In this document: piece by piece, positions 1 through 32,000 of the stretch
Position numbering within the stretch: position 1 is the first letter of the stretch
Layout of the letters: every line of letters begins with the position of its first letter
Source of the DNA: Pseudothioglobus sp. nBUS_23
Lineage (GTDB): Bacteria; Pseudomonadota; Gammaproteobacteria; PS1; Pseudothioglobaceae
Direction: 5' to 3'
DNA: 32,000 nt
Assembly: GCF_051201565.1 (NCBI RefSeq)
Contig: NZ_CP179200.1
Coordinates: 1,762,441-1,794,440, forward strand
Program-made: the position numbers and the translations under genes
Notes under the pieces: model-generated
The model's input: the letters and a program-made list of their open reading frames with translations, nothing else
Database searches by the model: none
Told to the model about the DNA's origin: nothing

Positions 1-1
1 T

Positions 2-757
2 ATGCACCCAGGAAATATTTTTGTTGGTGAAAACAACCAATATACTGGGGTGGACTTTGGAATTATGGGCACCCTAACTGAGGCTGATCAATATTATTTA
101 GCCCAAAACTTTATGGCATTTTTTAATCAAGACTACAAGCGGGTTGCACAAGTTCACCTTGAGTCTGGTTGGATACCCGAGGGAACTAATGTAATGGAAT
201 TTGAAAATGCTATCAGAAGCGTCTGCGAACCAATCTTTGAAAAGCCATTAAGTGAAATTTCCTTTGGACAAGTTTTACTAAGCCTTTTAAAAGAAGCCAA
301 ACGCTTTGATATGGAAGTTCAGCCTCAACTGCTTTTGCTATATAAAACGCTGCTTAACATAGAAGGCTTAGGACGCTCTCTTTATCCTGATCTTGATCTC
401 TGGGCTACTGCAAAACCTTACCTTGAAAAACTAGCTAAAGAAAAATTCAGTTTTAAAGGCACTCTCAATAAAATATCTGACCAGCTGCCTCAGATCGTAT
501 CAGAATTACCTGAAATACCAATGCTAGTAATTAATGCCCTCAAGCAGATCGAAAGTGGGGCCTTAAAGACTGAAAATTCAAAGAAACAAACAGAGGCGAT
601 AGTAAAACAATTGAGAGAAAACGCCTCTAAACAAAGATTGGGCTTGTTTGCGATTTCATTTCTTATAATTTCTGTGTATTTTGCCTCTCAATTAGCCTGG
701 TCCTTTGCTATTCCCAGCGCAACGCTATGCGTTATTTTTTGGCTTAAGTCTAGATAG
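2..757 (+). CDS. ubiB: UbiB/ABC1-family atypical kinase (ubiquinone biosynthesis), C-terminal part; 5' end lies outside the window
   Basis: The ORF runs off the 5' edge. HPGNIFV...VDFGIMG...YLAQNF...W motifs and two C-terminal hydrophobic segments match the conserved C-terminal half of UbiB proteins. The leading M in the ORF track is an internal codon. Confidence 0.85.
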
Positions 758-837
758 ATAAAATTAGCTATATAAAAAGAATTTCGGGTAAAATATCACC
801 TCTTGCCTGTTTGGTCGCAAAATAGGCAACTATAGAT

Positions 838-861
838 ACACCGCTTGAAGTGGTGTTTTTT
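838..861 (+). terminator. Rho-independent terminator-like hairpin (7-bp stem ACACCGC/GTGGTGT with one G-T pair, 5-nt loop, T5 tail) between ubiB and rplY
   Basis: Read directly: ACACCGC TTGAA GTGGTGT TTTTT. It lies 81 nt after the ubiB stop and ends only 20 nt before the rplY ATG. Confidence 0.5.
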
Positions 862-881
862 CATATATTGGAGAACTCAAA

Positions 882-1580
882 ATGAGTATTACTGTAAACG
901 CAACAGAGCGTGAAGACCAGGGGAAAGGTGCGAGCCGCCGCCTGAGAAAAGAAGAAAAAGTGCCTAGTATTATTTATGGTGGAAAGAAAGAGCCACAAAT
1001 GGTAACACTAAGCATTCACGAAATTACCCACCTATTAGAAGATGAAAATACATTCACTTCAGTTTTAGACTTAGTAGTAGGCGAATCAACTGATTCGGTT
1101 GTTTTAAAAGATATTCAACGCCATCCAGCCAAAAATACCATCACTCATGTAGACTTTTTACGTGTTGATGCTAAACAAACTCTTGTCACTACTACGCCAC
1201 TTCACTTTGTAGGAGTGGAAGAAAACGAAGCCTTAAGGCTGGGCAATATGCTAAACCAGTTTGTTGTTTCGATTGAGATTTCATGTCTACCTAAAGACTT
1301 ACCTCACGGTATTGACGTAGATGTAAGTAGTCTTGAGGTTGGCGATCATCTTTCATTAACCGATCTTGTCTTGCCAGAGGGTGTTGTTATTAATGCCTTG
1401 CAACATGAGGATGTTGAGGCACACGACCAGACTGTATGTTCAGTGTCGGAGCCGAAAGTAGTTGAGGAAGAAGAAGAAATTATTGAGGATGGTGAATCTG
1501 AAGAGGGTGGTGAAGACTCAGCAGAAGACTCTGCAGACTCTGCAGATTCAGACTCAAAAGATGGTGACGACAACGAATAA
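882..1580 (+). CDS. rplY: 50S ribosomal protein L25, long Ctc/general-stress form, with acidic C-terminal tail
   Basis: GGAGA RBS 8 nt upstream. N-terminal RRLRKEEKVPSIIYGG motif and two-domain length (232 aa) are typical of Ctc-type L25. The rplY-pth-ychF order is conserved, as in Pseudomonas. Confidence 0.9.
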   Translation: MSITVNATEREDQGKGASRRLRKEEKVPSIIYGGKKEPQMVTLSIHEITHLLEDENTFTSVLDLVVGESTDSVVLKDIQRHPAKNTITHVDFLRVDAKQTLVTTTPLHFVGVEENEALRLGNMLNQFVVSIEISCLPKDLPHGIDVDVSSLEVGDHLSLTDLVLPEGVVINALQHEDVEAHDQTVCSVSEPKVVEEEEEIIEDGESEEGGEDSAEDSADSADSDSKDGDDNE

Positions 1581-1628
1581 AGTATCGTCAGTCTTATTGG
1601 CTCAACAAGCGTAAAATGAAGCGCTGTA

Positions 1629-2195
1629 ATGATTAAACTAATTGTTGGACTGGGTAATCCCGGAAAAAATTATCAGGAACATCGTCACAATGCAGGCTTT
1701 TGGTTTGTTGAGTCACTAGCTTCTTTAAATGACTCCAAGTTTACGAGTCAGTCAAAGTTTCTAGGTGAATCATCAGATCTTAACCTAAACTCAAATAAAG
1801 TTTTTCTGTTGAAGCCCCAAACCTTTATGAATAATTCTGGTGGCTCAATAAAAAGCTTTTTAAACTACTATGACATTTCACCAGAAGAGACTTTGGTTGT
1901 TCATGACGAGCTCGACTTGCCTGTTGGAATTGTCAAATTAAAACTGGGTGGTGGCCATGGTGGCCATAATGGCCTAAGGGACGTCATGAAAGCCCTTGGA
2001 TCAAAAAATTTCTATCGCCTTCGAATCGGAATTGAGCACCCTGGATCTAAAAATGAAGTTGTTGACTATGTTTTAAATGCTCCTAGCAAATCAGAGCTAT
2101 GCGCCATTAAAGAGAGCATATCAAGGGCTAGTAAAATTGTTGAATTATTAGTTAAAGGTAGTTTTGAAGAGGCCATGAAGGCTCTTCATACATAA
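1629..2195 (+). CDS. pth: Peptidyl-tRNA hydrolase
   Basis: 188 aa with N-terminal LIVGLGNPG...Y..HRHNAGF motif and HDELDLP.G motif. Confidence 0.95.
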   Translation: MIKLIVGLGNPGKNYQEHRHNAGFWFVESLASLNDSKFTSQSKFLGESSDLNLNSNKVFLLKPQTFMNNSGGSIKSFLNYYDISPEETLVVHDELDLPVGIVKLKLGGGHGGHNGLRDVMKALGSKNFYRLRIGIEHPGSKNEVVDYVLNAPSKSELCAIKESISRASKIVELLVKGSFEEAMKALHT

Positions 2196-2210
2196 CATTG
2201 GAGAAATATA

Positions 2211-3302
2211 ATGGGCTTTAAGTGTGGAATTGTTGGACTTCCAAATGTTGGCAAGTCAACACTCTTTAATGCGCTCACAAAGGCTGGAATCGACTCAGAA
2301 AACTATCCTTTTTGTACTATAGAGCCAAATATTGGTATTGTTCCAGTAAACGACACTCGACTTCAAAGCCTCGCTGAAATTGCAAAACCTGAAAAAATAC
2401 TCCCAACCACAATGGAGTTTGTTGATATTGCAGGGCTGGTAGAAGGCGCGTCCAAGGGTGAAGGTCTTGGAAATCAATTCCTCTCAAATATCAGAGAAAC
2501 AGATGCTATTCTTCATTTGGTTCGTTGTTTTGAAAATGATGACATTATTCATGTTTCAGGAAAAGTCAGCCCTTTAGATGACATTGAAACAATTAATACT
2601 GAGCTTGCACTTGCGGATCTATTTAGTGCTGAAAAAGTCTATCAAAAAGCATTGAAAAACTCAAAGGCGGGACAGAAAGAAGGCCTACCTTTAAAAAACT
2701 TACTCGAAAAAATCCTTCCAGTTCTAGAAGAGGGCTTAGCCATCAGATCTTTAGACTTTAATGAAGAGGAAGCAAAGCTTCTTAAAAGCCTTCAACTCTT
2801 AACTTCTAAGCCTGTACTTTATGTTGCAAATGTTAACGAAGATGGGTTTGATAACAATCCACATCTGGCTAAATTATTAGAATACGCAAGCTCAGAAAAT
2901 AGCCAGGTTGTATCTGTCTGTGCAGATATTGAGGCTGAGATTGCCGAACTTGACGAGGAAGACAAACAAGGCTTTTTAGATGAAATGGGTCAAACCGAGT
3001 CTGGACTTGATCGATTAATAAAAGCAGGCTACAGGCTTCTTGGACTGCACACTTATTTTACTGCTGGCCCAAAAGAAGTCAAAGCCTGGACAATTAACAT
3101 TGGAGATTCAGCCCCTGTAGCCGCGGGTAAAATACATGGTGACTTTGAGAAAGGCTTTATTCGCGCTGAAACAATTTCATACACCGACTATATTGAGCAC
3201 TCTGGAGAAAAGGGGGCAAAAGATGCTGGAAAGTTACGCTCCGAAGGAAAAGATTATGTTGTCAAAGATGGAGATGTAGTTCATTTTTTATTTAATGTTT
3301 AA
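2211..3302 (+). CDS. ychF: Ribosome-binding ATPase YchF (OLA1 family)
   Basis: 363 aa. P-loop [31 protein letters not shown] motifs and a C-terminal TGS-like end ([11 protein letters not shown]). Confidence 0.95.
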
Positions 3303-3314
3303 GTACCGAGTCTG

Positions 3315-4841
3315 ATGGAAAAAACAAAACTACTTTTAATCTTAGATGGGTGGGGTTATTCGAGTGATACCTCTAATAATGCTATTGCCCTAGCAGATAC
3401 GCCTAATTGGGATCATTTTATAGAGAATTATCCAAACACCCTTATTGGCACCTCTGGAAACAGCGTAGGTCTTCCAGATGGACAAATGGGTAACTCTGAG
3501 GTTGGCCACCTGACTATTGGCTCGGGAAGAATTATTGAGCAGGATTTTACAAGAATTGAAAATTCAATAAAGTCTGGTGATTTTTTTTCCAATGAAGTGC
3601 TATGTAAAGCCCTTGCCTCAGCAAGTGAAAAAGGAAAGGCTGTGCATGTTCTCGGACTGCTATCCGATGGAGGTGTTCACTCACACCAAGATCATATCTT
3701 TGCGGCTCTTAAGCTTGCCAAAGAGAAAAAATGTGACAAGGTCTATATCCATATTTTTACTGATGGGCGCGATACGCCGCCTAATAGTGCCTCAACTTAT
3801 GTCAACGACCTAGAGAAACAAATTTCCGAAATAGGAGTCGGTAAAATTGTATCAATTGCTGGACGCTTTTATGCAATGGACAGGGATAATCGCTGGGAAA
3901 GGGTTTCAAAAGCCTATAAACTTATATCACAAGGAGTTGGCGAGCGACAAGCAAGCAATGCCCAAGAAGCTATTCAAAAGGCTTATGACCTAGGCGAAAA
4001 TGATGAATTTCTATCGCCAACATCAATAGGCAGCCCTGTTAGGTTAGAGGATGGCGACCTAATGATTTTTATGAATTATCGAGCTGATAGAGCAAGAGAA
4101 ATAACTCAAGCCCTTGCAATGTCCAGATTTGATGCGTTCAATCGAGAATATTTTGCTGAGTGCACTTTTGTCTGTCTTACAGAATATAAAAAAGACTTTG
4201 GTCTTGATTGTGCGTTCCCGCCGATATCTGTCAAAAACACTCTAGGGGATTGCGTGTCAGATCTTGGATTTAAGCAGCTTAGAATAGCTGAAACTGAAAA
4301 ATATGCGCATGTTACTTTTTTCTTCAATGGTGGTGTTGAAGAAAGTCTTCCTGGTGAAGATAGAAAGCTTATTCAGTCGCCCAAAGTAAAAACTTATGAT
4401 CTGCAACCGGAGATGAGTGCATTCGAACTCACAGAAGATCTTATTTCTGAGATTAATGCTCAAAAATATAGCCTTATTATATGCAACTTTGCAAACACCG
4501 ACATGGTTGGACATACTGGGAAACTCGAAGCGGCGATTAAGGCTGTAGAAGCTGTTGATAGCTGTCTTGGAAAAATCCATCGTGCAGCTAAAGAAACAAA
4601 AACAGAGGTTTTAATTACTGCTGACCATGGAAATGCAGAACAGATGACAGACTCTATAACTCAGAAAAGCCATACTGCTCATACAACTAATCCGGTTCCA
4701 TTAATTTATATTGGTGAAAAGAAAAGTTCGCTATTAGGTCCACATATTGGTACACTGGCAGACATAGCGCCAACTCTTTTGTCGCTCATGAACATTGAGC
4801 AGCCAAGCGAGATGTCAGGAAAAAGCCTTCTAACTAATTAG
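3315..4841 (+). CDS. gpmI: 2,3-bisphosphoglycerate-independent phosphoglycerate mutase
   Basis: 508 aa. [23 protein letters not shown] and TADHGNAE motifs are characteristic of iPGM. Confidence 0.95.
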
Positions 4842-4852
4842 TGGATAGTGAC

Positions 4853-5527
4853 ATGAAAAAAGACAACTTTATCGCCCCCTCAATACTCTCTGCAAACTTT
4901 GCTAAGCTTGGTGAGGAAGTTGACAATGTCTTGAATGCAGGAGCAGACATAGTTCATTTTGACGTAATGGATAATCACTATGTCCCAAACCTAACCATAG
5001 GGCCATTAGTTTGTGAGGCCTTAAGAAATCATGGGGTTACAGCGCCTATTGATGTCCACCTCATGGTGAAACCAGTTGACCGAATTATTCCTGATTTTGC
5101 AAGCGCTGGAGCTTCTTACATAACCTTTCATCCAGAGGCTTCAGAACATATTGATCGAACAATTAGTCTTATTAAAGAAAGTGGCTGTAAGGCTGGTTTA
5201 GTTTTTAATCCTGCAACCCCTCTTAACCACTTAGATCATGTTATTGACCAACTTGATATGGTTTTATTAATGTCGGTTAATCCAGGCTTTGGCGGTCAGT
5301 CATTTATTCCTAAAACCCTTGAAAAATTAAGGATTGTTAGAAACTTAATTGACTCAAGAAATCTTCAAACCAGGCTTGAAATTGACGGGGGAGTGAAGAT
5401 TGAGAATATTAAGGAGATAGCCTCAGCTGGGGCTGATACATTTGTAGCTGGGTCTGCTATTTTCAATACAGATGACTATAAAAAAACAATAGATAAAATG
5501 CGCTCTGAGCTTTCACAAGCATCGTGA
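4853..5527 (+). CDS. rpe: Ribulose-phosphate 3-epimerase
   Basis: [30 protein letters not shown] and [12 protein letters not shown] motifs. I prefer the ATG at 4853 because [12 protein letters not shown] aligns with the N-terminus of E. coli Rpe. The ORF track's GTG at 4841, overlapping the gpmI stop by 1 nt, is an alternative start. Confidence 0.9.
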
Positions 5528-5638
5528 CAAAAGAGCAGTCAAAGGCCTAAATTTTTAAACCATATGCCAAGGCAATTTCAAAACAACGCTGCAATTAGTT
5601 ATGAGAAAATATTGATTTTATTTTCTAAGTAAATAGTT

Positions 5639-6940
5639 ATGGGAAAGTCGTCTTTCTTGGGGCCTGAAACAATATCACTTCATTCGGGATACGAACCAGA
5701 CTCTTCATTTGGAAGCAGGGCTGTCCCTGTTTATCAAACCACCTCATATGTTTTCGAGACTGTTGATGATGCCGCTGCACTTTTCAATATAGAAAAGGGC
5801 GGACATATTTATAGCAGAATGACGAATCCTACGGTTGCCGTTTTAGAGCAGCGAATTGCTGCATTAGAAGGAGGTGTTGGGGCAATTTGTACAGCCTCGG
5901 GCATGAGTGCACTTTTTGTTACTTTTGTCAGCCTTTGTTCTGCTGGTGATCATATTGTCAGCGCCTCACAAATCTATGGATCAACTGCGACACTTCTTAG
6001 ACACACCCTCAAAAGATTTAATATTGACTGTACTTTTGTCTCCATTAATGATGAAAAAGCTCTTAAAGCGGCCATACAGGAAAACACAAAACTCGTCTTT
6101 TGTGAATCAATTGGCAACCCAGGACTGGAGGTATCAAACCTGCCCAAAATTTCAAACATTGCTCATCAAAACAACCTCCCTCTTGTTATTGACGCAACAT
6201 TTGCAACACCAGCGCTTTGTAAGCCATTTGAGCATGGAGCTGATGTTGTAGTGCATTCTGTTACAAAATGGATGGGAGGACATGGAGTTGCTGTAGGAGG
6301 TGTCATTGTTGATGGTGGTGCTTTTGACTGGGGTGCTGCTAACAAACATCCAGAGCTTACTACGCCTTATGAGCCATTCCATGGAATAAACTTCTGGGAA
6401 GAGTTTGGGCCCTCCGCACTTTCAATGAAAATTAGAGCAGAGTCTATGCGTGACTTTGGCCCGGCCATGAGCCCTCACAGCGCTTTTTTACTTCTTCAGG
6501 GCATTGAAACTCTTAGTCTTCGAATGAGCCAACACGTTAAAAATGCAATCAAACTCGCAAAATGGCTGCTGGAACAATCTGCAGTAATGTGGGTTAACCA
6601 TCCTGATCTGCCTGAAAACCCTACCTGCGAAATAGCAAAAGAGCTCTTTCCAAATGGCGCTGGATCAATGTTATGCTTTGGTGTAAAAGGAGGAAGAGAA
6701 GGAGGGGCAGCATTTATTAACTCTCTTAAGCTATCATCAAATTTAGCAAATGTAGGTGACTCAAGAACTCTCGTTCTTCACCCTGCAAGCACGACTCACT
6801 CTCGACTGGATGATGATGCAATGAAAGCTTCTGGAACAAGCCCAGATTTAATCAGAGTGTCAGTTGGAATCGAGTCTGTTAATGACATCATCAATGATTT
6901 TAAAGTTGGCCTTAAGGCAGTAGAAAAGGCAACTGCGTAA
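5639..6940 (+). CDS. metY: O-acetylhomoserine sulfhydrylase (aminocarboxypropyltransferase), PLP-dependent
   Basis: 433 aa. N-terminal [12 protein letters not shown]...[14 protein letters not shown], the PLP-lysine motif [11 protein letters not shown], and a C-terminal HPASTTHS motif typical of the MetY/Cys-Met PLP family. Confidence 0.9.
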
Positions 6941-7731
6941 TGAATATTGTTGTTGACGGAGTAGATATTTTTGTGGCTACGGGAGGCTGCGCTTTTGACC
7001 CAAAAAAACCGACAGTGGTTTTTGTCCATGGAAGTGGTCTCGATCATAGGTCTTGGGCGCTCCAGGCAAGATGGTTTGCATTTCATGGCTTCTCTGTTTT
7101 AGCGCCTGATTTGCCTGGACACAGCTTGTCAGAAGGAGAGCCTCTTAAGTCGATTGAAAGTATGGGCAAATGGCTAGTGAAAGCCATCAAACACTCGGGC
7201 GCGGAAAACGTCCACCTGGTTGGTCATTCACAAGGCTTTCTTGTAGCCCTTGAAGCGGCTATTCTTTTAGAAGACAAATTAAAATCTTTAACTGCTGTTG
7301 CGAGCGCCTCAGCAATCCCTGTGAATGAATCGCTCGTTGATACGGCTCAAAAAAATACAAAAGAAGCTGCCGACATGCTCTTGAGGTGGGGCTTTGGATC
7401 TCGATCTCATGCAGGCGGTAGTGCAGTACCTGGGATGCAACCAATAGGGATTGGGCGCCAAATTATGTCATCAAATCCTTTGGCTGAGGATCTCTTAGCT
7501 TGTAATAAATATAAGAACGGAATAAACTGTGCGAAAAATATTAAAGCGCCCTCAAACGTTATTGTGGCAACAGAAGACAAAAACACTCCATACAAATTTG
7601 GGTTAGAACTTGCGGAGGCTTTAGGGGCAGAAACTACAACTGTTTCTGGCTCGGGACATATGCTTCCAATTGAGGCTCCAAAGAGCACCTTGGATGCCAT
7701 TAAATCATTTATCTTAAAAATAAATCCATGA
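6940..7731 (+). CDS. Alpha/beta-fold hydrolase, substrate unknown
   Basis: 263 aa. HGSG oxyanion-hole motif, GHSQG nucleophile elbow and a C-terminal GSGHMLPIE catalytic His region. The start overlaps the metY stop (TAATG). Confidence 0.8.
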   Translation: MNIVVDGVDIFVATGGCAFDPKKPTVVFVHGSGLDHRSWALQARWFAFHGFSVLAPDLPGHSLSEGEPLKSIESMGKWLVKAIKHSGAENVHLVGHSQGFLVALEAAILLEDKLKSLTAVASASAIPVNESLVDTAQKNTKEAADMLLRWGFGSRSHAGGSAVPGMQPIGIGRQIMSSNPLAEDLLACNKYKNGINCAKNIKAPSNVIVATEDKNTPYKFGLELAEALGAETTTVSGSGHMLPIEAPKSTLDAIKSFILKINP

Positions 7732-10022
7732 ATAAAATTATAAAAGTTGGCGTCATTGGCGCCGGTACGATGGGTGCTGGTATTGCTGGCCAAGTTGCTA
7801 ACGCAGGAATAGAGGTTTGGCTACTAGACCTGCCTACTGAAGGTGAAAATGTAAACAGCTTGGCCCAAAAAGGATTAGAGAGACTCAGAGATCCTGATAT
7901 GCCTGGCATTATGAGCAAAGAGGCTGAAGAGCTTATACATCTCGGAAACACAAGAGATAACTTTAATGAGCTCAATGAATGTGACTGGATTGCTGAAGCT
8001 GTCGTGGAAAGACTGGATATTAAACAGGCGCTATACAAAAAACTTCATGAAACCTGTAAAGAATCTGCGATCATTACTTCGAATACTTCAACTATTCCAA
8101 TTAGTCTATTGACTGAGGGCATGCCTCAAGACTTTTGTGAGCGCTTTGCTATTACTCATTTCTTTAATCCGGTTCGCTTCATGAGACTCCTAGAGCTAGT
8201 CAGAGGTGAGCAAACCAGACAAGATGTGATGGACACGCTTGATGTTTTCTGCGAGAGTATGCTTGGTAAGGGTGTTGTGCCTTGTTCAGATACGCCTGGC
8301 TTTCTTGCAAATAGAGTGGGTGTTTTTGCAATTCAGTGCGCCCTTCACAAGGCATTTGAATACAACCTCTCTCCAACAGAGGCTGATGCTTTTTTTGGTA
8401 GGCCACTTGGCCTTCCCAAAACTGGAGTTTTTGGTCTTTATGACCTAATTGGTATTGATTTAATGGCTGATGTGGCAAAAAGCCTCGAAAACATCTTGCC
8501 AGAAAATGATGCCTTTCATAAGTATGCCGCGCCCATAGAATTTGTGTCCAACATGATCGCCAATGGTCAAACTGGAAACAAAAATGATCAGGGCTTTTAT
8601 AAGCAGGTTGGTGATGACAAAATGGTAATAGACCTGTCCAATGGAAGCTATGTTGAACATAAACGCCTAAAAACTTCTCTCTTAGAAGAAGCTGAAAAAA
8701 CTGGAGTGGCCGCAATCATTAGCGATCAAAGCAAATACGGCCTCTTTATCTGGGATGTACTTTCTGAAACTTTGTCCTATGCGGCCTCATTAGTCCCTGA
8801 AGTTACTGAAGATGTAACCCAAATTGATGACGCAATGAAGCTGGGCTATAACTGGGTGAAAGGGCCTTTCGAGTTAATTGATGAAATTGGCATCGATTAC
8901 TTTGTTAATAGGCTTAAAACTAGCGCCAGAGATGTGCCTGACTTCCTTGAAAATAGCACAAATAAAAAGTTTTATATTAACTCGAATTCAATCTTGAGCA
9001 CGCTCACTAGTTCTGGCGAACTAAAACCTATTGTCAGGCCAAAAGGCGTTCTTCGATTCTCAGAGGCGCGACAAACTTTGGCTCCAATCAACTCAAATGA
9101 GTCAGCTAGTTGGTTTGAATATGAGGATGCGGCTGTTGTAGAGTTCCACTCAAAAGCAAACGCTCTCGATAGTCAAAGCCTGGACATGATATCTGATGCG
9201 GTCACTGCCGCTGAAAACAAAGGCCTGAAAGGCGTCATTATTCACAATGACTTTCAGCATTTTTCTTGTGGTGTTAGCTTATGGAGCGTTAGAAACTGTT
9301 TTGAAAAAAATGACTTTGATGGCCTTGATGACTTTCTTGCTTATTTTCAAAATACTATGCTTCAAATGAGAAACTCTAGTCTCCCTGTTGTTGCTGCGCC
9401 TGTTGGAATGTCTATCGGCGGTGGTTTTGAGGTTGTATTACATGCAGACCATGTTGTCAGTCACGCTAACTCTGTGATGGGCCTAGTTGAGTCTTTTGTT
9501 GGCGTTGTGCCTGCAGGTGGTGGCTGCAAAGAAATGCTTTATCGATGGACAGAAAAGCTAAACGATACTCAGAAAGGAGCATGGAAATCATTTATGAATA
9601 TCGGTCTTGGAAGAAAGGCTAACTCGCCCCAAGAAGCTGACGCCTTATCCATGAGAAGGCCTGGTGACACCTTTCAGATGAATCGTGATCGAATATTAGA
9701 TGCTGCACTTTCAACAATAGGTGCAACAAAAAAAGCTGCCAAACGAGAGCCGCTTGCCCTATCAGGAGCCGAACATTATCAAGAAATGTTAGAGTGGCTT
9801 GAAGTAAATCATAAAAAAGGCATGCTTACCCCGCATGATGTAACTGTTGGAACCGAGATTGGTAGAGTAATGTCGGGTGGTGAGTGCCCAGCTGGAACAG
9901 TTTTTTCTGAGCAAGATATTCTCAACGCTGAGCGCTCTTCATTTATCAGGCTTGCCCAAACCCAAGAAACTCAAGCAAGAATTGTTGCCATGTTAGATAA
10001 TGGCATTACTTTAAGAAATTAA
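7728..10022 (+). CDS. Bifunctional 3-hydroxyacyl-CoA dehydrogenase / enoyl-CoA hydratase, FadN-type domain order (dehydrogenase N-terminal, crotonase C-terminal)
   Basis: 764 aa. N-terminal Rossmann VGVIGAGTMGAGIA and HFFNPVRFMRLLELV (3-HCDH). C-terminal crotonase-like segment (AAPVGMSIGGGFEVVLHADHVV). ATGA overlap with the upstream hydrolase gene. Confidence 0.85.
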   Translation: MNKIIKVGVIGAGTMGAGIAGQVANAGIEVWLLDLPTEGENVNSLAQKGLERLRDPDMPGIMSKEAEELIHLGNTRDNFNELNECDWIAEAVVERLDIKQALYKKLHETCKESAIITSNTSTIPISLLTEGMPQDFCERFAITHFFNPVRFMRLLELVRGEQTRQDVMDTLDVFCESMLGKGVVPCSDTPGFLANRVGVFAIQCALHKAFEYNLSPTEADAFFGRPLGLPKTGVFGLYDLIGIDLMADVAKSLENILPENDAFHKYAAPIEFVSNMIANGQTGNKNDQGFYKQVGDDKMVIDLSNGSYVEHKRLKTSLLEEAEKTGVAAIISDQSKYGLFIWDVLSETLSYAASLVPEVTEDVTQIDDAMKLGYNWVKGPFELIDEIGIDYFVNRLKTSARDVPDFLENSTNKKFYINSNSILSTLTSSGELKPIVRPKGVLRFSEARQTLAPINSNESASWFEYEDAAVVEFHSKANALDSQSLDMISDAVTAAENKGLKGVIIHNDFQHFSCGVSLWSVRNCFEKNDFDGLDDFLAYFQNTMLQMRNSSLPVVAAPVGMSIGGGFEVVLHADHVVSHANSVMGLVESFVGVVPAGGGCKEMLYRWTEKLNDTQKGAWKSFMNIGLGRKANSPQEADALSMRRPGDTFQMNRDRILDAALSTIGATKKAAKREPLALSGAEHYQEMLEWLEVNHKKGMLTPHDVTVGTEIGRVMSGGECPAGTVFSEQDILNAERSSFIRLAQTQETQARIVAMLDNGITLRN

Positions 10023-10033
10023 CAGTTACGCCT

Positions 10034-11647
10034 ATGAACAAAAATCCTGCTAATTTTGTCCCCCTAACTCCCATCTCTTTTTTACATAGAACCGCTGATA
10101 TTTATGGCGACTATAAGTCTGTCATATATGAGAACAGGTCATACACCTGGAGTCAGACCAGAGAAAGGTGTGTTAGAGTTGCTTCGAGCCTTAAGGGCCT
10201 CGGAATTGAAATAGGAGACACTATTTCAGTATTAGCATTCAACACTCCAGAAATGTTTGAGTCTCATTTTTCAATTCCAATGGCGGGCGCTATTTTAAAT
10301 ACGATAAATATTAGACTTGATGCGCCAACAATCGCCTACATTTTTGATGACAGCAATGCAAAAATTCTCTTCGTTGATAGAGAGCTTTATGCCGTTGCTT
10401 CTGAGGCGCTTTCAATTGCTTCAGTGAGTCCAAAAATCGTTTTAATTAATGACTCCTTTGCAAGCTCAGCTCCGGATGTTTCTGCTGACATATTAGATTA
10501 CGAGTCACTTGTTGACAACGGCGACCCACTTTATAACTGGACCATGCCAAGCGATGAATGGAGCCCATTGTCACTAAGCTATACATCTGGAACAACGGGA
10601 AAGCCAAAAGGTGTGGTCTATCATCATCGCGGCTCTTATTTAATGAGCATGGGCACTGTGGTAGGCTGGAACCTTCCCAACCACCCTATCTACCTATACT
10701 CAGTCCCTCTATTTCACTGCAACGGCTGGGGGCACGCCTGGACAATGGCTGCACTTGCTGGAACTGTGGTTTGCCTCAGGTCTTTCGACCCAGAAAAAGT
10801 ATTTGCCTTACTTGATGAATACCGTGTGACTCATTTTGGTGGCGCTCCAATTATGCTTAATATGCTTGCCAATGCCCCTACAGATATAAAAAAATCATTC
10901 GACAGGGAAATCAAAGTCATGACCGCTGGCGCCCCTCCTCCTGCGAAAGTCTTAGAAAGCATGATGTCGCTTGGATTTAATGTAATGCATGTGTATGGTC
11001 TTACAGAGACCTATGGTCACATTCTGCAAGCAGCCCCTCAAGCATCGTGGCTTAATGAAAGTCCGGCAGAGCTTGCAAAGCTAAGCTCAAGACAGGGGGT
11101 TAGATTTCCCATGACTGAGGATGTTAGCGTGATAGATCAAGATACTGGTGAGCGCGTGCCTCATGATGGAGAAACCATTGGTGAAATTGTGATACGCTGC
11201 AACACCTGCATGATGGGCTATTGGAATAATCCCGAGGCCACGGAAGAAGCTTTTGCTGATGACTGGTTTCACAGTGGTGACCTAGCAGTCATTTATGATG
11301 ATGGCTATATACAGATTAAAGACAGATCAAAGGACATTATCATTTCAGGTGGAGAGAATATCTCATCGGTTGAAGTCGAAAATATTCTTTACCAACACCC
11401 CTCAGTGGGTGAAGCTGCAGTTGTTGCAATGGCAGACGAAACTTGGGGCGAAGTACCCTGTGCTTTTGTTGAACTCAAGCCCAATCAAGAAGCCTCTGAG
11501 GCTGAACTTATAGCTTTTTGTAAAAACAGTATGGCTAAATTTAAACGACCTAAAAAAATTGTTTTTGGCCCGCTTCCAAAAACTGCAACCGGGAAGATTC
11601 AAAAACACGAGCTTAGGGCCGCTGTAAAGAGCCTGGGAGGAGAATAA
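10034..11647 (+). CDS. AMP-forming acyl-CoA synthetase (short/medium-chain type; DmdB-like architecture)
   Basis: 537 aa. AMP-binding motif YTSGTTGKPKGVVYHHRG, YGLTET, GDL...DGY.QIKDRSKDIIISGGENISS, and a terminal KTATGKIQK lysine. Confidence 0.9.
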   Translation: MNKNPANFVPLTPISFLHRTADIYGDYKSVIYENRSYTWSQTRERCVRVASSLKGLGIEIGDTISVLAFNTPEMFESHFSIPMAGAILNTINIRLDAPTIAYIFDDSNAKILFVDRELYAVASEALSIASVSPKIVLINDSFASSAPDVSADILDYESLVDNGDPLYNWTMPSDEWSPLSLSYTSGTTGKPKGVVYHHRGSYLMSMGTVVGWNLPNHPIYLYSVPLFHCNGWGHAWTMAALAGTVVCLRSFDPEKVFALLDEYRVTHFGGAPIMLNMLANAPTDIKKSFDREIKVMTAGAPPPAKVLESMMSLGFNVMHVYGLTETYGHILQAAPQASWLNESPAELAKLSSRQGVRFPMTEDVSVIDQDTGERVPHDGETIGEIVIRCNTCMMGYWNNPEATEEAFADDWFHSGDLAVIYDDGYIQIKDRSKDIIISGGENISSVEVENILYQHPSVGEAAVVAMADETWGEVPCAFVELKPNQEASEAELIAFCKNSMAKFKRPKKIVFGPLPKTATGKIQKHELRAAVKSLGGE

Positions 11648-13401
11648 TGTCAAACTATACTGCGCCTGTCGAAGACATGGGTTTTGTATTAAAAGAAGTT
11701 GTTGAGATTGAAAAACTTTGTAATGAAACTGGTTTAGATGGCTCCACCGTTGAAATTCTTGATACAGTCCTGGAGGCTGCGGGAAAGCTTGCAAAAGAAG
11801 AGATAGAGCCAATCAATAAACCTGGTGATTCTGAAGGCTTACAAATTGATGGCTCAGGAAAAGTTACTACTGCAGCTGGCTTTAGAGAGGCCTATCAGCA
11901 CTTTGTTGAGGGGGGCTGGGGCTCACTGCAATTCTCGCCAACCTATGGGGGACAGGGCGTCCCATTTGTGGTCGCTGCAAGTGTTCAAGAGATGTGGCAT
12001 TCTGCAAATATGTCTTGGGGGCTATGCCCGCTACTTACTCAAGGAGCAGTCGAAGCAATCACATTGAATGCAAGCGAAGAACTTAAACAGCGCTACCTTC
12101 CAAAGCTAATTTCAGGAGAGTGGAGTGGAACAATGAATCTCACTGAAGGTGATGCTGGTACTGATGTGGGCTCACTTAAAACTAAGGCTGTCCCTAATGG
12201 AGACCATTACTTAATTCGTGGACAAAAAATTTATATCACCTGGGGTGAGCATGATATGTCCGAGAATATTATTCATTTGGTATTAGCGCGTTTGCCAGGT
12301 GCCCCAGCAGGAATTAAAGGTATTTCATTATTTTTAGTGCCAAAGCTTTTAGTGAATGAGGATGGCACACTTGGCAATACTAATGACTTAAAAGCGTTGT
12401 CCATCGAACATAAAATTGGTATTCATGCCTGCCCTACATGTGTCATGAGTTATGGTGAAGAAAGTGGTGCAATTGGCTATTTAATTGGCGAGGAAAACAA
12501 AGGCATCCAGTGCATGTTCACGATGATGAATAATGCAAGACTTACTGTTGGGCTCCAGGGCGTATCGGTATCTGAGCGCGCCTATCAGCAGGCACTAAAT
12601 TTTTGCAATGAACGAGTTCAGGGCGTTGCTCCTGGCTTTAAGGAGCCCGGGCCCATTATTAGGCATCCAGATGTTCAAAGAATGCTTGCTAACATGAAGT
12701 CAATCACACAGGCCTCTCGAGCACTGACTTATGCTGCTTGTGCAGAGGTTGACTACTCCTTAAGCAGCCTCCCGCTCGAAAACCTTGAAATGCACGAAAG
12801 AAGGCTTGGGTTTTTAACTCCAATTGTCAAAGGCTGGTGTACAGAAACTGCGCAAGAGGTTGCCTCAGTTAGTCTTCAGTGCCATGGTGGAATGGGCTAT
12901 GTCGAGGAGACAGGCATTGCACAAATCCTTAGAGATGCAAGAATCTTACCGATCTATGAGGGAACAAATGGCATTCAAGCAATGGACCTTGTGGGCAGAA
13001 AAATCATTACTGATAGTGGGCTTGGCGCCAATGAACTGATTGAAGATATGCGTGAATTTGCAATGAATCCAACGCTGACAGAAATGGTTTCAGGCTCTCA
13101 ATTAAAGCGCTTTATCAGTGCAATTGAAGATTTTGAAAAAACAGTTTCGATCATTCTGAATCGCTCTGATAACAAGGAGCTTGTTGGGAAACTGGCTTTT
13201 GATACGCTAATGATGGCAGGCACCATAATAGCATCTTGGCAAATGCTATTAAGTCTTGAAAAAGCATCAAATGCGCTTAATAATAAATCGCTGTCTTCTG
13301 AGTTTTTTAATGAAAAGTCTGAGACTGTATCGCACTTTATGGACTTTATATTGCCTCGATATTTCTCAAACTTTGCAACAATAACTGCTATCACAAGCTA
13401 A
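11647..13401 (+). CDS. Long-form acyl-CoA dehydrogenase with extra N- and C-terminal helical domains (DmdC-like architecture)
   Basis: 584 aa. N-terminal Y.AP..DM.FVL motif, MNLTEGDAGTDVG, and IYEGTNGIQAMDLVGRK near the FAD/catalytic region. The start overlaps the ligase stop (TAATG). Confidence 0.9.
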   Translation: MSNYTAPVEDMGFVLKEVVEIEKLCNETGLDGSTVEILDTVLEAAGKLAKEEIEPINKPGDSEGLQIDGSGKVTTAAGFREAYQHFVEGGWGSLQFSPTYGGQGVPFVVAASVQEMWHSANMSWGLCPLLTQGAVEAITLNASEELKQRYLPKLISGEWSGTMNLTEGDAGTDVGSLKTKAVPNGDHYLIRGQKIYITWGEHDMSENIIHLVLARLPGAPAGIKGISLFLVPKLLVNEDGTLGNTNDLKALSIEHKIGIHACPTCVMSYGEESGAIGYLIGEENKGIQCMFTMMNNARLTVGLQGVSVSERAYQQALNFCNERVQGVAPGFKEPGPIIRHPDVQRMLANMKSITQASRALTYAACAEVDYSLSSLPLENLEMHERRLGFLTPIVKGWCTETAQEVASVSLQCHGGMGYVEETGIAQILRDARILPIYEGTNGIQAMDLVGRKIITDSGLGANELIEDMREFAMNPTLTEMVSGSQLKRFISAIEDFEKTVSIILNRSDNKELVGKLAFDTLMMAGTIIASWQMLLSLEKASNALNNKSLSSEFFNEKSETVSHFMDFILPRYFSNFATITAITS

Positions 13402-13419
13402 TTAATAGATTACGTACTA

Positions 13420-13448
13420 TTGCAATAATATTGCGTTTACGTTATATT
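13420..13448 (+). promoter_or_regulatory. Putative sigma70 promoter (TTGCAA - 17 nt - TATATT) overlapped by a Fur-family-type 7-1-7 inverted repeat, TGCAATA A TATTGCG at 13421-13435 (candidate Zur operator)
   Basis: Read directly. One mismatch in the palindrome. It lies 43-57 nt upstream of the first ATG of an operon whose last gene is a Fur-family regulator. The symmetry resembles the gammaproteobacterial Zur box TGTTATAATATAACA, with symmetric substitutions. Confidence 0.45.
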
Positions 13449-13477
13449 ATCCTGTTTTTATCTTAAAAGAGGCTCCC

Positions 13478-14128
13478 ATGTTTAAACTCAGCTTTCTATC
13501 TTTATTATTAGTTTCATCTTTTGCAAGCGCTGAAGAAGCAAGGCGCGCCAATGCGCATGTCCATGGACTAAATAATTTGTCAATGGTAATCAGTCAAAAT
13601 CAAGTTGCTGTTTCATACGAAATGCCAATAGTACAGCTACTTGATGACCATGATGAGCATGACGAGCACGATGAGCACGATGAGCATGACGAGCACGATG
13701 AGCATGACGAGCACGATGAGCATGACGAGCACGATGAGCATGACGAGCACGATGAGCATGACGAGCACGATGAGCACGATGAGCACGATGAGCACGAAGG
13801 ACATGATGACCATGATGAGCTAACTGTTTCAGATGAAACTTTAGCTACATTTAACAATTACTCGCAATTATTTGAATTCCCCAAAGGCGCTGGATGTAAT
13901 CTAACCTCTTTTGAATCTGGTCTTCACAGCGTCTCAACAGAAGGAGATCACAAAGACGTTGAATTATCTTATGAGTTTGCTTGCAGCAATCCAAGTCAGT
14001 TAAAGAGCCTTACTATCAATGCGTTTGATCGATTTAGCGAACTTGAAACTTTAAACTTTGAGGCGGTAATAAACAATAAAGCTCTAACAAAGAGCCTAAA
14101 ATCAGGTGCTAATAAAGTAATATTTTAA
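13478..14128 (+). CDS. Secreted His/Asp/Glu-rich metal-binding protein, DUF2796 / ZrgA / PA4063-like
   Basis: 216 aa. Signal peptide MFKLSFLSLLLVSSFASA, then an AHVHG motif and beta-rich core as I recall for DUF2796. Central (HDE)16-HEGHDDHDE tract. First gene of an ABC + DUF3299 + zur operon. Confidence 0.75.
   Translation: MFKLSFLSLLLVSSFASAEEARRANAHVHGLNNLSMVISQNQVAVSYEMPIVQLLDDHDEHDEHDEHDEHDEHDEHDEHDEHDEHDEHDEHDEHDEHDEHDEHDEHEGHDDHDELTVSDETLATFNNYSQLFEFPKGAGCNLTSFESGLHSVSTEGDHKDVELSYEFACSNPSQLKSLTINAFDRFSELETLNFEAVINNKALTKSLKSGANKVIF
13649..13792 (+). repeat. In-frame tandem repeat: 16 consecutive CAY-GAY-GAG (His-Asp-Glu) units, including five perfect copies of the 18-bp unit CATGACGAGCACGATGAG at 13685-13774
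   Basis: Counted codon by codon from the sequence. The acidic/His tract extends from 13643 to 13819. Confidence 0.98.
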
Positions 14129-14139
14129 ATGAGGGTCTG

Positions 14140-14799
14140 ATGTTACAAGCGCTAGGTCTGGAATACCATTATCAGCAGGGTAAAAAAATTGTATTTCCAG
14201 AAATAGAGATTGAAAGAGGGCAGAGATTATTAATTAGTGGTTTTTCAGGTTGTGGTAAAACAACCTTACTGAGCCTAATTGCTGGCGCCTTGCAGCTTCA
14301 GGTTGGTGACATTAAATTTGATGACCAAGATTACTCATCAATGTCCTCGCTGCTTTTGGATAGGCATAGAGCTGATCATATCGGCTATATTTTTCAAACA
14401 TTAAACCTCATCCCCTTTTTAAGTGTTTCTGAAAACATAGGATTAGGTATTCGATTCTCTCATTCTAGAAAATCCAGAGTTAGCAATCTAAATCAAGAAA
14501 TTAATAGGCTGGTAGACTCTTTAGGTCTAGACAAAGAGGTTTTAAACACGCCAGTCAACCGCTTAAGTGTTGGACAACAGCAAAGGGTTGCAGCAGCTAG
14601 AGCTCTTCTGGGCAAACCAGACTTAATTCTTGCGGACGAGCCTACCTCCGCCCTAGATTCTGACACAACTAAAAAGTTTCTAAATGAGATGATGGAAACC
14701 TTTGATGCCTCAAAACAGGCCATTATTATGGTCAGTCATGATGCCTCAATAGCACCCTACTTTGACTCTGTAATAGACTTTAATAAACACTATGCTTAG
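14140..14799 (+). CDS. ABC transporter ATP-binding protein (MacB/LolD-like; PA4064/ZrgB-like)
   Basis: 219 aa. Walker A GFSGCGKTT, signature LSVGQQQRVAAARAL, Walker B LILADEPTSALD, H-loop VSHD. Confidence 0.9.
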   Translation: MLQALGLEYHYQQGKKIVFPEIEIERGQRLLISGFSGCGKTTLLSLIAGALQLQVGDIKFDDQDYSSMSSLLLDRHRADHIGYIFQTLNLIPFLSVSENIGLGIRFSHSRKSRVSNLNQEINRLVDSLGLDKEVLNTPVNRLSVGQQQRVAAARALLGKPDLILADEPTSALDSDTTKKFLNEMMETFDASKQAIIMVSHDASIAPYFDSVIDFNKHYA

Positions 14800-16039
14800 T
14801 CTTTTGCTTAAATCAATGCGTTCAAGAATGATTCCAACTTCGCTTGTAACAATATCTTTAATGGCCTCGATGGTTCTGTTGCTCAGTATTGAGAGAATTC
14901 AACAAGGCGCAGAAGAGGGTTTTAATCAAAGCATTTCTGGTGTTGATGCGATTATCGGCCCAAGGTCTAGCTCTCTCGAATTAGTTTTATATACAGTTTT
15001 CCATCTGGGCAGGCCGACAAATAACATTACGACAGAAACTATCAATGATGTCAAACAAAGAAGCGATATTAGTTGGCTGGTTCCAATTGCATTAGGAGAT
15101 AGTCATAGAGGGTTTAGAGTTGTGGCTACTGAGCCAAACTACTTTAAACACATCAGGTATGGAAACAATCAGCCCCTAACCTTCTCAAAAGGCGTGCCTT
15201 TTGCTGAGCTATCTGAGGCAACCTTAGGCTCTGATGTTGCTGAAAAACTCAACTACAGCATTGGTTCAGAGATCCAAATCACTCATGGCTCAATTGAGTC
15301 AATAGGGAGCAAGCATGATGACTTTTCATTTAAGGTAACCGGCGTTCTTAATAAAACAGGCACCCCAATCGACCAGGCTGTCTTCCTCGATTTAAAGGGC
15401 TATGAGCTTCTTCACTTAGGCTGGAAAAGCGGAAAAAAAGTATTTAGTCTTGAAGATATTGACTTGTCTTCTCTTCCGCCTGAAGCTCTTAACCCAAAAA
15501 CAGTTACGGCTGCTTTTGTGGGTCTTAAATCAAAGCTAACTATATTTAACTTTAGCAAGAATATCAGAGAATATCCAGAGGAAGCGATATCCGCGGTTAT
15601 ACCAGGAATAGCCTTGTCTGAACTTTGGTCTATAGTTGGATTAGTTGACAAAGGGTTTCAGCTTTTAAGCTGGATAATAATTGCAATTAGCCTTATTGCA
15701 ATGGTCACCTTAATTATTGCAAGTCTAGACAACCGAAAACATGAAATGACAATATACAGGGCCAATGGGGCCTCCCCCAAATTTTTGGCCGCCATGGTAA
15801 TTTATGAATCACTTGTAATTGGCCTGGTGGCAATAATTGGTGCAATTATTCTTGTTACTGCTGTTACCTATTTCGCCACTAACCAGCTTAATTTGGCTTT
15901 AGGTATTTCTCCCTCGTTTAAATGGATTAGCCTAAATGAAATTAAAGTTTTCGGTATTATTTTATTGTCTGGAGTATTAAGCGGCTTAATTCCAGCAGTG
16001 ATGGTTTTTAGAAAGAATTTACATCAGGCATTGAGTTAA
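14792..16039 (+). CDS. ABC transporter permease, FtsX/MacB-type (4 TM with a large periplasmic domain; PA4065/ZrgC-like)
   Basis: 415 aa. One N-terminal TM, a hydrophilic domain of about 240 aa, then three C-terminal TMs (the FtsX-fold pattern). 8-nt overlap with the ATPase gene. Confidence 0.85.
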   Translation: MLSLLLKSMRSRMIPTSLVTISLMASMVLLLSIERIQQGAEEGFNQSISGVDAIIGPRSSSLELVLYTVFHLGRPTNNITTETINDVKQRSDISWLVPIALGDSHRGFRVVATEPNYFKHIRYGNNQPLTFSKGVPFAELSEATLGSDVAEKLNYSIGSEIQITHGSIESIGSKHDDFSFKVTGVLNKTGTPIDQAVFLDLKGYELLHLGWKSGKKVFSLEDIDLSSLPPEALNPKTVTAAFVGLKSKLTIFNFSKNIREYPEEAISAVIPGIALSELWSIVGLVDKGFQLLSWIIIAISLIAMVTLIIASLDNRKHEMTIYRANGASPKFLAAMVIYESLVIGLVAIIGAIILVTAVTYFATNQLNLALGISPSFKWISLNEIKVFGIILLSGVLSGLIPAVMVFRKNLHQALS

Positions 16040-16609
16040 ATGATAAATAGGCTGTTGGTTATCAGTTTAATTTTTCTCTCATTGGGCTCTTCTGCCATTG
16101 TAGTCACAGATGAGTACTTGACTACTATAGAAAATAACTGGCTAAGCCTTGAGCCAGATGATGCATATGATTTTATTCCCGAAGACCTCACTTATGAGAT
16201 GTACATGAGTGAAGAGTTTCAAGCTAAATTGGCTGCAGAGGGAACCAGGCTGAACAATTCTGTAGAGGGCAAGGATATTGCTCTTGCTGGGTTTATGGTT
16301 CCAATTGAGTATCAGGGCACTAGGATCAGTAAGTTTTTACTAGTTCCTGAAGCTGGGCAGTGTATTCATGTACCGCCTCCACCTTTGAATCAAACTTTAC
16401 TTGTAGATGTCACTGGCAGTCCTACAAAGTTTCGTGATTTGTACATGCCAATAATTGTTTATGGGAGAATATCTGTAGGATCGCAAAGCTTTGATCTTGC
16501 AGATAGTGGATATACCATTACTGATGCTGTTATTGAAACACTTCATTTTAGTGACGAAGAATATGCCAATGAAGATTATAGCTATAACCTAGAGGACCCT
16601 CATGATTAG
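16040..16609 (+). CDS. DUF3299-like exported protein (PA4066-like)
   Basis: 189 aa. N-terminal signal-like segment. The conserved FLLVPEAGQCIHVPPPPLNQ motif is, as I recall, diagnostic of DUF3299. The ATG directly follows the permease stop. Confidence 0.75.
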   Translation: MINRLLVISLIFLSLGSSAIVVTDEYLTTIENNWLSLEPDDAYDFIPEDLTYEMYMSEEFQAKLAAEGTRLNNSVEGKDIALAGFMVPIEYQGTRISKFLLVPEAGQCIHVPPPPLNQTLLVDVTGSPTKFRDLYMPIIVYGRISVGSQSFDLADSGYTITDAVIETLHFSDEEYANEDYSYNLEDPHD

Positions 16610-17018
16610 TAGATCAGAATTAATATCTAAATGTCTAGAAACGGGACGAAGCGCAACACCCCAAAGAATGTCAATTATTGACGAACTTTGCTCCTCCAAA
16701 AAAAATCTATCTGCTTATGACCTTAAGGACTCCCTTAAAGACAAAGGCCATTCATTTAATATTAGTACAATATATAGGGTTTTAGACTTTTGGATTGAAT
16801 TGGGTGTTGTTCATAAAATGGACTCAAGCAATACCTATTTGGTTTGTAATGATAGCCATACTAACCATTTCCATGTGTTGCTTCACTGTACTAGCTGCAA
16901 ATCAGTTCAAGAGTCTTGTCAGCTTTCAGCACAGCTCTCATTACCTGACAGCAATAAGTTTGCTGTTAATGATTCTCAGGCTGTTGAGATTAATGGCGTC
17001 TGCAACAAATGCCAATAA
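16602..17018 (+). CDS. zur: Fur-family metalloregulator, probably Zur
   Basis: 138 aa. Winged-helix N-terminal domain (TPQR..I...L; STIYRVLD), H.NHFH cluster, and two CxxC pairs (CTSC, CNKC) for structural Zn. 8-nt overlap with the upstream gene. The Zur call rests on operon context, not on sequence alone. Confidence 0.7.
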   Translation: MISRSELISKCLETGRSATPQRMSIIDELCSSKKNLSAYDLKDSLKDKGHSFNISTIYRVLDFWIELGVVHKMDSSNTYLVCNDSHTNHFHVLLHCTSCKSVQESCQLSAQLSLPDSNKFAVNDSQAVEINGVCNKCQ

Positions 17019-17024
17019 AAAAAG

Positions 17025-17546
17025 TTATCTATTAATTCTTACCATAAGCTCGTTTTTGCGAAATATGGAAATAACATAAGGAGCATTAAACTGAGCGACC
17101 ATAAAGTCTCCGCTTGTTTCAATACTATTTTGCTGGAGAAGCGTTGCAAATTTTTTTTGAAAACTCTTACTTCTAGACTCTGTCGCCCATCCCCCAAAAG
17201 GAAATACTGCAACCTCCCCCAAAGATTCTTTTTGGATTGAAACATTTTCTGTGTTGGACTTAGGAAGGTCTTTCAATGAGTGCTCGCTAGGCATCACAAA
17301 GGAAATATTGTAACTCTCTCGATTATCAGAAGGGCAGTCAGTAATTACAGGGGCAGTCATAGCGATTTTCATTTCCTTGTCATTGCCGCCAAAAATGTAA
17401 TTAGCAATTCTTCTGAAGCCAGATGATGTAGAGCCCTTGTAATCTGAGCGGACTGAAGTCGTTGCAATTATCATTTCATTGTAACGACGGATTTCGAATC
17501 CATTATATTCTGAGATTACTTGGTATTGAGGAGTTTCAAGAGCCAT
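17025..17546 (-). CDS. SOUL heme-binding family protein
   Basis: 173 aa. ETPQY.V......FEIRRY, GF..IA.YIFGGN......IAMTAPV and FGGWA motifs typical of SOUL/HBP proteins. No signal peptide is evident. Confidence 0.8.
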   Translation of the reverse strand: MALETPQYQVISEYNGFEIRRYNEMIIATTSVRSDYKGSTSSGFRRIANYIFGGNDKEMKIAMTAPVITDCPSDNRESYNISFVMPSEHSLKDLPKSNTENVSIQKESLGEVAVFPFGGWATESRSKSFQKKFATLLQQNSIETSGDFMVAQFNAPYVISIFRKNELMVRINR

Positions 17547-17558
17547 GTAAAGTTAAAT

Positions 17559-18440
17559 TTATTGATGTTTTTTTCCAAAAAATGGGACTAGTATTGGCGT
17601 TCTTTTTTTGTATTCAATATAGTCCTTGTCTTCGCCCCATTTTTTTTCAGCCTTGTCTTCTAAAAAAGGAAGTCCACTTATTCTTGTCAAAAGGAGAAAC
17701 ACAAACACAGGAGATGCTAGAGTCACAAACTGCCAGCCAGATAAAAATGGTAGCGAGATAATTGCAATACCAGCCCATAGAATAATTTCTCCAAAATAGT
17801 TTGGATGGCGAGATACAGACCATAGCCCCTGGGTGATAAACCTGCCTTCATTTTTAGGCTGCTCACTGAAGTGCTTTTTTTGTTTGTCAGCAATCACCTC
17901 AAAACCAAAGCCTAATAACCACAACAAAGCCCCCATGATAAAAAATATACCAATTGGCTCAAGTGGGTTCAGCGCGATTAAAGTAATGGCGTTTACAGTC
18001 GTTAAGAAGACCCAAAGCGCTGACAATGTCCAAGTCATTAAAAACTTTGGAATCGATTTTTTTATATCTCTAAACCTGCTGTCTTCACCCGCTTTCACTA
18101 TTCTTTTATAAAGAAATATTCCCAGTCTTAAGGTCCAAACAGATACAAAGGAGGCAACGAATACTGAACGAATTGATGCTTCTGCTCCCGAACTCAAGAG
18201 CGCAAACATCGCAGTTAAAACAACAAGGAGCGTAGCAACCATCCCTGTAAAGTCAAAATATTTTTCTGAGCTTGTAATTAACGAAGGAACCGCAATCATC
18301 CAATGCGTCACAAAACTGACGATGGCACACAAAAGAATTATTGGAATTCCAGAAAAAAATATCCCATCAACTGAAGCTGCTATAGCAACAAGGTAAGCCG
18401 TTAAAATGCATAAAGCGATAGCGCCAAAGTCTCTAATCAT
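17559..18440 (-). CDS. DUF1295 membrane protein (steroid 5-alpha-reductase / ICMT-like fold)
   Basis: 293 aa, polytopic. The C-terminal GLWSVSRHPNYFGEIILWAG motif is characteristic of DUF1295. Confidence 0.8.
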   Translation of the reverse strand: MIRDFGAIALCILTAYLVAIAASVDGIFFSGIPIILLCAIVSFVTHWMIAVPSLITSSEKYFDFTGMVATLLVVLTAMFALLSSGAEASIRSVFVASFVSVWTLRLGIFLYKRIVKAGEDSRFRDIKKSIPKFLMTWTLSALWVFLTTVNAITLIALNPLEPIGIFFIMGALLWLLGFGFEVIADKQKKHFSEQPKNEGRFITQGLWSVSRHPNYFGEIILWAGIAIISLPFLSGWQFVTLASPVFVFLLLTRISGLPFLEDKAEKKWGEDKDYIEYKKRTPILVPFFGKKHQ

Positions 18441-19474
18441 TGCGGTTTCTCAAAAAGGTAGTGCGAGACGCCCCATTCGGAGCCATGGGCAAACCCAAAA
18501 AGAACCTCGCAAGACATGAAAAAAATACGCCATCTTTGGAACCATGACTTGGCGTCATTTTTTCCATAAGTTTTCTTAAAGAGCTCTAAAACCTCTGCTT
18601 TATTTTTGTCCATTTTTTGAAGCCAAGCAAGAGAGGTTTTTTCGTAGTGCGTTCCACTCACTCTCCAGTCTTTTTGTATTTTCATTTGACCTGGAAAGCT
18701 CATCAATAGCCTATGGGAAGGCATTTGGCCACCGCTAAAAAACTCCCTTGCCATCCAGTCTGCATCGTCATTATCTTCAAACGGATAGGCAACTCTTTGG
18801 TGGGAAAATATATGTACAAAAAGCTTTCCTTCCTTTTTTAACCACAAATTAACTCTGCCAAGTAGTTTTTCATAATTGCGCATATGCTCAAACATCTCGA
18901 TTGAAACAACTCGATCAAACAATCCCTCAGCCTCAAAATCATTCATGTCTGCAGTGATAACCCTGACATTGTCTAGCTTAAGCTGTCTGCATCTCTCTTC
19001 TATAAACAGCCTCTGGTCATTAGAGTTGCTAACTGCGGTAATTTTACTTTTTGGAAAATGCTCCGCCATATAGAGCGTTAAAGACCCCCATCCGCACCCT
19101 AACTCTAATATATCTTGGCCATCAACCAATTCTGCTCTCTGCGTTGTCAGCTCTAGCATGGCAGATTCAGACTGATCTAGCGAAGACACCCCTTTTGGCC
19201 AATGGCCGGAGCTATATTTAAGCCTCTTTCCGAGCACGAGCTCAAAGAGTCTTGGCGGAACCTCATAATGCTGTTCGTTTGCTTTTTCTGGAACAAGTGC
19301 AATTGGGCTTTTCTTTAAAACTTCAACCCATGCGGCATGCTCCTTTTCCATATCATCATCACTAAAGCTTGTTGCCTTCACCAAGCGTTGACTGCATAGG
19401 CGCTTTATTCCGAGCCTGATTAATGAGTCCGGCAACCACCCTTTTTCTGCAAGTTTAATTAATAAAGTAATCAT
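18437..19474 (-). CDS. SAM-dependent methyltransferase of the cyclopropane-fatty-acyl-phospholipid synthase (CMAS) family, short form
   Basis: 345 aa. SAM motif ILELGCGWGSL, SIEMFEHM, and a C-terminal W..YF..CE..F region typical of CFA synthases. ATGA-type 4-nt overlap with the downstream gene. Confidence 0.85.
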   Translation of the reverse strand: MITLLIKLAEKGWLPDSLIRLGIKRLCSQRLVKATSFSDDDMEKEHAAWVEVLKKSPIALVPEKANEQHYEVPPRLFELVLGKRLKYSSGHWPKGVSSLDQSESAMLELTTQRAELVDGQDILELGCGWGSLTLYMAEHFPKSKITAVSNSNDQRLFIEERCRQLKLDNVRVITADMNDFEAEGLFDRVVSIEMFEHMRNYEKLLGRVNLWLKKEGKLFVHIFSHQRVAYPFEDNDDADWMAREFFSGGQMPSHRLLMSFPGQMKIQKDWRVSGTHYEKTSLAWLQKMDKNKAEVLELFKKTYGKNDAKSWFQRWRIFFMSCEVLFGFAHGSEWGVSHYLFEKPQ

Positions 19475-19477
19475 AAG

Positions 19478-20767
19478 TTAATATGTAATTTGAGTGTTTC
19501 TTGAATCCGGCTTAGCAAATACAAGCTGAAAGTCTCCAATTAGGTTTTCAAGAAAACCTGCTTCACAGTAGACCAGGTAAAAATTCCAAATCCTCGTAAA
19601 AGGCTCTGAAAAACCAAGCTCTTTAACCTGAGGCAAAACAGCTAGAAAGTCTTCTCGCCAAATCTCTAGGGTTCTTGCATAATGATGAGTAATGTCTTCA
19701 GAGTGTATCATCGCCATATCAGTCTTATCTTTGATGGCTTGCAATATTTGTGGCATTGCAACAAGACATGAGCCTGGAAAAATATACTTCCTTATAAAGT
19801 CAACTGATCTCTTGTAAGAATCAAAGTCGGGGTCATTGTAGGTTATCCCTTGAAGCAGCATGAGTCCATTTATTTTCATTAATGAGGATGCTTTTTCGAA
19901 GAACCCAGGAACGTACTCTGCGCCGACAGCCTCTATCATTTCAATAGAAACAACCTTGTCAAATGAACCCTCAAGCTCTCGATAGTCTTTGCTTAAAAGT
20001 GTTATTTTGTTATCAAGGCCTTCTTTAGATATAAGCTCTGATGCATATTGAAACTGTTTATCAGAGATGGTTGTTGTTGTAACCTTGCAGCCATAGTTTT
20101 TAGCGGCATGAATTGCAAAGCTTCCCCACCCTGTGCCAATTTCAAGAACATGGTCTGTGTTTTTAAGCTTGAGTTTTCTACAGATTCTATCTAATTTTTC
20201 AATAGAAGCCTCTTTCATGCTTGAGCTCTTATTAAGAAAAACTCCACTTGAATAGGTCATTGTTGGATCTAGCCAAAGCTTGTAAAAATCATTACTCAAA
20301 TCATAGTGGGCCAAGATATTGTTTTTACTTCCAGCTAAAGTATTTTGTCTTTTTTTGTGAATTAGTTTTGTAATTGGATTGGCCAGTCTTGCTAAGCCAG
20401 ACTCAAGGCCAAGCAAAGTTTTTTTATTTTTAATAATAAGCTGTATCAACTTGACAAGGTTGTTGGAGCCCCAGTATCCAGCAGTGAAGGCCTCTGCAGC
20501 GCCATTTGTCCCCCCACTTCCTAAAAAAACATAAAACTCTTGCGAAAAAACCTCCAGCTCTGCCTTAAACTCAGAATCTGGATTACCAAAAACGTGTTTG
20601 TGGTCTCCATCAATAATGGTTAGCTCACCACTATTAATGCTTTTTAGCTTTCTAAATAAAATGCTTTTAAAAAAAGACGTTGTGCGTGTGCTTTTTTGCA
20701 TTTCTTGAATGCTGTTCGCAAGAGCGTCAACGGATAGCTTGTCTTTGAACTGTTTTTCTTTTGTCAT
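19478..20767 (-). CDS. Cyclopropane-fatty-acyl-phospholipid synthase family protein, long form with N-terminal extension
   Basis: 429 aa. HYDLSNDFY, VLEIGTGWGSFA, SIEMIEAVG and LVYCEAGF motifs. Confidence 0.85.
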   Translation of the reverse strand: MTKEKQFKDKLSVDALANSIQEMQKSTRTTSFFKSILFRKLKSINSGELTIIDGDHKHVFGNPDSEFKAELEVFSQEFYVFLGSGGTNGAAEAFTAGYWGSNNLVKLIQLIIKNKKTLLGLESGLARLANPITKLIHKKRQNTLAGSKNNILAHYDLSNDFYKLWLDPTMTYSSGVFLNKSSSMKEASIEKLDRICRKLKLKNTDHVLEIGTGWGSFAIHAAKNYGCKVTTTTISDKQFQYASELISKEGLDNKITLLSKDYRELEGSFDKVVSIEMIEAVGAEYVPGFFEKASSLMKINGLMLLQGITYNDPDFDSYKRSVDFIRKYIFPGSCLVAMPQILQAIKDKTDMAMIHSEDITHHYARTLEIWREDFLAVLPQVKELGFSEPFTRIWNFYLVYCEAGFLENLIGDFQLVFAKPDSRNTQITY

Positions 20768-21528
20768 AATTTATCTGGGTGTGTAAAAAATGGAGCCCTT
20801 CTGATTAAAAGCATCAGGGCTTGCCAATGTATTCTGTAGACAACCATCATAGTTGCAAACGGAAACCTAAGAATAGCCTTAATAAGGCCTTTCTTACTGA
20901 AGGCTTGCCTTTTTAAGCTCAGCGCAACATTGAACACCTTTTCTCCATCTTTATAGTTTTTCATTATTACATTTAACGCCTCTTCAGGATTAGAAAAAAA
21001 CCACTCATATTCGTGGTCCATTCCCCAAAAAGGGCTGACATGGAATTGTTTTTTTGGAGTGGCAGTAAAGCTTAGTTTGCTGCTCGACTCTAGCCGCTCA
21101 TTTATAACGTATGCGTGCCTTTCTTTCCATGGAGTATTAGTAACTTCGGCCATTATAGCCTCAACTTTTTTATCATTTTCATCAAAACAGTAATAAAAAC
21201 TAACTGGATTAAAGCAGTGTCCAAAGTATCTTAAGTGTGTAAGAAGCCTGATTGGACCTTTGAATTCTATACCTGTTTTTTCATGCATAGTTTTTCTAAC
21301 AGCCTCTTCAAGGCCTATTGATGGGTCCCCATGATAGTCCTGTCTCCTGTAGGAAACGATTGCAGGCTTGTTGATGTTCCAAAGCATAGATGGCTTCATG
21401 ACAGAGGCTAAATTAGAGATATCAATATAAGCCATAAAAATAGGGTACTTAAAAAAACGGCTGAATGGAGTATGCCTATGGTGACTAATAGTTCCCCAGT
21501 ATAAGTGATGCATTTTAGAAAGGCTCAT
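20764..21528 (-). CDS. DUF1365 family protein
   Basis: 254 aa. N-terminal LYWG.ISH.RH.P....F.Y.IFMAYIDI pattern typical of DUF1365. 4-nt overlaps on both sides. Confidence 0.75.
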   Translation of the reverse strand: MSLSKMHHLYWGTISHHRHTPFSRFFKYPIFMAYIDISNLASVMKPSMLWNINKPAIVSYRRQDYHGDPSIGLEEAVRKTMHEKTGIEFKGPIRLLTHLRYFGHCFNPVSFYYCFDENDKKVEAIMAEVTNTPWKERHAYVINERLESSSKLSFTATPKKQFHVSPFWGMDHEYEWFFSNPEEALNVIMKNYKDGEKVFNVALSLKRQAFSKKGLIKAILRFPFATMMVVYRIHWQALMLLIRRAPFFTHPDKL

Positions 21529-22772
21529 AGCGAGACCCCAAAAGCCTTGCAGACATCGAGCGCACTATTGACTCCGTCTTCATGAAAACCATTGCCCCAG
21601 TAGGCGCCACAATAATATGTATTATTTTGGCCACTGATTTGGTTTTTTTTCTTCTGAGCATGGACTCCATTAACCGTAAAGAGGGGGTGCGAATAATCAA
21701 TTTTTTTGATTATTTTTGAAGGGTTGATTTCGTTCAAACTGTTAAGGGTCACCAAAAAGTCTGGTTTCGCGTCCAATGACTGAAGAATATTCATATTATA
21801 AGTCAGTGTGACGGGTCTATTTGGGTCGCCACTCAACAAATAATTCCAGCTTGACCAGGTTTTTTTAATTTTTGGCATTAGTGTCACATCAGTGTGAACT
21901 ATAGCTGTATTTTTTTGATAGGGCAAGGCCTCAAGAACTGACTTTTCATCATTGCTTGGGTCCTTAAGCAATGCTAGCGCTTGGTCGCTATGGGTAGCAA
22001 AGACAACTTTATCAAAAAATAATGGATCAGCTTCTTTTTCACAATAAATCTTGACCTCAGAGGGGTTGCGCTCTACTTTTATTACTGGCTTAGATAGAAG
22101 AATTTTTTCCTGAAAACCCTCAATTATTTTTTGAACATAGGACTTAGAGCCGCCCTTGATAACAAACCATTGTGGGCGATTAAATATCTGGAGAAGACCA
22201 TGGTTTTTAAAAAAACGAATGAAAAAAGCTGCGGGCATTTCCGTTGTTTTGTTAGCTGCAGTTGACCAAATAGCCGCACCCATTGGAATAATGTAATTCT
22301 CCACAAAGGGCTTGCTAAACTTATGTTTTTCTAAGAAACTAAGAATAGTTGTTGTCTCGTCAGCCTTGGAAAGCTCTTTTGCAGCTAGGCGATTAAAGCG
22401 AAGAACGTCCTTCAGCATAATCAAAAAGGCTGGCTTGAACAAATTAAGTCTCTGGGCAAAAACCGTATTTAGAGACCCCCCAGAATACTCAAGGTTTTGT
22501 GATGGCGCCTTAACACTGAAACCCATTGTAGTCTTTTGGACCTTTACCTTTAGTTTTTTTAGAAGCTTAATGAAATTAGGGTAGGTTTTTTCGTTGTAAA
22601 CAATAAAGCCTGAATCGACCTTCCACATTTTGTTGTTCTGGCTTATTTCGTGTGTGTGGGTATGTCCACCAATATAGTCATTTGCTTCAAAAACAGTAAT
22701 GTCGTGGTCTTTGTGTAAAAGGTATGCAGTGGTTAAGCCCGATATTCCACTGCCAATAATCGCAATCTTCAT
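21525..22772 (-). CDS. FAD/NAD(P)-binding amine-oxidase/desaturase-like oxidoreductase
   Basis: N-terminal dinucleotide fold MKIAIIGSGISGLTTAYLL...V.FEA....GGH. I prefer the ATG at 22772; the ORF track's TTG at 22781 adds only 3 residues. Confidence 0.85.
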   Translation of the reverse strand: MKIAIIGSGISGLTTAYLLHKDHDITVFEANDYIGGHTHTHEISQNNKMWKVDSGFIVYNEKTYPNFIKLLKKLKVKVQKTTMGFSVKAPSQNLEYSGGSLNTVFAQRLNLFKPAFLIMLKDVLRFNRLAAKELSKADETTTILSFLEKHKFSKPFVENYIIPMGAAIWSTAANKTTEMPAAFFIRFFKNHGLLQIFNRPQWFVIKGGSKSYVQKIIEGFQEKILLSKPVIKVERNPSEVKIYCEKEADPLFFDKVVFATHSDQALALLKDPSNDEKSVLEALPYQKNTAIVHTDVTLMPKIKKTWSSWNYLLSGDPNRPVTLTYNMNILQSLDAKPDFLVTLNSLNEINPSKIIKKIDYSHPLFTVNGVHAQKKKNQISGQNNTYYCGAYWGNGFHEDGVNSALDVCKAFGVSL

Positions 22773-23129
22773 AAACAACAATTAAATATATAATGTTGAG
22801 CCTCCCCTTTAATAGCTCTAAGCACTATCATAACCAAAAACTGCGCAGGAAAAACGAAAAAAGGCCCAATTATAACGAGTCTTTTTTTGGGATGCGTCGA
22901 ATACTCTAAAAGCCTTACACAGAAAAACAGGCAGCCAAATAGTCTTTGCGTATTTAGAAAAAATATGGGATAATTGTCGCCTTTCAGCATTTTAGCTGGA
23001 AAAGGAACGGCATTGTATTAACAACGTCAGTAATTTAATGTATCACACAGCGCCCCAATATTAGTCAGGGTGCCCTTTAAAAGGGGTTGGCTAATAGGCA
23101 ATGTGGAAGTCTTAACCCAGGAGAAATGT

Positions 23130-24122
23130 ATGGCGAAAGCGTCAATGAAAAAAATGTTAGAGGCCGGTGTTCACTTCGGCCACAGGTCTCGTTTTTGGCA
23201 CCCAAAAATGGAGCCTTATATTTACGGAACACGAAACGGTGTTCACATAATCAATTTAGAAAAAACACTGCCCCAGTTTAATGATGTACTAAACTTTGCA
23301 AGCAAAACTGCATCTCAAGGAGGATCAATTCTCTTTGTAGGAACAAAAAGAGCTGCAAGCAACATAATTAAAGATGAGGCAATTCGTTGCGGCATGCCTT
23401 ACGTTAATCATCGCTGGTTAGGCGGAATGATGACAAACTACAAAACTATCAAGGCGTCTATAAAACGACTTAAAGATTTAGAGTTTCTAGCAGAAGAAAA
23501 CTTTGCTCAATTTACTAAGAAAGAAGCCCTAGTAATGACCCGCGAGATGGAGAAGCTAGAAAGAAGCCTTGGCGGCATTAAAGACTTGGGCACCATACCT
23601 GATGTTGTTTTTGTGGTTGACATTGGTCATGAAAAAAATGCTGTTAGAGAAGCTCAAACTCTTCGCCTGCCAATTATAGGCGTTGTAGACTCTAATCATA
23701 ATCCTGAGGGCATCGATTATGTGATAGCTGGAAATGATGATTCAATTAGAGCAATTGGATACTATGCAAGAAAAATTGCAGACGCGGTTTTGGAGGCTAA
23801 AGCTTCTATCGTTGAGACAAAGCCTGCAGCAAAGAAAGAGGCTACTAAAAAGCCTGCAGCAAAGAAAGAGGTTTCTGAAGAAAGCACTGAAGCGGAAGCG
23901 CCTGCTGAAGAGAAAAAACCTGCAGCTAAAAAGCCTGCAGCAAAGAAAAAGGTTTCTGAAGAAAGCACTGAAGCGGAAGCGCCTGCTGAAGAGAAAAAAC
24001 CTGCAGCTAAAAAGCCTGCAGCTAAAAAGCCTGCAGAAAAGAAAGAGGCTACTAAAAAGCCTGCAGCTAAAAAGCCTGCAGCAAAGAAAACCTCAGCTAA
24101 GAAAACTGAGGCCGACAAGTAA
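23130..24122 (+). CDS. rpsB: 30S ribosomal protein S2 with a C-terminal Lys/Ala/Pro/Glu-rich extension of about 100 aa
   Basis: AGGAGA RBS at 23119-23124. [24 protein letters not shown] is the canonical S2 N-terminus, so the upstream GTG at 23070 is rejected. The CDS is 330 aa against 241 aa in E. coli. Confidence 0.95.
23851..24012 (+). repeat. 81-bp tandem duplication (2 copies, 1 mismatch) inside the S2 tail, embedded in a wider array of AAGCCTGCAGCWAARAA (KPAAKK) motifs spanning about 23818-24095
   Basis: Copy 1 is 23851-23931 and copy 2 is 23932-24012. They differ only at one G/A (E to K). A third copy starts at 24013 but diverges. Confidence 0.95.
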
Positions 24123-24152
24123 TCAAGTTCGGTTTATATAGGAGACATTAAT

Positions 24153-25031
24153 ATGGCAATCACAGCCGCTTTAGTTAAAGAATTAAGAGAAAGAACTGGT
24201 GCAGGAATGATGGACTGCAAGAAAGCGCTCGTTGAAACCAATGCAGATCTTGAGGCAGCAATTGACTTGATGCGCGCTTCAGGAGCTGCAAAAGCTGCAA
24301 AGAAAGCTGGTCGAGTTGCTTCTGAAGGATTGGTGAATGTTACTATCAGTGATGATAACAAACATGCTGCAATTCTTGAGGTCAACTCTGAAACTGACTT
24401 CGTCACAAAAGGCTCTGCATTTATAGATTTTGTAGAAGCCTTAGGTGCACTAGCGCTCAAAAATAAGCCTGAGTCAGTTGAAAGCTTTGTAAGCCAGAAG
24501 CTAGATTCTGGAGAAACTGTTGATGAGGCTAGAGAGGGAATTATTGCGAAGATTGGAGAAAATATTTCAGTTAGAAGAGTGCAAATTGTAAGCACTGATA
24601 GTGGTGTTTTAGGCGCCTATAAACATGGTGATCGAATTGCAGTGCTTGCAGTGCTCTCGTCTGAGGATGCTGAATTAGCTAAAGATGTGGCTATGCACAT
24701 TGCCGCTTCTAGGCCTGAGTGTGTAAGTGAAGATCAGCTTTCCAGCGAACTGCTAGAGAGGGAGAAAGCAATCTTTATTGAACAAGCAAAAGAGAGTGGC
24801 AAGCCAGATAACATCATTGAAAAGATGATTGTGGGAAGAATGAAAAAATTTGTAAACGAGGTAACCCTTTACGGACAGGCATTTGTTAAGGACCCAGACA
24901 TGGCTGTTGGAGACCTTGTAAAATCGAAAAATTCTGAAGTTTTATCGTTTGTTCGATATGAAGTTGGCGAAGGAATAGAGAAAAAAGAAGACAACTTCGT
25001 TGAAGAGGTTATGGCGCAAGCTCAAGCCTAA
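24153..25031 (+). CDS. tsf: Translation elongation factor Ts
   Basis: 292 aa. N-terminal AALVKELRERTGAGMMDCKKAL UBA-like motif. Follows rpsB as in most bacteria. Confidence 0.95.
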   Translation: MAITAALVKELRERTGAGMMDCKKALVETNADLEAAIDLMRASGAAKAAKKAGRVASEGLVNVTISDDNKHAAILEVNSETDFVTKGSAFIDFVEALGALALKNKPESVESFVSQKLDSGETVDEAREGIIAKIGENISVRRVQIVSTDSGVLGAYKHGDRIAVLAVLSSEDAELAKDVAMHIAASRPECVSEDQLSSELLEREKAIFIEQAKESGKPDNIIEKMIVGRMKKFVNEVTLYGQAFVKDPDMAVGDLVKSKNSEVLSFVRYEVGEGIEKKEDNFVEEVMAQAQA

Positions 25032-25048
25032 CAACCATAGTTTTTTCG

Positions 25049-25077
25049 AAAAAAAGGCGCTTTTAAGCGCCTTTTTT
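25049..25077. terminator. Bidirectional rho-independent terminator between convergent tsf and the RND/MMPL gene
   Basis: A7-GGCGC-TTTTAA-GCGCC-T6. The GC stem is flanked by an A-run and a T-run, so it reads as a terminator on both strands. Confidence 0.8.
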
Positions 25078-25086
25078 ATGTCTTCA

Positions 25087-27558
25087 TTACAGGCTTGTTT
25101 TGTCTTTGATGATTATTTTCATAATTGCTGGCATCAGAAAAAAATCAGCTAGCAATGCAACCAATATTGCGCTTGCGGTTAAAATTCCAAAATCAAACAT
25201 GTTGTTCATCTGAGAAAAGGTAAGCACAAGAAAACCAAGAGCCAGAACAATAGATGTAAGCGTTATTGCTCTTCCAGTTCCTAGTAGTGTTAAACGAACC
25301 GCCTTGTCTACATCGTTATACTGCAACTCATACCTTCTGAAGTTGTGCATAAAGTGAACCGTATCGTCAACAGCCAGGCCTAGTGCAATAGCCCCAATTA
25401 AAAGTGTAAACATATCTAAAGGCATTTTGAAAATCACCATGATTGTTGAAAGGATAATGATTGGCAAAAGATTAGGAATCATACTAATGAGCCCAATCTT
25501 AATATTTCCAATCAATAAAACCATTAATATAGCGATAAGAGAAAATGCCAAAATATAACTCACAGCACTACTATAAATAGCCTCTTCAAAGGTCACTGTC
25601 ATGAGGGTGCCTATCCCTGTAAAGGTTACTTTTGCCAAGGAGCCAAACTTTTCGTCGAGATAAAGCTGCGCATTATCAATAAAAGTGTTTGCCTCAAGAG
25701 AGTCTATGAATGGAGTTTTTAGAGTTAGCCTGGCTTTAGAATAGTTAGAGTCAACGAGACTGGCTAAATCATTATTGCCGCTACTTTCAAACAGTAAAAA
25801 TTCTTGGGCAATAAGGTCAGGGTCGTCTGGAATAGCGTAGTATTCATCACGGTTTTCATTTAAAGCTCTATTGGTTTCTTTGATGACATCAATGTAGCTT
25901 ATGACCTTTCCAACAAACATATTTCCTGTTGAAATCGAATTGATGTTTTGAGAGACGTCATCAATAACCCTTAAGACTTCTGGATTATAGAGGCCGTTTG
26001 TTTTCTCAGTATCAATAATCACTTCTAGAGTAAGGGAGCCCTTTAAGTTTTTATCAACCTCCTCTGTTGCTATTCGTGCAAAATTATCCTCTGGGAGCCA
26101 CTGAAGCGGGAAGTGAGAAAACCTTAGTTGAGAAGCAATAATAGCTGCACATATTATTAAAACAGCGCTTAGTGAAACAATTAACTTTGGCTTGCTGGTT
26201 GCAAAAACGCTGATCCCAATAAGCGCTTTATCCATAAACGTTTGGCCATCCTTTCCTGTCCTTTGCTTGATTGGCCTAAACTTGGTTACTGAAATCAAAG
26301 ATGGAAGAAAGATTAATGTAAAAACAAGCCCAACCATTACCCCGCTACTAGCAAAAACACCAAGATCTGCTACAGGCGCCACTCCAGAAAACGAGAAAGA
26401 CCACAGGCCTACAGCAGTTGTAATTGAGGTCATTATAATCGCCAATCCAGAGTGTCCCATTGCATATCTAAGAGACTTTTTTGTATCATTGGTTGTTGCG
26501 AAATCCTTATAAAATACTGCCAGTAAGTGAATGGACGCACTTGTCACAACCGCAAGAAGAAATGTTGGCATGATTTGAGTAGCCATAGTAAATGGTGCGG
26601 AAAAAATTGACATCAGGGACACTGTCATTATTAGTGTCAATGAAACACAGGCCAATGGCAATATGACTCCGGACACCCTTCTAAATAAAGCGAACAAAAC
26701 AACCATGATAACAATCATCATTAAACTAATAAAAACAGCCGAATCATTCATAAGCGCCTGCTTAAAAATACCTGCAATTGCCGCAGAACCTGACAAGTAG
26801 ATCTCAAAATTACTGTCATTAAATCGCTCCATAATTCTTTGCGTTTCAGCAATGATTTCGTCATTTTCAGCATCAGTTAAATAGAGCCTCTGCTCACCAA
26901 GAGTATCGTCATCAAACTCCAGCCCATCATCAAACTCCAGCCCATCATCAAACTCCAGCCCATCATCAAACTCCAGCCCATCATCAAACTCAAAGCTTTG
27001 TGTCTCTTGGGGGGCGCCTGAGCTTGAATAAGTCTCTGTATCAATCGTCACTGTAGTCATAGTGAAGTCTTCACTATATAGTGAGTTTTCATAAAGACTA
27101 TTGTTAGTTACTGTTTCTTTAAGCTTAATGAGGTCATCTTTATTTTTTGGCAAGCTGTCTATTAAGGGCTCAACAATAAGCTCTCCCTCAATTCCGTAAG
27201 TATTTCTTGCATTAATTAGTGAGTCGACCGCCTTAATATTTGGCAGTTCATTCTCTAAGGCATGGTGAAAATTATCGAGTTTTTCTAAAAAATTAAGATC
27301 AAAGATGTTATTTGTTTTAACGGCGATCATTAGCTTTTCATCACGACCAAATTGGTCTCTGAAAACATCGTACTCAACCCTCATTGGGTCTGTTTTATGC
27401 AAAAAACCTTCAGTAGTTGTGTCCACCTTTAGAGAAGGCAATTGAGATCCAATTGCAACTACTAATACAAAAATCGCTAGGATCATTTTCTTAGCGTTAT
27501 CAAAAATCCAGTCAGAAAAGTTCTCTAATTTATTTTCAGTTCTTGTGCGCCAGTTCAT
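25087..27558 (-). CDS. RND-superfamily / MMPL-type membrane transporter (predicted exporter, COG1033-like)
   Basis: 823 aa. Two-fold pattern of 1 TM + large loop + 5 TM, repeated twice, typical of MMPL/HpnN-like RND proteins. Substrate unknown. Confidence 0.75.
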   Translation of the reverse strand: MNWRTRTENKLENFSDWIFDNAKKMILAIFVLVVAIGSQLPSLKVDTTTEGFLHKTDPMRVEYDVFRDQFGRDEKLMIAVKTNNIFDLNFLEKLDNFHHALENELPNIKAVDSLINARNTYGIEGELIVEPLIDSLPKNKDDLIKLKETVTNNSLYENSLYSEDFTMTTVTIDTETYSSSGAPQETQSFEFDDGLEFDDGLEFDDGLEFDDGLEFDDDTLGEQRLYLTDAENDEIIAETQRIMERFNDSNFEIYLSGSAAIAGIFKQALMNDSAVFISLMMIVIMVVLFALFRRVSGVILPLACVSLTLIMTVSLMSIFSAPFTMATQIMPTFLLAVVTSASIHLLAVFYKDFATTNDTKKSLRYAMGHSGLAIIMTSITTAVGLWSFSFSGVAPVADLGVFASSGVMVGLVFTLIFLPSLISVTKFRPIKQRTGKDGQTFMDKALIGISVFATSKPKLIVSLSAVLIICAAIIASQLRFSHFPLQWLPEDNFARIATEEVDKNLKGSLTLEVIIDTEKTNGLYNPEVLRVIDDVSQNINSISTGNMFVGKVISYIDVIKETNRALNENRDEYYAIPDDPDLIAQEFLLFESSGNNDLASLVDSNYSKARLTLKTPFIDSLEANTFIDNAQLYLDEKFGSLAKVTFTGIGTLMTVTFEEAIYSSAVSYILAFSLIAILMVLLIGNIKIGLISMIPNLLPIIILSTIMVIFKMPLDMFTLLIGAIALGLAVDDTVHFMHNFRRYELQYNDVDKAVRLTLLGTGRAITLTSIVLALGFLVLTFSQMNNMFDFGILTASAILVALLADFFLMPAIMKIIIKDKTSL
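26908..26997 (-). repeat. 18-bp in-frame tandem repeat, 5 copies (4 near-perfect + 1 diverged), encoding SFEFDD-(GLEFDD)4
   Basis: The plus strand reads (A/G)TCATCAAACTCCAGCCC x4 followed by ATCATCAAACTCAAAGCT. It lies in the first large extracytoplasmic loop of the transporter. Confidence 0.95.
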
Positions 27559-27695
27559 ATTTATAGAATAATTTAAAATTCAGATGCTAGAAGACTTGAG
27601 TCGATTCAAGCCAAGATATTATAGTGAAGTATATATAGGTGTTTGTTTAAAACACAAGCAAAAACATGTAGCTGCATTTGTGCAAGGCCTTTTTC

Positions 27696-28604
27696 TTACA
27701 GGGGCTCTATTAGTTTTTCTTTGTCTTCTGCTTGTCCGTCATTATTTTTCATAACACGCCAAGACACAAAGAGGCCACTTCCCATAATAACAAAAAGCCC
27801 AATAATTGCCTGAAGATTTGGAATATAACCAAAGACAACGTAGCTCAAAGCAATGGCACCAACAATTTCAAAATAATTAAAAGGACTTAGTTCAGAAGCG
27901 CTTGCGAACTCGAAAGCTTTAATAATAAAGAAATGTGATGCTGCAGCAAAAAAACCCATGGCTGCACCCAGCAACATACCCTTCAAGTCGGGCGCCGTCC
28001 AAGAAAACAAAGCTAGGGGCAACATAATTGCAATTCCAACAACTGCCGAATAAAAAAGAGTTAGGACGGGAGGCGCCTTAAAGGAAAGTTTTTTTGTAAA
28101 GATAATATAGAGAGCATAACAAATGCCCGCAACTACTGCTAAAAGAAGACTTGGCTTAAACTCTTCACTTGAAGGCTGCAGAACAACAACTACGCCAAAA
28201 AACCCTACTACCACTCCAGCCCCAATAAACAAATCAAATCGCTCTCCCAATAAAGCTGGCGAAAGCATAGCTACCACCAAAGGAGAGATAAAAAGCAGGG
28301 TCAGCGCGTTAGGAATAGGGTTAGACTTTATGGCTGCAAAGAAGAAAAGCGTTGCTAGGGTTAACATGAGCCCCCTCATGAACTGAAGGCCTAAGCTCTC
28401 TGGAACCCTCTTCCACTGGACTTGCTGCCATAGTATTATGGGTATCAACCAGCAAGCATGGAAAAAAAACCGGGTCCACGTAACCTGCATCACAGAATAA
28501 TCCTCACTCAAAAGTTTTGCAAAGACATCTAAAAAAGGAACAGTGCTCATGCCCAAAAGCATCAAGCCTATCCCCTTAAGGACGGTTTTATTCAGAAGGC
28601 TCAT
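27696..28604 (-). CDS. DMT-superfamily (EamA-like) transporter
   Basis: 302 aa with about 10 hydrophobic segments in the duplicated 5+5 pattern typical of EamA-domain proteins. Confidence 0.8.
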   Translation of the reverse strand: MSLLNKTVLKGIGLMLLGMSTVPFLDVFAKLLSEDYSVMQVTWTRFFFHACWLIPIILWQQVQWKRVPESLGLQFMRGLMLTLATLFFFAAIKSNPIPNALTLLFISPLVVAMLSPALLGERFDLFIGAGVVVGFFGVVVVLQPSSEEFKPSLLLAVVAGICYALYIIFTKKLSFKAPPVLTLFYSAVVGIAIMLPLALFSWTAPDLKGMLLGAAMGFFAAASHFFIIKAFEFASASELSPFNYFEIVGAIALSYVVFGYIPNLQAIIGLFVIMGSGLFVSWRVMKNNDGQAEDKEKLIEPL

Positions 28605-28670
28605 AGAATAGTGAGTAAGAAACTATGCTGATTGTACAATAACAAACAGCATTATTACAGTTAAATTAAG

Positions 28671-28755
28671 TGGTGCCGTCGGACGGAGTCGAACCGTCAC
28701 AGCTTGCGCTACAGCCCCCTCAAGGCTGCGTGTCTACCAATTTCACCACGACGGC
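28671..28755 (-). tRNA. tRNA-Leu (anticodon GAG), CCA encoded
   Basis: The reverse complement, GCCGTCGTGGTGAAATTGGTAGACACGCAGCCTTGAGGGGGCTGTAGCGCAAGCTGTGACGGTTCGACTCCGTCCGACGGCACCA, folds by hand into a cloverleaf. It has a 7-bp acceptor stem, an anticodon loop TTGAGGG, a long variable arm and a GGTTCGACTCC T-arm. Its position after secG mirrors E. coli secG-leuU. Confidence 0.93.
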
Positions 28756-28760
28756 TTAAA

Positions 28761-29090
28761 CTAATTGCTTGGAATTTCGCTCGTATCTGAATCAAAGCCG
28801 TCATCACTCATAACACTTTGGGTCATAATACTTTGCTCAGGATCTGCGGCAACTCTTTCATTTGATGCAAAGTAAGCAAGACTGATGCTTGTTACAAAAA
28901 AACCAATAGCCAAAACGGCGGTTAGTTTATATAAAAAAGAGTGTGCGCCTCTCGCACCAAAAACCGAACCGGCTGCGCCAGAACCAAATGCAGCCCCTGC
29001 ATCTGCGCCCTTGCCATGCTGGATAAGGATTAGCCCAACAAGGCCAAGAGCCAATAACACATGAATAACTAAAATAATTTGAAACGTCAT
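28761..29090 (-). CDS. secG: Preprotein translocase subunit SecG
   Basis: MTFQIILVIHVLLALGLVGLILIQHGKGADAGAAFG is the canonical SecG N-terminus. I chose the ATG at 29090, which gives 109 aa. The longer ORF to 29159 would overlap the tpiA 3' end by 68 nt. Confidence 0.9.
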   Translation of the reverse strand: MTFQIILVIHVLLALGLVGLILIQHGKGADAGAAFGSGAAGSVFGARGAHSFLYKLTAVLAIGFFVTSISLAYFASNERVAADPEQSIMTQSVMSDDGFDSDTSEIPSN

Positions 29091-29091
29091 A

Positions 29092-29838
29092 TTAACCTGC
29101 CTTACATATTTGTAAAAAATCTTCTGCCTTAAGGGCGGCGCCTCCAATGAGTCCGCCATCGATATCTGAACAAGAAATTAAATCAGCCGCATTGCCAGCA
29201 TTCATACTTCCGCCATAAAGTATGGGTGTGTTTTGAGCAATGCTCTCACTACTGCCAGCTAAAAGGTTGCGGATAAATAAATGAACAGACTGCGCCTGCT
29301 CGGGTGTCGCCGTCAAGCCTGTTCCAATAGCCCATACTGGCTCATATGCAACAATAATACCATTAAAGGCCTCAATTCCTAGGAGGCCGACCACTGCGTT
29401 AAGCTGTTCTTCAACAACAGCCTCTGTATTTCCAGACTCTCTTTCTTCAAAAGACTCTCCAACACATAGAATAGGGGTTAAGCCAGCATCAACTGCTGCT
29501 TTTGTTTTTTCTGCGACAATAGTACTTGTTTCACCATAAAGGCTTCTTCTCTCTGAATGTCCAACAAGCACGTGCTGAGCGCCAAAGTCCTTGATCATTT
29601 CTGCACTAACCTCTCCAGTAAAAGCTCCTTTTGAATTAACATTTAAGTTTTGTGCACCAAGCATTAGGTCGGAATTAATGATTAAAGCCTCTACTTGTGA
29701 GAGATATGGAAAGGGGGCGCAAACTATAACATCAGAGGAAACATCACTCATGCCTGAAAGAATTCCATTAATTAGAGAATTAACTGACTCTTTACTCGCA
29801 TTCATTTTCCAGTTTCCAGCAACTATCGTTTTTCGCAT
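29092..29838 (-). CDS. tpiA: Triosephosphate isomerase
   Basis: 248 aa with AGNWKMN, VGHSERR, YEPVWAIGTG and GGASLK-like (GGAALK) motifs. Confidence 0.95.
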   Translation of the reverse strand: MRKTIVAGNWKMNASKESVNSLINGILSGMSDVSSDVIVCAPFPYLSQVEALIINSDLMLGAQNLNVNSKGAFTGEVSAEMIKDFGAQHVLVGHSERRSLYGETSTIVAEKTKAAVDAGLTPILCVGESFEERESGNTEAVVEEQLNAVVGLLGIEAFNGIIVAYEPVWAIGTGLTATPEQAQSVHLFIRNLLAGSSESIAQNTPILYGGSMNAGNAADLISCSDIDGGLIGGAALKAEDFLQICKAG

Positions 29839-29917
29839 CCTAATTGGCCATCATAAAAAGAGGGCAATGTTACTCTAAATCACTCATAAAATCAATTAAG
29901 AAAGGGGTTTTCAGCGC

Positions 29918-31981
29918 CTATTTAAGGCTTGGCATCTCTCTCATAAACATACCTCTTTGGATGTCTTCTTCATCTGCTTCAAAGTTTTGTGCTGCCAAGT
30001 GCCCCAAATAAACTGCGTCAGCTATAAGCCCTGGAGCTTCAGCATCGCCAATGATTTTAATATTATATTGTGTTTTTCCTTCTAAATTATTTTGCATTAA
30101 GCTGTCATAAAGGGCGGTGTCTGATATACGCTCAGTCACCATAACTATAGACTCACAAGGGAGTTTTGTAATGGCGCCTGTATATGTACACTCTAACAGA
30201 GCAATTCCATCCTCTATGTTGCTAATTGATTGATTACAAATAATTTTCACTCCAGAATTAATCAACGATGCTTGGACTTTTTTTTGCTCTAGAGTTGAAT
30301 CAGTCCATGGCGAGACAACACTAGCTGGCGTTACAAAAACAACCTCAATGTTCTTGGCATTTAGATGGTCTGCAACTACTCCAGCCAAGTAGCCCTGCTC
30401 ATCGTCATAAATTACAAGCGGGCCCTTAATGTCTTTGTAGTTTTGAATAGCCTCTTCTGGAGAATAGACTTTAACGCTTTCCAGTCCTTGAATGGGCGCC
30501 CTTCTGCTTCTTCCAATTCCATCTTTTCTCCAGTTTGAGCCAGTAGCCAAAAATATATTGTTGACGCCAAACTCATTAATGTGTTCAGCTGTAAGTCTGC
30601 TCTCTTTGTAAACCTCTATGTTGCTTTTCTGAAGAATCTCATGAACCCTATTGTCAACAACTCTTTTCCATGCTGAAAGGCCCTTTAGGCTAGACTCGAA
30701 CAAAACCCTCCCACCTAGTTTGCCCTCAGCCTCAGCAAGAACCACCTGGTAACCACGTCTTGCTAGTTGAACTGTGCACTCAAGCCCTGATGGCCCAGAG
30801 CCGACAACCAATGCCCTTTGATCTGTAACCTTAGGTTTAATGTTTTCTGGGTCCCAACCTCTTCGCCACTCCTCCCCCATAGTGGGGTTTTGCGTGCAGC
30901 GAATAGGAACTGTAAAGTTGTCACTAGATACACAAATATTACAGCCAATACACTCTTTAATTTGATCTGTTTTTTGTCCTTTTATTTTGTTTGGTAAATA
31001 GGGGTCTGCAATAGAGGGTCTCGCTGCACCAATTAGATCCAAAGCGCCTCTTTCAACAAGCTTAACCATTAGATCTGGAGAAGTAAGCCTTCCAACCCCA
31101 ACCACTGGCTTGGTAGTAATGCTTTTGACAAATTCAACATATGGCATTTGGTATGCCTCTTCTGGTTGAAATCGTGAGGTTTGAGAATCGTTAGACCAGT
31201 CAGAAACGTTCACATCCCAAAGATCGGGGTGCTCTGCAAGAAGCTCAACAACTGCTCGTCCCTCTTCTTGAAACTGCATGCCATCTTTTCCTTTAAGCTC
31301 ATCGACAGCGAACCTAAAAGCAATGCCACAACTATCTCCAATAGCCTCTTTCGTTTCTTCGAGTAATTCTCTTGTTAGTCTTAATCTATTTTCTAAACTT
31401 CCGCCATATTCGTCAGATCGGTTATTCATATCGGGCAGTATAAATTGCTGGGCCACAGACATACCATGACCAGCATACACATAAACAATATCAAAACCAG
31501 CAGCCTTTGCGTTTAGGGCGGCTTGTCTATGCCACGCCCTGAAGTTCGAAATATCTTGTTTAGACATTCTTCTTGCTTGTTTTGGATATAAAAAGTTCAC
31601 CGCCTGTGCGTTTGGCGACATAGCTGGAATTCTTGAAAAAAGATTGGTTGAATTGTGGCCACTATGAGTAAGTTCAATGGCTGCTAAGGCGCCGTATTTG
31701 TGAACAGCATCAGTCATCAGCTGGAGAGCAGGAATATCTTTTTTGTCCCAAATCCTTTGTTCTGCATAAGGAGCCAAATCTGAACTTGGGTGAATCTCAG
31801 CCTCTTCTGTACTAACAACACCCCAGCCCCCCTTCGCTTTAACACCCCTCATAGCTGCATGAGCTCTAGGTCTTACATGGCCCATGCCACAACAATGTGG
31901 AACTTGATAAAAACGATTTTTTGTTACAACTGGGCCTATCTGAACAGGCTCAAAAAGTTTACTATATGGATTCTTACTCAT
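29918..31981 (-). CDS. Trimethylamine/dimethylamine/histamine dehydrogenase-family flavoprotein (OYE-like FMN domain + 4Fe-4S + ADP-binding domains)
   Basis: 687 aa. N-terminal LFEPVQIGPVVTKNRFYQVPHCCGMG closely parallels the TMADH N-terminus, including the Cys used for 6-S-cysteinyl-FMN. CIGCNICVS...IRCTQN is the cluster motif and VVGSGPSGLE the dinucleotide fold. It is less like FadH (2,4-dienoyl-CoA reductase) at the N-terminus. Confidence 0.8.
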   Translation of the reverse strand: MSKNPYSKLFEPVQIGPVVTKNRFYQVPHCCGMGHVRPRAHAAMRGVKAKGGWGVVSTEEAEIHPSSDLAPYAEQRIWDKKDIPALQLMTDAVHKYGALAAIELTHSGHNSTNLFSRIPAMSPNAQAVNFLYPKQARRMSKQDISNFRAWHRQAALNAKAAGFDIVYVYAGHGMSVAQQFILPDMNNRSDEYGGSLENRLRLTRELLEETKEAIGDSCGIAFRFAVDELKGKDGMQFQEEGRAVVELLAEHPDLWDVNVSDWSNDSQTSRFQPEEAYQMPYVEFVKSITTKPVVGVGRLTSPDLMVKLVERGALDLIGAARPSIADPYLPNKIKGQKTDQIKECIGCNICVSSDNFTVPIRCTQNPTMGEEWRRGWDPENIKPKVTDQRALVVGSGPSGLECTVQLARRGYQVVLAEAEGKLGGRVLFESSLKGLSAWKRVVDNRVHEILQKSNIEVYKESRLTAEHINEFGVNNIFLATGSNWRKDGIGRSRRAPIQGLESVKVYSPEEAIQNYKDIKGPLVIYDDEQGYLAGVVADHLNAKNIEVVFVTPASVVSPWTDSTLEQKKVQASLINSGVKIICNQSISNIEDGIALLECTYTGAITKLPCESIVMVTERISDTALYDSLMQNNLEGKTQYNIKIIGDAEAPGLIADAVYLGHLAAQNFEADEEDIQRGMFMREMPSLK

Positions 31982-32000
31982 GGCTCAGTTATACAATATT

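Follow-up and report, generated by a model that had tools for sequence, protein, structure and literature searches.

Why should metY, a gene of methionine synthesis, head a tight block of genes for a hydrolase and three acyl-CoA enzymes that includes no thiolase? The question arises in the window analysed here, a 32,000-nucleotide stretch of the genome of Pseudothioglobus sp. nBUS_23, and the most likely answer is that this operon of an abundant ocean bacterium breaks down a product of DMSP, a sulfur compound made by algae, and passes its sulfur into methionine, by a last step that is apparently not the textbook one. The five genes and four junctions of the original prediction were found as described when the open reading frames were read again; all five are intact and lie on the + strand:

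5639-6940, + strand, 433 aa: MetY, an O-acylhomoserine sulfhydrylase of the PRK08134 clade, identified by family models and active-site residues; proposed methanethiol-capturing step
6940-7731, + strand, 263 aa: alpha/beta hydrolase (ABH), an uncharacterised serine hydrolase; proposed S-methyl thioesterase and MetY partner
7728-10022, + strand, 764 aa: FadN-type 3-hydroxyacyl-CoA dehydrogenase/enoyl-CoA hydratase; proposed hydratase of methylthioacryloyl-CoA (MTA-CoA) and oxidising step
10034-11647, + strand, 537 aa: AMP-forming CoA ligase (PRK08162); proposed MMPA-CoA ligase (DmdB role)
11647-13401, + strand, 584 aa: long acyl-CoA dehydrogenase of the DmdC/FadE1-2 family; proposed MMPA-CoA dehydrogenase

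The genes are joined by TAATG (6938-6942), ATGA (7728-7731), an 11-nt gap (10023-10033) and a second TAATG (11645-11649). It should be noted that gene overlaps are frequent in this streamlined genome (others occur at 4841, 14792 and 16602), so that overlaps alone are weak evidence; it is the conservation of gene order, rather than the overlaps, that goes beyond chance. A scan for promoters and terminators returned sites at no more than chance level, no Rfam riboswitch was found upstream of metY, and contigs from RNA runs gave flat cover running into the upstream genes, for which DNA may account.

Gene order was indeed conserved far beyond close relatives, and none of the findings depends on the unpublished genome G464. 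The metY gene stood directly 5' of the hydrolase gene in 80 of 82 loci, making up a widespread fixed pair, and fadN directly 3' of it in 74 of the 75 loci with room for it. A thiolase was found in none of the 82 blocks, and its predicted absence from the window block was confirmed, the two thiolases of the genome lying at distances of about 260 kb and about 580 kb. The hydrolase occupies the position of the thiolase in generic FadN loci (ABH>fadN versus mostly thiolase>fadN). Outside Thioglobaceae, 39 of 43 loci have a DmdA-type gene immediately 5' of metY-hydrolase-fadN(-ligase). The first nine of these genes tested all passed the DmdA model; in all, 13 upstream or head-to-head genes passed it with 432-499 bits (cut-off 410), and the gene in locus L139 scored 379, under this cut-off. 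In Alphaproteobacteria the block adjoins dmdA in other layouts, head-to-head in L140 and L142 and in line in Sneathiella (L117); no SAR11 dmdA locus occurred among the sampled members of this class. The Pseudothioglobus-like host genome has its own DmdA, away from the window block, which has lost its adjacent dmdA. Four congeneric genomes (G051, G081, G085 and G099) still have dmdA and a malonyl-CoA decarboxylase (MCD) gene head-to-head with metY-ABH, a layout taken from match coordinates only, and in three of them fadN follows metY-ABH on one contig. Known carriers in culture are Aliamphritea hakodatensis (order dmdA-metY-ABH-fadN-ligase-MCD), Sneathiella marina, Ca. Njordibacter Uisw_002 and Ca. 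Pseudothioglobus Uisw_041.

MCD is associated with the unit in two ways. Besides the head-to-head layout, its gene immediately follows that of the ligase in six of the 37 other loci (Aliamphritea/Oceanospirillaceae, Arenicella and a Pseudomonadales MAG), at gaps of -4 to 220 nt; in the host genome it is found elsewhere, not in the window block. The host genome also carries a complete fadE-fadN-thiolase operon at another site. The original idea, that methanethiol from MMPA is turned into methionine, is thus supported by the conserved metY linkage, by the association with dmdA, by the lack of a thiolase and by this separate beta-oxidation operon. The alternative offered with it, an ordinary fatty-acid oxidation operon with its thiolase elsewhere, is weakened by the presence of that complete operon.

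Profile searches agreed with the predicted families of all five products. MetY passed TIGR01326 (583 bits, cut-off 495) and fell just below the cut-off of PRK08134 (621 against 636), which its close relatives pass. Its PLP lysine K210 and residues Y58, R60, Y113 and R406 were invariant in 49 relatives, and R271, equivalent to Arg270 of T. maritima MetY, was present in 44 of them. Use of methanethiol as sulfur donor was reported for R. rubrum Rru_A0774/A0784 (PMC4958253) and is proposed here for the window MetY. The ligase passed PRK08162 (804 bits, cut-off 677), within which it falls in a distinct subclade (SH-aLRT 100; all trees were quick IQ-TREE runs with SH-aLRT support only and a midpoint root). 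It is distant from the solved DmdB 6IHK (247 bits) and from PRK07008 (310 against a cut-off of 822). From the MMPA/ATP-binding set of DmdB (H231, W235, G302, G303, W326, P333, K523) it keeps H228, W232, G299 and K521, which are general to the superfamily, and it differs at G302 (A298), W326 (Y321) and P333 (G328). Its link to dmdA runs through the dmdA-led block and also through related FHCNGWGH-type ligases directly 3' of dmdA in L246 and L250; another relative adjoins an SBP56/MtoX-family gene in L245, the other block genes being absent from these three loci.

The long acyl-CoA dehydrogenase is the only enzyme of its genome in a family common to DmdC and FadE enzymes. Its best solved match was 8PNG (474 bits), followed by DmdC 6IJC (424 bits), which 8PNS equalled. 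Eight of the 12 studied residues of 6IJC were identical (M161, T170, K223, K281, F287, Y434, E435 and R448 in DmdC numbering), including the catalytic E435 (E438 here); F195Y and S197T are conservative, and H280N and R284Q are changes. It groups with the dehydrogenase of L110, which lies directly upstream of dmdA, outside the thiolase-linked clade, and it is joined to the block in Thioglobaceae (17/17) and L110 only.

FadN contains the Pfam domains 3HCDH and ECH, as an HAD and crotonase fusion in FadN order, and S121, H144, E156, N195, E568 and E588 are intact; the last two, the catalytic glutamates of the crotonase half, were present in all aligned rows shown. Block FadN and thiolase-linked FadN were split by a single branch (SH-aLRT 100), which points to a dedicated thiolase-free clade; trees and gene neighbours separated dedicated from generic copies and profile scoring did not. 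The clade-specific swaps are M477A, G540F, C567F and W597G, and the bulkier residues probably line the acyl pocket. As the C-terminal half of a 764-aa fusion, matching DmdD 4IZB with an E value of only 8e-6, the crotonase is not a DmdD/AcuH, which would be a stand-alone protein of ~260 aa, and it may nevertheless act like DmdD. A stand-alone dehydrogenase devoid of the crotonase half adjoins metY-ABH in eight distant loci, which ties the oxidising step to the pair.

The hydrolase and the dehydrogenase half of FadN, to which the original prediction gave no role, proved the most informative components of the unit. The hydrolase has an esterase fold, with its best solved relatives at ~21-23% identity, and searches of solved structures, folds and the Atlas yielded generic esterases only. 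Its triad is kept in distant relatives (S97 and H240 in 79/79, D213 in 78/79 with one E). The predicted complex with MetY scored 0.87, the best of three controls scored 0.00, contact agreement between runs was at least 95% and partner pLDDT at least 93; of 80 solved pairs, 58 reached the mark used for such scores, as did 2 of 110 mismatched ones. Binding of the hydrolase to MetY is thus predicted by modelling. A search for fused forms of the hydrolase found none, which is weak evidence.

From the observations above on gene content and its conservation, on intact catalytic residues and dedicated clades, and on links to dmdA and MCD, we infer every substrate and intermediate of the following pathway. 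The ligase would convert MMPA to MMPA-CoA and the dehydrogenase would convert this to MTA-CoA, which the crotonase half of FadN would hydrate to a hemithioacetal. The dehydrogenase half, with NAD+, would then oxidise carbon 3, giving most simply S-methyl-thiomalonyl-CoA; this being a thioester, hydrolysis would be needed rather than thiolysis. The hydrolase would release methanethiol and malonyl-CoA, hydrolase-bound MetY would combine methanethiol with an O-acylhomoserine to give methionine, and MCD would convert malonyl-CoA to acetyl-CoA and CO2. We consider it highly probable that the operon leads from MMPA through methanethiol to methionine. That it combines lower DMSP demethylation and methionine synthesis in a DmdD-independent manner ending in malonyl-CoA is only modestly favoured, and malonyl-CoA itself is the exit product with the same slight leaning. 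An S-methyl thioester intermediate is plausible while falling somewhat short of probable. We propose tentatively the fully oxidative DmdD-independent branch as a whole, in which FadN traps methanethiol as the S-methyl thioester of malonyl-CoA and the MetY-docked hydrolase frees it at the point of capture.

Several observations were counted against this explanation. The metY-ABH pair occurs in 78 of 301 Alphaproteobacteria and DmdA in only 22, so that the pair has roles beyond DMSP; ABH was found in 16 of the 22 dmdA genomes versus 62 of the 279 others, a figure not independent of kinship on which no argument rests. The only recognisable homoserine acyltransferase of the genome is of the succinyl type (MetA), at odds with Arg271 of MetY, whose counterpart in the T. 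maritima enzyme works against the use of O-succinylhomoserine (PMC8191291). In Ruegeria, direct capture supplies 33-50% of methionine and no more (PMC7157515), and metY goes down on DMSP (PMC9769926). No MCD turned up in 5 of the 10 carrier genomes tested, including one that is a single contig, or in 13 of the 41 genomes from the genus. The host genome also carries another candidate module (dmdA-like, osmC, crotonase and ligase). As methanethiol leaves hydrated MTA-CoA spontaneously in DmdD (PMC3660561), the hemithioacetal may also be too short-lived for oxidation.

The same pathway could have other last steps, which we hold to be rather unlikely. Methanethiol would leave FadN-hydrated MTA-CoA unaided, as documented for DmdD, and the dehydrogenase half would reduce malonate-semialdehyde-CoA to 3-hydroxypropionyl-CoA or oxidise its hydrate. 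Reduction of 3-oxoacyl-CoA is the usual reverse reaction of the 3-hydroxyacyl-CoA dehydrogenase family, to which that half of FadN belongs, and an AcuI-like reductase adjoins dmdA in L139 and L246. The hydrolase would supply the CoA-thioesterase activity that is built into DmdD, or act as a repair enzyme freeing methanethiol trapped as S-methyl thioesters of acyl-CoAs and handing it to MetY. Repair would account for metY-ABH without FadN or dmdA in most Alphaproteobacteria. However, the reductive and thioesterase versions leave the two-layout MCD linkage without a reason, and the latter explains neither the fully conserved dehydrogenase half, nor the stand-alone dehydrogenases, nor the predicted binding to MetY.

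Two other readings depart further from this pathway. Ordinary oxidation of short-chain fatty acids, propionate or acrylate, with metY upstream by chance (e.g., propionyl-CoA to malonyl-CoA to acetyl-CoA), is improbable. It would agree with the broad range of verified DmdB and DmdC, which prefer some fatty acids (PMC5395565), and with the ranking of 8PNG above DmdC, and C3 oxidation would likewise end in malonyl-CoA with no need of a thiolase; but it does not account for the frequent upstream dmdA, the fixed metY-hydrolase pair in mid-operon, or the occurrence of the ligase subclade next to dmdA and an MtoX-family gene at other loci, and the genome has its complete thiolase-containing operon. 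Whichever reading holds, the enzymes are likely to have some side activity on C3-C5 acids. It is very improbable that the hydrolase is an unrecognised homoserine O-acyltransferase feeding MetY, with the acyl-CoA genes freeing methanethiol independently. MetX is indeed an alpha/beta-fold enzyme, no MetX-like gene of the genome comes near the cut-off while its MetY keeps Arg271, and the predicted interface (MetY 50-64 and 262-266) is near the acyl-pocket wall residues of T. maritima MetY. Against this, the hydrolase, at 263 aa versus ~350-380 aa for MetX, has an esterase/lactonase-type fold; MetX was absent from its top structural matches and its 22 NCBIfam matches, and its gene was not among the hits of the MetX model in this genome. 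Moreover, three of five carrier genomes tested have a full-length MetX-family gene (385-476 bits), and an acetyl donor may be unneeded, R. rubrum MetY taking O-succinyl- and O-acetylhomoserine at similar rates (PMC4958253).

Compared with DmdA-DmdB-DmdC-DmdD/AcuH of Ruegeria pomeroyi (PMC5395565, PMC6850173, PMC3660561), the window unit shares an AMP-forming ligase, a long flavin dehydrogenase with its catalytic glutamate, a crotonase domain with both glutamates, the tie to dmdA and, as proposed, methanethiol as product. It differs in having no stand-alone DmdD/AcuH, its crotonase being fused to an NAD-dependent dehydrogenase, and in including a serine hydrolase and MetY and being linked to MCD, a link suggesting malonyl-CoA and acetyl-CoA, rather than acetaldehyde, as products. 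The SAR92 dmdA-acuH-dmdB cluster, also from marine Gammaproteobacteria, has a dmdA-linked hydratase and ligase but a small stand-alone crotonase, and its gene order matches C1:40107-44239 of the host genome rather than the window (PMC10746254). The proteobacterial thiolase-fadN-acyl-CoA dehydrogenase operon has a homologous FadN (~40% identical), a long dehydrogenase and the same first three reaction types, whereas the window has the hydrolase in the thiolase position and a FadN on a separate branch. In glutathione-dependent formaldehyde oxidation (FrmA/FrmB) and the glyoxalase system, a hemithioacetal is oxidised to a thioester and hydrolysis frees the thiol. The proposed route would follow the same chemical logic, by analogy only and with an unrelated dehydrogenase family, except that its thiol, methanethiol, is itself the wanted product.

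The gene cluster itself was already known: Kim et al. (2019, Microbiome) drew it, unexplained, from Ant4D3 and GM3 bins in their Suppl. Fig. S8b (PMC6383258). In the consulted part of that paper it has the same genes (dmdA, O-acetylhomoserine aminocarboxypropyltransferase, alpha/beta hydrolase, 3-hydroxyacyl-CoA dehydrogenase and acyl-CoA synthetase) and is called MMPA-assimilation related, with the FadN-like gene labelled dmdC; that part gives the hydrolase and MetY no role and does not mention MCD, dedicated clades or a MetY-hydrolase complex. The window differs from the drawn cluster in having a true DmdC-family gene and in having lost the adjacent dmdA. What is new is the dedicated clades of FadN and ligase with a hydrolase in the thiolase position, MCD in two arrangements, and the fixed metY-hydrolase pair with its predicted binding. 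In the openly accessible papers searched, neither a malonyl-CoA nor an S-methyl-thioester route for MTA-CoA was reported.

Most dmdA-carrying marine bacteria have no DmdD (PMC5395565), and its replacement is only partly answered by promiscuous AcuH. The unit offers concrete candidates, with another end product, and could account for the many marine bacteria that lack the known last-step enzyme. A hydrolase family now annotated merely as 'alpha/beta hydrolase' also gains a testable function. If the proposed pathway is true, the cell would lose neither the volatile sulfur nor the CoA thioester, and acetyl-CoA would be reached without re-activation of acetate, saving, by stoichiometry, two ATP equivalents per DMSP relative to the acetaldehyde route. 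The MetY-hydrolase complex would then provide about a quarter of the sampled alphaproteobacterial genomes with a general device for handling methanethiol. Methanethiol would not escape, a point relevant to the share of DMSP sulfur that remains in the food web.

On re-examination, the five ORFs and their junctions were exactly as originally claimed; family searches assigned their products, and related genes elsewhere in the genome (a single contig, C1, of 1.79 Mb, 37.8% GC and 99.9% complete), as follows.

Window 5639-13401, plus strand: MetY; serine hydrolase of alpha/beta hydrolase type (ABH); FadN-order dehydrogenase/crotonase fusion; PRK08162 ligase; long acyl-CoA dehydrogenase
C1:1508261-1514371: complete beta-oxidation operon (fadE, second fadN, thiolase)
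C1:1116291: DmdA, passing the curated model (422 bits, cut-off 410)
C1:40107-44239, minus strand (L111): second cluster, with dmdA-like gene (362 bits, under the cut-off), osmC, PRK08139 crotonase and generic PRK08162 ligase
C1:582009: malonyl-CoA decarboxylase (MCD)

Gene overlaps alone carry little weight, because they are common in this genome. The five-gene block is nonetheless real and conserved. Among 82 loci anchored on ABH, whose nearest named relatives belong to Ca. Pseudothioglobus/Thioglobus genomes, the expected metY linkage was indeed conserved (metY adjoins ABH in 80/82); fadN adjoins ABH in 74 of the 75 loci with room, the ligase lies nearby in 55/61, and a thiolase in 0/82. Outside Thioglobaceae, a GcvT-family gene lies immediately 5' of metY in 39/43 loci, and 13 of 14 tested genes upstream of or head-to-head with metY passed the DmdA model. 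These results support the pathway originally predicted, from methylmercaptopropionate (MMPA) through methanethiol to methionine, for which the alternative was an ordinary fatty-acid oxidation operon. DMSP demethylation and methanethiol capture by MetY are themselves established (PMC5069961), although in Ruegeria no more than a third to a half of the methionine arises by direct capture (PMC7157515).

The block also occurs in Alphaproteobacteria, in different layouts. Within the genus, dmdA and MCD stand head-to-head with metY in four genomes (in G085, the minus strand carries MCD and dmdA, and the plus strand metY, ABH and fadN), so rearrangement has probably removed the adjacent dmdA in the lineage of the window; the dmdA sought elsewhere in the genome is present at C1:1116291. 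Within the family, ABH and dmdA were found in the same two genera, which are kin rather than independent cases, and in none of 17 other sampled genera. MAG contigs labelled Vibrio, Polaribacter, Urechidicola, Acidimicrobiia and Flavobacterium (L069, L070, L091, L098, L110) also carry the block, by mis-binning or transfer; L098 and L110 were placed among Gammaproteobacteria in trees, and metY is split in L110. In sediment Gammaproteobacteria (L060, L063, L067, L073, L079 and relatives, including the Olavius Gamma 3 symbiont, L081), a D-glutamate-cyclase-family gene and a conserved series of other genes lie downstream of the ligase, and a HalD-like gene often lies 5' of dmdA.

The enzymes of the block appear dedicated. 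Generic FadN loci mostly show the order thiolase, fadN, dehydrogenase, whereas block-type loci show ABH followed by fadN, and a single branch divides thiolase-free from thiolase-linked FadN (SH-aLRT 100); the two FadN proteins of this genome are only 27% identical. Catalytic residues of both halves of the block FadN are all intact, and several positions are consistently changed, including G540F and C567F; by alignment these two probably fall at the acyl pocket of the crotonase, which they would make shorter. The block ligase forms its own subclade within PRK08162, and even where the other block genes are absent, related ligases lie directly 3' of dmdA or next to an SBP56/MtoX-family gene. Same-type ligases adjoin a DUF1326 gene in L245, L247 and L248, with an SBP56/MtoX-family gene in L245, a possible MMPA-to-methanethiol-oxidation unit. 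The block dehydrogenase, sole member of its family in the genome, keeps the DmdC catalytic glutamate, although such residues do not tell DmdC from FadE; in the tree it clusters with a dmdA-adjacent enzyme, apart from thiolase-linked ones. L111 has the gene order of the SAR92 dmdA-x-acuH-dmdB cluster (PMC10746254), and parts of it are seen again in L274 and L276. Two demethylation modules that share a single dehydrogenase may exist in this genome. Apart from the two FadN fusions, the crotonase search turned up only a CaiD-like and a PRK08139 protein.

MetY and ABH are a fixed pair well outside the block. ABH is present in 78/301 Alphaproteobacteria and 19/300 Gammaproteobacteria, and metY adjoins it in 72 of 78 fetched loci, eight of which have a crotonase-less dehydrogenase next to metY. 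A clade of stand-alone 3-hydroxyacyl-CoA dehydrogenases (about 440 aa, FadN minus its crotonase half; L127, L129, L132, L134, L174, L184, L185, L190, L201-L210) is often head-to-head with metY-ABH, and 13/14 alphaproteobacterial carriers seen also have ABH. The two proteins are predicted to bind: modelled with a single MetY chain rather than the tetramer, the complex scored 0.87 (best control 0.00), with at least 95% of contacts shared between runs and partner pLDDT of at least 93. The score mark was reached by 58/80 solved and 2/110 mismatched pairs, counts only roughly valid for the alignments used here. The predicted interface involves the ABH 157-175 loop, in which G159, P164 and G165 are conserved; when ABH is modelled alone, this loop is poorly defined. 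Solved-structure and fold searches found no solved close relative of ABH, which makes it unlikely that the prediction reproduces a similar known complex.

Elsewhere in the window, 13478-14128 encodes a zinc uptake protein resembling ZrgA. It contains a long tandem repeat of His/Asp/Glu at about 13640-13800, where public contigs show loose ends, suggesting length variation. Judged by sequence appearance, the cluster at 17559-22781 (minus strand) may encode an amine oxidase, a DUF1365 protein, a membrane protein and two methyltransferases resembling cyclopropane-fatty-acid synthase.

From a mechanistic point of view, beta-oxidation steps on MMPA-CoA, hydration then oxidation, would give an S-methyl thioester at carbon 3, which would be no substrate for thiolase and which ABH could cleave to methanethiol and malonyl-CoA. 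This scheme would assign a role to every block gene, and would explain the missing thiolase, the conserved FadN dehydrogenase half, the MCD link and MetY docking. Its main weakness is that methanethiol departs spontaneously from the hydrated intermediate in DmdD, the known methylthioacryloyl-CoA hydratase (PMC3660561). MCD lies immediately 3' of the ligase at six loci, which represent three lineages, and comes after dmdA where the arrangement is head-to-head; linkage in two layouts points to malonyl-CoA as product. A further weakness is that MCD was missing from half of ten carrier genomes tested. Here, genes that by sequence look like RubisCO-type cbbL, cbbS, cbbQ and cbbO lie two genes from MCD (C1:576133-583352). 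Evidence on the acyl donor of MetY conflicts: the only recognisable homoserine acyltransferase of the genome is succinyl-type MetA; the block MetY keeps Arg271, whose equivalent disfavours the succinyl donor in T. maritima MetY (PMC8191291), though R. rubrum MetY uses both acyl donors (PMC4958253). A 2019 supplement draws the same gene list, with FadN labelled dmdC (PMC6383258); in the open-access literature searched, no proposal of a malonyl-CoA exit or a MetY-hydrolase complex was found. The block is best regarded as a variant form of DMSP demethylation whose last step is hypothetical but testable.

Follow-up and report, generated by a model that had tools for sequence, protein, structure and literature searches.

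A probable Zur-autoregulated operon for zinc starvation, of the Zrg / PA4063-PA4066 type, with a length-variable His-rich tract in a Thioglobaceae bacterium

The five genes located between positions 13478 and 17018 of the window (the whole 32-kb stretch of DNA analysed) probably constitute a self-contained, Zur-autoregulated zinc-starvation unit of the Zrg / PA4063-PA4066 type, carried by a Thioglobaceae gammaproteobacterium of the ARCTIC96BD-19 / "Ca. Pseudothioglobus" group, and are most likely a Zur-autoregulated zinc-acquisition module. The operon and its upstream region comprise the following features (positions are those of the window).

13420-13448, + strand: predicted sigma-70 promoter (consensus scan; -35 TTGCAA at 13420-13425, 17-nt spacer, -10 TATATT at 13443-13448)
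13421-13435, no strand: candidate Zur operator, palindrome TGCAATAATATTGCG (inverted repeat; 6-1-6 core GCAATA-A-TATTGC)
13466-13472, + strand: Shine-Dalgarno-like AAAGAGG ahead of zrgA (read from the sequence)
13478-14128, + strand: zrgA, periplasmic ZrgA-family zinc-binding protein, 216 aa (Pfam PF10986; signal peptide ending ...FASA|EE)
13643-13819, + strand: (DEH)n tandem-repeat tract, residues 56-114 of the zrgA product (Tandem Repeats Finder and codon list)
14140-14799, + strand: ABC ATPase subunit, 219 aa (Pfam ABC_tran, 105.8 bits)
14792-16039, + strand: type VII (FtsX/MacB-like) ABC permease, 415 aa (Pfam FtsX, 51.7 bits; MacB_PCD, 36.9 bits)
16040-16609, + strand: DUF3299 protein (ZrgE/PA4066 homologue), 189 aa (Pfam PF11736, 95.1 bits)
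16602-17018, + strand: zur, Fur-family zinc-responsive repressor, 138 aa, last gene (Pfam FUR; Zur best match)

The first-pass annotation had described five packed ORFs separated by a short gap, overlaps and a direct abutment, and this was verified by reading the coordinates and junctions directly. All five ORFs lie on the + strand with spacings of 11, -8, 0 and -8 nt, i.e. an 11-nt spacer containing GAGGG, an 8-nt overlap (ATGCTTAG), a TAA|ATG abutment and a second 8-nt overlap (ATGATTAG), in which zur overlaps the DUF3299 gene. Pfam HMM searches confirmed the expected families (ZrgA/PF10986, ABC_tran, FtsX plus MacB_PCD, DUF3299 and FUR), and the gene order is that of a ZrgA-family protein, an ABC ATPase, an FtsX/MacB permease, a DUF3299 protein and a Fur-family protein. 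The identical five-gene order was found again in dozens of independent genomes and metagenomes, which indicates that this arrangement of ORFs is not a matter of chance. It is retained despite differing genomic neighbourhoods (loci L001-3 vs. L004-6) and occurs also in a second family, Litorivicinaceae. Among the 66 species-level loci of this subfamily (Thioglobaceae, Litorivicinaceae), 43 carry zur directly 3' of the DUF3299 gene, so the embedded regulator is not unique to the operon described here. Operons that encode a zinc transporter together with the zur that regulates it are already known as a regulatory design, as in zur-znuC-znuB (PMC3781045).

The zrgA product matches the Pfam family ZrgA/PF10986 (formerly DUF2796) with 69.2 bits (cutoff 27.4), but scores below the cutoff of the NCBIfam equivalog ZrgA_Zn_trans (NF047873; 46.8 vs. 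185 bits); it is a member of the family by Pfam and by fold, and not an equivalog of Vibrio ZrgA. When its AF2 model, which has a low pLDDT (55), was used in a Foldseek search, the top 16 matches were all PA4063 or V. cholerae ZrgA (E 6e-8 to 4e-5). Across 22 diverse ZrgA homologues, residues H27, H29, H158, C140 and C169 do not vary. The histidines align to His16, His18 and His120 of PA4063 and the cysteines to its Cys81-Cys131 disulfide (PMC8561739), while D57/H58 align to Glu47/His48. All parts of the zinc site are present, i.e. the HxH at the N-terminus, the Glu/His position in the beta2-helix loop and the His preceding beta4.

The His/Asp/Glu repeat noticed at first pass proved to be real (Tandem Repeats Finder, 13643-13820: period 9, 19.8 copies; period 18, 9.9 copies, 88% matches; codon list). 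It encodes 59 aa with 19 His, including 16 consecutive perfect D-E-H units, and is disordered in the AF2 model, in which it occupies the beta2-helix loop (between strand 42-50 and helix 119-132) and not the beta3-beta4 loop that has been studied in PA4063 and V. cholerae ZrgA. The length of the tract ranges from 3 to about 130 aa among relatives, and the repeat units vary by clade (DEH, HDEHK, HE). Thus, the extreme tract and the embedded zur, both put forward as special features of this operon, are genuine, but they are clade-wide and polymorphic rather than peculiar to the window. In the 116 close homologues the tract measures 3 to 67 aa, mostly differing in steps of 3 aa, as would be expected of a neutral, slippage-prone microsatellite tolerated in a surface loop. 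An assembly artefact might also be suspected, as frameshifts were found inside the tract in long-read assemblies and repeats can be collapsed by short-read assemblies. Moreover, deletion of the His-rich loop of V. cholerae ZrgA gave no growth phenotype in culture (PMC9820375), which counts against the zinc-acquisition reading. We nevertheless regard a neutral or artefactual tract as unlikely: all clades examined have a His/Asp/Glu-rich tract in this loop despite their different repeat units, the tract is in frame throughout the genome-derived loci, it reaches ~125 aa in a closed genome (L027), and it begins exactly at the position aligned to PA4063 Glu47/His48, a ligand of the conserved zinc site.

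The ATPase contains the Walker A (GFSGCGKT), signature (LSVGQ), Walker B (LILADE) and H-loop (SHD) motifs, and its nearest NCBIfam models, all matched below their cutoffs, are those of bacteriocin export, DevA, LolD and FtsE (exporters or mechanotransducers). Hydropathy analysis of the permease revealed a TM segment at residues 13-36, a ~250-aa periplasmic domain and three TMs at about 288-312, 332-362 and 385-407, in agreement with the topology proposed earlier and with the FtsX and MacB_PCD matches. No import pathway is known for permeases of the FtsX/MacB type, which also counts against zinc acquisition. The DUF3299 gene lies directly downstream of the permease gene. Its product has an N-terminal signal or anchor and matches the PA4066 structure (PDB 4HSP) both in sequence (E 1.3e-14) and, with an AF2 model of pLDDT 82.6, in Foldseek (E 1e-10), where OB-fold domains followed. 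The motif E-x-G-Q-C-I-H-V-P-P-P-P is invariant, and CIHVPPPP, noted as conserved in the initial annotation, is present in PA4066 and in 14 of 14 diverse homologues.

The permease architecture and the exporter-like relatives of the ATPase would suit export or periplasmic extrusion, the role proposed for PA4064/PA4065, with ZrgA and the DUF3299 protein as export accessories; the cargo during zinc starvation might be a metallophore, a metal-chelate or an excess competing metal such as cobalt. The transport mechanism is, as had been pointed out, disputed in the literature: import is reported for Vibrio (PMC9820375, PMC9817125), whereas in P. aeruginosa the PA4065 mutant accumulates pyochelin and cobalt with cellular zinc unchanged, and the system was assigned an export role as a MacB-type pyochelin-cobalt exporter (PMC11481552). 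For the present operon, export seems to us rather improbable. No ORF of at least 100 aa in the 32-kb window, the operon included, matched the HlyD/MFP or TolC families, and no siderophore genes lie near the module in the varied neighbourhoods of the streamlined marine genomes that have kept it. ZrgA retains a zinc site of the high-affinity type and a large zinc-collecting tract, and the V. cholerae zrgABCDE system restores growth under zinc limitation, with ZrgA being genetically required (PMC9820375). Two other assignments were rejected, namely a MacAB-TolC tripartite pump (NBD and TMD are encoded by separate genes, and neither adaptor nor TolC was found among the ORFs of at least 100 aa) and the cluster A-I importer ZnuABC (instead of a ZnuA-type SBP and ZnuB (ABC-3), the operon encodes a PF10986 binding protein and an FtsX/MacB_PCD permease).

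The product of the last gene matches Pfam FUR (PF01475) with 48.4 bits (cutoff 23.1). Its best NCBIfam model is Zur (PRK11639), with 74.9 bits against an equivalog cutoff of 167, followed by Fur (49.5) and PerR (44.2), and in the PDB it matches E. coli Zur best (4MTD, E 4.7e-16). The sub-cutoff equivalog scores of Zur and ZrgA both count against the zinc-acquisition reading. The eight residues that bind zinc in E. coli Zur are all retained: H71, C82, H89 and E104 align to H77, C88, H96 and E111 of the regulatory site, and C96, C99, C134 and C137 to C103, C106, C143 and C146 of the structural site.

The candidate operator, which overlaps the predicted -35 hexamer, departs as a variant form from the Zur box that is canonical in gammaproteobacteria. 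TGCAATAATATTGCG at 13421-13435 is the only match with at most 2 mismatches in the 32-kb window, and the best match to the canonical box upstream of the operon has 3 mismatches, no better than chance. The block CTATTGCAATA[A/G]TATTGC[A/G]TTTA..ATATATTAT is kept in relatives with diverged flanks and is predicted to function as a promoter. Upstream sequence is available for 32 zur-linked loci, and 30 of these contain a TGCAATAnTATTGCA-type palindrome, compared with 1 of 17 loci without zur; the palindrome is placed 37-58 nt upstream of zrgA in loci with a correctly placed start codon. Marinobacterium loci, which lack the embedded zur, carry in its place the canonical TGTTATAnnATAACA box. The departure of the operator from the canonical box counts against the preferred explanation, as does the presence of a canonical-type box in one zur-linked locus (L026).

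The sub-cutoff Zur score, accompanied by weak Fur and PerR matches, and the non-canonical operator could point to a Fur-family sensor of Fe, Mn, Ni/Co or peroxide, with the operon serving that metal; Ni, Co and Cu are also bound by His/Asp/Glu tracts. This is very unlikely, since Zur is the best match by about 25 bits (NCBIfam) and by about 3 orders of magnitude (PDB), the four regulatory and the four structural ligands are conserved, and Zur controls the linked gene families in both Vibrio and Pseudomonas (PMC9817125, PMC11481552).

As a zinc-acquisition module, the operon would work as follows. When zinc is sufficient, zinc-loaded Zur would occupy TGCAATAATATTGCG and, because the palindrome overlaps the -35 hexamer, would block transcription. 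As zinc falls, Zur would leave the DNA and the five genes would be expressed on one mRNA, their translation probably being linked by the stop and start codons that overlap. ZrgA would be exported to the periplasm and capture Zn2+ at His27/His29/His158 plus a loop carboxylate or His, and the 19-His (DEH)n tract growing out of this ligand loop may serve as a low-affinity collecting antenna. The ATPase and permease, presumably a type VII ABC machine working with the OB-fold DUF3299 partner, would use ATP either for passing zinc on from ZrgA in the direction of the cytoplasm or for powering a hand-over step in the periplasm. Once zinc returns, Zur translated from this mRNA would switch the operon off again.

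The likeness to PA4063-PA4066 and ZrgABCDE proposed in the first-pass annotation was substantiated by the PDB matches (PA4066/4HSP, PA4063 and, for the last gene, E. coli Zur 4MTD). However, the system is described more fully than that annotation implied: crystal structures of ZrgA and PA4063, zinc-binding data, V. cholerae ZrgA genetics and a Pfam family name exist. The Zur-regulated PA4063-PA4066 locus of P. aeruginosa agrees with the present operon in its four structural genes and their order (PMC8561739, PMC11481552), and shares the His-x-His / Glu-His / His zinc site, the disulfide and the CIHVPPPP motif. In contrast to that locus, the present operon has zur as a fifth cistron, an operator of the TGCAATAnTATTGCA type instead of the canonical box, and a metal-rich tract in the beta2-helix loop (59 aa) rather than at the N-terminus or in the beta3-beta4 loop, which in this ZrgA has only ~6 residues; the host is a marine bacterium without pyochelin, unlike P. 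aeruginosa.

Vibrio ZrgABCDE (V. cholerae vc2551-2555; V. parahaemolyticus VP_RS01455-01475) shares the ZrgA-fold protein, ABC ATPase, permease and DUF3299 protein (ZrgE). It belongs to the zinc-starvation regulon, and its ZrgA has a long disordered H/D/E-rich loop of about 60 aa (PMC9820375, PMC9817125); in V. parahaemolyticus, zinc deficiency raises expression of the operon 75- to 205-fold (PMC9817125). The Vibrio loop (residues 113-184) is flanked by the two disulfide cysteines; in the present protein, both cysteines follow the tract. The Vibrio systems also encode ZrgD, an additional DUF2607 single-TM protein, and their zur is unlinked, whereas here zur is linked and no DUF2607 ORF occurs in or next to the operon. 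ZrgD is missing from PA4063-PA4066, V. fischeri and P. profundum as well (PMC9817125), and is thus not universal to the family.

In the Zur-autoregulated zur-znuC-znuB operon of P. aeruginosa, the repressor is co-transcribed with the zinc ABC-transport operon that it represses; that operon encodes a classical cluster A-I ZnuABC importer with zur first, whereas the transporter here is of type VII and zur is last. Similar operons with zur and transporter genes occur in Staphylococcus and Listeria. The permease has the 4-TM FtsX domain and MacB-like periplasmic core of MacAB-TolC, LolCDE and FtsEX, the group to which the ATPase is also most similar. It differs from them in having no fused NBD, MacA-type adaptor or TolC, and its partners are a zinc-binding ferredoxin-like protein and an OB-fold protein. 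The operon is best seen as a marine copy of a known operon, with its own repressor and a length-variable His-rich putative "zinc antenna", i.e. a useful variant and not a new system.

ORF reading of the window recovered all five plus-strand ORFs which the first-pass annotation had described as a Zur-linked operon, just as it described them, and each of the Pfam families proposed there for checking (DUF2796, ABC_tran, FtsX, MacB_PCD and DUF3299) was matched. The best-supported reading of this cassette is a Zur-autoregulated zinc-acquisition operon, with the following components.

13420-13448, plus strand: sigma-70-like promoter within the 76-nt upstream region (-35 TTGCAA, 13420-13425; 17-nt spacer; -10 TATATT, 13443-13448)
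13421-13435: candidate Zur operator in the same 76-nt region, perfect 6-1-6 palindrome GCAATA-A-TATTGC
13478-14128, plus strand: gene 1, ZrgA family, 216 aa (Pfam PF10986, the old DUF2796; 69 bits)
14140-14799, plus strand: gene 2, ABC ATPase, 219 aa (Pfam ABC_tran; Walker A/B, signature and H-loop intact)
14792-16039, plus strand: gene 3, permease, 415 aa (Pfam FtsX and MacB_PCD)
16040-16609, plus strand: gene 4, DUF3299 protein, 189 aa (Pfam, 95 bits)
16602-17018, plus strand: gene 5, Fur family (zur), 138 aa (best curated match, Zur PRK11639)

As read directly from the junctions, the TAA of gene 1 is separated from the ATG of gene 2 by an 11-nt spacer with GAGGG, genes 2 and 3 overlap by 8 nt (ATGCTTAG), genes 3 and 4 abut (TAA followed immediately by ATG), and genes 4 and 5 overlap by 8 nt (ATGATTAG). 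The permease has transmembrane segments at residues 13-36, about 288-312, 332-362 and 385-407. The DUF3299 protein matched the structure of PA4066 (4HSP) by sequence (E 1.3e-14), and its AF2 model (pLDDT 82.6) adopts an OB fold, for which Foldseek returned 4HSP as the best match, followed by the OB domains of tRNA synthetases, SSB and RPA. Residues E104, G106, Q107, C108, H110, V111 and P112-P115 of this protein (motif EAGQCIHVPPPP) are invariant in 14 diverse homologues; the family comprises 2809 representatives at 50% identity (E <= 1e-3).

The score of the gene 5 product against Zur PRK11639 (74.9 bits) is under the equivalog cutoff of 167. Its best PDB match is E. coli Zur (4MTD, E 4.7e-16), and residues H71, C82, H89 and E104 align with the regulatory-site ligands of that protein (H77, C88, H96 and E111), while C96, C99, C134 and C137 align with its structural Cys4 site. 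A weak promoter-like site, identified by consensus match (16533-16562; TTGAAA, 18-nt spacer, AAGAAT), falls within the 3'-terminal part of the DUF3299 coding region, about 40 nt ahead of the start codon of zur; judged from its sequence, it could provide basal zur expression while the operon is repressed.

The operator-like site upstream of zrgA is conserved. The block CTATTGCAATA[A/G]TATTGC is kept in relatives despite diverged flanking sequence, and a search of the related loci for TGCAATAnTATTGCA (up to 2 mismatches) revealed essentially one copy per locus, located 37-58 nt upstream of zrgA in loci with correctly placed start codons. It was present in 30 of the 32 zur-linked loci with upstream sequence versus 1 of the 17 without zur, although these counts are phylogenetically non-independent. 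In both Marinobacterium loci, which lack zur, the canonical TGTTATAnnATAACA box is found. A canonical-type box also occurs in L026, a zur-linked Litorivicinus locus, and a strict change of specificity is therefore not proven. At one Litorivicinaceae locus (L031) the palindrome appears, in our reading of the sequence, to lie over the -10 rather than the -35 element. Within the window, the canonical Zur box GTTATAwTATAAC gave 14 matches at <=3 mismatches versus 9.6 expected, and the match upstream of the operon, with 3 mismatches, provides no evidence for such a box. A riboswitch or other leader RNA element was also rejected: the only Rfam matches in the window, a tRNA and the leader of rpsB, lie elsewhere.

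For marine metagenomes, the conserved variant operator yields a prediction on Zur regulons that can be tested. In a metagenome scan with this operator, which gave at least 120 matches, the matches listed were mostly on unrelated contigs, many of them non-coding, from which no regulon could be inferred for the organism. Metal-related neighbours were found, among the matches listed, only at the metagenomic loci L084, L159, L180, L126 and L173. At L126 (1412-1905) and L159 (1555-2055) TGCAATAnTATTGCA lies directly upstream of Fur-family genes, the order in L159 being box, zur, zrgA, ATPase; at L180 (1877-3245) it is placed between the genes of a ZnuC-like ATPase and ZrgA, and at L173 (5435-6608) between divergent HupE/UreJ_2 and DUF6702 genes. 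The positions of these sites are consistent with use of a Zur-type box variant beyond the clade, in other taxa.

We surveyed 70 species-representative loci encoding a DUF3299 protein of the same subfamily, 66 of which could be judged for the downstream gene. In 43 of the 66 a Fur-family gene directly follows or overlaps the DUF3299 gene, and the embedded zur is thus a conserved feature of the clade; the first-pass annotation was right in placing it as the last gene, but not in treating it as peculiar to this stretch. The zur-linked loci belong to Thioglobaceae (heterotrophic and SUP05-type), Litorivicinaceae/Litoricola, HIMB30 and related MAGs. Adjacent zur is absent from the alphaproteobacterial loci (Parvibaculales, PS1, Rhodobiaceae) and the two Marinobacterium loci. 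In one of the alphaproteobacterial loci (L062, 2424-7549) a gene for a COG0523-like GTPase is located directly upstream, with a Fur-family gene farther upstream on the opposite strand, and in another (L075, 4505-7516) ZrgA is short and divergent and has a GFEH loop resembling that of PA4063.

The nearest genomic loci originate from single-cell genomes and MAGs (labelled "uncultured gamma proteobacterium", "Candidatus Thioglobus sp." or "Ca. Pseudothioglobus"), and their DUF3299 proteins are between 97% and 73% identical to that of the window. The neighbourhood of the cassette differs among close relatives (L001-L003 versus L004-L006), and the cassette thus behaves as a module. Convergent to it on the minus strand is a cluster (17025-22781) encoding a SOUL haem-binding protein, DUF1295, two CMAS-type (cyclopropane-fatty-acid-synthase-like) methyltransferases, DUF1365 and a flavin amine oxidase; its synteny is kept in L001-L003, with other genes instead in L004-L006.

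Outside the cassette the window carries ordinary core genes of the chromosome (L25, Pth, YchF, iPGM, Rpe, fatty-acid oxidation genes, S2, EF-Ts, SecG, TIM), and its GC content is flat near 0.40. An origin of the cassette as a mobile element or island was rejected in view of the flat GC and the housekeeping flanks. Family searches of the window found no genes for a membrane-fusion protein, TolC or ZnuABC. The listed product of rpsB (23024-24122) is 350 aa long, with the S2 domain at residues 29-242 and a Lys/Ala-rich C-terminal tail of about 100 aa giving a weak match to HC2 histone-like proteins; a long S2 is also called in L001 (346 aa) and L002 (345 aa). The rpsB leader RNA (Rfam t44, 23024-23116) extends over the listed GTG start, and translation therefore probably begins farther downstream. 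A tRNA gene (28674-28755, minus strand; RF00005, 51.6 bits) is located between an EamA transporter gene and secG.

Within zrgA lies a tandem array (13643-13820), for which Tandem Repeats Finder reported periods of 9 (19.8 copies) and 18 (9.9 copies, 88% matches). It encodes residues 56-114 of ZrgA: 59 residues, 19 of them His, with 16 consecutive perfect D-E-H units. Because of this repeat, full-length ZrgA gave no match to PDB entries by sequence, whereas the trimmed protein matched PA4063 at E 5e-4. The AF2 model, built from a shallow alignment (pLDDT 55), was used solely for secondary-structure order and fold search. In this low-confidence model strands 32-39 and 42-50 are followed by a disordered region (56-116), helix 119-132 and strands 142-153 and 160-169, with a beta3-beta4 loop of only about 6 residues, and its top 16 Foldseek matches are all PA4063 or VcZrgA. 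They are followed by a HupE/UreJ-2 protein, matched in its copper-binding 'Ang-1' domain (9GCE, E 0.06, prob 0.85); this may, as a weak link, connect ZrgA-like domains with other proteins of metal transport.

The His-rich stretches characterized in PA4063 and V. cholerae ZrgA are found at the N-terminus and in the beta3-beta4 loop, which lies between both disulfide cysteines (PMC8561739, PMC9820375). In the window protein both C140 and C169 are C-terminal to the tract, the start of which (D57/H58) aligns with Glu47/His48 of PA4063, within the loop that joins beta2 to the long helix and contributes a ligand to the conserved site b/site 1. Every marine clade examined carries an H/D/E-rich tract in this same loop, built of differing repeat units, and a few of them have, in addition, a second tract in the beta3-beta4 loop. 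An additional His-rich stretch in the latter loop was noted in ZrgA of L036, L047, L048 and L050. In six further loci labelled Ca. Thioglobus or Piscirickettsiaceae (L022, L029, L037, L045, L052, L055; zrgA at about 4400-5100 in each) the middle of the His-rich loop contains a conserved hydrophobic insert, G[LMF]FAF[IL]xx[LM]F.

The tract had initially been regarded as extreme; at 59 aa it is indeed near the upper end, but it is not the extreme and is polymorphic in relatives. Six metagenomic relatives carry 3, about 9, 14 or >20 units, and among 116 close metagenomic homologues the length ranges from 3 to 67 aa (median 23), mostly in 3-aa steps, with possible under-reporting in short-read assemblies. 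In genome loci the tract spans 6 to about 130 aa, and the closed genome of Ca. Pseudothioglobus sp. Uisw_041 (NZ_CP159805.1) has roughly 41 units. At L001 (4886-5540), L002 (4851-5540) and L005 (4922-5538) zrgA is split by frameshifts within (DEH)n, which may reflect real inactivation; most likely, they are sequencing or assembly errors, the contig names suggesting long-read assemblies. Natural alleles of the tract form a series of lengths between 3 and about 130 residues, and the position of the tract on the ligand loop of a conserved site offers a direct handle on the role of His-rich loops in periplasmic zinc proteins, which is debated for both ZnuA and ZrgA.

As a Zur-autoregulated zinc-acquisition operon, the cassette would function as follows. 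Zinc-loaded Zur would occlude the promoter, and zinc depletion would derepress all five cistrons. ZrgA would then take periplasmic zinc at its conserved site, helped by the (DEH)n tract, which would gather zinc locally; the ATP-dependent step would be performed by the type VII ABC motor together with the OB-fold DUF3299 partner, and co-produced Zur would restore repression. The gene identities, the conservation of the ligands and that of the operator-like site are results of the present analysis; from homologues we infer that Zur binds the site, that zinc depletion induces expression and that transport is probably directed inward. In V. parahaemolyticus the zrg operon is induced 75- to 205-fold by zinc deficiency (PMC9817125), V. 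cholerae growth under zinc limitation requires ZrgA (PMC9820375), and the P. aeruginosa zur-znuCB operon is autoregulated (PMC3781045). The main rival is export, as modelled for PA4064/65 (PMC11481552), which fits the permease fold and the ATPase affinities; however, that model relies on pyochelin, and nothing metallophore-related lies beside the cassette in the neighbourhoods examined.

The acquisition reading can be extended to a broader proposal, which we consider rather unlikely as a whole: in Thioglobaceae, Litorivicinaceae and related streamlined marine Gammaproteobacteria the cassette would be a complete zinc sensing-and-acquisition unit, with the sole Zur acting on a shifted operator (GCAATA half-sites, not GTTATA), the type VII ABC machine as the primary, perhaps sole, high-affinity zinc importer, and a hypervariable (DEH)n antenna on the conserved-site ligand loop, which repeat slippage would adjust to the zinc of the surrounding ocean. 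If true, the question of metal import by a MacB/FtsX-fold transporter could be settled in a natural minimal system, the small cultivable genomes of these bacteria. Concerning zinc uptake by such an ABC machine, Vibrio genetics speaks for import and the P. aeruginosa work for export. The clade version unites regulator, operator, binding protein, motor and OB-fold partner within 3.6 kb, in abundant small-genome ocean bacteria with cultured representatives, and without DUF2607 or metallophore genes nearby. Its main value is as a compact natural test-bed for import versus export and for the role of the His-rich loop.

Our literature search found no paper on a zur-linked form of the zrg system or on zinc regulation in Thioglobus. 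The window cassette is of the Zrg/PA4063-PA4066 kind; it lacks the DUF2607 of the Vibrio five-gene form, and its gene content comes nearest to that of the four-gene form in Pseudomonas. In contrast to these systems, its zur is a terminal, overlapping cistron, its operator is a variant one, and its metal tract resides in a different loop.

What the first reader, a model, noticed from the sequence alone, without database searches (positions are those of the whole stretch)
13643..13819. Perfect (His-Asp-Glu)16 tract built from an 18-bp DNA repeat in a secreted protein
Codons 58-73 are 16 uninterrupted HDE triplets followed by HEGHDDHDE, giving 19 His in 57 residues; 37 of the other 38 residues are Asp or Glu and one is Gly. 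At the DNA level, CATGACGAG and CACGATGAG alternate, producing five perfect 18-bp copies at 13685-13774. This looks like recent slippage or recombination expansion. Related zinc-trafficking proteins are described as having His-rich loops, but this regular polymer seems far beyond a loop. It could be a high-capacity, low-affinity metal sponge or antenna, and its length could vary between strains as a tunable or contingency-like repeat.
Basis: seen in the sequence. Interest (0 to 1): 0.66.

Follow-up and report, generated by a model that had tools for sequence, protein, structure and literature searches.

The report
Hypervariable His-Asp-Glu repeat loop in ZrgA
The (His-Asp-Glu)16 tract is real: it is the flexible metal-binding loop of a zinc-starvation periplasmic protein (ZrgA family) of a marine Thioglobaceae-like bacterium, it is encoded by an in-frame DNA repeat whose length differs between nearly identical wild genomes, and this gives a natural series for testing what such histidine-rich loops do.

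Summary
ORF 13478-14128 (+) carries (HDE)16 followed by HEGHDDHDE, with 19 His in 57 residues. Five perfect 18-bp units lie at 13685-13774.

- **Identity.** The protein belongs to the ZrgA family (Pfam PF10986; the model's best fold matches are PA4063 and V. cholerae ZrgA). It is the first gene of a zrgA-ABC ATPase-MacB-type permease-DUF3299-Zur-like operon. A conserved 7-1-7-type palindrome overlaps the promoter.
- **Variation.** The tract is an in-frame VNTR. Across 95 related loci it runs from 5 to 116 residues. Of 58 locus pairs with identical flanks, only 4 share a tract length. A contig 99.4% identical over 3.2 kb has 98 residues instead of 59. No allele is frameshifted, so this is length tuning and not on/off switching.
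- **Not beyond the family.** The V. cholerae loop is 61 aa and other members reach 100 aa.
- **Position.** The tract lies in the β2-α1 loop and replaces the GFEH motif that supplies the Glu ligand of conserved zinc site 1. The characterised homologues carry their loop between β3 and β4.
- **Function.** Extra low-affinity Zn/Co sites feeding site 1 are inferred by analogy and were not tested.
- **Caveat.** Short-read assemblies censor long alleles.

The parts
13420..13435 (.). Conserved palindromic operator candidate TTGCAATAATATTGCG. The core GCAATA-A-TATTGC is a perfect 6-1-6 palindrome. In several relatives TGCAATA-N-TATTGCA is a perfect 7-1-7.
   Evidence: Read from the sequence. It is the only exact match in the window. 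It is the best-conserved intergenic block across 10 loci whose coding flanks are only 80-95% identical. That it is a Zur box is inferred.
13420..13448 (+). Sigma-70-like promoter candidate: -35 TTGCAA, 17-nt spacer, -10 TATATT. It overlaps the palindrome.
   Evidence: Consensus scan (9 of 12 matches). The -10 block TTATATTAT is conserved. This is a consensus match only.
13478..14128 (+). zrgA-family gene (216 aa) encoding a periplasmic metal-binding protein.
   Evidence: Pfam PF10986 ZrgA, E 5.3e-19, 69 bits against a cutoff of 27.4. A family profile hits PDB PA4063 at 5e-47 and V. cholerae ZrgA at 1e-42. The AF2 model's best Foldseek hits are the same two proteins.
13478..13531 (+). Sec-type signal peptide MFKLSFLSLLLVSSFASA with an ASA|EE cleavage motif.
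   Evidence: Read from the sequence. No signal-peptide predictor was available, so this is an inference.
13556..13564 (+). H27-V-H29 (AHVHG), the HxH ligands of the conserved zinc site 1.
   Evidence: Invariant or nearly invariant in family alignments. Corresponds to His35/His37 of V. cholerae ZrgA (PMC9820375).
13643..13819 (+). His/Asp/Glu tract DD-(HDE)16-HEGHDDHDE (residues 56-114). It is an in-frame VNTR and a predicted disordered loop between strand β2 and helix α1, at the place of the family's GFEH motif.
   Evidence: repeat and polymorphism; position in the family alignment; pLDDT below 50 and no secondary structure for residues 58-112.
13685..13774 (+). Five perfect copies of the 18-bp unit CATGACGAGCACGATGAG, the most recently expanded part of the tract.
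   Evidence: The perfectly 18-periodic stretch is 104 nt.
13949..13951 (+). H158 (GDHKD), a family-invariant His that corresponds to His184 of V. cholerae ZrgA, the fourth ligand of site 1.
   Evidence: Invariant. Aligned with the 'geHsD' profile segment. Role taken from PMC9820375.
14140..14799 (+). ABC transporter ATPase (zrgB-like).
   Evidence: Pfam ABC_tran, E 3.5e-30.
14792..16039 (+). MacB-type permease (zrgC-like). It overlaps zrgB by 8 nt.
   Evidence: Pfam FtsX 1.1e-13 and MacB_PCD 5.9e-09.
16040..16609 (+). DUF3299 periplasmic protein (zrgD-like).
   Evidence: Pfam PF11736, E 5.2e-27.
16602..17018 (+). Fur-family regulator, most similar to Zur. It is the last gene of the operon and overlaps zrgD by 8 nt.
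   Evidence: Pfam FUR 1.2e-12. The best NCBIfam match is Zur NF008646, E 6e-21, 74.9 bits, below the equivalog cutoff of 167. Two CxxC pairs are visible in the sequence.

Best explanation
The tract is the flexible His/Asp/Glu-rich metal-binding loop of a ZrgA-family periplasmic protein. The gene is the first of a probably Zur-repressed zrgABCD-zur operon in a marine gammaproteobacterium whose closest public loci are labelled Ca. Pseudothioglobus/Thioglobus. The loop is encoded by an in-frame tandem repeat of 9-bp H-D/E-D/E units, organised in 18- and 27-bp super-units. It expands and contracts by replication slippage or unequal recombination much faster than the flanks accumulate substitutions. 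Natural populations therefore carry an allelic series from one unit (DEHDE) to at least 38 units. All changes stay in frame, so only loop length changes. The loop is inserted between β2 and α1, exactly where other ZrgA proteins carry the GFEH motif whose Glu is a ligand of the conserved zinc site 1 (HxH + Glu + His). The inferred mechanism is as follows. The polyanionic, disordered (H-D-E)n chain offers many weak, rapidly exchanging Zn(II) (possibly Co(II)) sites. These raise capture capacity and radius under metal scarcity. The chain then hands the ion to the adjacent site 1, to which one of its own carboxylates or imidazoles probably contributes. Shown here: repeat structure, family and fold membership, operon context, loop position, predicted disorder and population-level length polymorphism. 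Inferred: Zur control, periplasmic location, metal binding by the tract, hand-over to site 1, and any fitness effect of length.
For: Repeat and composition. Family: Pfam ZrgA above threshold; profile-to-PDB hits PA4063 5e-47 and V. cholerae ZrgA 1e-42. The AF2 model has domain pLDDT above 90, and its top 16 Foldseek hits are all PA4063 or ZrgA, with target TM 0.71-0.81 (0.75 or more for 15 of the 16). Operon. Conserved palindrome over the promoter. Polymorphism: 120 close homologues of 162-226 aa differ almost only in the tract. In 83 parsed loci the tract is 5-116 aa. Clusters with nearly identical flanks show series such as 5, 8, 11 ... 38 aa. Only 4 of 58 pairs with zero differences in 474 flank nt share a tract length. 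L083 differs from the window at 19 of about 3200 aligned nt but has 98 instead of 59 tract residues. Alleles differ by whole 9-, 18- or 27-bp modules marked by synonymous codons, so they are not simple collapses of one another. Sanger-era AACY contigs (14, 17 and 29 aa) and a complete genome (116 aa) also differ. All alleles are in frame. Position: the GFEH motif is present in 103 of 131 family representatives with a fixed 35-aa β2-α1 segment and a variable central loop. The window's subclade lacks it and carries the His-rich insertion there. Numbering of Glu66/His67 follows and PMC9820375. Disorder: pLDDT below 50 and no secondary structure for residues 58-112. Function by analogy: the V. cholerae loop gives 4-5 extra, mostly low-affinity Zn sites (PMC9820375). 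The His-rich stretches of PA4063 are disordered, face the zinc-binding side and order on Zn binding (PMC8561739).
Against: - No metal-binding, expression or localisation data exist for this protein.
- Deleting the V. cholerae loop did not impair growth under zinc limitation (PMC9820375).
- Natural alleles with only DEHDE exist in several lineages, so a long tract is not required for basic function and its length may be neutral.
- The transport direction of the zrg/PA4063-66 system is disputed. It is a zinc importer in Vibrio (PMC9820375, PMC9817125) but a MacB-type exporter of pyochelin-cobalt in P. aeruginosa (PMC11481552).
- Most alleles come from short-read assemblies. The longest perfectly periodic stretch in any of them is 109 nt or less, and three genome assemblies break at or next to the tract. 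Some lengths may therefore be wrong, and the distribution is censored at the top.
- The NCBIfam ZrgA equivalog cutoff is not reached.
Confidence: 0.7

Rival explanations
1. Neutral low-complexity drift. The β2-α1 loop tolerates any length, the repeat slips because it is a repeat, and tract length has no effect on fitness or metal handling beyond what the minimal DEHDE core gives.
For: Minimal 5-residue alleles occur in several lineages. One cluster that has contracted to DEHDE is almost fixed at that length (5, 5, 5, 5, 11), as expected if mutability depends on copy number. The V. cholerae loop deletion has no growth phenotype (PMC9820375). Length distributions within clusters are broad and nearly flat.
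Against: His-rich expansions with different repeat units (HDE, HDEHK, HEEHK, KEHHDEHK, a 16-residue unit) have arisen repeatedly in the family at two loop sites that both face the zinc site (PMC8561739). In the two main lineage groups whose unit types were printed, about 88% of repeat units keep the pattern H-[DE]-[DE], and all eight synonymous versions of HDE occur while non-conservative variants are rare. This is suggestive only, because new units arise by copying.
Confidence: 0.3
2. The loop serves a MacB-type exporter or a sensor, not zinc import. ZrgA would bind Co/Zn or a metallophore complex in the periplasm as an accessory or regulator of an export pump, and the tract would buffer or sense metal.
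For: The permease has MacB periplasmic core and FtsX domains. PMC11481552 argues that PA4063-PA4066 exports pyochelin-cobalt. PMC8561739 proposes a chaperone or concentration-sensor role and micromolar affinity for PA4063.
Against: In V. cholerae and V. parahaemolyticus zrgA supports growth under zinc limitation, and the highest-affinity site is sub-nanomolar (PMC9820375, PMC9817125). No metallophore genes were seen next to the operon among the ORFs scanned.
Confidence: 0.15
3. The length polymorphism is mainly an artefact of assembling a tandem repeat from short reads.
For: Two MAGs have contigs that end inside the tract, and one SAG contig starts just after it. No assembly contains a perfectly periodic stretch longer than 109 nt. 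The only complete genome has by far the longest tract.
Against: Alleles differ in the order of synonymously marked modules and cannot be derived from each other by collapse. Many tracts (15-60 nt) are far shorter than any read or k-mer. Sanger-era contigs and single-cell genomes also differ. Lengths form continuous series and do not cluster at k-mer-determined sizes.
Confidence: 0.05
4. Classical contingency locus. Repeat changes switch the gene on and off by frameshifting.
For: It is a hypermutable simple repeat inside a coding region.
Against: The unit length is 9 nt. All tracts recovered in the 95 loci are in frame and none has a stop codon. The repeat is not in the promoter.
Confidence: 0.02

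Closest known systems
Vibrio cholerae ZrgA (PDB 8ezw/8f1b; zrgABCDE operon)
   Same: Same Pfam family and fold. It shares the HxH plus invariant His ligands of site 1 and the conserved Cys pair. It has the same operon partners (ABC ATPase, MacB-type permease, DUF3299). Its flexible His/Asp/Glu loop is about as long, at 61 aa; that loop adds low-affinity Zn sites and is dispensable in vivo (PMC9820375).
   Different: The V. cholerae loop lies between the first Cys and the GHxD motif (the central β3-β4 loop). Here that segment is short, and the tract replaces the GFEH motif in the β2-α1 loop. Sequence identity is only 10-14% in the fold alignments to ZrgA chains, and the NCBIfam ZrgA equivalog cutoff is not met. 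The operon ends in a Zur-like gene; no sequence of zrgE, the fifth gene of the V. cholerae operon, was compared. The tract is a perfect tandem repeat with population-level length variation.
Pseudomonas aeruginosa PA4063 (PDB 7ahw/7amx)
   Same: Best structural match (E 3.7e-9, target TM 0.78). Noncanonical ferredoxin-like fold. Its disordered His-rich stretches face the zinc-binding side and order on binding (PMC8561739). It is Zur-regulated with a MacB-type partner (PMC11481552).
   Different: [quoted passage not shown] Affinity is micromolar. The system is proposed to export pyochelin-cobalt.
His-rich loop of cluster A-I zinc-binding proteins (ZnuA, AztC)
   Same: A flexible, unstructured His/acidic loop next to the high-affinity site. 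Its length varies between species, it adds weak zinc sites, and its function is still debated (as summarised in PMC9820375 and PMC8561739).
   Different: The fold is unrelated (Venus-flytrap SBP). No ZnuA-family Pfam hit was found here. Works alike, but is not a member.
In-frame coding VNTRs of bacterial surface or periplasmic proteins
   Same: Repeat units that are multiples of 3 nt, slippage-driven length alleles among near-identical strains, and no loss of reading frame.
   Different: Those usually concern adhesins or antigens under immune or phage pressure (own knowledge). Here the repeat encodes metal ligands in a free-living marine bacterium.

Membership tests
ZrgA / DUF2796 family (Pfam PF10986) | Sequence match to the family HMM above the curated threshold | tested here: met
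   69.2 bits against a cutoff of 27.4, E 5.3e-19. All 240 listed homologues carry PF10986.
ZrgA / DUF2796 family (Pfam PF10986) | Noncanonical ferredoxin-like α/β sandwich fold of PA4063/ZrgA | tested here: met
   AF2 model with domain pLDDT above 90. The top 16 Foldseek PDB hits are only PA4063 and V. cholerae ZrgA, target TM 0.71-0.81, E 4e-9 to 4e-7. This is a predicted model, not a solved structure.
ZrgA / DUF2796 family (Pfam PF10986) | Conserved zinc site 1: HxH near the N-terminus and the invariant His of the GHxD motif | tested here: met
   H27, H29 and H158 are invariant in alignments A1 and A3. They correspond to His35/His37/His184 of V. cholerae ZrgA (PMC9820375).
ZrgA / DUF2796 family (Pfam PF10986) | Glu of the GFEH motif as third ligand of site 1 | tested here: not met
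   The motif is absent. The segment after P50 is IVQLL followed by the HDE tract. A carboxylate from the tract may substitute, but this is inferred. The whole subclade (about 22-28 of 131 representatives) shares this deviation.
ZrgA / DUF2796 family (Pfam PF10986) | Conserved Cys pair (disulfide Cys100-Cys195 in V. cholerae) | tested here: met
   C140 and C169 are invariant or nearly invariant. Disulfide formation itself was not tested.
ZrgA / DUF2796 family (Pfam PF10986) | Operon with ABC ATPase, MacB/FtsX-type permease and DUF3299 protein | tested here: met
   The genes abut or overlap (14140-14799, 14792-16039, 16040-16609).
ZrgA / DUF2796 family (Pfam PF10986) | Zur-dependent repression | not testable with these tools
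   Indirect evidence only: a conserved palindrome over the promoter and a Zur-like gene in the operon (below the equivalog cutoff).
ZrgA / DUF2796 family (Pfam PF10986) | Zinc binding and requirement for transport | not testable with these tools
   Needs biochemistry or genetics.
NCBIfam NF047873 'zinc uptake protein ZrgA' (equivalog) | Score above the equivalog cutoff | tested here: not met
   46.8 bits against a cutoff of 185. The protein is a distant family member, not an equivalog of Vibrio ZrgA.
Contingency (phase-variable) simple-sequence-repeat locus | Hypermutable repeat with strain-level length variation | tested here: met
Contingency (phase-variable) simple-sequence-repeat locus | Repeat changes switch expression on or off (frameshift or promoter spacing) | tested here: not met
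   Units are 9, 18 or 27 nt. All tracts in the 95 loci are in frame.
Cluster A-I zinc solute-binding proteins (ZnuA type) | ZnuA/SBP fold and family HMM | tested here: not met
   No such Pfam hit. The fold matches are ZrgA/PA4063 only.

The most novel reading that the evidence does not exclude
Tract length is not neutral. It would be a rapidly evolving, selectable 'dial' on a periplasmic metal-capture antenna in a marine bacterioplankton lineage. Allele length (1 to more than 38 HDE units) would track the local zinc/cobalt regime. The relocation of the His-rich loop onto the site-1 Glu position would define a mechanistically distinct ZrgA subclass, in which the disordered repeat itself completes the high-affinity site.
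Probability: 0.2. Interest if true: 0.7.

Novelty: new variant of a known kind. Interest (0 to 1): 0.48.

Why it matters
His-rich flexible loops occur in nearly all Gram-negative periplasmic zinc-binding proteins. Their role is still called enigmatic in the structural literature (PMC9820375, PMC8561739), and deletion mutants show little phenotype in rich laboratory tests.

This locus offers a natural allelic series of the same protein with 1 to more than 30 His-Asp-Glu units on otherwise identical backgrounds. The organisms live in seawater, where zinc is scarce in the open ocean (own knowledge). The question therefore becomes testable in two ways: biochemically, by measuring stoichiometry and transfer kinetics against unit number, and ecologically, by relating allele length to measured trace metals.

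The locus also shows that the ZrgA family has two alternative insertion sites for such loops, one of which replaces a ligand of the conserved site.

On the practical side, the repeat breaks or distorts short-read assemblies of these genomes.

Tried and rejected
- **Single-sequence PDB search.** It found only spurious low-complexity or LRR hits. A family profile was needed.
- **First AF2 run on a shallow alignment of 30 close homologues.** It gave mean pLDDT 52 and was not used for fold search. It was repeated with 146 sequences.
- **Exact-sequence look-up of the window's protein.** The protein is not on record, so the source and sequencing technology of the window remain unknown, and the count of 16 units cannot be checked against reads.
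- **Search for further copies of the palindrome in the window.** There were no other convincing sites; matches with 3 mismatches were no more frequent than chance.
- **Literature searches.** Searches for repeat polymorphism of His-rich loops, or for zinc biology of Pseudothioglobus, found nothing relevant in the held library.
- **Alternative-frame ORFs across the tract.** These are 13600-13857 (-), an SSC repeat, and 13641-13823 (+), an MTST repeat. They are by-products of the repeat with no independent support.
- **On/off phase variation.** Rejected because units are multiples of 3 nt and no frameshifted alleles were found.
Full report
**1. Observation**

The ORF 13478..14128 (+) encodes a 216-aa protein.
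- Residues 58-105 are sixteen uninterrupted His-Asp-Glu triplets (DNA 13649-13792). They are followed by HEGHDDHDE, which ends at residue 114.
- These 57 residues contain 19 His, 37 Asp/Glu and one Gly.
- The finding's coordinates 13643-13819 add the two preceding Asp.
- At the DNA level CATGACGAG and CACGATGAG alternate. The 18-bp unit is repeated perfectly five times at 13685-13774, with one more copy at 13658-13675.
- TRF scores the array 251, with period 18 and 9.9 copies.
Everything else is exact.
- Chance is excluded. The 104-nt perfectly 18-periodic stretch compares with a maximum of 31 nt in 2000 codon shuffles of the gene. Shuffling the tract's own codons never gives more than (HDE)4 in 20000 trials.

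**2. What the gene is**

Family and fold:
- The protein matches Pfam PF10986 (ZrgA family, formerly DUF2796) at E 5e-19, above the gathering threshold.
- A single-sequence PDB search failed.
- A profile of 131 diverse family representatives hits P. aeruginosa PA4063 (7ahw, 5e-47) and V. cholerae ZrgA Δ124-184 (8ezw, 1e-42).
- An AlphaFold2 model built on a 146-sequence alignment has pLDDT above 90 for the folded domain (residues 31-52, 115-150 and 158-216).
- Its top 16 Foldseek hits in the PDB are exclusively these two proteins, with target-normalised TM 0.71-0.81 (0.75 or more for 15 of the 16).
- The NCBIfam equivalog model for Vibrio ZrgA is matched only weakly (46.8 bits against a cutoff of 185). 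This is therefore a distant family member and not an orthologue-grade match.
- The N-terminus MFKLSFLSLLLVSSFASA|EE looks like a Sec signal peptide. This is from inspection only, because no predictor was available.

Operon:
- Downstream genes abut or overlap: an ABC ATPase (14140-14799), a permease with MacB periplasmic-core and FtsX domains (14792-16039), and a DUF3299 protein (16040-16609).
- The last gene is a Fur-family regulator whose best NCBIfam match is Zur (16602-17018).
- This is the zrgABCD arrangement known from Vibrio and from Pseudomonas (PA4063-66), with an embedded zur-like gene.

Upstream region:
- The palindrome TTGCAATAATATTGCG (13420-13435) overlaps a -35/-10 candidate.
- It is the only exact match in the window.
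- It is the best-conserved intergenic block in ten loci whose coding sequences have diverged to 80-95%. In several of them it is a perfect 7-1-7 inverted repeat, the Fur-family operator architecture.
- Zur control is thus inferred and not shown.

Organism: the closest public genome loci are labelled Candidatus Pseudothioglobus or Thioglobus, with some as uncultured gammaproteobacteria, Piscirickettsiaceae or PS1 clade. They include single-cell genomes, MAGs and one complete genome. The assignment rests on this locus only.

**3. The tract is an in-frame VNTR**

Protein-level evidence:
- The 120 closest proteins found in public metagenomes are 162-226 aa long. They differ almost only in the tract, which always starts at residue 56.

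Locus-level evidence comes from 14 genome loci and 80 metagenome loci:
- The tract ranges from 5 residues (DEHDE) to 116 residues.
- I clustered loci by the 474 nt of zrgA that flank the tract. Each cluster with nearly identical flanks carries a length series:
  - 23/32/59/86/98 aa in the window's own cluster;
  - 5, 11, 14, 17, 20, 26, 29, 32, 38 aa in a second cluster;
  - 5, 8, 11, 14, 17, 20, 23, 29, 32, 35, 38 aa in a third;
  - 8 to 29 aa plus 116 aa in the cluster that contains the complete genome.
- Of 58 pairs of loci with zero flank differences, only 4 have the same tract length.
- Contig L083 differs from the window at 19 of about 3200 aligned bases but has 98 instead of 59 tract residues. 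L039 has 59 residues arranged differently.
- Units can be labelled by their synonymous codons. Alleles then appear as mosaics of an 18-bp module (CATGACGAG-CACGATGAG), a 27-bp module HEG-HDD-HDE and others.
- A further lineage varies (HEGHDDHEE)n from n = 2 to 5.
- These patterns fit slippage or unequal recombination of whole units.
- Every tract recovered is in frame. The locus therefore changes loop length and does not switch the gene off.

**4. Caveat on assemblies**

- Two MAGs have contigs that end inside the tract, and one single-cell contig begins just after it.
- No assembly contains a perfectly periodic stretch longer than 109 nt.
- The one complete genome has by far the longest tract, 348 nt.
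- Short-read assembly therefore censors long alleles and may miscount some.
- It cannot explain the polymorphism as a whole, for three reasons:
  - Alleles differ in module order.
  - Many are much shorter than a read.
  - AACY contigs, which to my knowledge are Sanger-read ocean-survey assemblies, also differ (14, 17 and 29 aa).
- The window's own allele is not on record elsewhere, so its exact unit count could not be checked against reads.

**5. Where the tract sits**

[quoted passage not shown] In V. cholerae these are residues 113-184, between Cys100 and His184 (PMC8561739, PMC9820375).

The window protein is different:
- The model's order is β(33-39)-β(42-50)-[tract]-α(119-126)-β-β... The tract (58-112) has pLDDT below 50 and no secondary structure.
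- In the family alignment, 103 of 131 representatives have a fixed 35-residue β2-α1 segment that contains the motif GFEH, and a variable central loop (median 35 aa, up to 89 aa).
- The window's subclade (about 22-28 representatives) lacks GFEH. It has Y-x-M-P-x-x-Q-L followed by a His-rich insertion (median 45 aa, up to 83 aa) and a short central loop.
- Counting from the AHVHG motif in the 8ezw sequence shows that GFEH is G64-F65-E66-H67 of V. cholerae ZrgA. Glu66 is a ligand of site 1, the only zinc site widely conserved in the family, and His67 is the ligand of a minor site (PMC9820375).
- The other site-1 ligands are conserved here: H27 and H29 (the HxH motif) and the invariant H158.
- The repeat therefore replaces the segment that supplies the carboxylate ligand of the conserved site. 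The minimal natural allele, DEHDE, still offers Glu-His there.

**6. How unusual it is**

- Among 136 family representatives the median H/D/E-rich segment is 6 residues, the 90th percentile is 31, three are 59 residues or longer, and the maximum is 100.
- Several have their own periodic units, such as (HDEHK)6.6, KEHHDEHK and a 16-residue unit.
- The V. cholerae loop that was studied experimentally is 61 residues.
- The window's tract is therefore in the upper tail but not 'far beyond a loop'. Repeat-driven expansion of such loops has happened many times in the family.

**7. Likely mechanism**

By analogy, the disordered, strongly acidic (H-D-E)n chain provides multiple weak, fast-exchanging sites for Zn(II), possibly also Co(II). 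The analogy rests on two results:
- The V. cholerae loop accounts for 4-5 additional, mostly low-affinity Zn sites, and a residue at its end contributes to high-affinity binding (PMC9820375).
- The PA4063 loops become ordered on zinc binding (PMC8561739).

These weak sites would enlarge capture capacity and radius under zinc starvation and pass the ion to the adjacent site 1. This part is inference.

Three points count against a strong functional role:
- The V. cholerae loop deletion grows normally under zinc limitation.
- One-unit alleles exist in nature.
- The transport direction of these MacB-type systems is disputed. Import is supported in Vibrio (PMC9820375, PMC9817125), and export of pyochelin-cobalt is proposed in P. 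aeruginosa (PMC11481552).

A neutral-drift reading of the length variation therefore remains a serious rival.

**8. Verdict**

- The feature is real and the family is known. A variable His-rich loop is already described as a hallmark of ZrgA proteins.
- Two things appear to be new relative to the papers read:
  - strain-level hypervariability of the loop as a coding VNTR;
  - its placement in a different loop, where it replaces a site-1 ligand motif, in a distinct subclade.
- I rate it a new variant of a known kind, of moderate interest. Its main value is as a natural allelic series for testing the long-debated role of His-rich loops.

Noticed in passing
window 23070-24122 (+), repeats at 23845-24100: The ribosomal protein S2 gene (Pfam Ribosomal_S2, 3e-89) carries a C-terminal extension of about 100 aa rich in Lys/Ala/Pro/Glu (KKPAAKK...). 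It is encoded by an 81-bp unit x2.3 and 15-bp repeats and gives a weak histone H1-like (HC2) hit. tsf follows at 24153-25031.
   Followed up: partly
window 26909-26991, within ORF 25087-27558 (-): A perfect 18-bp x4.6 tandem repeat (TRF 100% matches) encodes (GLEFDD)n in the N-terminal periplasmic part of an MMPL/RND-type membrane protein. This is a second candidate in-frame VNTR in the same window. Relatives were not compared.
   Followed up: partly
L011 3656-4003 (NZ_CP159805.1, Ca. Pseudothioglobus sp. Uisw_041, complete genome): The orthologous tract is 116 residues (33 His), and several units have mutated to NDE and were then themselves duplicated. A MAG (L007) in the same near-identical flank cluster has only 29 residues. 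This suggests that short-read assemblies underestimate real lengths.
   Followed up: partly
L009/L013 (CAYNES01), L010/L014 (LURN01), L012 (CABXIU01): Contigs of two MAGs end or start inside the tract, and one single-cell contig starts just downstream of it. The repeat is an assembly breakpoint in these genomes.
   Followed up: yes
window 16602-17018 (+) and 13420-13435: A Zur-like Fur-family gene is the last, overlapping gene of the zrg operon, and a conserved 7-1-7-type palindrome covers the operon's promoter. This implies an autoregulated zinc-starvation module. No second copy of the box is present in the 32-kb window.
   Followed up: partly
family alignment A1: ZrgA-family proteins fall into two architectures. 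In one, GFEH is retained and the β3-β4 loop is variable (103 of 131 representatives). In the other, GFEH is lost and a His-rich insertion sits in the β2-α1 loop (about 22-28 of 131). I did not find this split described in the papers read.
   Followed up: partly
window 13600-13857 (-) and 13641-13823 (+, other frame): The repeat creates long alternative-frame ORFs (SSC and MTST repeats). They are mechanical by-products without independent support.
   Followed up: yes
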